Assembly (NCBI GenBank): GCA_007117735.1
Contig: SKGA01000002.1
Coordinates: 1 to 42,744, forward strand
DNA from: Candidatus Woesearchaeota archaeon
Lineage (GTDB): Archaea; Nanobdellota; Nanobdellia; Woesearchaeales; SKGA01
Length of the DNA stretch: 42,744 nucleotides
Direction: 5' to 3'
A program made the translations under genes and the position numbers. Of this stretch, positions 1 to 42,744 are shown in pieces. The notes under the pieces are model-generated. The model had not been told where the DNA came from. It made no database searches and saw only the letters and a program-made list of their open reading frames with translations. The stretch's first letter is position 1. Every line of letters starts with the position of its first letter.

Positions 1-56
1 AGTATCTAAATATTCTTCTTAAGAATCTTAAGGAAGTCTTAAGGTTTAAAGAAATA

Positions 57-127
57 TGCACCGGCCGGGATTTGAACCCGGACCGACGGCTTGGAAGGCC
101 GCAATCCTACCATTAGACTACCGGTGC
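57..127 (-). tRNA. tRNA-Gly(TCC)
   Basis: Reverse complement GCACCGG...GGTTCAAATCC...CCGGTGC-A folds as a cloverleaf; anticodon arm GCGGC-CT-TCC-AA-GCCGT; no encoded CCA. Confidence 0.95.
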
Positions 128-234
128 TAGTAAACAAAAGAAAGCAGAACTTTATTTATAAACATTATGTTTCTTTTTCTTTCTTAAACCATTTTTCGAA
201 TAAACTTTATATATTACTGCTTTTTAGAGACAGT

Positions 235-885
235 ATGAATATTCTTGTTGTTGTTGCACATAGCGATGATCAAATATTGGGGGTTGGCGGAACTATTGCT
301 CGCTATCTTGATCAAGGTCATACGGTGAAAACAATAATTTGTACTGATGGCGAGCTTACTCATCCTCATTTTAAAAAAGAAGTTATTAAAGATATTCGAA
401 GAAAAGAGAGTGAAAAAGCTGATGAGTTCTTAGGTGGGGATGGTGTCTTGTTTATGGGTCTTAGTGAGGGAAAACTTATTTCTCTTCTAAAAAAGAAAAC
501 TCCTCCTCCTTTTCTTGCAGATATGCTCTCTTCATTCAAACCAGATTTGATTTTTACTCATGCGCTTGATGAAGCTCATCCTGAGCATATTGCAGTGGCT
601 CAATATGTTTTATCTACTTATGATTCTGCACCTGCTTCTCTTAAGAAAAAATTAGCAGTGTATAGCTTTGGTGTTTGGCGGCTTGTTAAATGGAAACAAC
701 GAAACACTCCTCGAATGGTTGTTGATATCTCTTCCTATTTTACAAAAAAAATTCAGGCAATTCGTCTGTTTAAAAGTCAAAAATTAGCAATGTTTACTTT
801 AATTGCTTCAGTTTATATTAAAGCGATAACTAGCGGTTTTCGTTATCAAAAAAACTTTGTGGAGGTTTTTTATAAATTACGATGA
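235..885 (+). CDS. PIG-L/LmbE (BshB/MshB-like) family N-acetyl sugar deacetylase
   Basis: MNILVVVAHSDDQ..GVGGTIA, TDGE, R..E and HPEH motifs. Start moved to ATG 235 (TATA-like TTTATATA about 23 nt upstream); the track start overlaps the tRNA. Confidence 0.85.
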   Translation: MNILVVVAHSDDQILGVGGTIARYLDQGHTVKTIICTDGELTHPHFKKEVIKDIRRKESEKADEFLGGDGVLFMGLSEGKLISLLKKKTPPPFLADMLSSFKPDLIFTHALDEAHPEHIAVAQYVLSTYDSAPASLKKKLAVYSFGVWRLVKWKQRNTPRMVVDISSYFTKKIQAIRLFKSQKLAMFTLIASVYIKAITSGFRYQKNFVEVFYKLR

Positions 886-2030
886 AAAAACAACGTTTAC
901 TTATTGCAACGGATACCTTTCTTCCTCGAAAAGATGGCGTTTCTCGTTTTCTTCAAGGATTGCTTCCTCTTCTTACACAACATTTTGAAGTTACTCTTGT
1001 TTGTCCACATCATCAACACATTCCTCCTTTTCAAGATGTCACTATTAAAACAATCAAAAATACCTCTTTTAAGATAAATGATATGTTTATTCCTTATTTT
1101 TCTTATTTTACTATTCGAAAATTGGTTAAACAATCAGATATTGTCTTTACACAAACTCTTGGTCCTATAGGTGCGAGTGCTTTACTTTCTGGTCGTTATG
1201 CTCGAAAAAAGGTTGTTAGTTTTGTTCACAGTTTAGACTGGGAGCTTGCTAAACGTTCGTTGAGTACTTCTTGGTTTAGAAAACCCTTTTATTTTTTTGC
1301 AAAATGGTTTGCAAAATTTTGTTACTCTCGATCATCGCATCTTATTGTTCCTTCAGAATCAATAGGAGATATTTTTACTTGGAAAAAGATTTATACTCCT
1401 CGCTCAATTGTTCATTTAGGAGTTCAAACTTCCAAATTTCAACCTTCTTCCTCTGAGAAAGTTAGAGAGTTGAAACAGCGTTTAGGAATTTCTCTTGCAG
1501 ATACTGTTATAGGTTATCACGGAAGAATTTCTCCAGAAAAGGATCTTCCTACTCTTGTTCGTGCATTTATTACGTTAAGAAAAAAATATCCTCATGTAAA
1601 GTTATTGCTACTTGGAAGCGGAGTAGCTTCTTTAGAAAAACAATTAAAAAAACATAAAGGGGTCATTCTTCATCCTGCAGTCTCTCATGTTCAAGATTTT
1701 CTTTCCTGTATGGATATGTATGTGCTTCCTTCACTAACAGAAACTACTTCTTTATCGGTTCTTGAAGCAATGGCGATGGGATTGCCTGTTGTTTCAACAC
1801 CTGTTGGTTTTGTTAAGGATTATATTCGTTCAGGAAAAAATGGTTTGTTTATGAAACCTTCGCAAAGTCGTTCGTTAGTATATCAACTTGAAAAGTATTT
1901 AAAGGATGATTCTTTTCGAAAACAGGTTGGTGCGCAAGCAAGAAAAACGGTCAATGAACGATTTGATTGGGATCGTAGTGCGAAGGAATTAGTAGAGGTG
2001 TTACTCAATTTTGAAAAGAAAAATCATTAA
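882..2030 (+). CDS. GT4 family glycosyltransferase
   Basis: DTFLPRKDGV N-terminus, GRISPEKD, LPSLTETTSLSVLEAMAMGLPVV (EX7E motif); ATGA overlap with upstream gene. Confidence 0.9.
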   Translation: MKKQRLLIATDTFLPRKDGVSRFLQGLLPLLTQHFEVTLVCPHHQHIPPFQDVTIKTIKNTSFKINDMFIPYFSYFTIRKLVKQSDIVFTQTLGPIGASALLSGRYARKKVVSFVHSLDWELAKRSLSTSWFRKPFYFFAKWFAKFCYSRSSHLIVPSESIGDIFTWKKIYTPRSIVHLGVQTSKFQPSSSEKVRELKQRLGISLADTVIGYHGRISPEKDLPTLVRAFITLRKKYPHVKLLLLGSGVASLEKQLKKHKGVILHPAVSHVQDFLSCMDMYVLPSLTETTSLSVLEAMAMGLPVVSTPVGFVKDYIRSGKNGLFMKPSQSRSLVYQLEKYLKDDSFRKQVGAQARKTVNERFDWDRSAKELVEVLLNFEKKNH

Positions 2031-2919
2031 ATTAGCGGAGAAAACATTAGTTGTTTCTCTTCCCTCATCTTATATTAAAGATTTTCATTTAGAAAAAGGT
2101 GCAGAGCTAGACGTATCTTTTCAAGACTCTTCTATTATTTTCTCTCCTGAATTACTTGTTCAGCCTAAAAAGACTTATGAGTTAGATGCAAAAGGTTTAT
2201 CGGAGAGGAGTTTACGTTGGATTATTTCTAGTCTTCATAAACAAGGTTATGATCAAATTATTGTTCTTCACTACACTGATGAACAACATGCTCTTCTTGA
2301 AGAATTATCTACTTCTCTTTTTATTGGCTTTATTATTAAAGAAAAGACTTCTCTTCGAATTGTTTTAGGAGAAGTTGCAAGTATTTCTCCTGATGAGTTT
2401 GACCGAACGTTTCGAAGAAGTTTTCATCATGCAAAAGATCAGTTTTCTCTTTTTCTTGAGGCTGTTGAACAAAAAGATGTTTCTTTATTTTCTCAGTTGA
2501 TTGCTGGAGAGAAAGAAAATAATAAACTTACTAATTTTTGTGAACGATTACTTAATAAAGATCTTTTTCGAAAAGAAAAAGGACATTTTTGGTATGTTCT
2601 TATTTGGAACCTTGAAAAACTTGTTGATTCGTTAAAATATATTGCTCTTCAAGAACAATTTCCTGAAGATGAGCAAACAACTCTTCTTGTTGAACAAGTT
2701 GTTTCTTTTGTTCATACGTATTTAGATTTAATTTTTTCATTTTCCTTGGAAAAGCTTTCGGAACTTTCTTTAGAAAAGAAAACTCTTGAGAAAGAAATTC
2801 TTTCCTCTTTTCACATTGATTCTGTCTATAAGCATTTTTTACATATGATTCTTTTACAATGTGCTGATTTTTCAGCATCGACACTCGCTATCCAAGAGGT
2901 GGTTGGTAATTCAATTTAA
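2011..2919 (+). CDS. AbrB-PhoU archaeal phosphate uptake regulator family protein
   Basis: N-terminal AbrB-like KRKIIKLAEKTLVVSLP..KGAEL; PhoU-like NKLTNFCER and NLEKLVD; TTG start with GAGGTG upstream. Confidence 0.75.
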   Translation: MKRKIIKLAEKTLVVSLPSSYIKDFHLEKGAELDVSFQDSSIIFSPELLVQPKKTYELDAKGLSERSLRWIISSLHKQGYDQIIVLHYTDEQHALLEELSTSLFIGFIIKEKTSLRIVLGEVASISPDEFDRTFRRSFHHAKDQFSLFLEAVEQKDVSLFSQLIAGEKENNKLTNFCERLLNKDLFRKEKGHFWYVLIWNLEKLVDSLKYIALQEQFPEDEQTTLLVEQVVSFVHTYLDLIFSFSLEKLSELSLEKKTLEKEILSSFHIDSVYKHFLHMILLQCADFSASTLAIQEVVGNSI

Positions 2920-5098
2920 TGCTGATGGATCTTTGGCTGTAAAAAAATCAGTGCCTCGAGATCATATTCAACTCTTTGCTCTTCTTAAAGAACTTTCTTT
3001 TCCGGTAGGAAAAAAACTATTTGTTCAATTACTTCGAGGTGAAAAAAATGCTCGAATTTCTCGACTTCAGTTAGATAAAAACGCTCATTTTGGTTGTTTA
3101 GGAGGGTATCAAGAGGAAGAATTGAATACGTTTCTTGATTTTCTTTTAGGTAAAGAATTTTTAGTGATTCAAAAACATCAAGGTAGATATCCTGTCCTTC
3201 ATTTAACTTCAAAAGGTGAGAAAGAGTTTGTTGATCGTGAGCATTCCTATAAAGTTGATGAGGTTGAATTATCGTTTCAGGCACCTTCATTGCATCAGTA
3301 CGCGGTCACACCTATTACCTCAGAACACCAGTCTCTTATGGATGTGCATGCAGATTTTCTTCAACGATTTACTGTGGAACAACAACAAGCAATTGTTGCT
3401 CTTGAAGCAAAACAACTTTGTATTGCGGGAGCGGGGAGCGGGAAAACAAGTGTTCTCACTCATAAAATTGCTTATTTAGTTAAATTTTGTAATGTTTCTC
3501 CTTCAGAAATCCTTGCGATTACGTTTACTCGAAAAGCGAAACAAGAAATGAAACATCGTCTTGAACAGTTACTGGGCTCTTCTTCTGTTCGTATTGAAAC
3601 GTTCAATAGTTTTGCTGAGAAAGAACTCCTTGCTAAAGGATTTCAATTATATGGGAAAGAAAAACAGATGGCTTCTTCTAAAGAGTTTGTTCGAATTGTT
3701 ATTTCTTCTTTACAAAAACTCGGTCAGTCTGTTGACACTTTTATGAGGCAATACTTTACAAGTAAAGAACAGAAAGGGAAAGAACCTCGAGAACTTTTTT
3801 TTAGTTTTTTATATGATTTTCGAGCAATTTTTGACGGGTATGTCCAACAACCCTCTTTTAAAGAATATATTCCTATTTTAGATAAGGCTCCTCTTACTGA
3901 AAAAATTGTTGCGACTACTATTCTTAAACTCTGCGAGGAGGTCTATCAAGCACTTCACGAGCAAGGTCTTCGAACGTATAGTAATCAATTAGTTGATGTA
4001 ACTGCTTTATATGAACAGTATCCTTCTTCTCGTCGAAATTACAAGTGGATTTTAGTTGATGAGTATCAGGATGTCAATGTTTTACAAGTACAGTTATTAG
4101 AGCAACTTGCTCCTTCTCATCTTTTTGTAGTGGGTGATCCTCGACAAAGTATTTATGCGTGGAGGGGAAGTGATCCTGAAATGATTTATCGATTTATCGC
4201 TCCTGAAACAGCAGTTTTTGAACTAACAACTAATTTTCGAAGTACTTCTCAGGTTGTTTCCTTAGCAAATGAGCTTATTAGTAATTCCTTTAAAGGTCAT
4301 AATAGTTTTGCTCCAATGACGGCGTTTGACACGAGAACAGGTCTTGTTTCCTTAGTGCGTTTTGCTACCGAGCAGACGGAAGCTATTGCGGTTGTTAGTC
4401 AGATTAAGGAATTGGCAGTGGCGAGAAATGACATTTTTGTACTTGCACGAACTAATAAAGCTCTTGATAAAATCCAGGAACAACTTGCTCGTGAACAGAT
4501 CGATTTTGTTGTTCGTACAGAAGAGAAGAAATCTGTTGATATTTCTCAACAAAAAGATAAGGTTGTACTCTCAACAGTTCATGCTGCCAAGGGTTTGGAG
4601 GCAGAAATTGTCTTTTTAGTAGGTGTTACGATGAATTTGTACCCTTGTAAGGCAAAAGATCATAGATTTGTTACGTTATTATCTACTAAGGATGATTATG
4701 ATTCTTATGAGGAAGAGCGAAGAATTTTATATGTTGCTTGTACTCGGGCTAAAAAAGAACTTCGAATGAGTTATGCTGGTTCACCTTCTCCTTTTTTTGC
4801 ACAGAATGTGCTTTCTTGTTGCACACACCGTGTTCAGGAACAACAGACTCGTATTTTTCAATCGTCTGCGCAGCGAGAGGATGTTGTTGAACAACAACGT
4901 CAAGCTCTTCGAAGATGGAGATATTTAGAAGCTCAAGAACGAGGAGTTCCTGCATACATGATTTTTAGCGATCGGGCTCTTGACCATTTATTAGAATTAC
5001 AACCGCTCACGGTTGAAGAATTAGAAGAGGTCAGCGGTTTTGGGAAAACAAAAATTGCGGAGTTTGGCAAGGATATTCTTCATATCATGTATCGTTAG
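2903..5098 (+). CDS. UvrD/Rep/PcrA-type SF1 DNA helicase with N-terminal RQC and C-terminal HRDC domains
   Basis: AGAGSGKT, ITFTRKA, LVDEYQD, VGDPRQSIYAWRG, NFRS, STVHAAKGLE, EEERRILYVACTRAK; start uncertain (GTG 2861 or TTG 2903). Confidence 0.9.
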   Translation: MVIQFNADGSLAVKKSVPRDHIQLFALLKELSFPVGKKLFVQLLRGEKNARISRLQLDKNAHFGCLGGYQEEELNTFLDFLLGKEFLVIQKHQGRYPVLHLTSKGEKEFVDREHSYKVDEVELSFQAPSLHQYAVTPITSEHQSLMDVHADFLQRFTVEQQQAIVALEAKQLCIAGAGSGKTSVLTHKIAYLVKFCNVSPSEILAITFTRKAKQEMKHRLEQLLGSSSVRIETFNSFAEKELLAKGFQLYGKEKQMASSKEFVRIVISSLQKLGQSVDTFMRQYFTSKEQKGKEPRELFFSFLYDFRAIFDGYVQQPSFKEYIPILDKAPLTEKIVATTILKLCEEVYQALHEQGLRTYSNQLVDVTALYEQYPSSRRNYKWILVDEYQDVNVLQVQLLEQLAPSHLFVVGDPRQSIYAWRGSDPEMIYRFIAPETAVFELTTNFRSTSQVVSLANELISNSFKGHNSFAPMTAFDTRTGLVSLVRFATEQTEAIAVVSQIKELAVARNDIFVLARTNKALDKIQEQLAREQIDFVVRTEEKKSVDISQQKDKVVLSTVHAAKGLEAEIVFLVGVTMNLYPCKAKDHRFVTLLSTKDDYDSYEEERRILYVACTRAKKELRMSYAGSPSPFFAQNVLSCCTHRVQEQQTRIFQSSAQREDVVEQQRQALRRWRYLEAQERGVPAYMIFSDRALDHLLELQPLTVEELEEVSGFGKTKIAEFGKDILHIMYR

Positions 5099-5378
5099 AC
5101 TTTTTCTCAATTTTGTGTTTTTGAAAGAAATACAACATGCAGTCAACCCCGTCAAATGTCACTTTCTTTCTTAAGTCTGCATTTCCAAATTCTACATACC
5201 AACCTGCTGCTTCTTGTACGGCACTGTTGCATACAGGGCACAGAGTGATATTTTCTCTTTTTTTTCGTTGAATTTCTTGCGTAATGACTTTTTGTAAGTT
5301 GCCTTTTTTGAGATCTTTTTCAATTAATCGAATATCTTCGATTGGGAGCTCTTCTATCCATTGTGCTAATTTATTCAT
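5085..5378 (-). CDS. Small hypothetical protein with CxxC..FDxxxC metal-binding (TRASH/YHS-like) motif
   Basis: CPVC...KVTFDGVDCMLYF; start moved to MNKLAQW, directly after the upstream regulator. Confidence 0.65.
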   Translation of the reverse strand: MNKLAQWIEELPIEDIRLIEKDLKKGNLQKVITQEIQRKKRENITLCPVCNSAVQEAAGWYVEFGNADLRKKVTFDGVDCMLYFFQKHKIEKKSNDT

Positions 5379-5385
5379 GTTTTTT

Positions 5386-6024
5386 TTACCTTTCCAATTC
5401 TTCAAATACACGCTCTTTTTGGAATAGTATGGTGTAGCTTTTTAATAAGTCTACATAATACTGGTCGTTTCTTTCTTTCCCCTCTTTAATTTCGTTACTT
5501 GTATGTACCCAACAATTTACTTCTTGACTGTTTTGGTGAAATGAACTGATTTCTTTTCGGTAGAATTCTAATTGTTCGGGCGTGGTAATTGCAATAAGTT
5601 CAATAGTTTTTTCTGTTGTTTTTAGTAGGGCAAACCCTTCTAGTTTCTCTAGTAAGTCTTTTTTTGTCCAAAAATAGGTTGATAATATATCGTGATGATT
5701 GGGAATTGTTGTTAATACTTGTAAGTATAGTTGTGTTAGGGGCGTGCTTGTTGCGAGGTTTGTTTGTTTGCAGGTAGTATTTGTTATGTGTATAAGTTGG
5801 ATGATTGGTTTAGCAATTTCGTATTTTTTTGCAGGTTTTCCTACTTTTTGTTCGGTAGATGTTGTCTGTTTAATAATTTCTTTTGCTTCTAAGAGTTTTA
5901 TTTGATTGAGAACGTATGGTAGGCTGACGTTTGTCGCCTTTGCAATTGCTGAAGCACTCGCTGGTTGTTTACTAATTTCTTTTAGTACTTGCATTCGAGA
6001 GGGGGTGAAAAATGTTAGCTCCAT
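5386..6024 (-). CDS. ArsR-like winged-helix regulator with degenerate nucleotidyltransferase-like C-terminal domain
   Basis: SRMQVLKEIS..SASAIAKATNVSLPYVLNQIKLLE HTH and GKPAKKYEI wing. Confidence 0.75.
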   Translation of the reverse strand: MELTFFTPSRMQVLKEISKQPASASAIAKATNVSLPYVLNQIKLLEAKEIIKQTTSTEQKVGKPAKKYEIAKPIIQLIHITNTTCKQTNLATSTPLTQLYLQVLTTIPNHHDILSTYFWTKKDLLEKLEGFALLKTTEKTIELIAITTPEQLEFYRKEISSFHQNSQEVNCWVHTSNEIKEGKERNDQYYVDLLKSYTILFQKERVFEELER

Positions 6025-6068
6025 GTATTTTTTGAAGACGTTTTTTTATATAAATGTATTCTTTTTTT

Positions 6069-6107
6069 ACTTAACTTAATAAGTTATTATGTTAGTTAAG
6101 TTATTAT
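6069..6107. promoter_or_regulatory. Operator-like inverted/direct repeats in a divergent promoter
   Basis: TAACTTA-A-TAAGTTA (6072-6086); ACTTAACT/AGTTAAGT (6069-6076, 6094-6101); TAAGTTATTAT twice (6080, 6097). Confidence 0.5.
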
Positions 6108-6190
6108 TTTTTTGTATTTATAAAAGACAATCTTTATAAAGAATGCTTTTCTAGTTTTGTTTAGTTTGTAAAAGGGGTGACAAAAAGAGA

Positions 6191-7471
6191 GTGAAAGTGC
6201 TAATGTTTGGGTGGGAATTTCCTCCATACTTTGCAGGCGGCGTTGGAATGGTGTGTTATGAATTAACAAAACAGTTATCTTCTCTTGGAGTTGAAATTAA
6301 ATATGTTATGCCTTATGCTCCAGAAACCTTGCAAAGTGACTTTCTTCAATTAGTGGATGTATCTCGAAATGTTGATACAACTCAAAATTTAGAAACATAT
6401 CAACATCTTTCTGTGACCAAAGTTCAAGGTTTGTTAACCGCATACCAAACACAGGATGAATATTTCTTACAAAAATCTTTACTTGAGCAGCGTTCTTCTA
6501 CTCTTTCGCGACCTGCCCTTCGAGATAATACTCGAAAGTTGTACGGGGATAATCTTTTAGAAGAAATGGATTTATTCAGTCAACGAGTTGCTTACTTATA
6601 CGATCAAGGACATTTTAGAGATTTTCAAGTCATTCATGCGCATGATTGGACAACTGTTCCTGCAGCAACTGTTGTGAAACGAAAATCAGGAAAACCTCTT
6701 CTTATTCACGTACATATTACAGAATTTGACAAAAATGGGGGTGCGGGAGCGAATCCTCAAATATATGAAATTGAGAGACAAGGATTTTTTGCGGCAGACG
6801 AAATATTGACAGTAAGTCAGAAAATCAAAGATACTTTAGTTTCTCATTACGGAATTGATCCTCAAAAGATTGAAGTAGTACATAATGGAAATGTAAAAAT
6901 GAACCCTGTTGTACATGCAGGAGAAGAATTTAAACAAGGACATAAAGTTGTTTCTTATCTTGGACGTGTAACTACGCAAAAAGGTCCCGAACATTTTGTG
7001 GAAATGGCTGCTCTTGTTCTCCAACATTATCCTAAAACAAAGTTTGTTATGGGTGGAACGGGTGACAAATTACAATCTTGTATTGACCGCGCTAAACAAC
7101 TTGGAATTTATGATAATTTTTATTTTCACGGGTTTTATACTCGAGAAGATGCGGACTTTTTTTATGATGTCAGCGATGTTTTTGTACTTCCAAGTCTTAG
7201 CGAACCATTTGGAGTAACTCCTTTAGAGGCGATGTGTAAGGATACGCCAACTATTGTAACAAAGCAATCAGGGGTTTCGGAAGTTCTTAAACATGTTTTT
7301 AAAGTAGATTGGTGGGATGTGCAGAAAATGGCCAGTCAAGTACTTCATTTATTAGTTAATCCGACGTTACATGGTTTGTTAAAAAAGAAAGGTAAGCAAG
7401 AAGCAGAATCTCTAGATTGGCAAAAACCTGCAAAAAAATGTATGGCTCTTTATCAGGAGGTGTCTTCGTAA
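6191..7471 (+). CDS. GT4 glycosyltransferase of the glycogen-cluster type
   Basis: MKVLMFGWEFPP, IHAHDW, GRVTTQKGPE, EPFGVTPLEAM; GTG start with GGGGTGA SD. Confidence 0.9.
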   Translation: MKVLMFGWEFPPYFAGGVGMVCYELTKQLSSLGVEIKYVMPYAPETLQSDFLQLVDVSRNVDTTQNLETYQHLSVTKVQGLLTAYQTQDEYFLQKSLLEQRSSTLSRPALRDNTRKLYGDNLLEEMDLFSQRVAYLYDQGHFRDFQVIHAHDWTTVPAATVVKRKSGKPLLIHVHITEFDKNGGAGANPQIYEIERQGFFAADEILTVSQKIKDTLVSHYGIDPQKIEVVHNGNVKMNPVVHAGEEFKQGHKVVSYLGRVTTQKGPEHFVEMAALVLQHYPKTKFVMGGTGDKLQSCIDRAKQLGIYDNFYFHGFYTREDADFFYDVSDVFVLPSLSEPFGVTPLEAMCKDTPTIVTKQSGVSEVLKHVFKVDWWDVQKMASQVLHLLVNPTLHGLLKKKGKQEAESLDWQKPAKKCMALYQEVSS

Positions 7472-8244
7472 TGAAAGTAATTTCTGTGGATGTTCCCGTC
7501 ATTCTTGCACCGTTTCATGTTTTTCAGATAGGAAGCAACCAATCCTATCTTAATCAAGGTCATATGGATCATTGCACCAGGGAAGAGGTGGTCAAACAAT
7601 TAGAAACACTTTGTTCTCTGAGGTTAACTGAAGATGTAGCATTTTGTTTCTCAGGTCCTCTCCTTTCATTTTTAGAAGAAGAACGGCCAGATCTTCTTGA
7701 ACAACTTAATACATTTATCTCTTCACATTCTCGTGCTCATCTCGCTCTACAACCTTATTATACGACGTATCAAACCTTATTTTCAGACTCCACTACTTAT
7801 ATTCGACAACATGCGGCATTACTTGATAAACATTTTTCAAAAACGCCAACTTATTTTGTAGGGGGAGAACACGACTCTTTACCTTCTGTTTCTTCAACTT
7901 CTTCACTTTCTGCTTTCTTATCGCAACAAGAAGAACACTTTTCATTCTCAAGCGAATTACAAACTCATATTCTTGACGAGCTACACTCGCTTGCACCGCA
8001 CGTGTTTGCAACAGAAGATCAAGAACTTATTTCTTCATTCTTACATCTTTCCTCTCCTTCTTTACTTCATCATATGCATCCTGATCATTCAAACGATCCT
8101 TATGATGCGTATACTGCTCATTTATCTATATTACACGATATCACACATCGAATTTTAGTTGCAAAACAATTAGAGAAAGGTATTATTTCTCAGGAAATTC
8201 CTTCTCTTCATCATTCCCCTTCATCGTATTTGTCCAAATTATAA
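7471..8244 (+). CDS. Shortened, degenerate GH57 (alpha-amylase-type) protein
   Basis: FCFSGPLLSFLEEERPDLL, QPYY, F.KTPTYFVGGE and C-terminal DPYDAY..LSILHDI resemble GH57 blocks; the central region is missing; TAATG coupling. Confidence 0.6.
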   Translation: MKVISVDVPVILAPFHVFQIGSNQSYLNQGHMDHCTREEVVKQLETLCSLRLTEDVAFCFSGPLLSFLEEERPDLLEQLNTFISSHSRAHLALQPYYTTYQTLFSDSTTYIRQHAALLDKHFSKTPTYFVGGEHDSLPSVSSTSSLSAFLSQQEEHFSFSSELQTHILDELHSLAPHVFATEDQELISSFLHLSSPSLLHHMHPDHSNDPYDAYTAHLSILHDITHRILVAKQLEKGIISQEIPSLHHSPSSYLSKL

Positions 8245-8261
8245 AAAAGAGGTGACTACTT

Positions 8262-8615
8262 ATGCCGCGAGCAAAGAAAACAACGACAACAAAGAAAGCC
8301 ACAAAAAAATCAACAACGACTCGAAAAAAAACTCGAACAGTCAGAAAAAAGAAGGTTTTCAAAAGAACTGAATTTCCCTTTAAATTAGTAAATGGTGAAG
8401 AGTTAACTCATTTTATTGATTTAGCAGAGAAATTAGCAGATATTGAATCTTATGTTCTTCAACATCATATTGTCGATGACAGACATGATTTTGCTCAATG
8501 GATTCATGATGTATTTGAAGATAAAGAACTAGCAAAAGCTCTTGAGAATAAAAAAGATCCTCAAGAAATGAGACTTATTATTTATCGACACATAGTGCAT
8601 AAATATTTGGAGTAG
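8262..8615 (+). CDS. DUF5752-like small protein with a Lys/Thr-rich N-terminal tail
   Basis: FKLVNG..L..L...HH....HDFAQWIHDVFEDKELA motif; GAGGTGA SD. Confidence 0.7.
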   Translation: MPRAKKTTTTKKATKKSTTTRKKTRTVRKKKVFKRTEFPFKLVNGEELTHFIDLAEKLADIESYVLQHHIVDDRHDFAQWIHDVFEDKELAKALENKKDPQEMRLIIYRHIVHKYLE

Positions 8616-10382
8616 ATGTATATGGAACTACAACATACTCCCGATATTCTTTTTGAGTCAAGTTGGGAAATTTGCAATAAAGTTGGTGGTATTTATACAG
8701 TTATTACTTCAAAAATTCCAGTTTTGAAAAATCTTGTTTCTGAATATTGTTCTATAGGTCCTCTTTTTGACTCTTTACCTGAAGAATTTACTTCTCAACA
8801 ACCTTCTTCTGAATTACAATCTATTTTTGACATGTTATCTCATGAAGGGATTCGATGTGTTTATGGAGTATGGGATGTAGTAGGAACTCCTTGTATTCTT
8901 ATAGACGGGAGATCTCTTTTCGTACATGCTAACGATATTAAAAAGTTTCTTTGGGAACAGTATGGTGTTGATTCTTTACATTCAGCATATGATTTTAATG
9001 AACCTCTAGTATGGTCTTGGGCAGTTGGTAAATTTATTGATTTGTATCAGAAACAAGCTCCTGATAAAACTGTTTTAGGTCATTTTCATGAATGGCTAGC
9101 GGCTTTCTCAGTATTCTATTTAGATAGTGTTTCTTCTTCTGTTTCAACAGTTTTTACAACACATGCGACGATGCTTGGTCGGACACTTTGTTCACATGGC
9201 AAGCTTGATTATGATAATTTTTCAGTTGACAACCCTGAAGCACTAGCGAGAGAATATGGCGTAGTGGATAAGTTCTCAACAGAACGAGCTGGAGCAAAGT
9301 TTGCTGATGGTTTTAGCACTGTTTCTGACATTACTGCAAAAGAATGCGAAGTGTTTTTTGGTGTTCATCCACACGTTACTCCAAACGGGTTACCTATAAA
9401 TCTTTATCCTTCATTTGAAGAAATGAGTGTTCAACATTTAAAATATCAAGAAAAAATACATGAGTATTTATTGGCTCACTTTTTTCCATATCAGTCATTT
9501 GATCTTAATGATACTCTATGCTTCTTTTATGGGGGTAGATATGAGTTTTTGAATAAAGGTGTGGATATAATGGTTGATGCTCTAGCTCAATTAAATGATC
9601 ATCTTAAGGTCATTAACTCTTCTAAAACTGTTGTTATGTTCTTTTTAGTTGCCGTACCTGGTACTCGTCCCAAAGAACAACTCGTTACTGAACGAAAAAA
9701 TGTTGAGAGAATAATTGATTCTGTCCATGAAAAGAACGACTTTTTTATGCAAAGACTCATTTTAGATGTGTTATTAGGTGAAGAACAAACAACACCTGTT
9801 TATCCGCCTGGTTTTGTAGAGCATTTGCGAAAGATTTTTCAAGTATCTTCATCACAAAACCCTCCTTTATGCACTCATGAGATTGATGAACTGAATGACC
9901 CGACATTACATCGTTTACATGAGCGAGGCTTAGTAAATAATCCCGATGATAAGGTAAAAATAGTTTTCATGCCTGCATATTTAGATGGAAATGACGGATT
10001 AGTAGATATTCCTTATGAAGAGTTTATTTCAGGTTGTCATTTAGGAGTCTTTCCAAGTTTTTATGAGCCGTGGGGGTATACTCCTTTAGAAAGTGTTGCG
10101 CTAGCAGTACCTGCAGTGACTACTTTTACCGCTGGTTTTGGAAAACATATTTCTGAGAAAACATCTCAGAATCATCCTGGGTTGTATGTGTTAAAACGTA
10201 GTCTTTCCTATCCTTCAACAACACAAGATTTATTTGCAGTTTTTAAAGAATTTGTCTCGCTTTCTTCAAAGCAACGATCTACGTTAAGACTTCAAGCACA
10301 ACAACTCTCTGAGTTAGCAGATTGGAATGTTCTTATTAAAGAATATCAAACGTTATACGCGAAGGTTTTGTCTAAAAAATGA
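8616..10382 (+). CDS. Glycogen synthase, GT3 family (eukaryote-type)
   Basis: FESSWEICNKVGGIYTV, HFHEW, FTTHATMLGR, GRYEFLNKG, GVFPSFYEPWGYTPLE. Confidence 0.93.
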   Translation: MYMELQHTPDILFESSWEICNKVGGIYTVITSKIPVLKNLVSEYCSIGPLFDSLPEEFTSQQPSSELQSIFDMLSHEGIRCVYGVWDVVGTPCILIDGRSLFVHANDIKKFLWEQYGVDSLHSAYDFNEPLVWSWAVGKFIDLYQKQAPDKTVLGHFHEWLAAFSVFYLDSVSSSVSTVFTTHATMLGRTLCSHGKLDYDNFSVDNPEALAREYGVVDKFSTERAGAKFADGFSTVSDITAKECEVFFGVHPHVTPNGLPINLYPSFEEMSVQHLKYQEKIHEYLLAHFFPYQSFDLNDTLCFFYGGRYEFLNKGVDIMVDALAQLNDHLKVINSSKTVVMFFLVAVPGTRPKEQLVTERKNVERIIDSVHEKNDFFMQRLILDVLLGEEQTTPVYPPGFVEHLRKIFQVSSSQNPPLCTHEIDELNDPTLHRLHERGLVNNPDDKVKIVFMPAYLDGNDGLVDIPYEEFISGCHLGVFPSFYEPWGYTPLESVALAVPAVTTFTAGFGKHISEKTSQNHPGLYVLKRSLSYPSTTQDLFAVFKEFVSLSSKQRSTLRLQAQQLSELADWNVLIKEYQTLYAKVLSKK

Positions 10383-12181
10383 AAACAACTTACTCTTTTT
10401 TTGATTTAACTTTAGATGAAGAATCTACGGGAGCGAGTGTTCTAACAAATGGTTTTGGTGATTTCTTTGTTCTTGATCCGACTTGTAGTTATGAAGGTTG
10501 GTTTCATCTAGAAACGAATCCTTGGAAACTTCGTAAAAGTATCGCTCGAATTAAACCTGAAGGTCTTGAACAATCATCGTTTCATGTTCAACCACATTCT
10601 TTACAACGAACGTATACTGACGGATCTTCAGATTCATTTATATTATATCAAGATACTCTTCTCTATTATACAAAAAATATTTCTCAACCAATTCTTCTTA
10701 CTTTGGATTCTCGAGAAGCATACGATAATTCTCCTTTAGGTAGGGAATACGCTATTTATGAGAAAGAAGGGTGCTGGTTTATTTATTTCAAACAAGGAGA
10801 TATTGAGGAATTTCTTTGTTTGAAGGGAGTTGAAGATGTGCGATTACGAGAACAGTGGAGAGAAGAACACTATTCCTTTGATGCATCTCGAGGCGTTGCT
10901 GACACGTTTTGGGTGTTTGACGCATTTACCTTTCATTCAACAGGACATACTGTTATTGGCAGAGGAACTACAGAAAGTCAAGCTCGGACGAAAACAGATA
11001 TTTCCTCGCACCATTATCATGATGTCATTTCAGCATTACAATCTAAAGTTGCAACGTATCAAGATTTGCCAGGAGCAACTCTTCGAGAGCAACTTGCGTT
11101 TGTTTATGCACAACACGGTTTATATTCATTAAAAACAGATTGTCGATATCAACATACTCTTTTAACAGGAATATATGCAGGACTTCCTTGGTTTTTTCAA
11201 TTATGGGGCAGGGATGAATTAATATCTTTAGGGGGATTCTTAGCGGCTGAAGATTTTTCAATTGTTGAAGAGATACTTGAGCGGTATACGCAACAAGTGC
11301 TCTTATTAGAAGAAGTTCCTAACCGCTTTCCACCTTCAGTTGTTGCAAGTGTAGATGGTCTTGGGTGGTATGCAAAACGACTTCACGAATATATTCGTAC
11401 ACGATTAGCAAAAAACCCTCGCGAGTTTAGTAGAGAAGAACTTCAGCGGTGGCATACTGCTTTGCAACGAGCATACCAAAAAGTAGAACGCACTCGTATG
11501 CGAGAAGGACTCGTTTTTAATTATGCGCAAGAAACATGGATGGATACTGTTTATGAAGACTCAGGCCGAGAAGGATTTTGTGTAGAAATTCAAGCATTAC
11601 ACTTGGCTTTAATTGACGCTATTCTTTATTTAGAGCGATTACTAGATTTACCTTTTTCTATTTCTCGAGATGATTTTATATTTACTGTTCGAAAACATTT
11701 TATTCGTTCTCATCGAATTATAGATATGCTCTTTCCTTCTTTAGAGCCAGACATGTCTTATCGACCAAATCTTTTTCTTGCACAGTATATTTCTCCTACT
11801 CTTTTTTTAAAAGAGGACTGGAAACAAACTTTCAAGTATGCTCTTGATAAGTTATTTCTTTCTTGGGGTGGATTAAGCACTCTTTCCTTAGATCATCCTC
11901 TGTATCAACCGAAGTATACAGGTAATAATAATAAAAGTTATCATCGAGGAGATAGTTGGTATTTTGTAAATAATATTGCTGCAATAAGCTTATTTGAGTA
12001 TTCGTTTCAAAAAGAAGCAAAAGCTATACTTGATGCCAGTATTCAAGAATTATTCTCTCTAGGGTTTGCAGGTTGTAGTGCCGAGGTTTCTAGCGCATCT
12101 TTACAAGAAGGAACGGGAAGTCTTTCTCAAGCGTGGAGTAGTAGTACATTAATAGAATTATTAAAGAAAAGCAAACGCTAA
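10379..12181 (+). CDS. Amylo-alpha-1,6-glucosidase (glycogen debranching enzyme, GH133-like)
   Basis: IYAGLPWFFQLWGRDELISL, TWMD, VEIQAL, RPN, YHRGDSW, QAWS. Confidence 0.9.
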   Translation: MKTTYSFFDLTLDEESTGASVLTNGFGDFFVLDPTCSYEGWFHLETNPWKLRKSIARIKPEGLEQSSFHVQPHSLQRTYTDGSSDSFILYQDTLLYYTKNISQPILLTLDSREAYDNSPLGREYAIYEKEGCWFIYFKQGDIEEFLCLKGVEDVRLREQWREEHYSFDASRGVADTFWVFDAFTFHSTGHTVIGRGTTESQARTKTDISSHHYHDVISALQSKVATYQDLPGATLREQLAFVYAQHGLYSLKTDCRYQHTLLTGIYAGLPWFFQLWGRDELISLGGFLAAEDFSIVEEILERYTQQVLLLEEVPNRFPPSVVASVDGLGWYAKRLHEYIRTRLAKNPREFSREELQRWHTALQRAYQKVERTRMREGLVFNYAQETWMDTVYEDSGREGFCVEIQALHLALIDAILYLERLLDLPFSISRDDFIFTVRKHFIRSHRIIDMLFPSLEPDMSYRPNLFLAQYISPTLFLKEDWKQTFKYALDKLFLSWGGLSTLSLDHPLYQPKYTGNNNKSYHRGDSWYFVNNIAAISLFEYSFQKEAKAILDASIQELFSLGFAGCSAEVSSASLQEGTGSLSQAWSSSTLIELLKKSKR

Positions 12182-12244
12182 ATGTTTTGCTTTTTTATTG
12201 TTAAAAAAGAGTAGACAAAAAAGCCTACTCAAGAAAAAATTAAT

Positions 12245-12406
12245 TTATTTCTTTCTTACAGGTCGAAGAGATTTGCTTTTACAGTTTCTACATCGGATTT
12301 TACCCTGTAGTACCTTCATTTGCTGAGCTCGAAATTTTGTTTTACAGTCTTTACAGACGAAAATGTTTGCAAATAATCGAGCGTTTGCTTCTGCGAATTT
12401 AGCCAT
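12245..12406 (-). CDS. rpl40e: 50S ribosomal protein L40e (not in ORF track)
   Basis: Manual translation MAKFAEANARLFANIFVCKDCKTKFRA..KIRCRNCKSKSLRPVRKK; GGTGA SD. Confidence 0.9.
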   Translation of the reverse strand: MAKFAEANARLFANIFVCKDCKTKFRAQQMKVLQGKIRCRNCKSKSLRPVRKK

Positions 12407-12437
12407 TATGTATCACCATTAATTTTATTGTAAAATC

Positions 12438-12839
12438 TTATTCAGATTTTACTTGTTTCATTACCTTGTCAAGGAGGATCGTCCAGTATACAACTGTGCA
12501 ACCTTCTGTAACGCTTCCTTGTAAATCTTCAGGAATTTCAAGATCGAATGTTTCGTAATTTTCGCTGTCCATAACATTTGCCATGTTTCCACTTACGGTA
12601 AGGACTTGAGCGTTTTTCTTACCAATAACAGGAGCTTCAACTTCATGATCTCCAGTAACCATGTTTCGTTTTTTACCATCAATCATGCCTACACCCATAA
12701 TGTTTGCTTTTGCATGACCGTGTTTTCCTGGTCGTGAAATACTAATGTCTGAGACAGTACAAGCAACACCGTCGATAATGATGTAACTGCCTTTTTTTAA
12801 TGAACTTGTTGCGACGTGTTTATAATCTCCTTCAGTCAT
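12438..12839 (-). CDS. eif5a: Translation factor aIF5A
   Basis: Hypusine loop PGKHGHAK. Confidence 0.96.
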   Translation of the reverse strand: MTEGDYKHVATSSLKKGSYIIIDGVACTVSDISISRPGKHGHAKANIMGVGMIDGKKRNMVTGDHEVEAPVIGKKNAQVLTVSGNMANVMDSENYETFDLEIPEDLQGSVTEGCTVVYWTILLDKVMKQVKSE

Positions 12840-12949
12840 TTTATTGATAACTCCTTTATATTATATAATCAGTAAAACCAAGAACTCTCTTTTTATTTAT
12901 AAAGTTTTGTTTCACTTTCTGTTCTTTTTGGTAAAACTATTGTTTTTAG

Positions 12950-14071
12950 TTATTCTAAACGGTGTAATCCTCCTGGATTTGCATCTTGAAGAACATAGAG
13001 ATACCCGTCTGGAGATTCTTGTACGTCTCGTATTCTCCAGCCTCTATTTGCTAATAAAGGATTTAATTCCTCTAACGTATCATTAATTATTCTAAAATGT
13101 CCTAGGTATTGGCCTGCAAGATTTCCAACAAATAAATCTCCTTGCCACTCAGGGAATCGTTCTCCGCTATAAAAGGTCATACCTGCAGGGGGGAATCCTC
13201 CACTTCTACATTCCCAATAATATACAGGATTAATGATGTCGTCTTTTTCATGGGCAAATTCTCCAATCGTTCGACCAAGACCGTACGTGCAACCGTAGTG
13301 TGTTAGTGGCCAGCCATAATTTCCACTTGCTTGTAGTATGTTAATTTCATCCCCGTCTTGTTCGCCATGCTCACTTTGCCAGATTTCTCCAGTTTCAGGA
13401 TGAATAGTCATTCCTTGAACATTTCGATGGCCGAAGGTGTAAATACTATCTCTAACGCTTTGGTTGTTTACAAAGGGGTTGTCTTGAGGTATGGATCCAT
13501 TTTTGTATAATCGAATAGTGGCTCCTAAGGTATTATTTGTATTTTGAGAAACATGTTCTGTACCAAAATTCTTGTCACCCCGATCACCTACTGTGAAAAA
13601 AACATAGTCGCCTTGAACGATAACTCTTGATCCGAAATGAGCGCCTCCTGGAAGTGCAGGGTATGCTTGATATAACACTTCAAAATCTTGAATGGTGTTA
13701 TTTTCAAATATTCCTCGACCAAGATGGGTAGTAACGCCTGTTTCAAACGGAGCGCTGTAGGTGAGATAAATATACGGTTCTTCTAAGAACACATCTAATA
13801 ATCCTCCTTGACCAACTACTGCAACTTCAGGCACGCCTTGAATGGTCGTTTGATCTCCAGAAGGGATATTAATAAGGGAGAGCGTTCCTGTACGTTGAGT
13901 AACGAGGACTGCCGATTCATTTATAAACGCCATGCCCCAAGGGTGTTGTAATCCTTGGGCAATCGTTCTAACAGAAAGATTTTGTTCGTATTCGCTTACC
14001 GGTAGAGGGGTTGAGCAAGCACTAAGCAGTATAAGAAATATGCTTGCAATAATGAGTATTTTTTTATCCAT
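12950..14071 (-). CDS. PQQ-dependent sugar dehydrogenase (YliI/Asd family), predicted lipoprotein
   Basis: Lipobox LSAC; GLQHPWGMAF, GQGGLLD, HFGSR, GHRNVQG, EHG...GDEIN, NYGWP, RIRDV. Confidence 0.9.
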   Translation of the reverse strand: MDKKILIIASIFLILLSACSTPLPVSEYEQNLSVRTIAQGLQHPWGMAFINESAVLVTQRTGTLSLINIPSGDQTTIQGVPEVAVVGQGGLLDVFLEEPYIYLTYSAPFETGVTTHLGRGIFENNTIQDFEVLYQAYPALPGGAHFGSRVIVQGDYVFFTVGDRGDKNFGTEHVSQNTNNTLGATIRLYKNGSIPQDNPFVNNQSVRDSIYTFGHRNVQGMTIHPETGEIWQSEHGEQDGDEINILQASGNYGWPLTHYGCTYGLGRTIGEFAHEKDDIINPVYYWECRSGGFPPAGMTFYSGERFPEWQGDLFVGNLAGQYLGHFRIINDTLEELNPLLANRGWRIRDVQESPDGYLYVLQDANPGGLHRLE

Positions 14072-14113
14072 GTCTTCTTTAAAGAAATTATCTTTTAAAA
14101 ATCTTAGGGAGGT

Positions 14114-14302
14114 TTATTTTTTGAATATGGTAATGATAGGTTTTATTCCTAAAAGTATACTTCCTACTAAAAATAGTACCCAAGGAGTTTGCATGATCCA
14201 TTGTGCTGCACCTTGCCATGCAGAAACTACAAATAACGTAAATAAAATAGAAGACCATTTAATCATACCAATATCTGTTAAGGTAAGTTTTTTCAAATTC
14301 AT
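14114..14302 (-). CDS. Small two-helix membrane protein
   Basis: MNLKKLTLTDIGMIKWS.. followed by two hydrophobic segments; start moved to ATG 14302. Confidence 0.6.
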   Translation of the reverse strand: MNLKKLTLTDIGMIKWSSILFTLFVVSAWQGAAQWIMQTPWVLFLVGSILLGIKPIITIFKK

Positions 14303-14383
14303 ACTCTTTTTTAGATGCTTGAGTATATAAATTTTCTGAGTTATATAACTAGGTTTATAAATGCGTTCTTCCTTCCTTTCTTT

Positions 14384-15094
14384 ATGGACTTTCAATCATT
14401 ACGATCAGAGCTGTTAACAAAGACAAAACAACAGCTTCACGACGCGGTTACTATAGATGTAAGCATTTCTCAAGCGTTAAGCGCGTATGATGATCTTCAA
14501 GTTCAACTTAATCATCTTTCAAAACGTCTTCGAGACTGGACAGGATATTTTGTTCCTGAGCTTGAGCGAAGAATTTCAACTAACGCTCATTTTGTTCAAG
14601 AAATCTCTCGAGGCCTTGCGCATGAAGATAGTGCTATGGGGGGAACTCCTGCACAACCAACACAACAAATTATTGAACGGTTTGCAAAACAAATTAATGA
14701 ATTATATTCTTTTCAAGAAGAGCTTCTTATGTATCTAGAAAAAACATTACAAGAATTTGCTCCTAATCTCCAAGTGTTACTTGGAACAACCATTACTGCT
14801 CGAGTTATTAGCGCAGCAGGGAGTTTAGAACACTTGTCGAGACTTCCTTCAAGCACTCTACAATTATTAGGTGCTGAAAAAGCTCTCTTTAGACATTTAC
14901 GAACAGGAGCGAGAAGTCCAAAACATGGATTTATTATTAACCATCCTCTCGTTTCACAAGCATCTTCTAAAATGAGAGGAAAAATTGCTCGAGCACTAGC
15001 AGATAAAATGAGTATCTGTGCAAAATTAGATTATTTCAAAGGAGAATTCTTAGCAAAGAAATATCTTCAAGATTTAGAAAAGAGGTTTGGATAA
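14384..15094 (+). CDS. nop5: C/D box RNP protein Nop5 (N-terminally short)
   Basis: PSSTLQLLGAEKALFRHL, PKHG, RGKIARALA; TTTATAAA at 14354-14361 supports ATG 14384. Confidence 0.9.
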   Translation: MDFQSLRSELLTKTKQQLHDAVTIDVSISQALSAYDDLQVQLNHLSKRLRDWTGYFVPELERRISTNAHFVQEISRGLAHEDSAMGGTPAQPTQQIIERFAKQINELYSFQEELLMYLEKTLQEFAPNLQVLLGTTITARVISAAGSLEHLSRLPSSTLQLLGAEKALFRHLRTGARSPKHGFIINHPLVSQASSKMRGKIARALADKMSICAKLDYFKGEFLAKKYLQDLEKRFG

Positions 15095-15760
15095 ATGCAA
15101 CCTATTACTCGATATCCTGGTTTATTTAAAGACGGTCATGGTAAACGAACAAAGTATTTTGTTCAAACTGCAAAGCGTCAGTCATTTTTTGATGAGCGAA
15201 TCGTTTCTCATCAACAAGGACTTTTTAGAGAAGTCGATCCTGAACGAAGTAAACTCTTTGCAGCAATTGCAAAAGGAGTTAGTCAACTAGGATTGAAAGA
15301 AGATAGCTCTATTCTCTATTTAGGCGCAAGTCATGGTTATACGGTAAGTTTTCTTAGTGATATGGTTACGAAAGGACAGATTTTTGCTCTTGATTTTGCA
15401 CCTCGAGTGATGAGAGACATGGTCTTTATTGCAGAACAAAAAGAGAATATTGCGCCAGTATATGCTAATGCTAGTCATCCTGAAACGTATGCAAACATTC
15501 CTCTAGTGGATGTGGTGTTTATGGATGTAGCTCAACGTAATCAAGTAGAAATTTTTAAGAAAAACTGTGATGCTTTTCTCAAAAGCGGAGGGTTTGGTCT
15601 TCTTGCATTGAAAGCAAGAAGTATGGATATGACTAAAAAGCCAAAAGATCTCTTTAAACAAGTAAGAAAAGAATTAGAGCGAAATTTTATTGTAGTAGAT
15701 TATCGAGAACTTGATCCTTTTGAAAAAGATCACGCGTTTTATGTTGTGAAAAAACGATAA
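15095..15760 (+). CDS. flpA: Fibrillarin-like rRNA/tRNA 2'-O-methyltransferase
   Basis: RSKL.AAI, LYLGAS.G.TVS..SD, DVAQ, KARS, L.PFEKDH; abuts nop5. Confidence 0.95.
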   Translation: MQPITRYPGLFKDGHGKRTKYFVQTAKRQSFFDERIVSHQQGLFREVDPERSKLFAAIAKGVSQLGLKEDSSILYLGASHGYTVSFLSDMVTKGQIFALDFAPRVMRDMVFIAEQKENIAPVYANASHPETYANIPLVDVVFMDVAQRNQVEIFKKNCDAFLKSGGFGLLALKARSMDMTKKPKDLFKQVRKELERNFIVVDYRELDPFEKDHAFYVVKKR

Positions 15761-15762
15761 GT

Positions 15763-17094
15763 TTATCGAACAAGTAATTTCTCAAGCTCGTGCTGAATTT
15801 CTTCAACAACTTGAGGTCCAGTACCTTCAATATTAATTCGAACAAGCGGTTCAGTATTACTTTTTCTTACATTGAAAAAATAACTTTCTGTATAGACACT
15901 TACACCATCGATTTTAAGAATTTTATCAGCTTTTTTAAAGAACTTTTCTTCAATATTCTTTAATGATGCATCTGCATCTTTTACTTTATAATTCATTTCA
16001 CCACTACGAACAAACGCGTCTTCAAGCGGTTCGACAAGAGCATTTAATGTTCTATCTTCAACGAGCTCTAATACTTTTATTAACGTGTATAACGCGCTAT
16101 CCGTATAATTTAATTCTTGATAAAAATAATGTCCAGATTTCTCTCCAGCAAAAACAGCTTTATCCTCTCGCATTCGATTCATAATAAACGCTCGACCAGA
16201 AGGGTAAAGAAGAGGAATAATTCTTTTTTGAGTAAGGATGTCTGCAACGACTTGACTTGTTCGGACTTCAAAACCAACTTTCTCTCCTGCTTTCGCACAA
16301 TTTCTTCCAATTACACCTGTAAGGATATCTGGAGAAACCATTTCTCCCGTGTCTAAGAAGAATGCGATTCTATCGGCATCGCCATCAAAACCAATACCGT
16401 AATCAAATTGTTCAGTTTTCATTCGACCCATCAGCTCAGCCATATGTTCTTTTACGATAGGGTTTGCTTCGTGGTTAGGAAATGAACCGTCCATTTCTTC
16501 ATACATTGTTTCTATATGGTGTTGTGGATAAATTTTTCTAAGAGCCCGTACTTCTTTTGTACCCATGCCATTACCGCAATCAATTAATAATTTTAATGGC
16601 CTAGAAGAACCTTTTACTTTTTCTTTAAAATATGTAGTATATGCTTCTTGAATATCTTCAGTCTGAACTGTTCCAGGAGTATCTGCAACGCTTTGATACG
16701 CTTCTTTTTCAATAATTTCTTGAAGTTCTTGAAAGCCGTACTCTCCAAATAAAGGAATGGCATGTTTTTTACAAATCTTCATTCCATTATACTCTTTAGG
16801 ATTATGGCTTGCAGTAATCATCACACCACCATCCATTGAACTATCAGTGTATAATTTGAAATATAATTGAGGTGTAGAGATAAGACCTAGATCAATAACA
16901 GAACAACCAAGGCTGGTAACTCCTTTAATAAACGCTTTATGAAGGGGTTGAGAGCTTTCTCGACAATCTCTGCCTACCACAATAGTTTTTGCTTGTAGAA
17001 AAGTAACGAGAGCTTTTCCTACGTTATAAGCTAGCTCTTCATTAACGTCTGTTGGATAGATTCCTCGTATGTCGTATGCTTTAAATGCCTTCAT
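15763..17094 (-). CDS. Phosphomannomutase/phosphoglucomutase
   Basis: FKAYDIRG, TASHNP, DGDADR, GEKSGH, RKSNTEP. Confidence 0.95.
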   Translation of the reverse strand: MKAFKAYDIRGIYPTDVNEELAYNVGKALVTFLQAKTIVVGRDCRESSQPLHKAFIKGVTSLGCSVIDLGLISTPQLYFKLYTDSSMDGGVMITASHNPKEYNGMKICKKHAIPLFGEYGFQELQEIIEKEAYQSVADTPGTVQTEDIQEAYTTYFKEKVKGSSRPLKLLIDCGNGMGTKEVRALRKIYPQHHIETMYEEMDGSFPNHEANPIVKEHMAELMGRMKTEQFDYGIGFDGDADRIAFFLDTGEMVSPDILTGVIGRNCAKAGEKVGFEVRTSQVVADILTQKRIIPLLYPSGRAFIMNRMREDKAVFAGEKSGHYFYQELNYTDSALYTLIKVLELVEDRTLNALVEPLEDAFVRSGEMNYKVKDADASLKNIEEKFFKKADKILKIDGVSVYTESYFFNVRKSNTEPLVRINIEGTGPQVVEEIQHELEKLLVR

Positions 17095-17127
17095 TTCTTA
17101 TTTTAAGCAAGCTATCCTTTATAAATT

Positions 17128-17391
17128 TTAGCAATCAATAGCTTCTAACATGCTTGAGATGCTCCAGATTTGCTGTCGGGTAAACGAATCAAGGTTTGCA
17201 TCGCTAGAAATGTCGTCTAAATCACTTAATAATTTGTTAATAAGAAGGGATAATTCTTTATCTTGAGCTTGTTGTAGTTCAGTAATAATAACGCTAATTT
17301 TTGTTTTTACATTCTTTGGAACGCCGCTTTCTTCTTTCAGTTCGGTCATGTATTCAATTGCTTCTTGTACTTCTGGTTTCATCTCTACCAC
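17128..17391 (-). CDS. UPF0147 family protein
   Basis: VPKNVK..LDDISSDANL..FTRQQIWSISSMLE. Confidence 0.85.
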   Translation of the reverse strand: MVEMKPEVQEAIEYMTELKEESGVPKNVKTKISVIITELQQAQDKELSLLINKLLSDLDDISSDANLDSFTRQQIWSISSMLEAIDC

Positions 17392-17394
17392 CTT

Positions 17395-17706
17395 TTATTC
17401 TTTATCTAATTCGGTAATTACTTGTTGTTGAAGTTTTTGTACTTGTTTTGTCAACTCTTCTTCTTGTTTTTCAAGTGTTTTTAGTCGAAGAGAAGCGATT
17501 TCTTTTTTTTGTTGTAAATTTGAAATAATATTTTTACTCGATTTTTTAATCATCACACCACCAACGATTTGGTATCCTTCGTTGACCGTTTCTAATTCTT
17601 GAAGCGCATTATCTATCTCAAGAACTTGATGTTTATACTGTGTTTTTTGTTGTGAAACTTTGCTTCGTTGTTGATCGAGCGCTTGCAATTCTTGAAGTGC
17701 AGTCAT
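17395..17706 (-). CDS. pfdB: Prefoldin beta subunit
   Basis: Coiled coils flanking YQIVGGVMIK hairpin; conserved synteny. Confidence 0.9.
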   Translation of the reverse strand: MTALQELQALDQQRSKVSQQKTQYKHQVLEIDNALQELETVNEGYQIVGGVMIKKSSKNIISNLQQKKEIASLRLKTLEKQEEELTKQVQKLQQQVITELDKE

Positions 17707-17707
17707 T

Positions 17708-17938
17708 TTATTTCACCTTTTGCATATCCTCAAATATTGCAATTACTTTCCCAATTGCATTAGTTACCGCACGAAGTGATCGTGCATCATCAGCTGTTAC
17801 GCTGATAATTACTGTTTGATTTTCTTCTCGAACAGTATACGTTGCACGACCTGCAATGTCTTTATCTTCAGGAGCAAAGACTTGCACGAGTTCGTTAGGT
17901 TTTGTTGTTTCTACAACATATTCAACACGGTATGTCAT
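17708..17938 (-). CDS. pcc1: KEOPS complex subunit Pcc1
   Basis: ISVTADDARSLRAVTN motif; ATG overlaps the rpoP stop (TAATG). Confidence 0.85.
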   Translation of the reverse strand: MTYRVEYVVETTKPNELVQVFAPEDKDIAGRATYTVREENQTVIISVTADDARSLRAVTNAIGKVIAIFEDMQKVK

Positions 17939-18075
17939 TATCGAGCAAGTGTTGTGGATGCTTTTGTTCGTGGTTTGAAGATAATTTTTGAACCACAGTA
18001 AATACATCTCACTTTTTTACGAATATGTGTTTCGTTTAACGTTTTATTGCATGAAAAGCATCGATATTCTGCCAT
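17938..18075 (-). CDS. rpoP: RNA polymerase subunit Rpo12/P (not in ORF track)
   Basis: Manual translation MAEYRCFSCNK..VRCIYCGSKIIFKPR; lies between rpl37ae and pcc1. Confidence 0.93.
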   Translation of the reverse strand: MAEYRCFSCNKTLNETHIRKKVRCIYCGSKIIFKPRTKASTTLAR

Positions 18076-18077
18076 TT

Positions 18078-18326
18078 TTACATCTCGAGTACTTTTGTCT
18101 TAATCGTTGTAGTTTTTGAAACTGTAAATGCTTTAGATGCGAACTTTGCACCGCATTTTTGACATTCCCAAATTCCTGCAGCAACTCGTCGTACTGCTTT
18201 TCTAGAACATTGAGGACAATCGTATTTTTGTCGTTGCATAGCTTCGATAGCGCCAAACTTGTCTTTTACGGTTTTCCCGTATCGCGCACCAAATCGCTTT
18301 GCTGAACCGGTTTTATTTTTAGCCAT
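18078..18326 (-). CDS. rpl37ae: 50S ribosomal protein L37Ae (eL43)
   Basis: RFGARYG, CPQC, GIWECQKC. Confidence 0.96.
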   Translation of the reverse strand: MAKNKTGSAKRFGARYGKTVKDKFGAIEAMQRQKYDCPQCSRKAVRRVAAGIWECQKCGAKFASKAFTVSKTTTIKTKVLEM

Positions 18327-18355
18327 TATTTAATCACCACTATTACTATAAAATA

Positions 18356-18430
18356 TGGGGCTGCCCAGATTTGAACTGGGGTCTTATGGTCCCAAACCAT
18401 AAATGATAGGCCAAGCTACACTACAGCCCC
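18356..18430 (-). tRNA. tRNA-Pro(TGG)
   Basis: GGGGCTG...GTTCAAATC...CAGCCCC-A; anticodon arm TATGG-TT-TGG-GA-CCATA; no encoded CCA. Confidence 0.95.
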
Positions 18431-18472
18431 AACTGTACCTTGCAAGGAATAGAACTTGATTTATAAACCTTT

Positions 18473-19498
18473 TCAAATAAAAGGTCCAAGTTCTTTTTTG
18501 AAATCTTCAATAACTACAACTGGAGACGGATCTTGTTGGTATCGGAGGGCAAGGTAATATGCACTAAAATCGCCAATAAGAACTGCTGAAAGTAGCTTTG
18601 TCAAGTATGAATCGCCAGTTAATTTTACTTCTGTTGTATTTACACCAACTTTTTTTGCTACTTCTTTTGTAATATCCATCCGTTTTTGTACTCGTCGATG
18701 ATCATCGTCGAATCGGAAGGTAACAATATGATAATTTCCTTCAGTTTTTGTATATCCGCATAATTCGTTATGATTTAATTCAGGGAATTTATGCCAGAAC
18801 GAGTGAATTTTAGCGTGTTCATTGATTTGTGTTTTTGCACGGTACGCTACTGGCCAGTATTTATCTGATGCATAAAAGAGCGGAGTAGTATACATTAATT
18901 TTTCACTGAGCTGAATACCAATATCTTCAAAACTCGTCTTTTTTAATGATTGAATTGTTCTTTGTAGCTGTTCACGATGTGAAGGAAGAATGTTTAATCG
19001 CTCAAGTAATCGAAGAACGGGGAAGAAGAGATAAGAAATTGCCGCAGTTCTTGGTTGGTATCCTTTTGGAACTTTAATAAACGCGTATCGCCCAATATTT
19101 GCTACTTCTTCAATTTTTCCACCAGTGCTAAATGCATAGGTGTGTTGAGTTATTTTTACTGCTTGTCGATATGCGTTTACTGTCTCTTCTGTATTTCCTG
19201 AATAACTAATAGCAATTACTAATGATCGTCCAGTAACGTAGGGAGGAAGGTCGTAATCTTGCACGAGATGAACAGGTATATTGTTGTTAAGATGTCGAAA
19301 ATACGTTTGTAAAAATGCTCCGCTAATAGAACTTCCACCAAGTCCAAGAACAAAAATCGCATCAAAATCTGCTTCTTTTACGGGAACATCGTTTGCTAGT
19401 TCATATGCTTGAACCATATCATTGTATAATGTATCATACTGTCGTTTGAGATGAGCAACGTCAAACTCATAATAATCTCGAGGAAATTCTTTCTCCAT
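18473..19498 (-). CDS. Bifunctional phosphoglucose/phosphomannose isomerase
   Basis: GLGGS, SYSGNTEET, QPR.A, INEHAK, PELNHNE. Confidence 0.92.
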   Translation of the reverse strand: MEKEFPRDYYEFDVAHLKRQYDTLYNDMVQAYELANDVPVKEADFDAIFVLGLGGSSISGAFLQTYFRHLNNNIPVHLVQDYDLPPYVTGRSLVIAISYSGNTEETVNAYRQAVKITQHTYAFSTGGKIEEVANIGRYAFIKVPKGYQPRTAAISYLFFPVLRLLERLNILPSHREQLQRTIQSLKKTSFEDIGIQLSEKLMYTTPLFYASDKYWPVAYRAKTQINEHAKIHSFWHKFPELNHNELCGYTKTEGNYHIVTFRFDDDHRRVQKRMDITKEVAKKVGVNTTEVKLTGDSYLTKLLSAVLIGDFSAYYLALRYQQDPSPVVVIEDFKKELGPFI

Positions 19499-19632
19499 AG
19501 CTAAGTCACCTTGTAGTTTTCTTAGAGCGCCTCTACTTTTTAAATATATTGGTGAAAGAGTTATTTGGTGTTGATTTTTATTTGATGTGTTTTCACTATC
19601 TTTTATAAATAAAACCTACTTTCTTGTTAAGT

Positions 19633-20949
19633 ATGACTCTCGTACACATTAAAACATACGGTTGTGCTCATAATATGTCAGACAGCGAAGTTATGGCTCA
19701 GTATTTAGTAAAAGAAGGCTATCAAGTTTCTGGCTTTGGACGTTTAGCTATTGAACAAGACCTTTCTGAACCAGAACTTATCGAAACTGCAGATCTTGTT
19801 ATTTACAATACTTGCACTGTGAAAAATCCAAGTGAAGATAAATTTTTCTCACAATTACACGCGACAAATAAACCTGTTATTATCGCAGGTTGTATTCCTC
19901 AAGCAGAAGCGAGAGCTGAATGGTTAGTGCAGTATAGTGCGATAGGCGTTGAACAATTACATCGAGTAGCAGATGTGGTTGAACAAACCTTGCAAGGAGT
20001 CGTTGTTCACGAATTAAAAAAACAAAAATCTTTACACAAACGAGACTTCGTTCCTACTCTAAGAAAAAATAAATACGTTGCAATTATTCCTATTCTTCAA
20101 GGATGTCTCGGTGCTTGTACGTATTGTAAAACAAAGTTTGCTAGAGGAACGTTAAAGAGTTATCCGCTTGATGATATTATTGCTCAAATTCGTTTAGCAA
20201 AACATGATGGCATTCATGAAATGTGGTTAGTGAGTGAAGATAATGGGGCTTATGGTCTTGATATCGATTTAACTCTTCTTGACTTACTTCGAGCAATTCA
20301 ATCTATTGAAGGAGATTTTAAAATTCGACTTGGTATGTTTAATCCAGAATATGCTTATGAGTACCGTCATGAACTGCCAGAAATTATTAAGGATGATCGA
20401 TTTTATGATTTTATTCACATCCCTATTCAAGCAGGAAATAATCAAGTATTAGAAGATATGGTTCGACCGTATACTCGAGAACAATTTCAAGAAGCGGTTG
20501 ATTTATTTAAAGAAAAAATTCCTTCTATTTCTATTGCAACAGATATTATTTGTGGTTTTCCAACAGAGTCGGATGACCAATGGAAAGAAACAATGGATCT
20601 TGTGAAAAAGAATACTTTTTCAGTTATTAATATTTCGAAGTTTTATCCTCGGGGAGGAACGAGCGCTGCTAAAATGAAACTTCTTCCAACAGAAATTCCT
20701 AAAGCAAGAAGTAAGGAATTAAGCGAATGGTTTGCTGGACAAAATTATAATGAGTCTTATGTTGGTACAACTGTTAAAGTGTTTTTTAGTGAAGAAGGAA
20801 AGAACGACACTTTAATTGGAAAAACTCAAAACTATAAACAAGTTGTTATTGTAGGTAATAAAGACCTTTTAGGAAAATATGCTTTAGTAACCATCACGCA
20901 CACTACTCGAGATGATCTTCGAGGTCATTTAGCGCTTGTGAATAGTTAA
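19633..20949 (+). CDS. mtaB: Radical SAM tRNA methylthiotransferase (archaeal MtaB/CDKAL1 type)
   Basis: TYGCAHN, NTCTV, AGC, CLGACTYC, C-terminal TRAM domain; TTTATAAA at 19602. Confidence 0.9.
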   Translation: MTLVHIKTYGCAHNMSDSEVMAQYLVKEGYQVSGFGRLAIEQDLSEPELIETADLVIYNTCTVKNPSEDKFFSQLHATNKPVIIAGCIPQAEARAEWLVQYSAIGVEQLHRVADVVEQTLQGVVVHELKKQKSLHKRDFVPTLRKNKYVAIIPILQGCLGACTYCKTKFARGTLKSYPLDDIIAQIRLAKHDGIHEMWLVSEDNGAYGLDIDLTLLDLLRAIQSIEGDFKIRLGMFNPEYAYEYRHELPEIIKDDRFYDFIHIPIQAGNNQVLEDMVRPYTREQFQEAVDLFKEKIPSISIATDIICGFPTESDDQWKETMDLVKKNTFSVINISKFYPRGGTSAAKMKLLPTEIPKARSKELSEWFAGQNYNESYVGTTVKVFFSEEGKNDTLIGKTQNYKQVVIVGNKDLLGKYALVTITHTTRDDLRGHLALVNS

Positions 20950-21462
20950 TTTTTCTTTTGCAAGAAGACGATTTGGAATAAAAATAATATTTTTATTTTT
21001 AGTCTCAATTTGAATTTCATAAATACTTAATGAAACAATTGTTCCATTGGTATTTGCAATACTAATAGTATCTCCGATAGACAATTTATTTTGTTTTACA
21101 ATTCTATAATAACCAAAAATATTTGGAAGACTATCTCGAAGACTAAGAACGGTACTGATAAGCACAATAAGTACAATAATTCCAAGAACAATACTGATAA
21201 GAATAGTAGTTATTCCAATATAATTAAGCGCGATAATGGTGAAAATTGCGTAGGTAATAATGCTTACAATCTCTCCAAGAAACATTTGAATAGAAAACGT
21301 TTTTTGTTTCTTATGCAGGATTAAAGTATCAATATGCATAATACTCATAATTTTTTGTGTTAACCTTCCTAAAATTCTTCCAAGAATAAGTCCAATAAGA
21401 AAAATACTAATACTTACACTAATCGTTGTGATAATGGAAGGTTGAGTAAAAAAATAGTCCAT
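20929..21462 (-). CDS. Short MscS-family mechanosensitive channel protein
   Basis: TM helices, then LRDSLPNIFG..IGDTI..GTIV..IFIPN. Confidence 0.8.
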   Translation of the reverse strand: MDYFFTQPSIITTISVSISIFLIGLILGRILGRLTQKIMSIMHIDTLILHKKQKTFSIQMFLGEIVSIITYAIFTIIALNYIGITTILISIVLGIIVLIVLISTVLSLRDSLPNIFGYYRIVKQNKLSIGDTISIANTNGTIVSLSIYEIQIETKNKNIIFIPNRLLAKEKLTIHKR

Positions 21463-21498
21463 ACTTTTTCTGTAGAGGGTTATTTTTTATAAATATAT

Positions 21499-22377
21499 TT
21501 ATTCCTGAACTTTTTTTACTAGCGCTTGTAAATAGTCTCTTTTGTACTGGAAACCGTTCTTTTTTGCAAGTTTATCTAACGCTCTATCTGTTCGAGAACC
21601 GTACTGGGCAGCCTTTTTAGGACGGAATGCATACTCTTCTTTCAAACCTTTTTCATGAATGATCTCTCGAAGAATGTATTTAGTAAATCCTTGACTAATT
21701 TTTTTCTCACTAGGAATAGTCATTGCTTGAATAATAAGTTCTTTGTCAAGAAACGGTGTTAACCACGTACAGTCTGTTGCTTTCGCGAGAGCTTGATCTC
21801 GAAGTAAATCTCTTTCATACATGTTTTCAAGACCATTCCAACATTCTTGAGTAATATCTTCTGCTTGTTTATGTCGCTGATAACCTGCAAAGATTTCTTC
21901 ACTACCTAAGCCTCCCATGAGATAGTGTATTCCTTCTTCTTTTGCAAGAGTAATCGCTGCAAGTTCAACACTGCCAACACCAATATTTACTGCATTAGTT
22001 AATTCTGGACCAAGAATAGCAACAGTTTGCTTAAATAAATGTTCTATCTCTTCAAAATTAAACACTTTTTCTTTATAGGTAAAGTTGTACTCTTTAGCAA
22101 CTCTTCTTGCTATAAGAATATCATCAGGTAATTTTTGCTCTGTATTATCTTGAAAACCAATAGTGATTGCAATAAAAGGAATGTTGTGTTGTTGTAATAG
22201 GTAACAAATACTTGTTGAGTCAACACCTCCTGAGAATAAAACGCCAAGGGGTTGGTGTTGTTTTCCTTGAGAAAGAATGGTATCTTGTAAGATTTGAGCG
22301 AGTTGTTCTTTACTACACTCTGATTTGCTAGCAACCTCTTCTTGAAGTTGTTGAATATATTCTTTCCATTCTTGCAT
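21499..22377 (-). CDS. Stand-alone asparagine-synthase C-terminal (PP-loop) domain protein
   Basis: FSGGVDS, GLGSEEIFAGY, PFLD, KYILR, RPKKAAQYGS; no Ntn glutaminase domain. Confidence 0.85.
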   Translation of the reverse strand: MQEWKEYIQQLQEEVASKSECSKEQLAQILQDTILSQGKQHQPLGVLFSGGVDSTSICYLLQQHNIPFIAITIGFQDNTEQKLPDDILIARRVAKEYNFTYKEKVFNFEEIEHLFKQTVAILGPELTNAVNIGVGSVELAAITLAKEEGIHYLMGGLGSEEIFAGYQRHKQAEDITQECWNGLENMYERDLLRDQALAKATDCTWLTPFLDKELIIQAMTIPSEKKISQGFTKYILREIIHEKGLKEEYAFRPKKAAQYGSRTDRALDKLAKKNGFQYKRDYLQALVKKVQE

Positions 22378-22416
22378 AGAAAGAAGAAAGAAGTTTTTTG
22401 TTTAAAAAAGTATTGT

Positions 22417-24429
22417 TTAAGAAATAAGGTGATATGCAAGGAAGAATCCTTTTGCATGATTCGTTACGGTGGTGAACTTTTGTAGTTGAGTAATTATTGT
22501 ATCGATATCGACCTTTTCTTCTTTCTTCCCATCATACTTCACTTGTTTATACTCTGCTTTCTGATGTATTTTTGCATTAGATAATTTACTAAATAAAAAC
22601 TCTTTACTTAAGAAATATTCTTTCCCATTTGTTTGAATAAATCGTTTTGCACACACTTCTTCTAATGCTTGCACTACAGATAGATTTCCTAAATGCTGAA
22701 TAAGTTCTTCTTGTTGAAACGATTCTTTTTGAAATGCGAAATGTAAGATTTGTAATTCTACTGTTGTTAAGCTTTCAAGAGCAGGAAGTTTTTTCACTCC
22801 AGTTCTTTGATCAAGAGCGAACTCTTCTTTATTAGTAATTAATGAACCTGAAGTCATGTCAACAAGAACACTAAATGATTCTTCTTTATCTTGACATTGT
22901 ACTTCAAGAACAGGTATAAGGATGGGTTGAATTTCAGTGATTGGTTCTTCACTCATAATACGAATATCGCTGGGTTCTAATCCTGAAAAAAATACTGAGA
23001 GTACTTCTTGTTCATTAAACTCTTGCACTTGTTGCATTAAATCTTCAGGTTCTGGTTCGCTTTGTTGATGGTTGAGAATATCGACCGCTTCTCCACCATG
23101 AAGACTTTTTCGAGGACGAACTTTTACAAATAAAGGGACATCAGTCACTCCTGTAACAACAGCTGTTCCGATTGCTAGTTCTTGAATTTCTCTTTCTGTT
23201 GCAGAGGTAATTCCTTCAACTGAAGAACTCATTGCTTTGAGGTCTTGAGGGTTTGTTAATTTCATAATAATTTGTGTTGAACACTGACTTAATACGCTTT
23301 TATCAACTCGTGCAGGTCGTTGGCTCACTACGCATAATCCAAGACCAAATTTTCTTCCTTCACTTGCAATCGTTCGTAAAATTTTAGAAGATTTTTTCTC
23401 ACCAAATGATCGTTCAGGACAATAATTGTGGGCTTCTTCAATAACCATGAAGAAGGGAGGGATTTTATTTTGTTTACGGAGTTCAAATAAATCTTTACAT
23501 AATTTGTATACAATAATATCTTGAATATCAGGATTTACTCCTCGAAAATTAATGACTGAGCAACTTCCACTTTTTACTAACTCGTGCATTGGTGTTGGAG
23601 CAGGAGAAAATAAATTCATTTGATGAAGTTGTTCAATAATACTGATCACATTCCATTTCGCATTACTTTCTTCTTGGTTTAGATGATATAAAACGCTTTC
23701 AAGGTCTGATTCTCCTTGTTGCATTGCACTGTGTAATACTCCTAGTTGAGCAGAAGTTAATCTTGTTGGCAAAAGAGTAATGAGTTCTTGTCTTGAAAAA
23801 TTGTTACTTAGTTTTAATGGACGAGCATGATGGTTTAGTGTAGGGTCGCCATACTCAACAATAGAAAAACCCTTGGATTGCACATTAAACAGTGCTTGCG
23901 CATCTTTATCTTTGGTGTTTTCATGACGCATACTCGGATATTCGCCGTGAGGATCAATAATAATTAAGGGAACGCCTTTTTCAATAATTTCTTCTAGAAG
24001 CACTCCCACAGTATAACTTTTTCCACTACCGCTTTTTGCGAGAATTGCAACATGTTTTGTTAATAATTTTTTTAAATCTAGTTGGATAGGAATATCTTTT
24101 CCATCAAGTTTTCCAAGATATGCTCCTGAGGTTGCTTGTTCAAGTTTGATAATTTCTGAGATAAATTCTTCTTTTGCTAAGAACACTTCAGTTTCTGGCT
24201 CGAAAGGAATTTTTAATTTCTTAATCTTTCCTTCTTTATCTTTATATCCAATAACTTGACAGTACGCTGTTGTTGACGTATTTAATTTTTCAATTTCAAG
24301 AATTTGGCAAAGGACATAATTATAGACTGGATGATATACCTGAACGTATTCAAATTTCTTTGTTTGTTGGGTGACTTCGAACTTAAACTCCGTAGTCGTC
24401 ACTCGTCCAAATATTTTACCAAGAAGCAT
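22417..24429 (-). CDS. HerA-like ATPase with HAS barrel and C-terminal extension
   Basis: KHVAILAKSGSGKS, IDPHGEY, IEEAH, EGRKFGLGLCVVSQRP. Confidence 0.88.
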   Translation of the reverse strand: MLLGKIFGRVTTTEFKFEVTQQTKKFEYVQVYHPVYNYVLCQILEIEKLNTSTTAYCQVIGYKDKEGKIKKLKIPFEPETEVFLAKEEFISEIIKLEQATSGAYLGKLDGKDIPIQLDLKKLLTKHVAILAKSGSGKSYTVGVLLEEIIEKGVPLIIIDPHGEYPSMRHENTKDKDAQALFNVQSKGFSIVEYGDPTLNHHARPLKLSNNFSRQELITLLPTRLTSAQLGVLHSAMQQGESDLESVLYHLNQEESNAKWNVISIIEQLHQMNLFSPAPTPMHELVKSGSCSVINFRGVNPDIQDIIVYKLCKDLFELRKQNKIPPFFMVIEEAHNYCPERSFGEKKSSKILRTIASEGRKFGLGLCVVSQRPARVDKSVLSQCSTQIIMKLTNPQDLKAMSSSVEGITSATEREIQELAIGTAVVTGVTDVPLFVKVRPRKSLHGGEAVDILNHQQSEPEPEDLMQQVQEFNEQEVLSVFFSGLEPSDIRIMSEEPITEIQPILIPVLEVQCQDKEESFSVLVDMTSGSLITNKEEFALDQRTGVKKLPALESLTTVELQILHFAFQKESFQQEELIQHLGNLSVVQALEEVCAKRFIQTNGKEYFLSKEFLFSKLSNAKIHQKAEYKQVKYDGKKEEKVDIDTIITQLQKFTTVTNHAKGFFLAYHLIS

Positions 24430-24455
24430 TCTTATTTGAAGTTGGCTTGTGGTCT

Positions 24456-24989
24456 TTAAAAAGGTTGCGAGTCCTTGTCTAGTTCAATATGAAAAATTTC
24501 TCCTGTTTTTGGTTGAGGGGGTTCGCTTTGTGGGAAGAGAAGTAAATAGATAGCCTTTATTACACTAAAATGAGTTATTATATTGACTGTTTCATATTCT
24601 TTTTCAAATAACTCTTTAAGGAATGAACGAAGTCGTTCTTGAAATTCGAGATAGCTTTCCCCTTGATGAGGAGCGTATTCAGGAAGGTATGTTTTTGAAG
24701 AATACTCATCATAACTTCCTCCTTCATACCCATTCACATATTCATTAATTCTCGCATCAATAATAATTGGAGAAGACCTCCCTTCATTTATCATGGCACC
24801 TGTTTGTTGTGTACGGTATAGTTCTGAAACAAACATACACTCCCACGTTTCATTTTCAAGTTCTTGTTTTGCTTGTTTTGCTTCTTGTTCGCCTTGCAAA
24901 GTAAGACTTACTTTAATATGTGGAGAATGATTAATTTTACGAAGAACATTATATTGGCTTTGTCCGTGTCGAATAAGAATAAGTTTCAT
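24456..24989 (-). CDS. Histidine phosphatase (phosphoglycerate mutase family)
   Basis: LIRHGQS, S.L.RTQQT, GES, ITH. Confidence 0.88.
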   Translation of the reverse strand: MKLILIRHGQSQYNVLRKINHSPHIKVSLTLQGEQEAKQAKQELENETWECMFVSELYRTQQTGAMINEGRSSPIIIDARINEYVNGYEGGSYDEYSSKTYLPEYAPHQGESYLEFQERLRSFLKELFEKEYETVNIITHFSVIKAIYLLLFPQSEPPQPKTGEIFHIELDKDSQPF

Positions 24990-25010
24990 AAAGAAAAAAA
25001 ATAAACAACA

Positions 25011-25799
25011 TCAAAGAAGATGTTGTTGTAATTCTTGAGATGTTTTTACAGCCAAATCAAATGCTTGAGCAAGTTGTTCTGTAGAGAATCCTTCATCTCC
25101 TCCTTTTTGAAGTGAACAAATTTTACCATTTTCAAGAACTGCGATAGTAATTCTTGCTTCGATATTATTTTCTTCAACTTTTGTAGGATCAACGAATAAT
25201 TCATCTCCAATTCGACAAACAGTCACCGGAATTGGAGTATGTTTCATCTCAATTTTATTTTTAGATTTGTTTTTGTAATCAGCAGTATTTTCTTCAGTTA
25301 AACCAGGGAAAACTGCATCTTTAATCGCAGCAAGAGCTCCGATTGCACCAATATCGATAATGTTTCCATCATGATTAATAGGTACTACATCAACACTAAT
25401 AATCCAAACTTTTTCACCTTCGCTGATGCATAATTTTTTTACATCAATAGCGCCACTTTCTCGAATTCCTCGATCAATAACTCTACTAATTTCAATAGCA
25501 TCAATACCTGGAGGGCCTGACTCAATATCATTATGTGCGATTGGAAGTAATTCTGCACTTACCATGAGCGCACCTTCATCAGGACGATCAGGGAATGGAG
25601 AACCAACACTTAATGATGCTGCGCAAATAATTTCTGTGTTTCCACAAGTGATTTTTGCAGAACCATCTGCTGTGTTACTCACACCATATTCTATTTGGAT
25701 GTCTCTAAATTGATTTTTTGTTCTACCATCATATCGAACATCTGCTTGTAATGCTGTAATAAGATGACCTGTACTATTTGGACCTTGTTTATTCTTCAT
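25011..25799 (-). CDS. rrp42: Exosome subunit Rrp42
   Basis: RYDGR, PFPDRPDEG, RVIDRGIRES, LQKGG; GGTGA SD favours ATG 25799. Confidence 0.95.
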   Translation of the reverse strand: MKNKQGPNSTGHLITALQADVRYDGRTKNQFRDIQIEYGVSNTADGSAKITCGNTEIICAASLSVGSPFPDRPDEGALMVSAELLPIAHNDIESGPPGIDAIEISRVIDRGIRESGAIDVKKLCISEGEKVWIISVDVVPINHDGNIIDIGAIGALAAIKDAVFPGLTEENTADYKNKSKNKIEMKHTPIPVTVCRIGDELFVDPTKVEENNIEARITIAVLENGKICSLQKGGDEGFSTEQLAQAFDLAVKTSQELQQHLL

Positions 25800-26505
25800 C
25801 TGCGTCACCTAGATATTTTTCTTGTAATGCTTCTCGTTGTTTTTGAGCAATAACTGCACATGCGTCTTTTGCTTTTTCTAACAACGTGTTTAATTGTTCT
25901 GCGTCGACAATACCGTCCATTTGTAGGAGAGTAATTTCGCCAGTTGAAGGAATGAGTGCCACAGGAACATCTACTGCTTCCATACCTTCTGGTTGTTCTT
26001 CATCGTAAGATAAATCTACAACAGGAGTATCGCCCACGTATCCAACTGCAATTGCTGGAACCATGTCTTGCATAGTAATGCCTGCATCTGCAAGAGCAAT
26101 ACTTGCTGCGCAAATACCTGCACATCGACTACCTGCATCTGTTTGTGGTAATTCGATAAACACATCGATAACACAGTTTGGATATTTTTCTAAATCAACA
26201 GCTGGAAGTAAAGCTTTCTCACTTACCATGCTAATTTCTTTTGCTCTTCGATTTGGTCCTGGTCTATTTCTTTCTCCAGGTCCGGAAAAGGGCATCATGT
26301 TGTAGTTTACTCGTAAAACTCCTCGTTTAGGATCTGCTAATCGTCGAGGATACATTTCTCGAGGACCATATACTGCTGCGTAAGCAATTGTTTCTCCAAT
26401 TTTGAAGTATGCAGAACCATCTGCGTTTTGAAGTACTCCTGCTTTTGCAATGATTGGTCGAGTCTCATCGTGTCCTCGTCCGTCGTAACGTTTTTTATAT
26501 TGCAT
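25789..26505 (-). CDS. rrp41: Exosome subunit Rrp41
   Basis: ADGSAY, AAVYGPRE, DAGSR, LLQMDG. Confidence 0.95.
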   Translation of the reverse strand: MQYKKRYDGRGHDETRPIIAKAGVLQNADGSAYFKIGETIAYAAVYGPREMYPRRLADPKRGVLRVNYNMMPFSGPGERNRPGPNRRAKEISMVSEKALLPAVDLEKYPNCVIDVFIELPQTDAGSRCAGICAASIALADAGITMQDMVPAIAVGYVGDTPVVDLSYDEEQPEGMEAVDVPVALIPSTGEITLLQMDGIVDAEQLNTLLEKAKDACAVIAQKQREALQEKYLGDADEE

Positions 26506-27257
26506 TATTGTTCACCTTCTGGTTGTTCTTCTTCATCATCGTCATTTTGACTATGGTGTTCAGGGATAGGTTGTCCTGTTTTTTCTTCAAGGAATTCTTT
26601 CACTCGGTCAGTTAAACCTGGGATGTGGCTTTCTTCTTCGATTTTTCTAATTGCTTGCACTGCAATAAACTCCATTGCAGGTTCGCCTAAAAGCCATACT
26701 AGGCCATTTTGACCTACGGTGATTTTACAACCGGTTGCTCGTTTAATCATAGAAACCATTGATCCTTTTTTACCAATGATTCGAGGTACTTTGTTGGTAT
26801 TTACTTTAATGGTTCGTCCATCTCGTAATTTGTATAGTCCTTGTCCTTTCACACTTACATCGACAAGGTTTTGACCACTTACGTTAGTAATTCTTCCAAC
26901 AAAATAATCTCCGATATCGAAGTATCTGCTTAAGTCTGCTCCTCGCGGAATGAACTCAAACGTGCCGTCCTTAATAGGAATAAGTCCGCTGTAGGGAGAA
27001 TTAAATTCGACTCTCCATCCCATACTTAAAATATCAATGACTTTTCCGATAATAATATCGTTTCGTTTTGGTAGATATTTTCCTGCTAAAGGAATTGATC
27101 GAATAACTTTTCCATCAATAATTGCAACACCTACTCGGCTTGCAATAATTTGTTCATCTTTTCTATATGTTCCGTGACTTGGCAGGTATTCCATACCTTT
27201 TGCCAGGATTTGTCCTGGAACAACAATTTCTCTTTCTTGTATTAATAATTCGCTCAA
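26505..27257 (-). CDS. rrp4: Exosome RNA-binding cap Rrp4
   Basis: VVPGQ, S1 domain, KH motif KVPRIIGKKGSM, VGQNG. Confidence 0.95.
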   Translation of the reverse strand: MSELLIQEREIVVPGQILAKGMEYLPSHGTYRKDEQIIASRVGVAIIDGKVIRSIPLAGKYLPKRNDIIIGKVIDILSMGWRVEFNSPYSGLIPIKDGTFEFIPRGADLSRYFDIGDYFVGRITNVSGQNLVDVSVKGQGLYKLRDGRTIKVNTNKVPRIIGKKGSMVSMIKRATGCKITVGQNGLVWLLGEPAMEFIAVQAIRKIEEESHIPGLTDRVKEFLEEKTGQPIPEHHSQNDDDEEEQPEGEQ

Positions 27258-27273
27258 GGTAATCCCTCATTCA

Positions 27274-27993
27274 TTATTTTTTTGTTATTGTTACTTCTCC
27301 GCGCCCAGCGTTTTGTAATTGGCTTTCGTATTCATGTTGTAGTCCTGCAGGTATTTCTATTGTTATAGAGAGTGAACCATCTGTTTGCCATTGTTCTTGC
27401 AGAACTTTTCCCATTGAATGTGCAGTTCCGTGAATTTTTCCACTTAGTGCACTTGGCGCTTGAATCTGTAATTGTACTGAAGCAAGTGATATAGGGATGA
27501 TTGGTCGTAGTTTTTGTACTACTTCATCAACTAAATCTTTTGCTTTCTTAAAGTCAGGTAATCGAACTTTTGCTTCTTCCATTGCAGCTTCAATTCTTGT
27601 CTCAGGATGAGGCAAGTTTGTTTTTGGATTAATTGCATGTTGATGAATTAAGCTGATTACTTGTCTTCGTGTTTGTTCTCGCATTTCTTGACGATACTTT
27701 TGTGTAAATTGAATTTCTCCTTTTGTAAGAATTTCTTTTACAATTGTTAAGACGTCAGTTGTTTGAAATGCCTTTTTTAAGTCTTCAGGAGAAGCAAACT
27801 CTCCTTTTTTAGCGTCGCTAAAAATTTCTTGACTTGTAATTGTATCTTCGATAGTTACGTTTTTATCTCCTCGTTTATACTGCACTACTGCGTCAGGTTG
27901 AATAACAATTTCAAAATGCAGTCCGTGCGTTTTTATTCGAGCAAGATTTACTGAAATTTGTACTCTCTCGTCGATACGTTTATTTCCTTTCAT
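27274..27993 (-). CDS. sbds: Ribosome maturation factor SBDS/Sdo1
   Basis: FEIV, IFSDAKKG, INPKTNLPHP..RIE.AMEEA. Confidence 0.95.
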   Translation of the reverse strand: MKGNKRIDERVQISVNLARIKTHGLHFEIVIQPDAVVQYKRGDKNVTIEDTITSQEIFSDAKKGEFASPEDLKKAFQTTDVLTIVKEILTKGEIQFTQKYRQEMREQTRRQVISLIHQHAINPKTNLPHPETRIEAAMEEAKVRLPDFKKAKDLVDEVVQKLRPIIPISLASVQLQIQAPSALSGKIHGTAHSMGKVLQEQWQTDGSLSITIEIPAGLQHEYESQLQNAGRGEVTITKK

Positions 27994-28709
27994 TTGATTA
28001 TTTCTTTAATTCGTTCGTGGGATAATTTTTCCATTTGTTTTGTGTCGATATTTACTTTTGCAGCGTCAATTCGCTCAAGAGAAAATTTATCTCCTAAAAA
28101 CTCTTTAATGGATTGTACTGCCATAGTTAATGCTTGATCAGTAGTCCATGATTCTTTGTATTCATTATGTAATTTTTCAATAATTTCAGTTTCACCTTCG
28201 CCAATAACACTTGCTTTGTATTGATAATACTGGCCGGTTGGATCTGTTCGGTATAATCGAGGAACGTCATCTTGGTCGATTCCTGCTACTAACATAGACA
28301 CACCAAATGGTCGTAGACCTCCTGATTGCGTACACATTTGTTTTAAACTACACATATCTTTTACAATAGTGAGTGTATCTACAGGGTTATCGAAAGTAAT
28401 TTGATTTTCTTGTGCTTTTTGTTGTGCTCGTTCAACAAGAACTCTTGCATCTGATAAGATTCCTGCTGCGGTAGCGATAAGATGGTCGTCAATTCGAAAG
28501 ATTTTTTCAATCGCGCTTGAAACGATGAGTTTGTCATTAATTCGTTTATCTGTTACAAGCAGTACTCCATCTTTGCAGACAATTCCCATTGCCGTGTTTC
28601 CAATTCGCACTGTTTTTGTTGCATATTCTACTTGTAGTAGTCGACCGTCGGGACTAAACATGGTTATTGCCCGATCATATCCCATTACTTGATGTGACAT
28701 TGGTTGCAT
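27990..28709 (-). CDS. psmA: Proteasome alpha subunit
   Basis: GYDRAITMFSPDGRLLQVEYA, RPFGVS. Confidence 0.97.
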   Translation of the reverse strand: MQPMSHQVMGYDRAITMFSPDGRLLQVEYATKTVRIGNTAMGIVCKDGVLLVTDKRINDKLIVSSAIEKIFRIDDHLIATAAGILSDARVLVERAQQKAQENQITFDNPVDTLTIVKDMCSLKQMCTQSGGLRPFGVSMLVAGIDQDDVPRLYRTDPTGQYYQYKASVIGEGETEIIEKLHNEYKESWTTDQALTMAVQSIKEFLGDKFSLERIDAAKVNIDTKQMEKLSHERIKEIIK

Positions 28710-28714
28710 TTTTT

Positions 28715-29056
28715 TTACTCCTTTATTTGTAAGTGTGTTTTTGCTTGCTTAAGAACTCCTGAGACGTTTATACTTTGTATAGTTACTTGTTCTTTTGCAA
28801 GTGTTGTAATTAAGACAAAACATGCTTTAATATGATCAACTGCTGTGTGGTTGACTTTTAAAATTCCTCTTTTTCCTTCATACTTTACTGGCATGATTCC
28901 TGCTTGACTTGCAAGAAACACTCCTAGTAAGTCTTTTAGTTTTTGTACGAGTTGTTCTTGAAGGCGGTTCATTGGTTGTGTAGAGCCTTGAACTTCATAA
29001 ACGATGTATCGTTTTTTTTCTCGCCAACTAGGTCGAAGAGCTTTTGTTTTTAACAT
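28715..29056 (-). CDS. rnp2: RNase P protein component 2 (Pop5/Rpp14)
   Basis: LRPSWREKKRYIV and VSGVLKQA motifs; synteny with psmA. Confidence 0.9.
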   Translation of the reverse strand: MLKTKALRPSWREKKRYIVYEVQGSTQPMNRLQEQLVQKLKDLLGVFLASQAGIMPVKYEGKRGILKVNHTAVDHIKACFVLITTLAKEQVTIQSINVSGVLKQAKTHLQIKE

Positions 29057-29229
29057 GTTTGTTCTTAAGTATTCTTTAAGAGAAGTTATTCTTATCTTTT
29101 TATTGTAATCTTATCTTTTTCTTCTCTGTATACTGGGTAACGAATATTTAGATATATATAAATATGTTGGTTTTCATCAGTTATTCACTCTCCACAAGGT
29201 ATAAAAAGACTCTCTCATTCTCTTTTTTT

Positions 29230-30144
29230 ATGTTTTGGATACTTTTCTTTCGAATGATCGCTCTTGCAAGTTTATACGGCGGTCAGGCTGTTACTCAAGG
29301 AGTAATGATGCGAGGAGCTTCTTCTTTTGCAGTAAGTATTCAAACAACTAAGGGTATTGAAACAAAAGTTTTTCCTTATAGTACTGCTCGATTACGTTAT
29401 TCGTTCCTTAACTGGCCGTTTATTCGAGGAATTGTTGCCTTTGTCGAAGCGCTTCATATAGGGTATACATCTCTAATTCATGCTTCGACTGTTGTTTCTC
29501 AAGATGATGAAGATGAAACTCCTCTTTCTTGGACGGTGTTAGCTGGAATGGTTGTAGTGAGCTTGGCGTTAGGTCTTTTTTTGTTTAAATTTGTACCGTT
29601 ATGGTTGACTGCGCTTGCAGATAGTTCTTTACACTTTCCTTCCTGGTTGTTTAATCTTATTGATGGGATTTTAACGCTTCTTATTTTTGTGTTTTATCTC
29701 TATATTATTGGTCGGAGTAAAGATATTCAAGAAGTATTTCGATATCATGGAGGTGAACATAAGGTCATTAATTGTTTAGAAAATAATAAATCTTTGAGTA
29801 TTAAAAATATTCTTTCACAATCTCAAGTTCATTTGCGATGCGGAACAACTTTCTTGTTTGTTGTCTTTTTTATTAGTATTTTCTTATACGTCTTTATCCC
29901 TAAGGATTTGCCTTTCTTTGTTAATTTAGGATTGCGAATAGGTCTTCTTCCTCTTATCGCAAGCATTTCTTTTGAATTACAACAATTTATTGCTCGGATT
30001 CAACATCCTTTATTCACGTGGATTCTTCTTCCTGGTTTGGCATTACAATCCTTAACTGTTCTTACGCCTCAGCCTAAGCATGCGAGAGTTGCAAAAGCAG
30101 CTTTACAAGCAGTTATTGATTCTGAGAAAAATGAGCAAACGTAG
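29230..30144 (+). CDS. DUF1385 family membrane protein
   Basis: GGQAV..GVMMR, PFIRG, FRYHGGEHK, H.RCGT.F; start uncertain (29230 or 29254). Confidence 0.85.
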   Translation: MFWILFFRMIALASLYGGQAVTQGVMMRGASSFAVSIQTTKGIETKVFPYSTARLRYSFLNWPFIRGIVAFVEALHIGYTSLIHASTVVSQDDEDETPLSWTVLAGMVVVSLALGLFLFKFVPLWLTALADSSLHFPSWLFNLIDGILTLLIFVFYLYIIGRSKDIQEVFRYHGGEHKVINCLENNKSLSIKNILSQSQVHLRCGTTFLFVVFFISIFLYVFIPKDLPFFVNLGLRIGLLPLIASISFELQQFIARIQHPLFTWILLPGLALQSLTVLTPQPKHARVAKAALQAVIDSEKNEQT

Positions 30145-30484
30145 ATTCTAATTCTTTTTTAGTAATGTATTCTTCTAACTTCCACTGGTTCACTTGATCT
30201 TTTACTTGCTGGAATTGTTGTTTAGAAATGCTTTGTTTTAAAAGAGCAGCTGTTTTTTTAATATTATCTTTAACTGTTAGTATTAATTCTTCCATTTCTT
30301 CCAGTTCTTGTTTTATTTTTTCGTGTTCTATCGCGTATGTTCGTTCTTGTTCTATTAGCCTTGCTCGAATTTTTCTCTCTTCACCTTTTAGGCTATAGCT
30401 TGTTTTTTTTAATAATTCAACACGGTGTATCATTTCTTGCACGATGTTCTGTTCAGACTGTACTTTTTGTTTTTCTTCAACCAC
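30113..30484 (-). CDS. Hypothetical coiled-coil protein
   Basis: E/K/Q-rich heptad pattern, no recognised motif. Confidence 0.6.
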   Translation of the reverse strand: MVEEKQKVQSEQNIVQEMIHRVELLKKTSYSLKGEERKIRARLIEQERTYAIEHEKIKQELEEMEELILTVKDNIKKTAALLKQSISKQQFQQVKDQVNQWKLEEYITKKELESTFAHFSQNQ

Positions 30485-30613
30485 GTTTTCTCACTATGGC
30501 CTCAATCATTTATATATTTCGTTGTTTCTCGCAGGTACTAACAAAATCTTTTTATGTTCTTTTCTTTCTGTACGTTTTATGGTGTTTTTCGTTTTTTATG
30601 AGGTTGATCTCTT

Positions 30614-31069
30614 GTGATCACTACTTCTTCTACTTTTCCATCTGCTCCTTATTCTTACTCTCTTGATGTATTTGTATTTTGTTCTGTTTTTCTAAAACAC
30701 CGAGGAGCGGTTCGAAAAAAACTTGGTATTGATCGACCTTCCTTTTCTTCAAAACATCTTATTGAACAATTGTATGCTCAAGCAAATGAAGATTCAGATA
30801 AATTTTTGGAACAATATGAACAAGAACAACAAGGTGAAACGTCTCCTTCTCTGGAGGAATATGATTCATTTAAAGAAACAATCGCTCAGTTACGAGAAAC
30901 CTATGCACGAGTTCTTTCCGCTATGAAGGAAGGTCTTCATTTTGAAGCAAAAAAACACTATAATGAACTTGTTTTTTATTATGATCGATTGCCCACGTAT
31001 GCCTTACAACTTCGCTGGAAAGGGGTACTTGCTCATTTATACAAATCTCTCCAAGAGCGCAATCTTTAA
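30614..31069 (+). CDS. Hypothetical protein with helical C-terminus
   Basis: 151-aa ORF filling the gap, GAGGTTGA upstream of GTG; start uncertain. Confidence 0.5.
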   Translation: MITTSSTFPSAPYSYSLDVFVFCSVFLKHRGAVRKKLGIDRPSFSSKHLIEQLYAQANEDSDKFLEQYEQEQQGETSPSLEEYDSFKETIAQLRETYARVLSAMKEGLHFEAKKHYNELVFYYDRLPTYALQLRWKGVLAHLYKSLQERNL

Positions 31070-31096
31070 ATGGTTGGGTTTGTTTGTTTTTGAATA

Positions 31097-32026
31097 ATGG
31101 ATCGTGTACATCTTCTTCAATTACTTGTTCTTGCTCGAGTAACGCAACAAACATACACTCTTTCCACTTCTTTAGATCTTGCCCAGCGAAACGAACTTCT
31201 TGCTCTTGCAAAATATACTGGTTCTTCTCTTCAATGTACTGATGATCATGTTATTATTACTCCTTTAGATGCTCCTCTTGTTCGTTCATTCACGCTCCAA
31301 CTCCCTAAATGGCTTACTTTTCACGATGCACTTTTGTCTTTTTTTCCTCTTCTTCTTTTCTCTAACACTACTTTACAAATTACTTTTCAGGGAAAGTTAT
31401 ATGATTCTATAACTCCTTTTTCTGTCTATCAGGGCTTATTTCGATTTTTCTCACCGTATTTTTTCTCCACCTCTATTGATCATGCCGATTTATCTTTTGA
31501 AGATGCGTCAGTAACTTTTTCTTGTCATAGTAAGGGTTTTCTTCATCAGAACACTCCTTCTTTTACCTTAGAAGAGCAGCCTGAGCGGTCACATGCACTT
31601 ATCGAGCTTATCGCCCCCACTCTCCGAGAATTAGAATCGTTTGAGAAATTACTGCGTCTTCATTGTTCTCGAGAACAACTCTCAGTTCGAGTACTTACTC
31701 GATTAGGTGACTTTTATTCGTCATCTGCATTATTTTTTTACGGTACTGCTCGAGGATTTGATGTTGCTCGTCCTTGGATTTTGTCAGATGTTGAGGTCTC
31801 GTCTTCTTCTTTTTTCACCCCTGTTTTCAAATTTGATGAACGCCTTTTTTTTCAAGAGTTTTTCCTTGTCGCGTTAGCACTTGTTGGCGGTTCACTCCCT
31901 TTACAAGACGAAGTGCCTTGGTATGCTTCATTTCTAGATGTCGATTTTGAGCTTTTTGCTTCAGGAATTCGTTCGCAAGGACTCTCTTCTTCTCTTATCG
32001 AGTGTGTTGATATTGATACGCTTTAG
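31097..32026 (+). CDS. Degenerate RNA 3'-terminal phosphate cyclase (RtcA)-like protein
   Basis: Collinear resemblance to RtcA blocks (LLQLLVLARVTQQ, FFPLLLFSNTTLQITFQG, FLVALALVGG, FLDVDF); catalytic motifs absent. Confidence 0.5.
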   Translation: MDRVHLLQLLVLARVTQQTYTLSTSLDLAQRNELLALAKYTGSSLQCTDDHVIITPLDAPLVRSFTLQLPKWLTFHDALLSFFPLLLFSNTTLQITFQGKLYDSITPFSVYQGLFRFFSPYFFSTSIDHADLSFEDASVTFSCHSKGFLHQNTPSFTLEEQPERSHALIELIAPTLRELESFEKLLRLHCSREQLSVRVLTRLGDFYSSSALFFYGTARGFDVARPWILSDVEVSSSSFFTPVFKFDERLFFQEFFLVALALVGGSLPLQDEVPWYASFLDVDFELFASGIRSQGLSSSLIECVDIDTL

Positions 32027-32089
32027 GGCGTTAACTTTATAAATCATGGTTAACTTCTTTCTTCTATATTTAATTACGAGGAATATACT

Positions 32090-32380
32090 ATGGAACAATT
32101 ATCACGTCCGCTTGATGCGCTAAACAAATCTCGAGGAAAACGAGTTATTGTAGATTTAAAAAATGGCTGGAGATACGTAGGTATTTTACATGCATTTGAC
32201 ATTCATATTAATACAGTTTTGCAAGATGCGGAAGAATATGAACCAACTAATAAAAAAATTATTACTGCAGTAAGCGACACTGTTTCAGAAGAAGTAATTT
32301 CCAGTGATAAAGAATTAAAACGAAAATTAGGAACTGTCTTTTTACGAGGAGACACCATTACTAATATTTCAGTACAATAA
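32090..32380 (+). CDS. Sm-like archaeal protein (SmAP1/Lsm)
   Basis: RPLDAL, G.L.AFD.HIN.VL.DAEE, FLRGDTI; upstream of rpl37e. Confidence 0.93.
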   Translation: MEQLSRPLDALNKSRGKRVIVDLKNGWRYVGILHAFDIHINTVLQDAEEYEPTNKKIITAVSDTVSEEVISSDKELKRKLGTVFLRGDTITNISVQ

Positions 32381-32393
32381 ACGAGGGTAACAA

Positions 32394-32555
32394 ATGGGAA
32401 CAGGAACAGCAGCAATGGGAAAACGAAGTGGGAAAAAATCTCATATTCCTTGTCGACGATGTGGTAAGCATACTTTTCACGTACGACATAAAGTTTGTTC
32501 AAGTTGTGGTTTTGGAAAATCTGCTAAACTTCGAAGCTATAATTGGACAAAATAA
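32394..32555 (+). CDS. rpl37e: 50S ribosomal protein L37e (not in ORF track)
   Basis: Manual translation [53 protein letters not shown]. Confidence 0.95.
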
Positions 32556-32603
32556 TTCTTTTTTCTCGAAAAGTATATAAATTGGGTGTGGGTGTATACT
32601 ACT

Positions 32604-33233
32604 ATGATTTCATTTTTTAAAAATTTTTTTAAACGATTTTTTGCTAAAAAGAAAGATATAAAATTTGGTCTTTACGGTCCTCCAAATGGCGGTAAGACTA
32701 CTCTTGCGAATAAAATTTGTGAAGATTGGCTCGGTGAAAAAGATGCTATGGGTTCGGCTAGTGCCATGGCACATGAAACTCGAGAGATTAAGATTAAAGA
32801 ACAAGTTATTATTAAAGGTTCAAATAATCGAGAGCTTACTTTTAATTTAGTTGATACGCCTGGTATTGCAACAAAAATTGATTATGAGGAGTTTGTTCAA
32901 GAAGGTATGGCTGAGGATGAAGCGAAAAATCGAGCGAAAGAAGCGACAAAAGGTGTTATTAGTGCTATTAAATGGTTAGATGATATGGACGCAGTTATTG
33001 TTGTTCTTGATTCTACGAAAGATCCTTATTCTCAAGTTAATATTACTATCGTTGGTAATTTAGAAGCTCGAAAAATTCCTGTTTTAGTAGTTGCAAACAA
33101 AGTTGATATGAAAAAATCAGATATTAAAAAAATTCAAGCAGCATTTCCTCAGTATAAGGTTCAAGGAATTAGTGCAAAAACTGGAAAAAATATGGACAAA
33201 TTCTACGATGCATTATTTGAGGTGACAAAGTAA
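32604..33233 (+). CDS. oapA: Small GTPase OapA/ArvA
   Basis: GPPNGGKTT, HETR, DTPG, NKVD, ISAK; EATKGVISAIKWL and DPYSQVN signatures. Confidence 0.88.
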   Translation: MISFFKNFFKRFFAKKKDIKFGLYGPPNGGKTTLANKICEDWLGEKDAMGSASAMAHETREIKIKEQVIIKGSNNRELTFNLVDTPGIATKIDYEEFVQEGMAEDEAKNRAKEATKGVISAIKWLDDMDAVIVVLDSTKDPYSQVNITIVGNLEARKIPVLVVANKVDMKKSDIKKIQAAFPQYKVQGISAKTGKNMDKFYDALFEVTK

Positions 33234-33613
33234 TGTCATTAACTTTACAGTTTATTCCTTATAGTAGAATTGAAGATTTAACGAGTTATCAACGAATTGA
33301 TTTACTTCTTGATCTTGTTAAAAATGATCAAATTCTTGTTCTTGAAGGTCGACTTCGAAGTGAAGAAGAAGCAGAACTTATTCAGCAGACTATGGCAAGT
33401 ATTGATAAAAAGTTTACTGGAATCGAGTTATCTGTCGTGTATCCTGAAAAGAAAAATGTTGACTTTTTTAGAAGATTACATCAACAGTTAGTAAATATTA
33501 TTTTAGGTGATCGACGAGGATTAACTATTATTGGTCCAGCTAATATTGTTAAAGAAATTAAACAAGATCCTGAAAAGATTCAATTGTTTACTAAAGAGAA
33601 GAGAAAACGATAA
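33233..33613 (+). CDS. oapB: DUF2073 protein OapB/ArvB
   Basis: ILVLEGRL..EEEAELIQ.TM, F.GIE, GLTIIGPA. Confidence 0.88.
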   Translation: MSLTLQFIPYSRIEDLTSYQRIDLLLDLVKNDQILVLEGRLRSEEEAELIQQTMASIDKKFTGIELSVVYPEKKNVDFFRRLHQQLVNIILGDRRGLTIIGPANIVKEIKQDPEKIQLFTKEKRKR

Positions 33614-33614
33614 A

Positions 33615-34007
33615 ATGCCACACCAATGCGTATCTTGCGGAGCTTTCTATGAAGATGGTGCTCATGAAATTCTTAGTGGTTGTTCTGTTTGTGGAGGAAA
33701 ATTATTCTTTTTCGTGAAAAAAGATCGACTTGAAGAGTTAAAACAAGAAAAGCCTAAATTATTTTCTCTTTCAGATGATGATAAGAAACAAATTGAACAA
33801 GATGTGTATGATATTCTTGGTGAAGAAGTTGATCGAGACAAGCCAATCGTTCTTGATATTGAAAGTATTAAAATTCTCCGACCAGGCAAGTATGAGCTTG
33901 ATCTGGTGAACTTATTTAAGAAAAAACAACCGCTTATTTACAAGCTTGATGATGGGAAGTATATGATTGATGTTGTTGAGTCTTTGAAGAAAATGCGTGA
34001 GAAGTAG
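33615..34007 (+). CDS. oapC: Zn-ribbon DUF2072 protein OapC/ArvC
   Basis: MPHQCVSCG..ILSGCSVCGGKLF, IESI.ILRPGKYELDL. Confidence 0.88.
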   Translation: MPHQCVSCGAFYEDGAHEILSGCSVCGGKLFFFVKKDRLEELKQEKPKLFSLSDDDKKQIEQDVYDILGEEVDRDKPIVLDIESIKILRPGKYELDLVNLFKKKQPLIYKLDDGKYMIDVVESLKKMREK

Positions 34008-34051
34008 GTTGTTAAAAACCTTTTTAAACTCTCTTTTCTTTTCTTTTTCTT

Positions 34052-34822
34052 ATGAATCTTGTTGATGTACACGCTCATTTGGACATGCCTCCTGTTATTG
34101 ACCATATTGAAGAGGTTGTTTCTCGAGCAAAAGCAGCCGGTGTTGGTGTTATTATCGCAAACGGTGTCAATCCTTCTTCTAACCGCATGGTTCTTGATTT
34201 AGCAAAAAAATATGATATTATTAAACCTGCACTTGGTTTATATCCAACAGACACTCATCATTTATCTCTTGAAGAAATTCAACAAGAAATTGATTTTATC
34301 GCTTCTCAGAGTAATATTATTGCATTTGGAGAGGTAGGTCTTGATAAGAAGTGGAGTGAGGAAGATAAGAAACGAGCTGATGAATTATTCGAACATCAGA
34401 AAAAAGCATTCACTCTTTGTATTAAAAAAAGTATGGAGCTTGATATTCCTCTTATTATTCATTCTCGAAAAGCAGAATTAGAAGTTATTGAGCTTCTTGA
34501 AGAATTAGGCGCAAAAAAAGTTGTGATGCATTGTTTTATGGGAAAGAAAAAATATGTAGAGCGAATACAAAAGAATAAATGGTATTTTTCAATCCCTTGT
34601 ATTGTCTCAAAATTGAACCAGTTACAGTATATGGTTCAAACAACGCCTCTTTCCCGCTTATTATTAGAAACAGATGCGCCTTTTTTAGGTGTTGATGTAG
34701 ACTCTTTTAACGAATCTGCACGTATTCGAGAGTCTGTTGAGATTATTGCTCGTATTAAAGGGTTAACTGTCCAAGAAACTGCTGATCAACTCTTTATGAA
34801 TTACCAACGTCTTTTTCAGTAA
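34052..34822 (+). CDS. tatD: TatD family nuclease
   Basis: DVHAHL, GEVGLD, IHSR, MHCF, LETDAP. Confidence 0.93.
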   Translation: MNLVDVHAHLDMPPVIDHIEEVVSRAKAAGVGVIIANGVNPSSNRMVLDLAKKYDIIKPALGLYPTDTHHLSLEEIQQEIDFIASQSNIIAFGEVGLDKKWSEEDKKRADELFEHQKKAFTLCIKKSMELDIPLIIHSRKAELEVIELLEELGAKKVVMHCFMGKKKYVERIQKNKWYFSIPCIVSKLNQLQYMVQTTPLSRLLLETDAPFLGVDVDSFNESARIRESVEIIARIKGLTVQETADQLFMNYQRLFQ

Positions 34823-34864
34823 TGTATCGTTAAGTATTTATACGAGTTTTTCTTTAGTGATGGT

Positions 34865-35041
34865 ATGGTCGTTATAACAATTGATACGCAAAAAGATAGT
34901 TCTCAAGATATTAAGAAAATTATTTCTTATTTACAAACGCTTATTAGCGAAGAACCTTCTTTTTCACAGCAAACATCCTCAGTTCAACCTGAGTCTGATG
35001 ATTCTTCCCAAGAAGATTTCTTTAATGTAATGCAGTATTAA
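34865..35041 (+). CDS. 58-aa hypothetical protein (not in ORF track)
   Basis: MVVITIDTQKDSSQDIKKIISYLQTLI..FFNVMQY; TATA-like TATTTATA about 23 nt upstream; stop 1 nt before the archease ATG. Confidence 0.7.
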   Translation: MVVITIDTQKDSSQDIKKIISYLQTLISEEPSFSQQTSSVQPESDDSSQEDFFNVMQY

Positions 35042-35042
35042 A

Positions 35043-35468
35043 ATGGGTTCAATATCATTTCAACCACATACTGCCGATGAGAAATTCACTGTTCAAGCAA
35101 CAAGTTTAGAAGACGCTTTTTTAACTGCACTACAAGCTTGTTCATATATTGTTCTTGGTGAAGGGGATTTAGCACGTCCCGTTTTTCGTAAACCTTTTCG
35201 AATAACTGCAACCCATCTTCGAGGATTATTATATGATTTTCTTAACGAAATGATTGCTTTACTTGATGAAGAGTCTAGGATTTATTCGCATGTTGAGAAT
35301 CTTTCTTTTTCACAACAAGGAGCTGAACACGTTCTTGAAGGAGTTTTTCTTGGAGATGACGCTTCTTTGTACGAGTTTGAGACTGTTATTAAAAACATGA
35401 CGTATAGTGAAATGGAAATTCTTCAAGATGAGGACGGTGTTTCTCTTACTGTTGTTGTAGATATTTAA
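35043..35468 (+). CDS. Archease
   Basis: HTAD, LLYDFLNE, IK.MTY, terminal VVDI; adjacent to rtcB. Confidence 0.9.
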   Translation: MGSISFQPHTADEKFTVQATSLEDAFLTALQACSYIVLGEGDLARPVFRKPFRITATHLRGLLYDFLNEMIALLDEESRIYSHVENLSFSQQGAEHVLEGVFLGDDASLYEFETVIKNMTYSEMEILQDEDGVSLTVVVDI

Positions 35469-35519
35469 TTTGATGTTTTTGTCCTAATATTTATATAGTT
35501 CTTTGGAGTTGTTGTTCTT

Positions 35520-36944
35520 ATGAATCCTCAAAAAATAAATGACTACTCTTTTCTTATTGAACCTACAGGTTCAATGCTTGTTCCTTTGAAAATCTTCGCT
35601 TCAGATTTGTTGTTAGAACAAATGCTTACTGATAAATGCATTCAACAAGGAATGAATGTTGCTTGTTTGCCAGGAATTCAAGGATGGAGTATTATGATGC
35701 CTGACGCACATCAAGGTTATGGATTTTCTATTGGCGGCGTGGCTGCCTTTGATATGTCTTCAGGGGTGATTAGTCCTGGAGGAATTGGTTTTGATATTAA
35801 TTGCGGGGTTCGCGTTGTTGCAACGTCTTTACAGAAACAAGATCTAGAAGGAAAAATGCCTGCTTTGTTAGATGCATTATTTCAAGCAGTACCCTCTGGA
35901 ATGGGAACGGATAGTACATGGTTATTAACAGATGATGAACTTGAAGCAATTCTTTCAAGAGGAGCTCCTTATCTGGTAGAACAAGGAATTGGTTCTCAAC
36001 AAGACCTTGATTGTTGTGAAGAAGGAGGATTTATCGAGGGCGCGAATTCTTCATTTGTTCCTCGAAGAGCAAAATCTCGAGGAAGAAAACAGATTGGCAC
36101 ACTTGGTTCTGGCAATCATTTTTTAGAAGTGCAATACGCTCATGAGATCTTTGATAAGGAGACTGCAACTCGCTTTGGCATTACTTCACCAGATCAGGTT
36201 GTACTTATGATTCATTGCGGTTCTCGAGGTTTAGGACATGAGGTTGCAAGTCATTTTTTAAGACGAATGGAAGAGGAATATCCTGAGCTAGTTGCTGCTT
36301 TACCTGAGAAAGACCTCGCTTACGCTCCTTTAGATAGCGTTTTAGGTAAAGAGTATTACGGCGCGATGTGTGCTGCAGCAAATTTTGCGTTTGCAAATCG
36401 ACATTATATCGCTCATAAAGCACATCTTATTTTTCAAGAGTTCTTTGAAGGCGTGACGTTTCATACGGTGTATGACGTAGCGCATAATATTGCTAAGCGA
36501 GAGACTCATGTTGTTGATGGTGAACATAAAGAGGTGATGGTACATCGAAAAGGTGCTACTCGAGCTTTCGGTCCTGGTCGAAAAGAGTTACCTGAAGTGT
36601 ATCAAGAGACTGGCCAGCCTGTCCTTATTCCCGGAAGTATGGGGACGTCCTCTTATGTTTTAGTAGGCACGCAGGATTCTATGGAGAAAAGTTTTGGAAG
36701 TACTGCTCACGGTGCTGGTCGATGTATGAGTCGATATCAAGCAAAACAAGAGTTTGATGGTCCTCAATTACAGAAAGATCTTCTTGGTCAGAATATTCAT
36801 CTTAAAACGGGTTCTTTGCGAGGAGTTGCTGATGAAGCGCCTGGCGCGTATAAAGATGTTGATGAAGTCGTTCGGGTTAGTGACCTCGCAGGTATTGGAA
36901 AAGTTGTTGTGAAACTGAAGCCTTTAGGTGTTATTAAGGGTTAG
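35520..36944 (+). CDS. rtcB: RNA-splicing/repair ligase RtcB
   Basis: MPDAHQGYG, DINCG, GSGNHF, HCGSRG, DVAHN, HRKGA, HGAGR, AYK. Confidence 0.97.
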   Translation: MNPQKINDYSFLIEPTGSMLVPLKIFASDLLLEQMLTDKCIQQGMNVACLPGIQGWSIMMPDAHQGYGFSIGGVAAFDMSSGVISPGGIGFDINCGVRVVATSLQKQDLEGKMPALLDALFQAVPSGMGTDSTWLLTDDELEAILSRGAPYLVEQGIGSQQDLDCCEEGGFIEGANSSFVPRRAKSRGRKQIGTLGSGNHFLEVQYAHEIFDKETATRFGITSPDQVVLMIHCGSRGLGHEVASHFLRRMEEEYPELVAALPEKDLAYAPLDSVLGKEYYGAMCAAANFAFANRHYIAHKAHLIFQEFFEGVTFHTVYDVAHNIAKRETHVVDGEHKEVMVHRKGATRAFGPGRKELPEVYQETGQPVLIPGSMGTSSYVLVGTQDSMEKSFGSTAHGAGRCMSRYQAKQEFDGPQLQKDLLGQNIHLKTGSLRGVADEAPGAYKDVDEVVRVSDLAGIGKVVVKLKPLGVIKG

Positions 36945-36949
36945 TTGAG

Positions 36950-36988
36950 AAGAAAAAATAAAGACTCTTTCCGGGGGAGGAAAGAGTC
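36950..36988 (-). terminator. Hairpin plus U-rich tail between convergent rtcB and microprotein operon
   Basis: 10-bp perfect stem GACTCTTTCC/GGAAAGAGTC (36963-36988), 6-nt loop, T-rich run after it on the minus strand. Confidence 0.65.
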
Positions 36989-37018
36989 CTTTGTGTTCGA
37001 GGTGTGCGTCGTGGGGCT

Positions 37019-37132
37019 TTAGAGTGAGTTTTTTATTTGCGTCTGCTCATAATAAAACTCGTTGAGAAAGTCAATTCGGTCTTTATAGGTTCTCCAACCG
37101 ACAAATTGTTTTGTTTGCTTTTTAAAAAACAT
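37019..37132 (-). CDS. Microprotein C (37 aa)
   Basis: MFFKKQTKQFVGWRTYKDRIDFLNEFYYEQTQIKNSL; GGAGGT SD 8 nt before ATG. Confidence 0.6.
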   Translation of the reverse strand: MFFKKQTKQFVGWRTYKDRIDFLNEFYYEQTQIKNSL

Positions 37133-37265
37133 GTTCTTTTACCTCCTGTGAATATAGATATTGTTCAATTTGCTCTGTTTCTTCCTCGAGGATGAGTCCT
37201 GCTTGAGAAAGCATTGAGCTAATGTGTTTAGGGTATAATTGATAATTACTTTCTTCAAACTTCAT
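37122..37265 (-). CDS. Microprotein B (47 aa)
   Basis: MKFEESNYQLYPKHISSMLSQAGLILEEETEQIEQYLYSQEVKEHVF; GGGTGA SD; ATGA overlap with A. Confidence 0.6.
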   Translation of the reverse strand: MKFEESNYQLYPKHISSMLSQAGLILEEETEQIEQYLYSQEVKEHVF

Positions 37266-37375
37266 GGTTTCACCCATCCGTCTGAAAACTGGTAGTCATA
37301 ACTACGAGTTGCTGTCTTTAGGGTTAAGTCCTTTATTTGCTTGAAAAATAGTTGTTCTATGTATTTGGTGTCCAT
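37262..37375 (-). CDS. Microprotein A (37 aa)
   Basis: MDTKYIEQLFFKQIKDLTLKTATRSYDYQFSDGWVKP; GAGGTG SD 7 nt before ATG; TTTATAAA at 37411-37418. Confidence 0.6.
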   Translation of the reverse strand: MDTKYIEQLFFKQIKDLTLKTATRSYDYQFSDGWVKP

Positions 37376-37550
37376 GTGTTTTCACCTCACTACTTTTTGG
37401 GGTTGATTGGTTTATAAAGTTGGCAAGCGTTTGTCCAGTGAGTCTTTTCTTCTTCTTTGCATTGACCATCTTTCTTTTCCTCCTTTTTTTTCTTGTCTAG
37501 TGTCTTTGGAGAACACAATGCTTAAAAACCAGTTCTTGTTTGAAAAAGGT

Positions 37551-39293
37551 ATGGAGTATCGTGTTGTTGCAGAACTATTTGATGATCTTTCAAAAACTTC
37601 TTCTCGTTTAAAAAAAACGACTATTTTGGCTTCATTTCTTAAAAAAACCGATTTTAAGAACTTTCAAGAAATAATTCTCTTAGCTCAAGGCAGAGTATTT
37701 CCTGAGTGGAATGAGACTTCCTTAGGAGTAGCGGGAAAGCTTGTTTTACACGCTCTTGAGCTTGCTTCAGGACATTCTTCTCGTTCTATTGAAGTACTCT
37801 TTAAGGAGAAGGGAGATATTGGAGATACTGTTTATGAGCTTATTGCTCAGAAAAAACAACAAACGCTCTTTTCTCAACCACTTGCTTTACTTGACGTCTT
37901 CTCTTCACTACAACATATCGCATCCTTACAAGGTTCAGGCTCTCAAGATGCAAAATTAGCTACTCTAAACAAATTATTAACTTCAGCCACGCCTCTTGAA
38001 GCAAAATTTATTGTTCGAACCGTTATTGAAGATCTTCGAGTGGGAGTTGCGAGAGGAATCATCCGAGACGCTCTTTATTATGCGTATTTTACTGATTCTT
38101 TTTCGTATGATGAAACTACTCATTCTTTTAATTGGGAATCTTCTTATGATCGAGAAGAGACGTTGAAATTATTACAACGAGCTTATGACTTCACGGCAGA
38201 TTTTGGTTATATTCTCTCTTATGTTCGTGAAGGTAATGATTTAGCATCTCTTTCTTTACAACTAGGTAAACCTTGTAAGCCGATGCTTGCTCGAAAAGAG
38301 AAAACATTTTCAGAAGCATTTGCAAGAACTGGCTTTCCTGTTCGTATTGAATACAAATATGATGGTTTTCGTTTACAAATTCATAAAAAGGGCTCTTCTG
38401 TTCAGTTATTTACTCGACGATTAGATGATGTTACTGCTCAATTTCCCGATGTTGTTGCTGCGGTTTTGGAGCACATTTCTGTTAACGAATGCATTCTTGA
38501 TGGGGAAGTGATCGGTTATGATCCTCAAACTCGCGCATATGTTCCTTTTCAACATATTTCTCGACGAATTAAGCGAAAGCATCATATCGATCAATTAGTC
38601 AAAGAATTACCTGTTGAGCTTACTCTTTTTGATGTTTTGTCTTTAGATGGGGCATTGTGTATTGATTTACCTTTATCTAAACGTCTTGAGCTTCTTTCTC
38701 AAACAATTCAATCAACTCCTCGAGTTCTTTCTTTAGTAAAAGGGGTTGAAGTGACCGAGGAGGCTGCTGCACAGGTATTATATCAAGAAAGTCTTGATGC
38801 AGGTAATGAAGGTGTTATGATTAAAGATCTAAACGCAACGTATCAGCCAGGTAATCGAGTGAGTGCATGGATTAAGATGAAACCAACGATGGAAGAGCTT
38901 GACTTGGTTATTGTTGGAGCAGAGTGGGGTTCTGGTAAGCGAAGTTCTTGGCTAACGAGTTTCACCCTTGCTTGTATCGATGAAGATGGTCAGTTTTTTG
39001 AAATTGGTAAAGTTGGAACGGGTTTGAAAGAGGAGTTGCATGAGGATCATCTTAGTTTTGCTCAGCTGACTTCTTTATTAGAACCTCTTATTATTTCGGA
39101 ACAAGGTAAGGAAGTTCGTGTTCGTCCTGAAGTTGTTGTTGAGATTGCTTATGAGGAAATTCAAAAGAGTACTACTTACTCTTCAGGGTTTGCTTTACGT
39201 TTCCCTCGCGTTCTTCGTCTTCGAACAAGTGAGCGATCTGCAGATGATGTTGCTTTACTTGATGAAGTAATTGACCTTTATCGTTCACAATAA
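37551..39293 (+). CDS. lig: ATP-dependent DNA ligase
   Basis: EYKYDGFR, ILDGE, LFD, EGVMIK, WIKMK, ALRFPR; start moved to MEYRVVAE. Confidence 0.96.
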   Translation: MEYRVVAELFDDLSKTSSRLKKTTILASFLKKTDFKNFQEIILLAQGRVFPEWNETSLGVAGKLVLHALELASGHSSRSIEVLFKEKGDIGDTVYELIAQKKQQTLFSQPLALLDVFSSLQHIASLQGSGSQDAKLATLNKLLTSATPLEAKFIVRTVIEDLRVGVARGIIRDALYYAYFTDSFSYDETTHSFNWESSYDREETLKLLQRAYDFTADFGYILSYVREGNDLASLSLQLGKPCKPMLARKEKTFSEAFARTGFPVRIEYKYDGFRLQIHKKGSSVQLFTRRLDDVTAQFPDVVAAVLEHISVNECILDGEVIGYDPQTRAYVPFQHISRRIKRKHHIDQLVKELPVELTLFDVLSLDGALCIDLPLSKRLELLSQTIQSTPRVLSLVKGVEVTEEAAAQVLYQESLDAGNEGVMIKDLNATYQPGNRVSAWIKMKPTMEELDLVIVGAEWGSGKRSSWLTSFTLACIDEDGQFFEIGKVGTGLKEELHEDHLSFAQLTSLLEPLIISEQGKEVRVRPEVVVEIAYEEIQKSTTYSSGFALRFPRVLRLRTSERSADDVALLDEVIDLYRSQ

Positions 39294-39380
39294 TTATTCT
39301 ACTATGTATTTTTGATCGTTCTTAAACTTGTTTTTTATCTTTTGATTAGTTAGTTTGTACTTGTTATTTATTCTTTATTT

Positions 39381-39453
39381 TTTATGAATTTCATAAATTA
39401 AACAACGTTTCATAATTGAAACAATATTTATATTTTGGAACGATGTTTCAAAA
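39381..39453. promoter_or_regulatory. Cluster of three palindromic operator-like sites
   Basis: TTTATGAA-T-TTCATAAA (39381-39397); GTTTCA-TAAT-TGAAAC (39407-39422); TTTTGGAAC-GAT-GTTTCAAAA (39433-39453); TATA box at about 39463. Confidence 0.55.
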
Positions 39454-39494
39454 AAGATAAATATTTATAAATAAAGACATTTTTCTTATCGTTG

Positions 39495-40034
39495 ATGGTG
39501 TCTGATCGAGAAGTTTTAGAGGCGTTGTTACCTACCTCTACTATCAAAATTCTTAAGTTATTTATAAACAATGAAGATCAACGATACTATTTACGAGAAA
39601 TTGCCAAACTTACTAAAGTTCCTCCTGCATCGACCTATCGAATTCTTCAAGACTTGGTTCGACTTGAGTTAATTAAAGTTGATTCTATTAAGAAGTTTAA
39701 GCTTTATTCTTCGAACCCTCAAACGGGTAAATTCCTTACAGATCTCTTACAAGATAGGAAATCGGCAGTTGCAGATTTCGTCCAGTCCGTAAAGGCGTTT
39801 GATGGTGTGGAAATGATTGTTTTACACGGGGAAGAGGTTAAAACAAAGGCAAATGTTCTTGTTATTGGAGAAAACATGGATTTAGACTCTATTAAACGAA
39901 ACGCACTTTATATTTCAGATAAATATAAATTTAACCTTGTTTTATTGACGCTTGTTCCTGATCAATACAATCAAATGGCTTCTATGGGATTATACCCTGG
40001 AAAAAAGAAAATTCTTTTCGAGTCCGTTAAATAA
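39495..40034 (+). CDS. Winged-helix regulator with degenerate nucleotidyltransferase-like domain
   Basis: KILKLF..YYLREIAKLTKVPPASTYRILQDL HTH; C-terminal VEMIVLHG..ANVLVIG. Confidence 0.8.
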   Translation: MVSDREVLEALLPTSTIKILKLFINNEDQRYYLREIAKLTKVPPASTYRILQDLVRLELIKVDSIKKFKLYSSNPQTGKFLTDLLQDRKSAVADFVQSVKAFDGVEMIVLHGEEVKTKANVLVIGENMDLDSIKRNALYISDKYKFNLVLLTLVPDQYNQMASMGLYPGKKKILFESVK

Positions 40035-40147
40035 TTATTTTAATATAGTATATTGGAAAACAATAATATTTATATATGGTTTAGATACTAAGTTCTGTTA
40101 TAGCTTGAAATGGGTGTTTTAAGTGGTGTGTGTGAGGCACATTATTC

Positions 40148-40224
40148 GCTTGGAGGGGTTCAGCTGAACCTTTTTCCAAGTATTTTATACAACCGTTCTC
40201 GCAAGTAGTAACCTTCGGGGGAGA
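40148..40224 (+). promoter_or_regulatory. Structured 5' leader of ftsZ
   Basis: Long hairpin 40148-40181 centred on GGTTC-AGCT-GAACC; CC-TTCG-GG at 40212-40219 overlapping the G-rich SD-like tract. Confidence 0.45.
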
Positions 40225-40233
40225 CAGACAAAA

Positions 40234-41307
40234 ATGGATTTTATTGTAGATGCGGCAAAACAAAACCCGGCAAACAATCAGTTTGCTGAGATGGAAGTAG
40301 GAAGAGCGAACATTAAAGTAGTTGGTGCAGGCGGCGCTGGTGGAAACGTAGTTAATTGGTTATATAAAAAAGGAATTGACGGTGCAGAAATTATTGCTTG
40401 TAACACAGACCTTCAACATATTAATATGATTGAAGCTGATCGAAAGTTTTTATTAGGAAAAGATTTAACTAAAGGTCTTGGTGCAGGCGGATTTCCAGAA
40501 GTAGGAAAACAATCCGCAGAAGAAGCTATTAATGAAATTAAAGATTCTCTAAAAGGTGCAGATATGGTCTTTGTCTGTGCAGGTATGGGTGGAGGAACTG
40601 GAACTGGTTCTGCTCCTGTTATTGCAAAAGTTGCAAAAGAACAAGGCGCTATCGTTATTGGAACAGTAACTATGCCTTTCAAAATTGAGCGAGCTCGAGT
40701 AGACAAAGCTGAATTTGGTCTTCAACAACTTCGACAAAACACAAACACTGTTATTGTAATTGACAACAACCGATTAGTACAAGTTGCAGGTAACTTACCA
40801 GTAAACCAAGCTTTCGCTGTTGCAAACGAATTAATCTCCACTATGATTAAAGGTATCGTAGAAACTATTGCAGTACCAAGTTTAGTAAACTTAGACTTTG
40901 CAGATGTAAAAGCTGTAATGACTGACGGAAACGTAGCTTGTATTGGTGTAGGAAGCTCAGATACTAACAATCGAGTAGAAGAAGCAGTAAAAGGTGCTTT
41001 ATCTAACCCTCTTCTTGATATCAGTTACGAAGGTGCAAGCGGTGCGATTATTCAAATCCACGGTGGACACGATATGACTCTTGATGAGATTAATCAAATC
41101 GGTGAGTTAGTAACTGAATCTATGGATACTTCCGCAAATGTTATTTGGGGAGCTCGAGTAAGTGAAGATATGAAAGGAAAAATAACTGTTATGACAATTA
41201 TGACTGGAGTTCAATCTCCTTGGGTTATTGGTCCAACTTCACAGAAGCAACAAGCAGCTTCTCGACAACAATTGTCAAGTGAATTAGGTATCGAAGTACT
41301 TCGATAA
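40234..41307 (+). CDS. ftsZ: Cell division protein FtsZ (FtsZ2-like)
   Basis: GAGGAGGN, GMGGGTGTG, NLDFAD; PF.IERAR, DNNRL and terminal LGIEVLR resemble archaeal FtsZ2. Confidence 0.96.
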   Translation: MDFIVDAAKQNPANNQFAEMEVGRANIKVVGAGGAGGNVVNWLYKKGIDGAEIIACNTDLQHINMIEADRKFLLGKDLTKGLGAGGFPEVGKQSAEEAINEIKDSLKGADMVFVCAGMGGGTGTGSAPVIAKVAKEQGAIVIGTVTMPFKIERARVDKAEFGLQQLRQNTNTVIVIDNNRLVQVAGNLPVNQAFAVANELISTMIKGIVETIAVPSLVNLDFADVKAVMTDGNVACIGVGSSDTNNRVEEAVKGALSNPLLDISYEGASGAIIQIHGGHDMTLDEINQIGELVTESMDTSANVIWGARVSEDMKGKITVMTIMTGVQSPWVIGPTSQKQQAASRQQLSSELGIEVLR

Positions 41308-41334
41308 GGTTTCTTTATGAAACCAACTTTTTTT
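41308..41334 (+). terminator. Hairpin plus T7 terminator of ftsZ
   Basis: GGTTTC-TTTAT-GAAACC followed by TTTTTTT. Confidence 0.6.
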
Positions 41335-41337
41335 CTT

Positions 41338-41391
41338 CGAGACAATCCTTCACTTTATACTTCTTCCCCCCAACCTAAAGTGAAGGTCTCG
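41338..41391. repeat. Inverted repeat with C-rich loop
   Basis: CCTTCACTTTA (41347-41357)/TAAAGTGAAGG (41376-41386), extended by CGAGA/TCTCG; 18-nt loop containing CCCCCC. Confidence 0.7.
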
Positions 41392-41450
41392 TCTCTTTTT
41401 CTTTATGATTTATATATAAGTACCTCTCAAATCTATAGAGGTGTGTTTTT

Positions 41451-42744
41451 ATGAGTGATTATTTTTCCCGATTAGATTCATATATGACTCCAGAACAGAA
41501 TAAATTTCTTTCAGGAAGCTCAGAATCTCAAAAACAAGAACCTCTCGTTTCTATAAAAAAATTAGGAGCAACCTTTGGGGAAACAACTCGAGGAAATATT
41601 CTTAACAGTCTTCGAGCAAGTATTCAACAAGGTTCAGGCCAATTACAACTCGCTCTCCAATCAAATCCGAATGATCCTTTAGGGGGTCTTTCAGGTGTGG
41701 GAAAAGATCAACGACAAGCAATTAAAGAACTTATCAAAACTTCAGGAATCGAATGGGAAGGTGTTGAGATGCCTACTAACTCTATTACGGGCGTAGGTGG
41801 TTTAAACCAACAAACTGGCGGGTTTGATGAGCGAAAACGACAATCTGACCTTCAACATGTGAAAAATGCAATTGATTTTACTGCAGAAATTGGAGCGGGA
41901 GGGATTGTTGATATTTGGAGTGCAGAGTTTCAACGAGATATTAGCGGTGCAAGTTTTCAACAAAAAGATGATGCACGTTTTACAGATTTTAAAGGATTTG
42001 ATGAAAATGTTCACTCGACAAAGTATTTAGTTGATGAGCGGACAGGACGAGTTATGCCTATTTCTACCGGTCAATTATCTCAGTCAGGATCAAAGATTAG
42101 TGTACCTGTTTGGAAGCGAAATGAAAAGGGACAATATGTTGACTCGACAGGAAAACCTTTAAACGCGAATTCTCAGGATCCTACCTTTATTATGGACCGA
42201 GTACCTGAATGGAATCCTGAAACCCAATCTTTTGAGTCAAAAACGATGAATTGGACGGAATTTAAAGATTATGCTAAAAAAAGAAACCAAGAAGAAGGTC
42301 TTAATTATTCGCCAGAAGAATGGTTTCAACGAATACAACTGGAAACACAATACGCTCAACAGCGAGGACAATCAATCTACCATACTCAAGAGTATGAATC
42401 GCAATTAGAAAGTTTAAATAAATATGTTCTTGAGAGAAAAGTCGCCGAGCGTTTAGAGGAAGGCAAAACAGAAGCAGAACTTATTAGTGAAGGATTACTT
42501 ATTAATGTTGATCGATCAGGAGGGTTAACTTCTCCAAAATATGTTCGAAAGAGTGAATACCTTGGTGAACAAATTAGAGGAATTCAACAACGTTTACGTT
42601 ATACTCACGAAGCTTCAGGGAATGCGGATGCACAAGCAAAAGCGATCTGGGAGTCAATGAATAGCCTTAAACCTGTGGAAGAGTATGCTAAAGAGAAAAT
42701 TTGGGATAGTTATGCTGATTTAGCTGTTTACGCGTATGAACAAA
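41451..42744 (+). CDS. Large xylose-isomerase/AP-endonuclease-2-like TIM-barrel protein with big insertion (3'-partial, not in ORF track)
   Basis: Manually checked open from ATG 41451 (GAGGTG SD) to the window end; GKDQRQAIKEL, GGFDE.KRQ..L.HVKNAIDF.AE, YLVDERTG. Confidence 0.6.
   Translation, partial: MSDYFSRLDSYMTPEQNKFLSGSSESQKQEPLVSIKKLGATFGETTRGNILNSLRASIQQGSGQLQLALQSNPNDPLGGLSGVGKDQRQAIKELIKTSGIEWEGVEMPTNSITGVGGLNQQTGGFDERKRQSDLQHVKNAIDFTAEIGAGGIVDIWSAEFQRDISGASFQQKDDARFTDFKGFDENVHSTKYLVDERTGRVMPISTGQLSQSGSKISVPVWKRNEKGQYVDSTGKPLNANSQDPTFIMDRVPEWNPETQSFESKTMNWTEFKDYAKKRNQEEGLNYSPEEWFQRIQLETQYAQQRGQSIYHTQEYESQLESLNKYVLERKVAERLEEGKTEAELISEGLLINVDRSGGLTSPKYVRKSEYLGEQIRGIQQRLRYTHEASGNADAQAKAIWESMNSLKPVEEYAKEKIWDSYADLAVYAYEQ

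Follow-up and report, generated by a model that had tools for sequence, protein, structure and literature searches.

A conserved DPANN family of predicted mini-UvrD helicases joins RecQ-type RQC and HRDC domains to an SF1A motor that lacks 2B and the separation pin

The SF1A helicases UvrD, PcrA and Rep have two textbook traits, namely regulation by subdomain 2B and unwinding by a pin in subdomain 2A. In these enzymes, 2B is a GIG duplex clamp as well as an autoinhibitory and dimerisation switch. To our knowledge, mycobacterial UvrD2 is the only UvrD-HRDC architecture that has been characterised. The GIG motif in 2B is reported to bind duplex DNA, and deletion of the hairpin from Deinococcus radiodurans UvrD to nearly abolish unwinding (PMC3797037). 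At the pin, Tyr621 of UvrD is described as stacking on the last base pair (PMC4212688). Subdomain 2B is autoinhibitory, and the Rep monomer is activated as a helicase when 2B is deleted, as stated in PMC8872793. UvrD2 is described as an active monomeric 3′-to-5′ helicase (PMC11975281).

RecQ helicases provide a second point of reference. In WRN, Phe1037 and Met1038 at the tip of the RQC beta-wing are reported to split the duplex, and for WRN and BLM the unpairing element is argued to lie outside the motor (PMC4212688). The same source presents the beta-wing of bacterial RecQ as seemingly dispensable for unwinding, and the presence of RQC thus does not in itself imply a wedge.

The stretch of DNA analysed here (hereafter the window) comprises 42,744 nucleotides of a Woesearchaeota archaeon genome. 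Positions 2903 to 5098 of its forward strand hold a single intact gene for a protein of 731 amino acids, which belongs to a family of "mini-UvrD" enzymes that is conserved in Nanobdellota (DPANN) and of unstudied design. The features of the gene are as follows, with the evidence for each in parentheses.

2894..2902, + strand: Shine-Dalgarno-like AAGAGGTGG, putative, abutting TTG 2903 (sequence inspection)
2903..5098, + strand: gene for RQC, a UvrD-like SF1A motor from which 2B and pin are missing, and HRDC (open reading frame, Pfam)
2972..3262, + strand: RQC winged-helix domain, residues 24-120 (Pfam, fold, profile match)
3161..3205, + strand: beta-wing segment, with tip residue Y96 opposite WRN Phe1037 (DSSP of models, alignment to 3aaf and 9hzg)
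3263..3352, + strand: RQC-motor linker, residues 121-150, of low confidence, with residues 121-135 poorly conserved (pLDDT 63 at 121-130, alignments)
3353..4801, + strand: SF1A motor with 1A, 1B and 2A, residues 151-633 (Pfam, fold, invariant columns)
4514..4570, + strand: short connector, residues 538-556, in place of the ~160-residue 2B with the GIG motif of UvrD, PcrA and Rep (alignments)
4640..4708, + strand: insertion specific to the family, residues 580-602 (YPCKAKDH...), lying between motifs V and VI (alignments)
4775..4792, + strand: place where the 2A beta-hairpin separation pin is deleted (alignments)
4898..5086, + strand: HRDC domain, residues 666-728 (Pfam; RecQ HRDC structures 2ma1, 1wud and 2rhf)

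The reading frame is open from TTG 2903. An in-frame GTG at 2861 is another possible start, giving 745 amino acids, and a further one is ATT 2909, where relatives open with MQFN. The spacing of AAGAGGTGG would suit a start at 2909 better than one at TTG 2903. Upstream lies an open reading frame (2011-2919) that overlaps the start of the helicase gene. An earlier note, made from the sequence alone, had read the protein as an SF1A core between RQC and HRDC domains, and all eight of the strings that it quoted are found in the translation: VQLLRGEKN (41-49), HFGCLGGY (62-69), GRYPVL (94-99), VLARTN (513-518), STVHAAKGLE (557-566), LRRWR (669-673), AQERGVPAYMIFSDRAL (677-693) and VSGFGKTKIAEFGKDIL (710-726).

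Judged by its motifs, the motor core is a catalytically intact SF1A engine composed of 1A, 1B and 2A. Helicase motifs I (AGAGSGKT, 175-182), Ia, II (DExQ type; DEYQD, 386-390), III (GDPRQSIYAWRG, 411-422), IV (RTN, 516-518), V (TVHAAKGLE, 558-566) and VI (YVACTRA, 610-616) are all present and are invariant across 54 relatives. The Pfam UvrD-helicase model matches residues 158-431 (E 5.5e-52), UvrD_C matches at E 3.2e-35, and phmmer aligns the protein with PcrA at E 2.4e-45. The 1A-1B-2A fold is found in the predicted structure, where VIA-align pairs model residues 150-649 with 7-660 of the D. radiodurans UvrD chain 4c30_D (Z 40.5, rmsd 2.4 A, 452 residues aligned out of the 642 in that chain) and Foldseek matches the model to 2is4 at E 1.1e-27. 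The insertion between motifs V and VI has an invariant P581 and almost invariant C582 and H587.

None of the 25 NCBIfam matches to the protein reaches its own cut-off. The equivalog models fall far short of theirs, with PcrA at 222.6 versus 911.2, Rep at 181.5 versus 951, and two UvrD models at 204.2 versus 965 and 187.4 versus 1144. A search of NCBIfam and of the literature found no curated model or paper describing an RQC-UvrD(no 2B)-HRDC family, in agreement with the earlier view that this combination is uncharacterised.

By alignment, the motor is missing both duplex-handling elements of UvrD, PcrA and Rep, namely 2B and the 2A pin. For 2B, the phmmer alignment leaps from query residue 537 and PcrA residue 380 to query 541 and PcrA 546, leaving PcrA residues 381-545 without a counterpart in the query, and the GIG motif of Escherichia coli UvrD (417-419) falls inside the alignment gap. 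The motif IV Arg and the motif V His are spaced 44 residues apart, compared with 205 in E. coli UvrD, and 38 residues separate VLARTN from STVHAAKGLE, which bears out the original proposal that 2B is essentially deleted from an SF1A core. Pairwise alignment gives a motif IV-V spacing of 39-47 residues in all 119 relatives measured. Of 59 bacterial relatives measured, most have a spacing of ~190-205 residues, the size expected when 2B is present; some bacterial values (354-633 or 39-64) were mis-anchored, and 13 sequences were hence read directly.

At a second site, the pin is lost. The segment YA-GS-PSPF (624-631) aligns with three consecutive E. coli stretches, namely Y614-A615, a run of 13 residues containing L620-Y621-G622-K623, and P629-S630-R631-F632, such that the 13 residues from E616 to R628 are represented by two in the archaeal protein. 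The pin residue Y621 was located by combining the account in PMC4212688 with the numbering of the E. coli sequence. The motif VI Arg and the PSxF Phe are 16-17 residues apart in 115 of the 119 relatives (the other four were unmapped) versus 27 in E. coli, and no two-stranded hairpin is found after strand 616-625 in the predicted model. Among the 13 bacterial relatives read by eye, 11 have the full hairpin segment, one is shortened (L051) and one is without it (L041). The deletion of the separation pin had been missed by the earlier note.

At the N terminus, the protein both scores and folds as the RecQ RQC winged helix that had been proposed there. Residues 24-120 match the Pfam RQC model (E 1.2e-11, with 44.8 bits where the cut-off is 23), which is the only RQC match in the whole genome, and the family profile matches WRN RQC at E 7.4e-6. 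A predicted model of the N-terminal 150 residues has a pLDDT of ~88 across residues 20-110. When this model was compared with 48,161 chains by VIA-align, the best match was the WRN RQC-DNA complex 3aaf (Z 13.8, rmsd 2.0, 102 residues aligned), with WRN 6yhr (Z 12.9) second and D. radiodurans RecQ 4q47 (Z 12.2) third, ahead of generic winged helices, whose Z is at most 10.1. RecQ or WRN proteins likewise make up eight of the best 11 Foldseek matches listed. The wing-tip column, which holds Y96, contains an aromatic residue in 41 of 54 relatives (30 Tyr, 7 Phe and 4 Trp) and Met or Leu in 11 more (6 and 5, respectively), with Ala in one. A docking prediction of RQC (1-125) on the motor (138-645), made without control runs, gave a score of 0.00 against a mark of 0.32 and speaks neither for nor against a contact.

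The C terminus is an HRDC domain, as had also been recognised from the sequence. Pfam HRDC matches residues 666-728 (E 2.4e-17, with 63.1 bits where the cut-off is 23.8), and the RecQ HRDC structures 2ma1, 1wud and 2rhf are matched at 8.7e-8 to 1.7e-5. The linker that joins it to the motor (641-660) is of low confidence, with pLDDT values of 58 and 49.

Of the 301 genomes sampled from the phylum (DPANN, Nanobdellota/Woesearchaeota type), 66 encode a member of the family, including all 11 from the taxonomic family of the source organism, and the named relatives are Woesearchaeota, Nanoarchaeota or Nanobdellota. The genome search also revealed shorter natural forms. HRDC is missing in six of the 66 carriers, and three of the 66 (G134, G256 and G271) encode forms without RQC from which the pin is missing too; in these three genomes, which are 92-97% complete, an RQC domain was found nowhere. 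A protein of 570 residues at locus L183 is one example of a form devoid of both RQC and pin. Because such RQC-less, pin-less forms exist, the motor must act in some way without an RQC wedge.

The genes around the helicase include those for aIF5A, Nop5 and fibrillarin, together with a PIG-L deacetylase, a GT4 glycosyltransferase, a PhoU-like protein, an HTH protein and glycogen genes. Synteny is limited to the organism's own family, in which dn108 is kept in 10 of 10 loci and orf302 adjoins the helicase in five of them. When six neighbours from the window were compared by tblastn with 19 distant DPANN loci, the search recovered only PIG-L and GT4 at one locus (L019) and PIG-L at another (L008), with no match for orf302, dn108 or the HTH protein, and two loci of family f7 have no neighbour in common.

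Most likely, the protein works in repair as a de-repressed translocase or helicase and handles DNA through modules of the RecQ type, a function that we infer, as we do the polarity, helicase activity and substrate of the family members. Taken as a whole, the observations are best explained by an RQC-guided mini-UvrD that serves as a general repair helicase or translocase, an account to which we give about an even chance. The motor would be an ATP-driven 3′-to-5′ translocase on single-stranded DNA and, without 2B, would be free of autoinhibition and would have no need to dimerise. Recognition of duplex ends and branch points would be delegated to the RQC beta-wing with its aromatic tip Y96, which probably would also wedge the strands apart, and HRDC would contribute auxiliary DNA binding. 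Such an enzyme would probably act generally in repair, including post-incision turnover in UvrABC excision repair. We favor a general repair role because the helicase is the sole UvrD-family enzyme in its genome of 0.69 Mb (the only PF00580 match), in which UvrA, UvrB, UvrC and photolyase are present and RecQ is not.

A bolder version of the design can be put forward only tentatively. The protein may be a natural "RecQ-ised" SF1A helicase in which the pin and 2B have been replaced by a detachable beta-wing of the RecQ type, yielding a constitutively active monomer whose wedge could be inserted into forks and Holliday junctions. If true, this arrangement would be convergent with the separate unpairing module of WRN and BLM, on a motor from a different superfamily.

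A narrower role is somewhat more doubtful still. The protein could simply serve as UvrD in a UvrABC system of bacterial type that was acquired laterally, its task being that of a translocase that removes UvrB, UvrC and the oligonucleotide after excision, with RQC and HRDC as mere tethers that have no RecQ-like wedge function. The same genome encodes UvrB (962 bits), UvrC (479 bits) and, at a contig end, the first 51 residues of UvrA, and the helicase is its only PF00580 gene. Its family is found in 32 of 58 genomes with UvrB versus 34 of 243 without (odds ratio 7.6, or 6.0 when the organism's own family is left out, from counts that are not phylogenetically independent). Such a role could also accommodate the natural variants devoid of pin and RQC, and mycobacterial excision repair is reported to require the ATPase of UvrD1 rather than its unwinding (PMC11975281). 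However, 34 of the 66 carriers are without UvrB, and excision repair therefore cannot be the whole role; conversely, 26 of the 58 genomes with UvrB are without the family. Moreover, the gene (contig C21) does not adjoin uvrB and uvrC (contig C29), and tethering alone leaves the conserved aromatic residue at the wing tip unexplained.

RQC and HRDC are the signature accessory modules of RecQ, and the placement of an unpairing element outside the motor would parallel that argued for WRN and BLM (PMC4212688). These likenesses, along with the lack of a RecQ in the source genome (the best TIGR00614 match reaches 81 bits against a cut-off of 219.8), could be explained if the protein replaces RecQ, acting on forks, D-loops, G-quadruplexes and Holliday junctions in RecQ-less archaea. 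We consider this improbable. The idea of a RecQ substitute had been coupled to a proposed test for anti-correlation with recQ and hel308, and the distribution of RecQ lends it no support: RecQ occurs in eight of the 301 genomes, one of which also carries the helicase, and 228 have neither. Because RecQ is so rare and most genomes have neither protein, no usable anti-correlation can be drawn. For Hel308, a copy is present in the source genome as a split gene, accompanied by a Hef-like helicase-nuclease, and no partner gene is conserved beyond family-level synteny.

We attach a still lower probability, well short of that for RecQ replacement, to a protein-displacing translocase, that is, an anti-recombinase or roadblock remover like PcrA, UvrD or Srs2 that removes RadA or stalled complexes from single-stranded DNA without unwinding duplex DNA. 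The intact motor motifs and the loss of both duplex-handling parts would fit such an activity, as would the descriptions of UvrD-family monomers as translocases (PMC8872793) and of UvrD2 as a protein that is essential because of its ATPase activity rather than unwinding (PMC11975281), but an interaction with RadA is unsupported and the conserved duplex-end-binding RQC with its aromatic wing tip would be left without explanation. Finally, membership in a Gabija-type anti-virus defence system as its helicase GajB is hardly credible and was rejected, since the PADLOC GajB models (up to 213.8 bits) and GajB structures (E 4e-18) match the generic UvrD motor only, no GajA/OLD-type nuclease lies among the neighbors, housekeeping synteny is conserved in 10 of 10 own-family loci, and the best 80 matches on viral contigs, the earliest of which starts at residue 88, cover neither RQC (24-120) nor HRDC.

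A conserved natural lineage has dropped both textbook SF1A features and gained the two accessory domains of RecQ. Should the RQC wing be the wedge, then an unpairing module would be exchangeable between helicase superfamilies, and the family would offer a natural, compact, non-autoinhibited SF1A motor that could be useful for mechanism studies and motor-protein applications. The family is also relevant to the way in which ultra-small DPANN genomes, at 0.69 Mb in this case, cover excision repair and recombination with very few helicases.

Compared with UvrD, PcrA and Rep, the archaeal helicase has the same motor fold and all of motifs I-VI but has neither 2B nor the 2A beta-hairpin pin. Its 1B is larger and carries a conserved LFFSFxYDF insertion, HRDC takes the place of the Tudor-like C-terminal tail, and RQC is added at the N terminus. 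Engineered Rep without 2B and cross-linked Rep are likewise SF1A motors without a functional autoinhibitory 2B. The account of engineered Rep in PMC8872793 does not describe it as pin-less, whereas the archaeal deletion of 2B is natural, conserved and accompanied by loss of the pin.

Mycobacterial UvrD2, clusters of which are among the closest non-archaeal neighbors by language-model features, has HRDC at the C terminus, behind an SF1A motor, as does the archaeal helicase. Between motor and HRDC, UvrD2 is described as carrying a tetracysteine module of the form CxxC-(14)-CxxC (PMC11975281). This module is missing from the archaeal helicase, which has no CxxC motif, and two such motifs are found in none of 121 family proteins. 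UvrD2, which was compared by its description, is described with no RQC domain.

In the RecQ family (E. coli RecQ, WRN, BLM and RECQ1), the motor is of the SF2 DEAH type with a zinc-binding subdomain and precedes RQC, whereas the archaeal motor is SF1A, has no zinc-binding subdomain and follows RQC. TIGR00614 is not among the NCBIfam matches to the helicase, and TIGR01389 matches residues 635-728 only, at 65.8 bits versus 640.2, consistent with an HRDC domain that is RecQ-like. The RQC winged helix is common to both, with a wing-tip aromatic residue that aligns to WRN Phe1037, and in the archaeal helicase, as in RecQ proteins, the putative unpairing element would stand separate from the motor.

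The combination of RQC, UvrD and HRDC domains in a single helicase is a real feature of this DNA. One open frame at window 2903–5098 (+), counted from a TTG at 2903, yields a protein of 731 aa, to which Pfam assigns the following domains.

Residues 24–120: RQC (E 1.2e-11; 44.8 bits against a cut-off of 23)
Residues 158–431: UvrD-helicase (E 5.5e-52)
Also matched: UvrD_C (E 3.2e-35)
Residues 666–728: HRDC (E 2.4e-17)

All sequence strings quoted in the earlier note are present in this protein and occur in the order stated there. Its 25 NCBIfam matches all fall below their curated cut-offs, with PcrA at 222.6 (cut-off 911.2) and RQC_minor_1 at 34.6 (cut-off 115). The start of the protein is uncertain by two to sixteen codons because an alternative in-frame GTG at 2861 gives 745 aa, the MQFN that begins the proteins of relatives aligns with IQFN at an ATT at 2909, and a Shine–Dalgarno-like stretch, AAGAGGTGG, has its 3′ end at 2902. 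Residues 1–19 (window 2903–2960, +) carry a conserved FNxDGSL motif that closer relatives share and that forms a small beta-hairpin in the model. This motif is missing in more distant members, whose matches begin near residue 19.

A full-length AlphaFold2 model built on 54 relatives (mean pLDDT 89.3, pTM 0.74) contains low-confidence linkers at residues 121–130, 541–550 and 641–660. When superposed on Deinococcus radiodurans UvrD, the motor (model residues 150–649, chain residues 7–660) aligns over 452 residues of the 642-residue chain with a Z score of 40.5 and an rmsd of 2.4 Å, and UvrD, PcrA and Rep rank first in Foldseek (~1e-27). The N-terminal 150 residues were modelled separately on 11 locus-translated sequences (pLDDT ~88 across residues 20–110), and this model was compared with 48,161 chains without a Foldseek prefilter. 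The best match is the WRN RQC–DNA complex (Z 13.8, rmsd 2.0, 102 of 109 residues), followed by WRN (Z 12.9) and D. radiodurans RecQ (Z 12.2), and ordinary winged helices (MarR, PadR and viral) lie below these at Z 10.1 or less. Because the structure searches rank WRN and RecQ above ordinary winged helices, and Foldseek agrees (RecQ or WRN make up eight of the first 11 matches listed), the N terminus both scores and folds as the RQC domain that had been proposed from its sequence.

The N-terminal family profile also matches the WRN RQC sequence (E 7.4e-6; residues 965–1067 of full-length WRN). Counting along this profile alignment pairs a conserved aromatic residue, Y96, with residue 92 of chain 3aaf_A (WRN Phe1037). 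Across 54 relatives, the same column holds Y (30), F (7), W (4), M (6), L (5) or A (1). The wing tip of RECQ1 is reported to be aromatic as well (Tyr564; PMC3061051). The HRDC domain is RecQ-like, with a TIGR01389 match at residues 635–728 and matches to the RecQ HRDC structures 2ma1, 1wud and 2rhf.

The motor itself has lost two segments. The first is subdomain 2B, which the earlier note had judged to be essentially deleted. This assessment holds, as the phmmer alignment with PcrA passes from query 537/PcrA 380 directly to query 541/PcrA 546, skipping PcrA residues 381–545. Alignment with Escherichia coli uvrD (locus L099:3984–6146) gives 205 residues between the motif IV Arg and the motif V His (Arg355 and His560) in the E. 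coli enzyme vs 44 in the window protein, and the separation between VLARTN and STVHAAKGLE, given as about 40 residues in the earlier note, was measured as 38. Every one of the 119 database relatives has a motif IV–V spacing of 39–47 residues. The GIG motif (E. coli residues 417–419), a 2B element reported to bind duplex DNA (PMC3797037), lies within the alignment gap.

The second deletion, which the earlier note did not include, removes a segment C-terminal to motif VI. In E. coli UvrD, T613-Y614-A615 is followed by 13 residues that include L620-Y621-G622-K623 and then by P629-S630-R631-F632, whereas the corresponding stretch of the window protein is S623-Y624-A625-G626-S627-P628-S629-P630-F631. 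The motif VI Arg is 16–17 residues away from this Phe in 115 of 119 relatives (the other four were unmappable) vs 27 in E. coli. UvrD Tyr621 is described as residing on a 2A beta-hairpin, the pin, that stacks against the last base pair (PMC4212688), and D. radiodurans UvrD without the 2A hairpin is reported to lose almost all unwinding (PMC3797037). Bacterial relatives mostly have ~190–205 residues between motifs IV and V, as expected with 2B (n = 59, some rows being mis-anchored). Among 13 read directly, 11 carry the full hairpin segment and one (L051) has a shortened version of 23 residues. The remaining one (L041), a 1075-aa SF1 protein from a Clostridia MAG, resembles the archaeal proteins in having no pin hairpin after motif VI, and its motif IV–V spacing is long.

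A family-specific insertion (YPCKAKDH) lies between motifs V and VI of the window protein (residues 580–602; window 4640–4708, +), wherein P581 is invariant and C582 and H587 are nearly so. DNA contact or wedging might alternatively fall to this insertion.

The best 120 database relatives share 34–100% identity with the window protein and are 474–1030 aa long (mostly 680–760). HRDC is present in all of them and RQC in 106, and those with named taxonomy belong to Woesearchaeota, Nanoarchaeota or Nanobdellota. Among the best 80 loci from a collection of species-representative genomes, 19 are from DPANN archaea, 18 of which match from residue 21 or earlier, and 61 are bacterial, with matches that begin at residue 109 or later. 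No match among the best 80 from viral contigs covers RQC (residues 24–120) or HRDC, the earliest beginning at residue 88. A strong match (E ≤1e-66) was found in 66 of 301 sampled Nanobdellota genomes, counting the unpublished genome G243, and in 11 of 11 genomes of the family to which the source genome belongs. By matched range, 56 of these 66 carriers have both accessory domains, six have no HRDC, two have no RQC, one has neither and one is unclear. The three RQC-less forms also lack the pin, and searching the rest of their genomes revealed no RQC domain.

The source genome (690,413 bp, 50 contigs, 97.8% complete) has this gene as its sole PF00580 match and its sole RQC match. RecQ was not found there, the best TIGR00614 match (81 bits vs 219.8) being a DEAD-box protein. 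UvrB (962 bits) and UvrC (479 bits) are encoded, and UvrA is represented by its first 51 residues at a contig end. The only other HRDC domain belongs to a 385-aa RNase D-like protein, a DEDD 3′–5′ exonuclease with HRDC (TIGR01388, 149.7 bits, below the cut-off), whose gene adjoins that for photolyase on contig C24 (L100:1742–2899, −, and L100:2918–4000, +). There is also a Hef-like helicase-nuclease. Hel308 appears to be a split gene, in two pieces on different contigs: a 222-aa frame (C27:32141–32806, +) corresponding to PRK02362 model positions 5–225, and a 518-aa ORF (L006:439–1995, −, equivalent to C38:11118–12629) corresponding to positions 221–710.

UvrB occurs in 58 of the 301 genomes. 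Both UvrB and the helicase are present in 32, the helicase only in 34, UvrB only in 26 and neither in 209, for an odds ratio of 7.6 (6.0 without the source genome's family), an association that the Fisher p-value overstates because related genomes are not independent. No usable anti-correlation with RecQ, as raised in the earlier note, was obtained, since RecQ occurs in eight of 301 genomes and overlaps with the helicase in one.

The genes surrounding the helicase are as follows.

Window 91–2030, + strand: PIG-L deacetylase and GT4 glycosyltransferase pair, near the helicase
Window 2011–2919, + strand: PhoU-like orf302 (302 aa), upstream, overlapping the helicase start by 17 nt
Window 5085–6024, − strand: paired 108-aa ORF of no family and 212-aa winged-HTH protein
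Window 6191–12181, + strand: glycogen-metabolism cluster (GT4/GT5-type synthase, GH57-like protein, 117-aa ORF, glycogen synthase, amylo-alpha-1,6-glucosidase), within a 0.69-Mb DPANN genome

This neighbourhood is syntenic within the source genome's family only and indicates no partner gene for the helicase. Searches of Pfam, NCBIfam and PADLOC with orf302 gave no match; comparison with the ESM Atlas shows a resemblance to archaeal AbrB/MazE-plus-PhoU-like “phosphate uptake regulator” clusters (score 0.96, TM 0.88–0.91), and orf302 adjoins the helicase in just five of 10 related loci. All 10 of the family's loci retain the 108-aa ORF, and nine retain the HTH protein, which has weak CasR/Csa3-like and MreA-like matches. 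The PIG-L/GT4 pair is also found near the helicase in a 36%-identical relative (L019:8789–10527), in a different order.

We conclude that these proteins form a conserved SF1A motor lineage in which the catalytic motifs are intact, 2B and the pin are absent, and RQC and HRDC domains usually flank the motor through flexible linkers. Judging from work on Rep and UvrD (PMC8872793), an enzyme without 2B should escape the autoinhibition and dimer switch of those proteins. The family literature suggests that an enzyme lacking both the pin and the GIG clamp would need other means of gripping and splitting duplex DNA, for which the RQC wing with its aromatic tip would be the obvious candidate. The unpairing element is reported to lie outside the motor in RecQ helicases and inside 2A in UvrD and Hel308 (PMC4212688). 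Caution is warranted because natural RQC-less variants exist and the bacterial RecQ wing is reported to be dispensable (PMC4212688). The strong form of this proposal, wherein the RQC wing is a functional wedge, seems less likely than not. On its own, the motor may act chiefly by translocation; this activity would be enough for excision repair, as with mycobacterial UvrD1 (PMC11975281). We see an even chance that the protein is a de-repressed repair translocase or helicase using RecQ-type DNA-handling modules.

This architecture should be of clear interest to helicase specialists. The earlier note did not recognise the combination as characterised and, consistent with this, no description of a UvrD, RQC and HRDC architecture was found in the full-text literature, whose coverage excludes subscription journals and supplements. 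The closest characterised architecture is that of mycobacterial UvrD2, described as an SF1 motor with a tetracysteine module and HRDC (PMC11975281), whose cysteine module is missing from the archaeal family.
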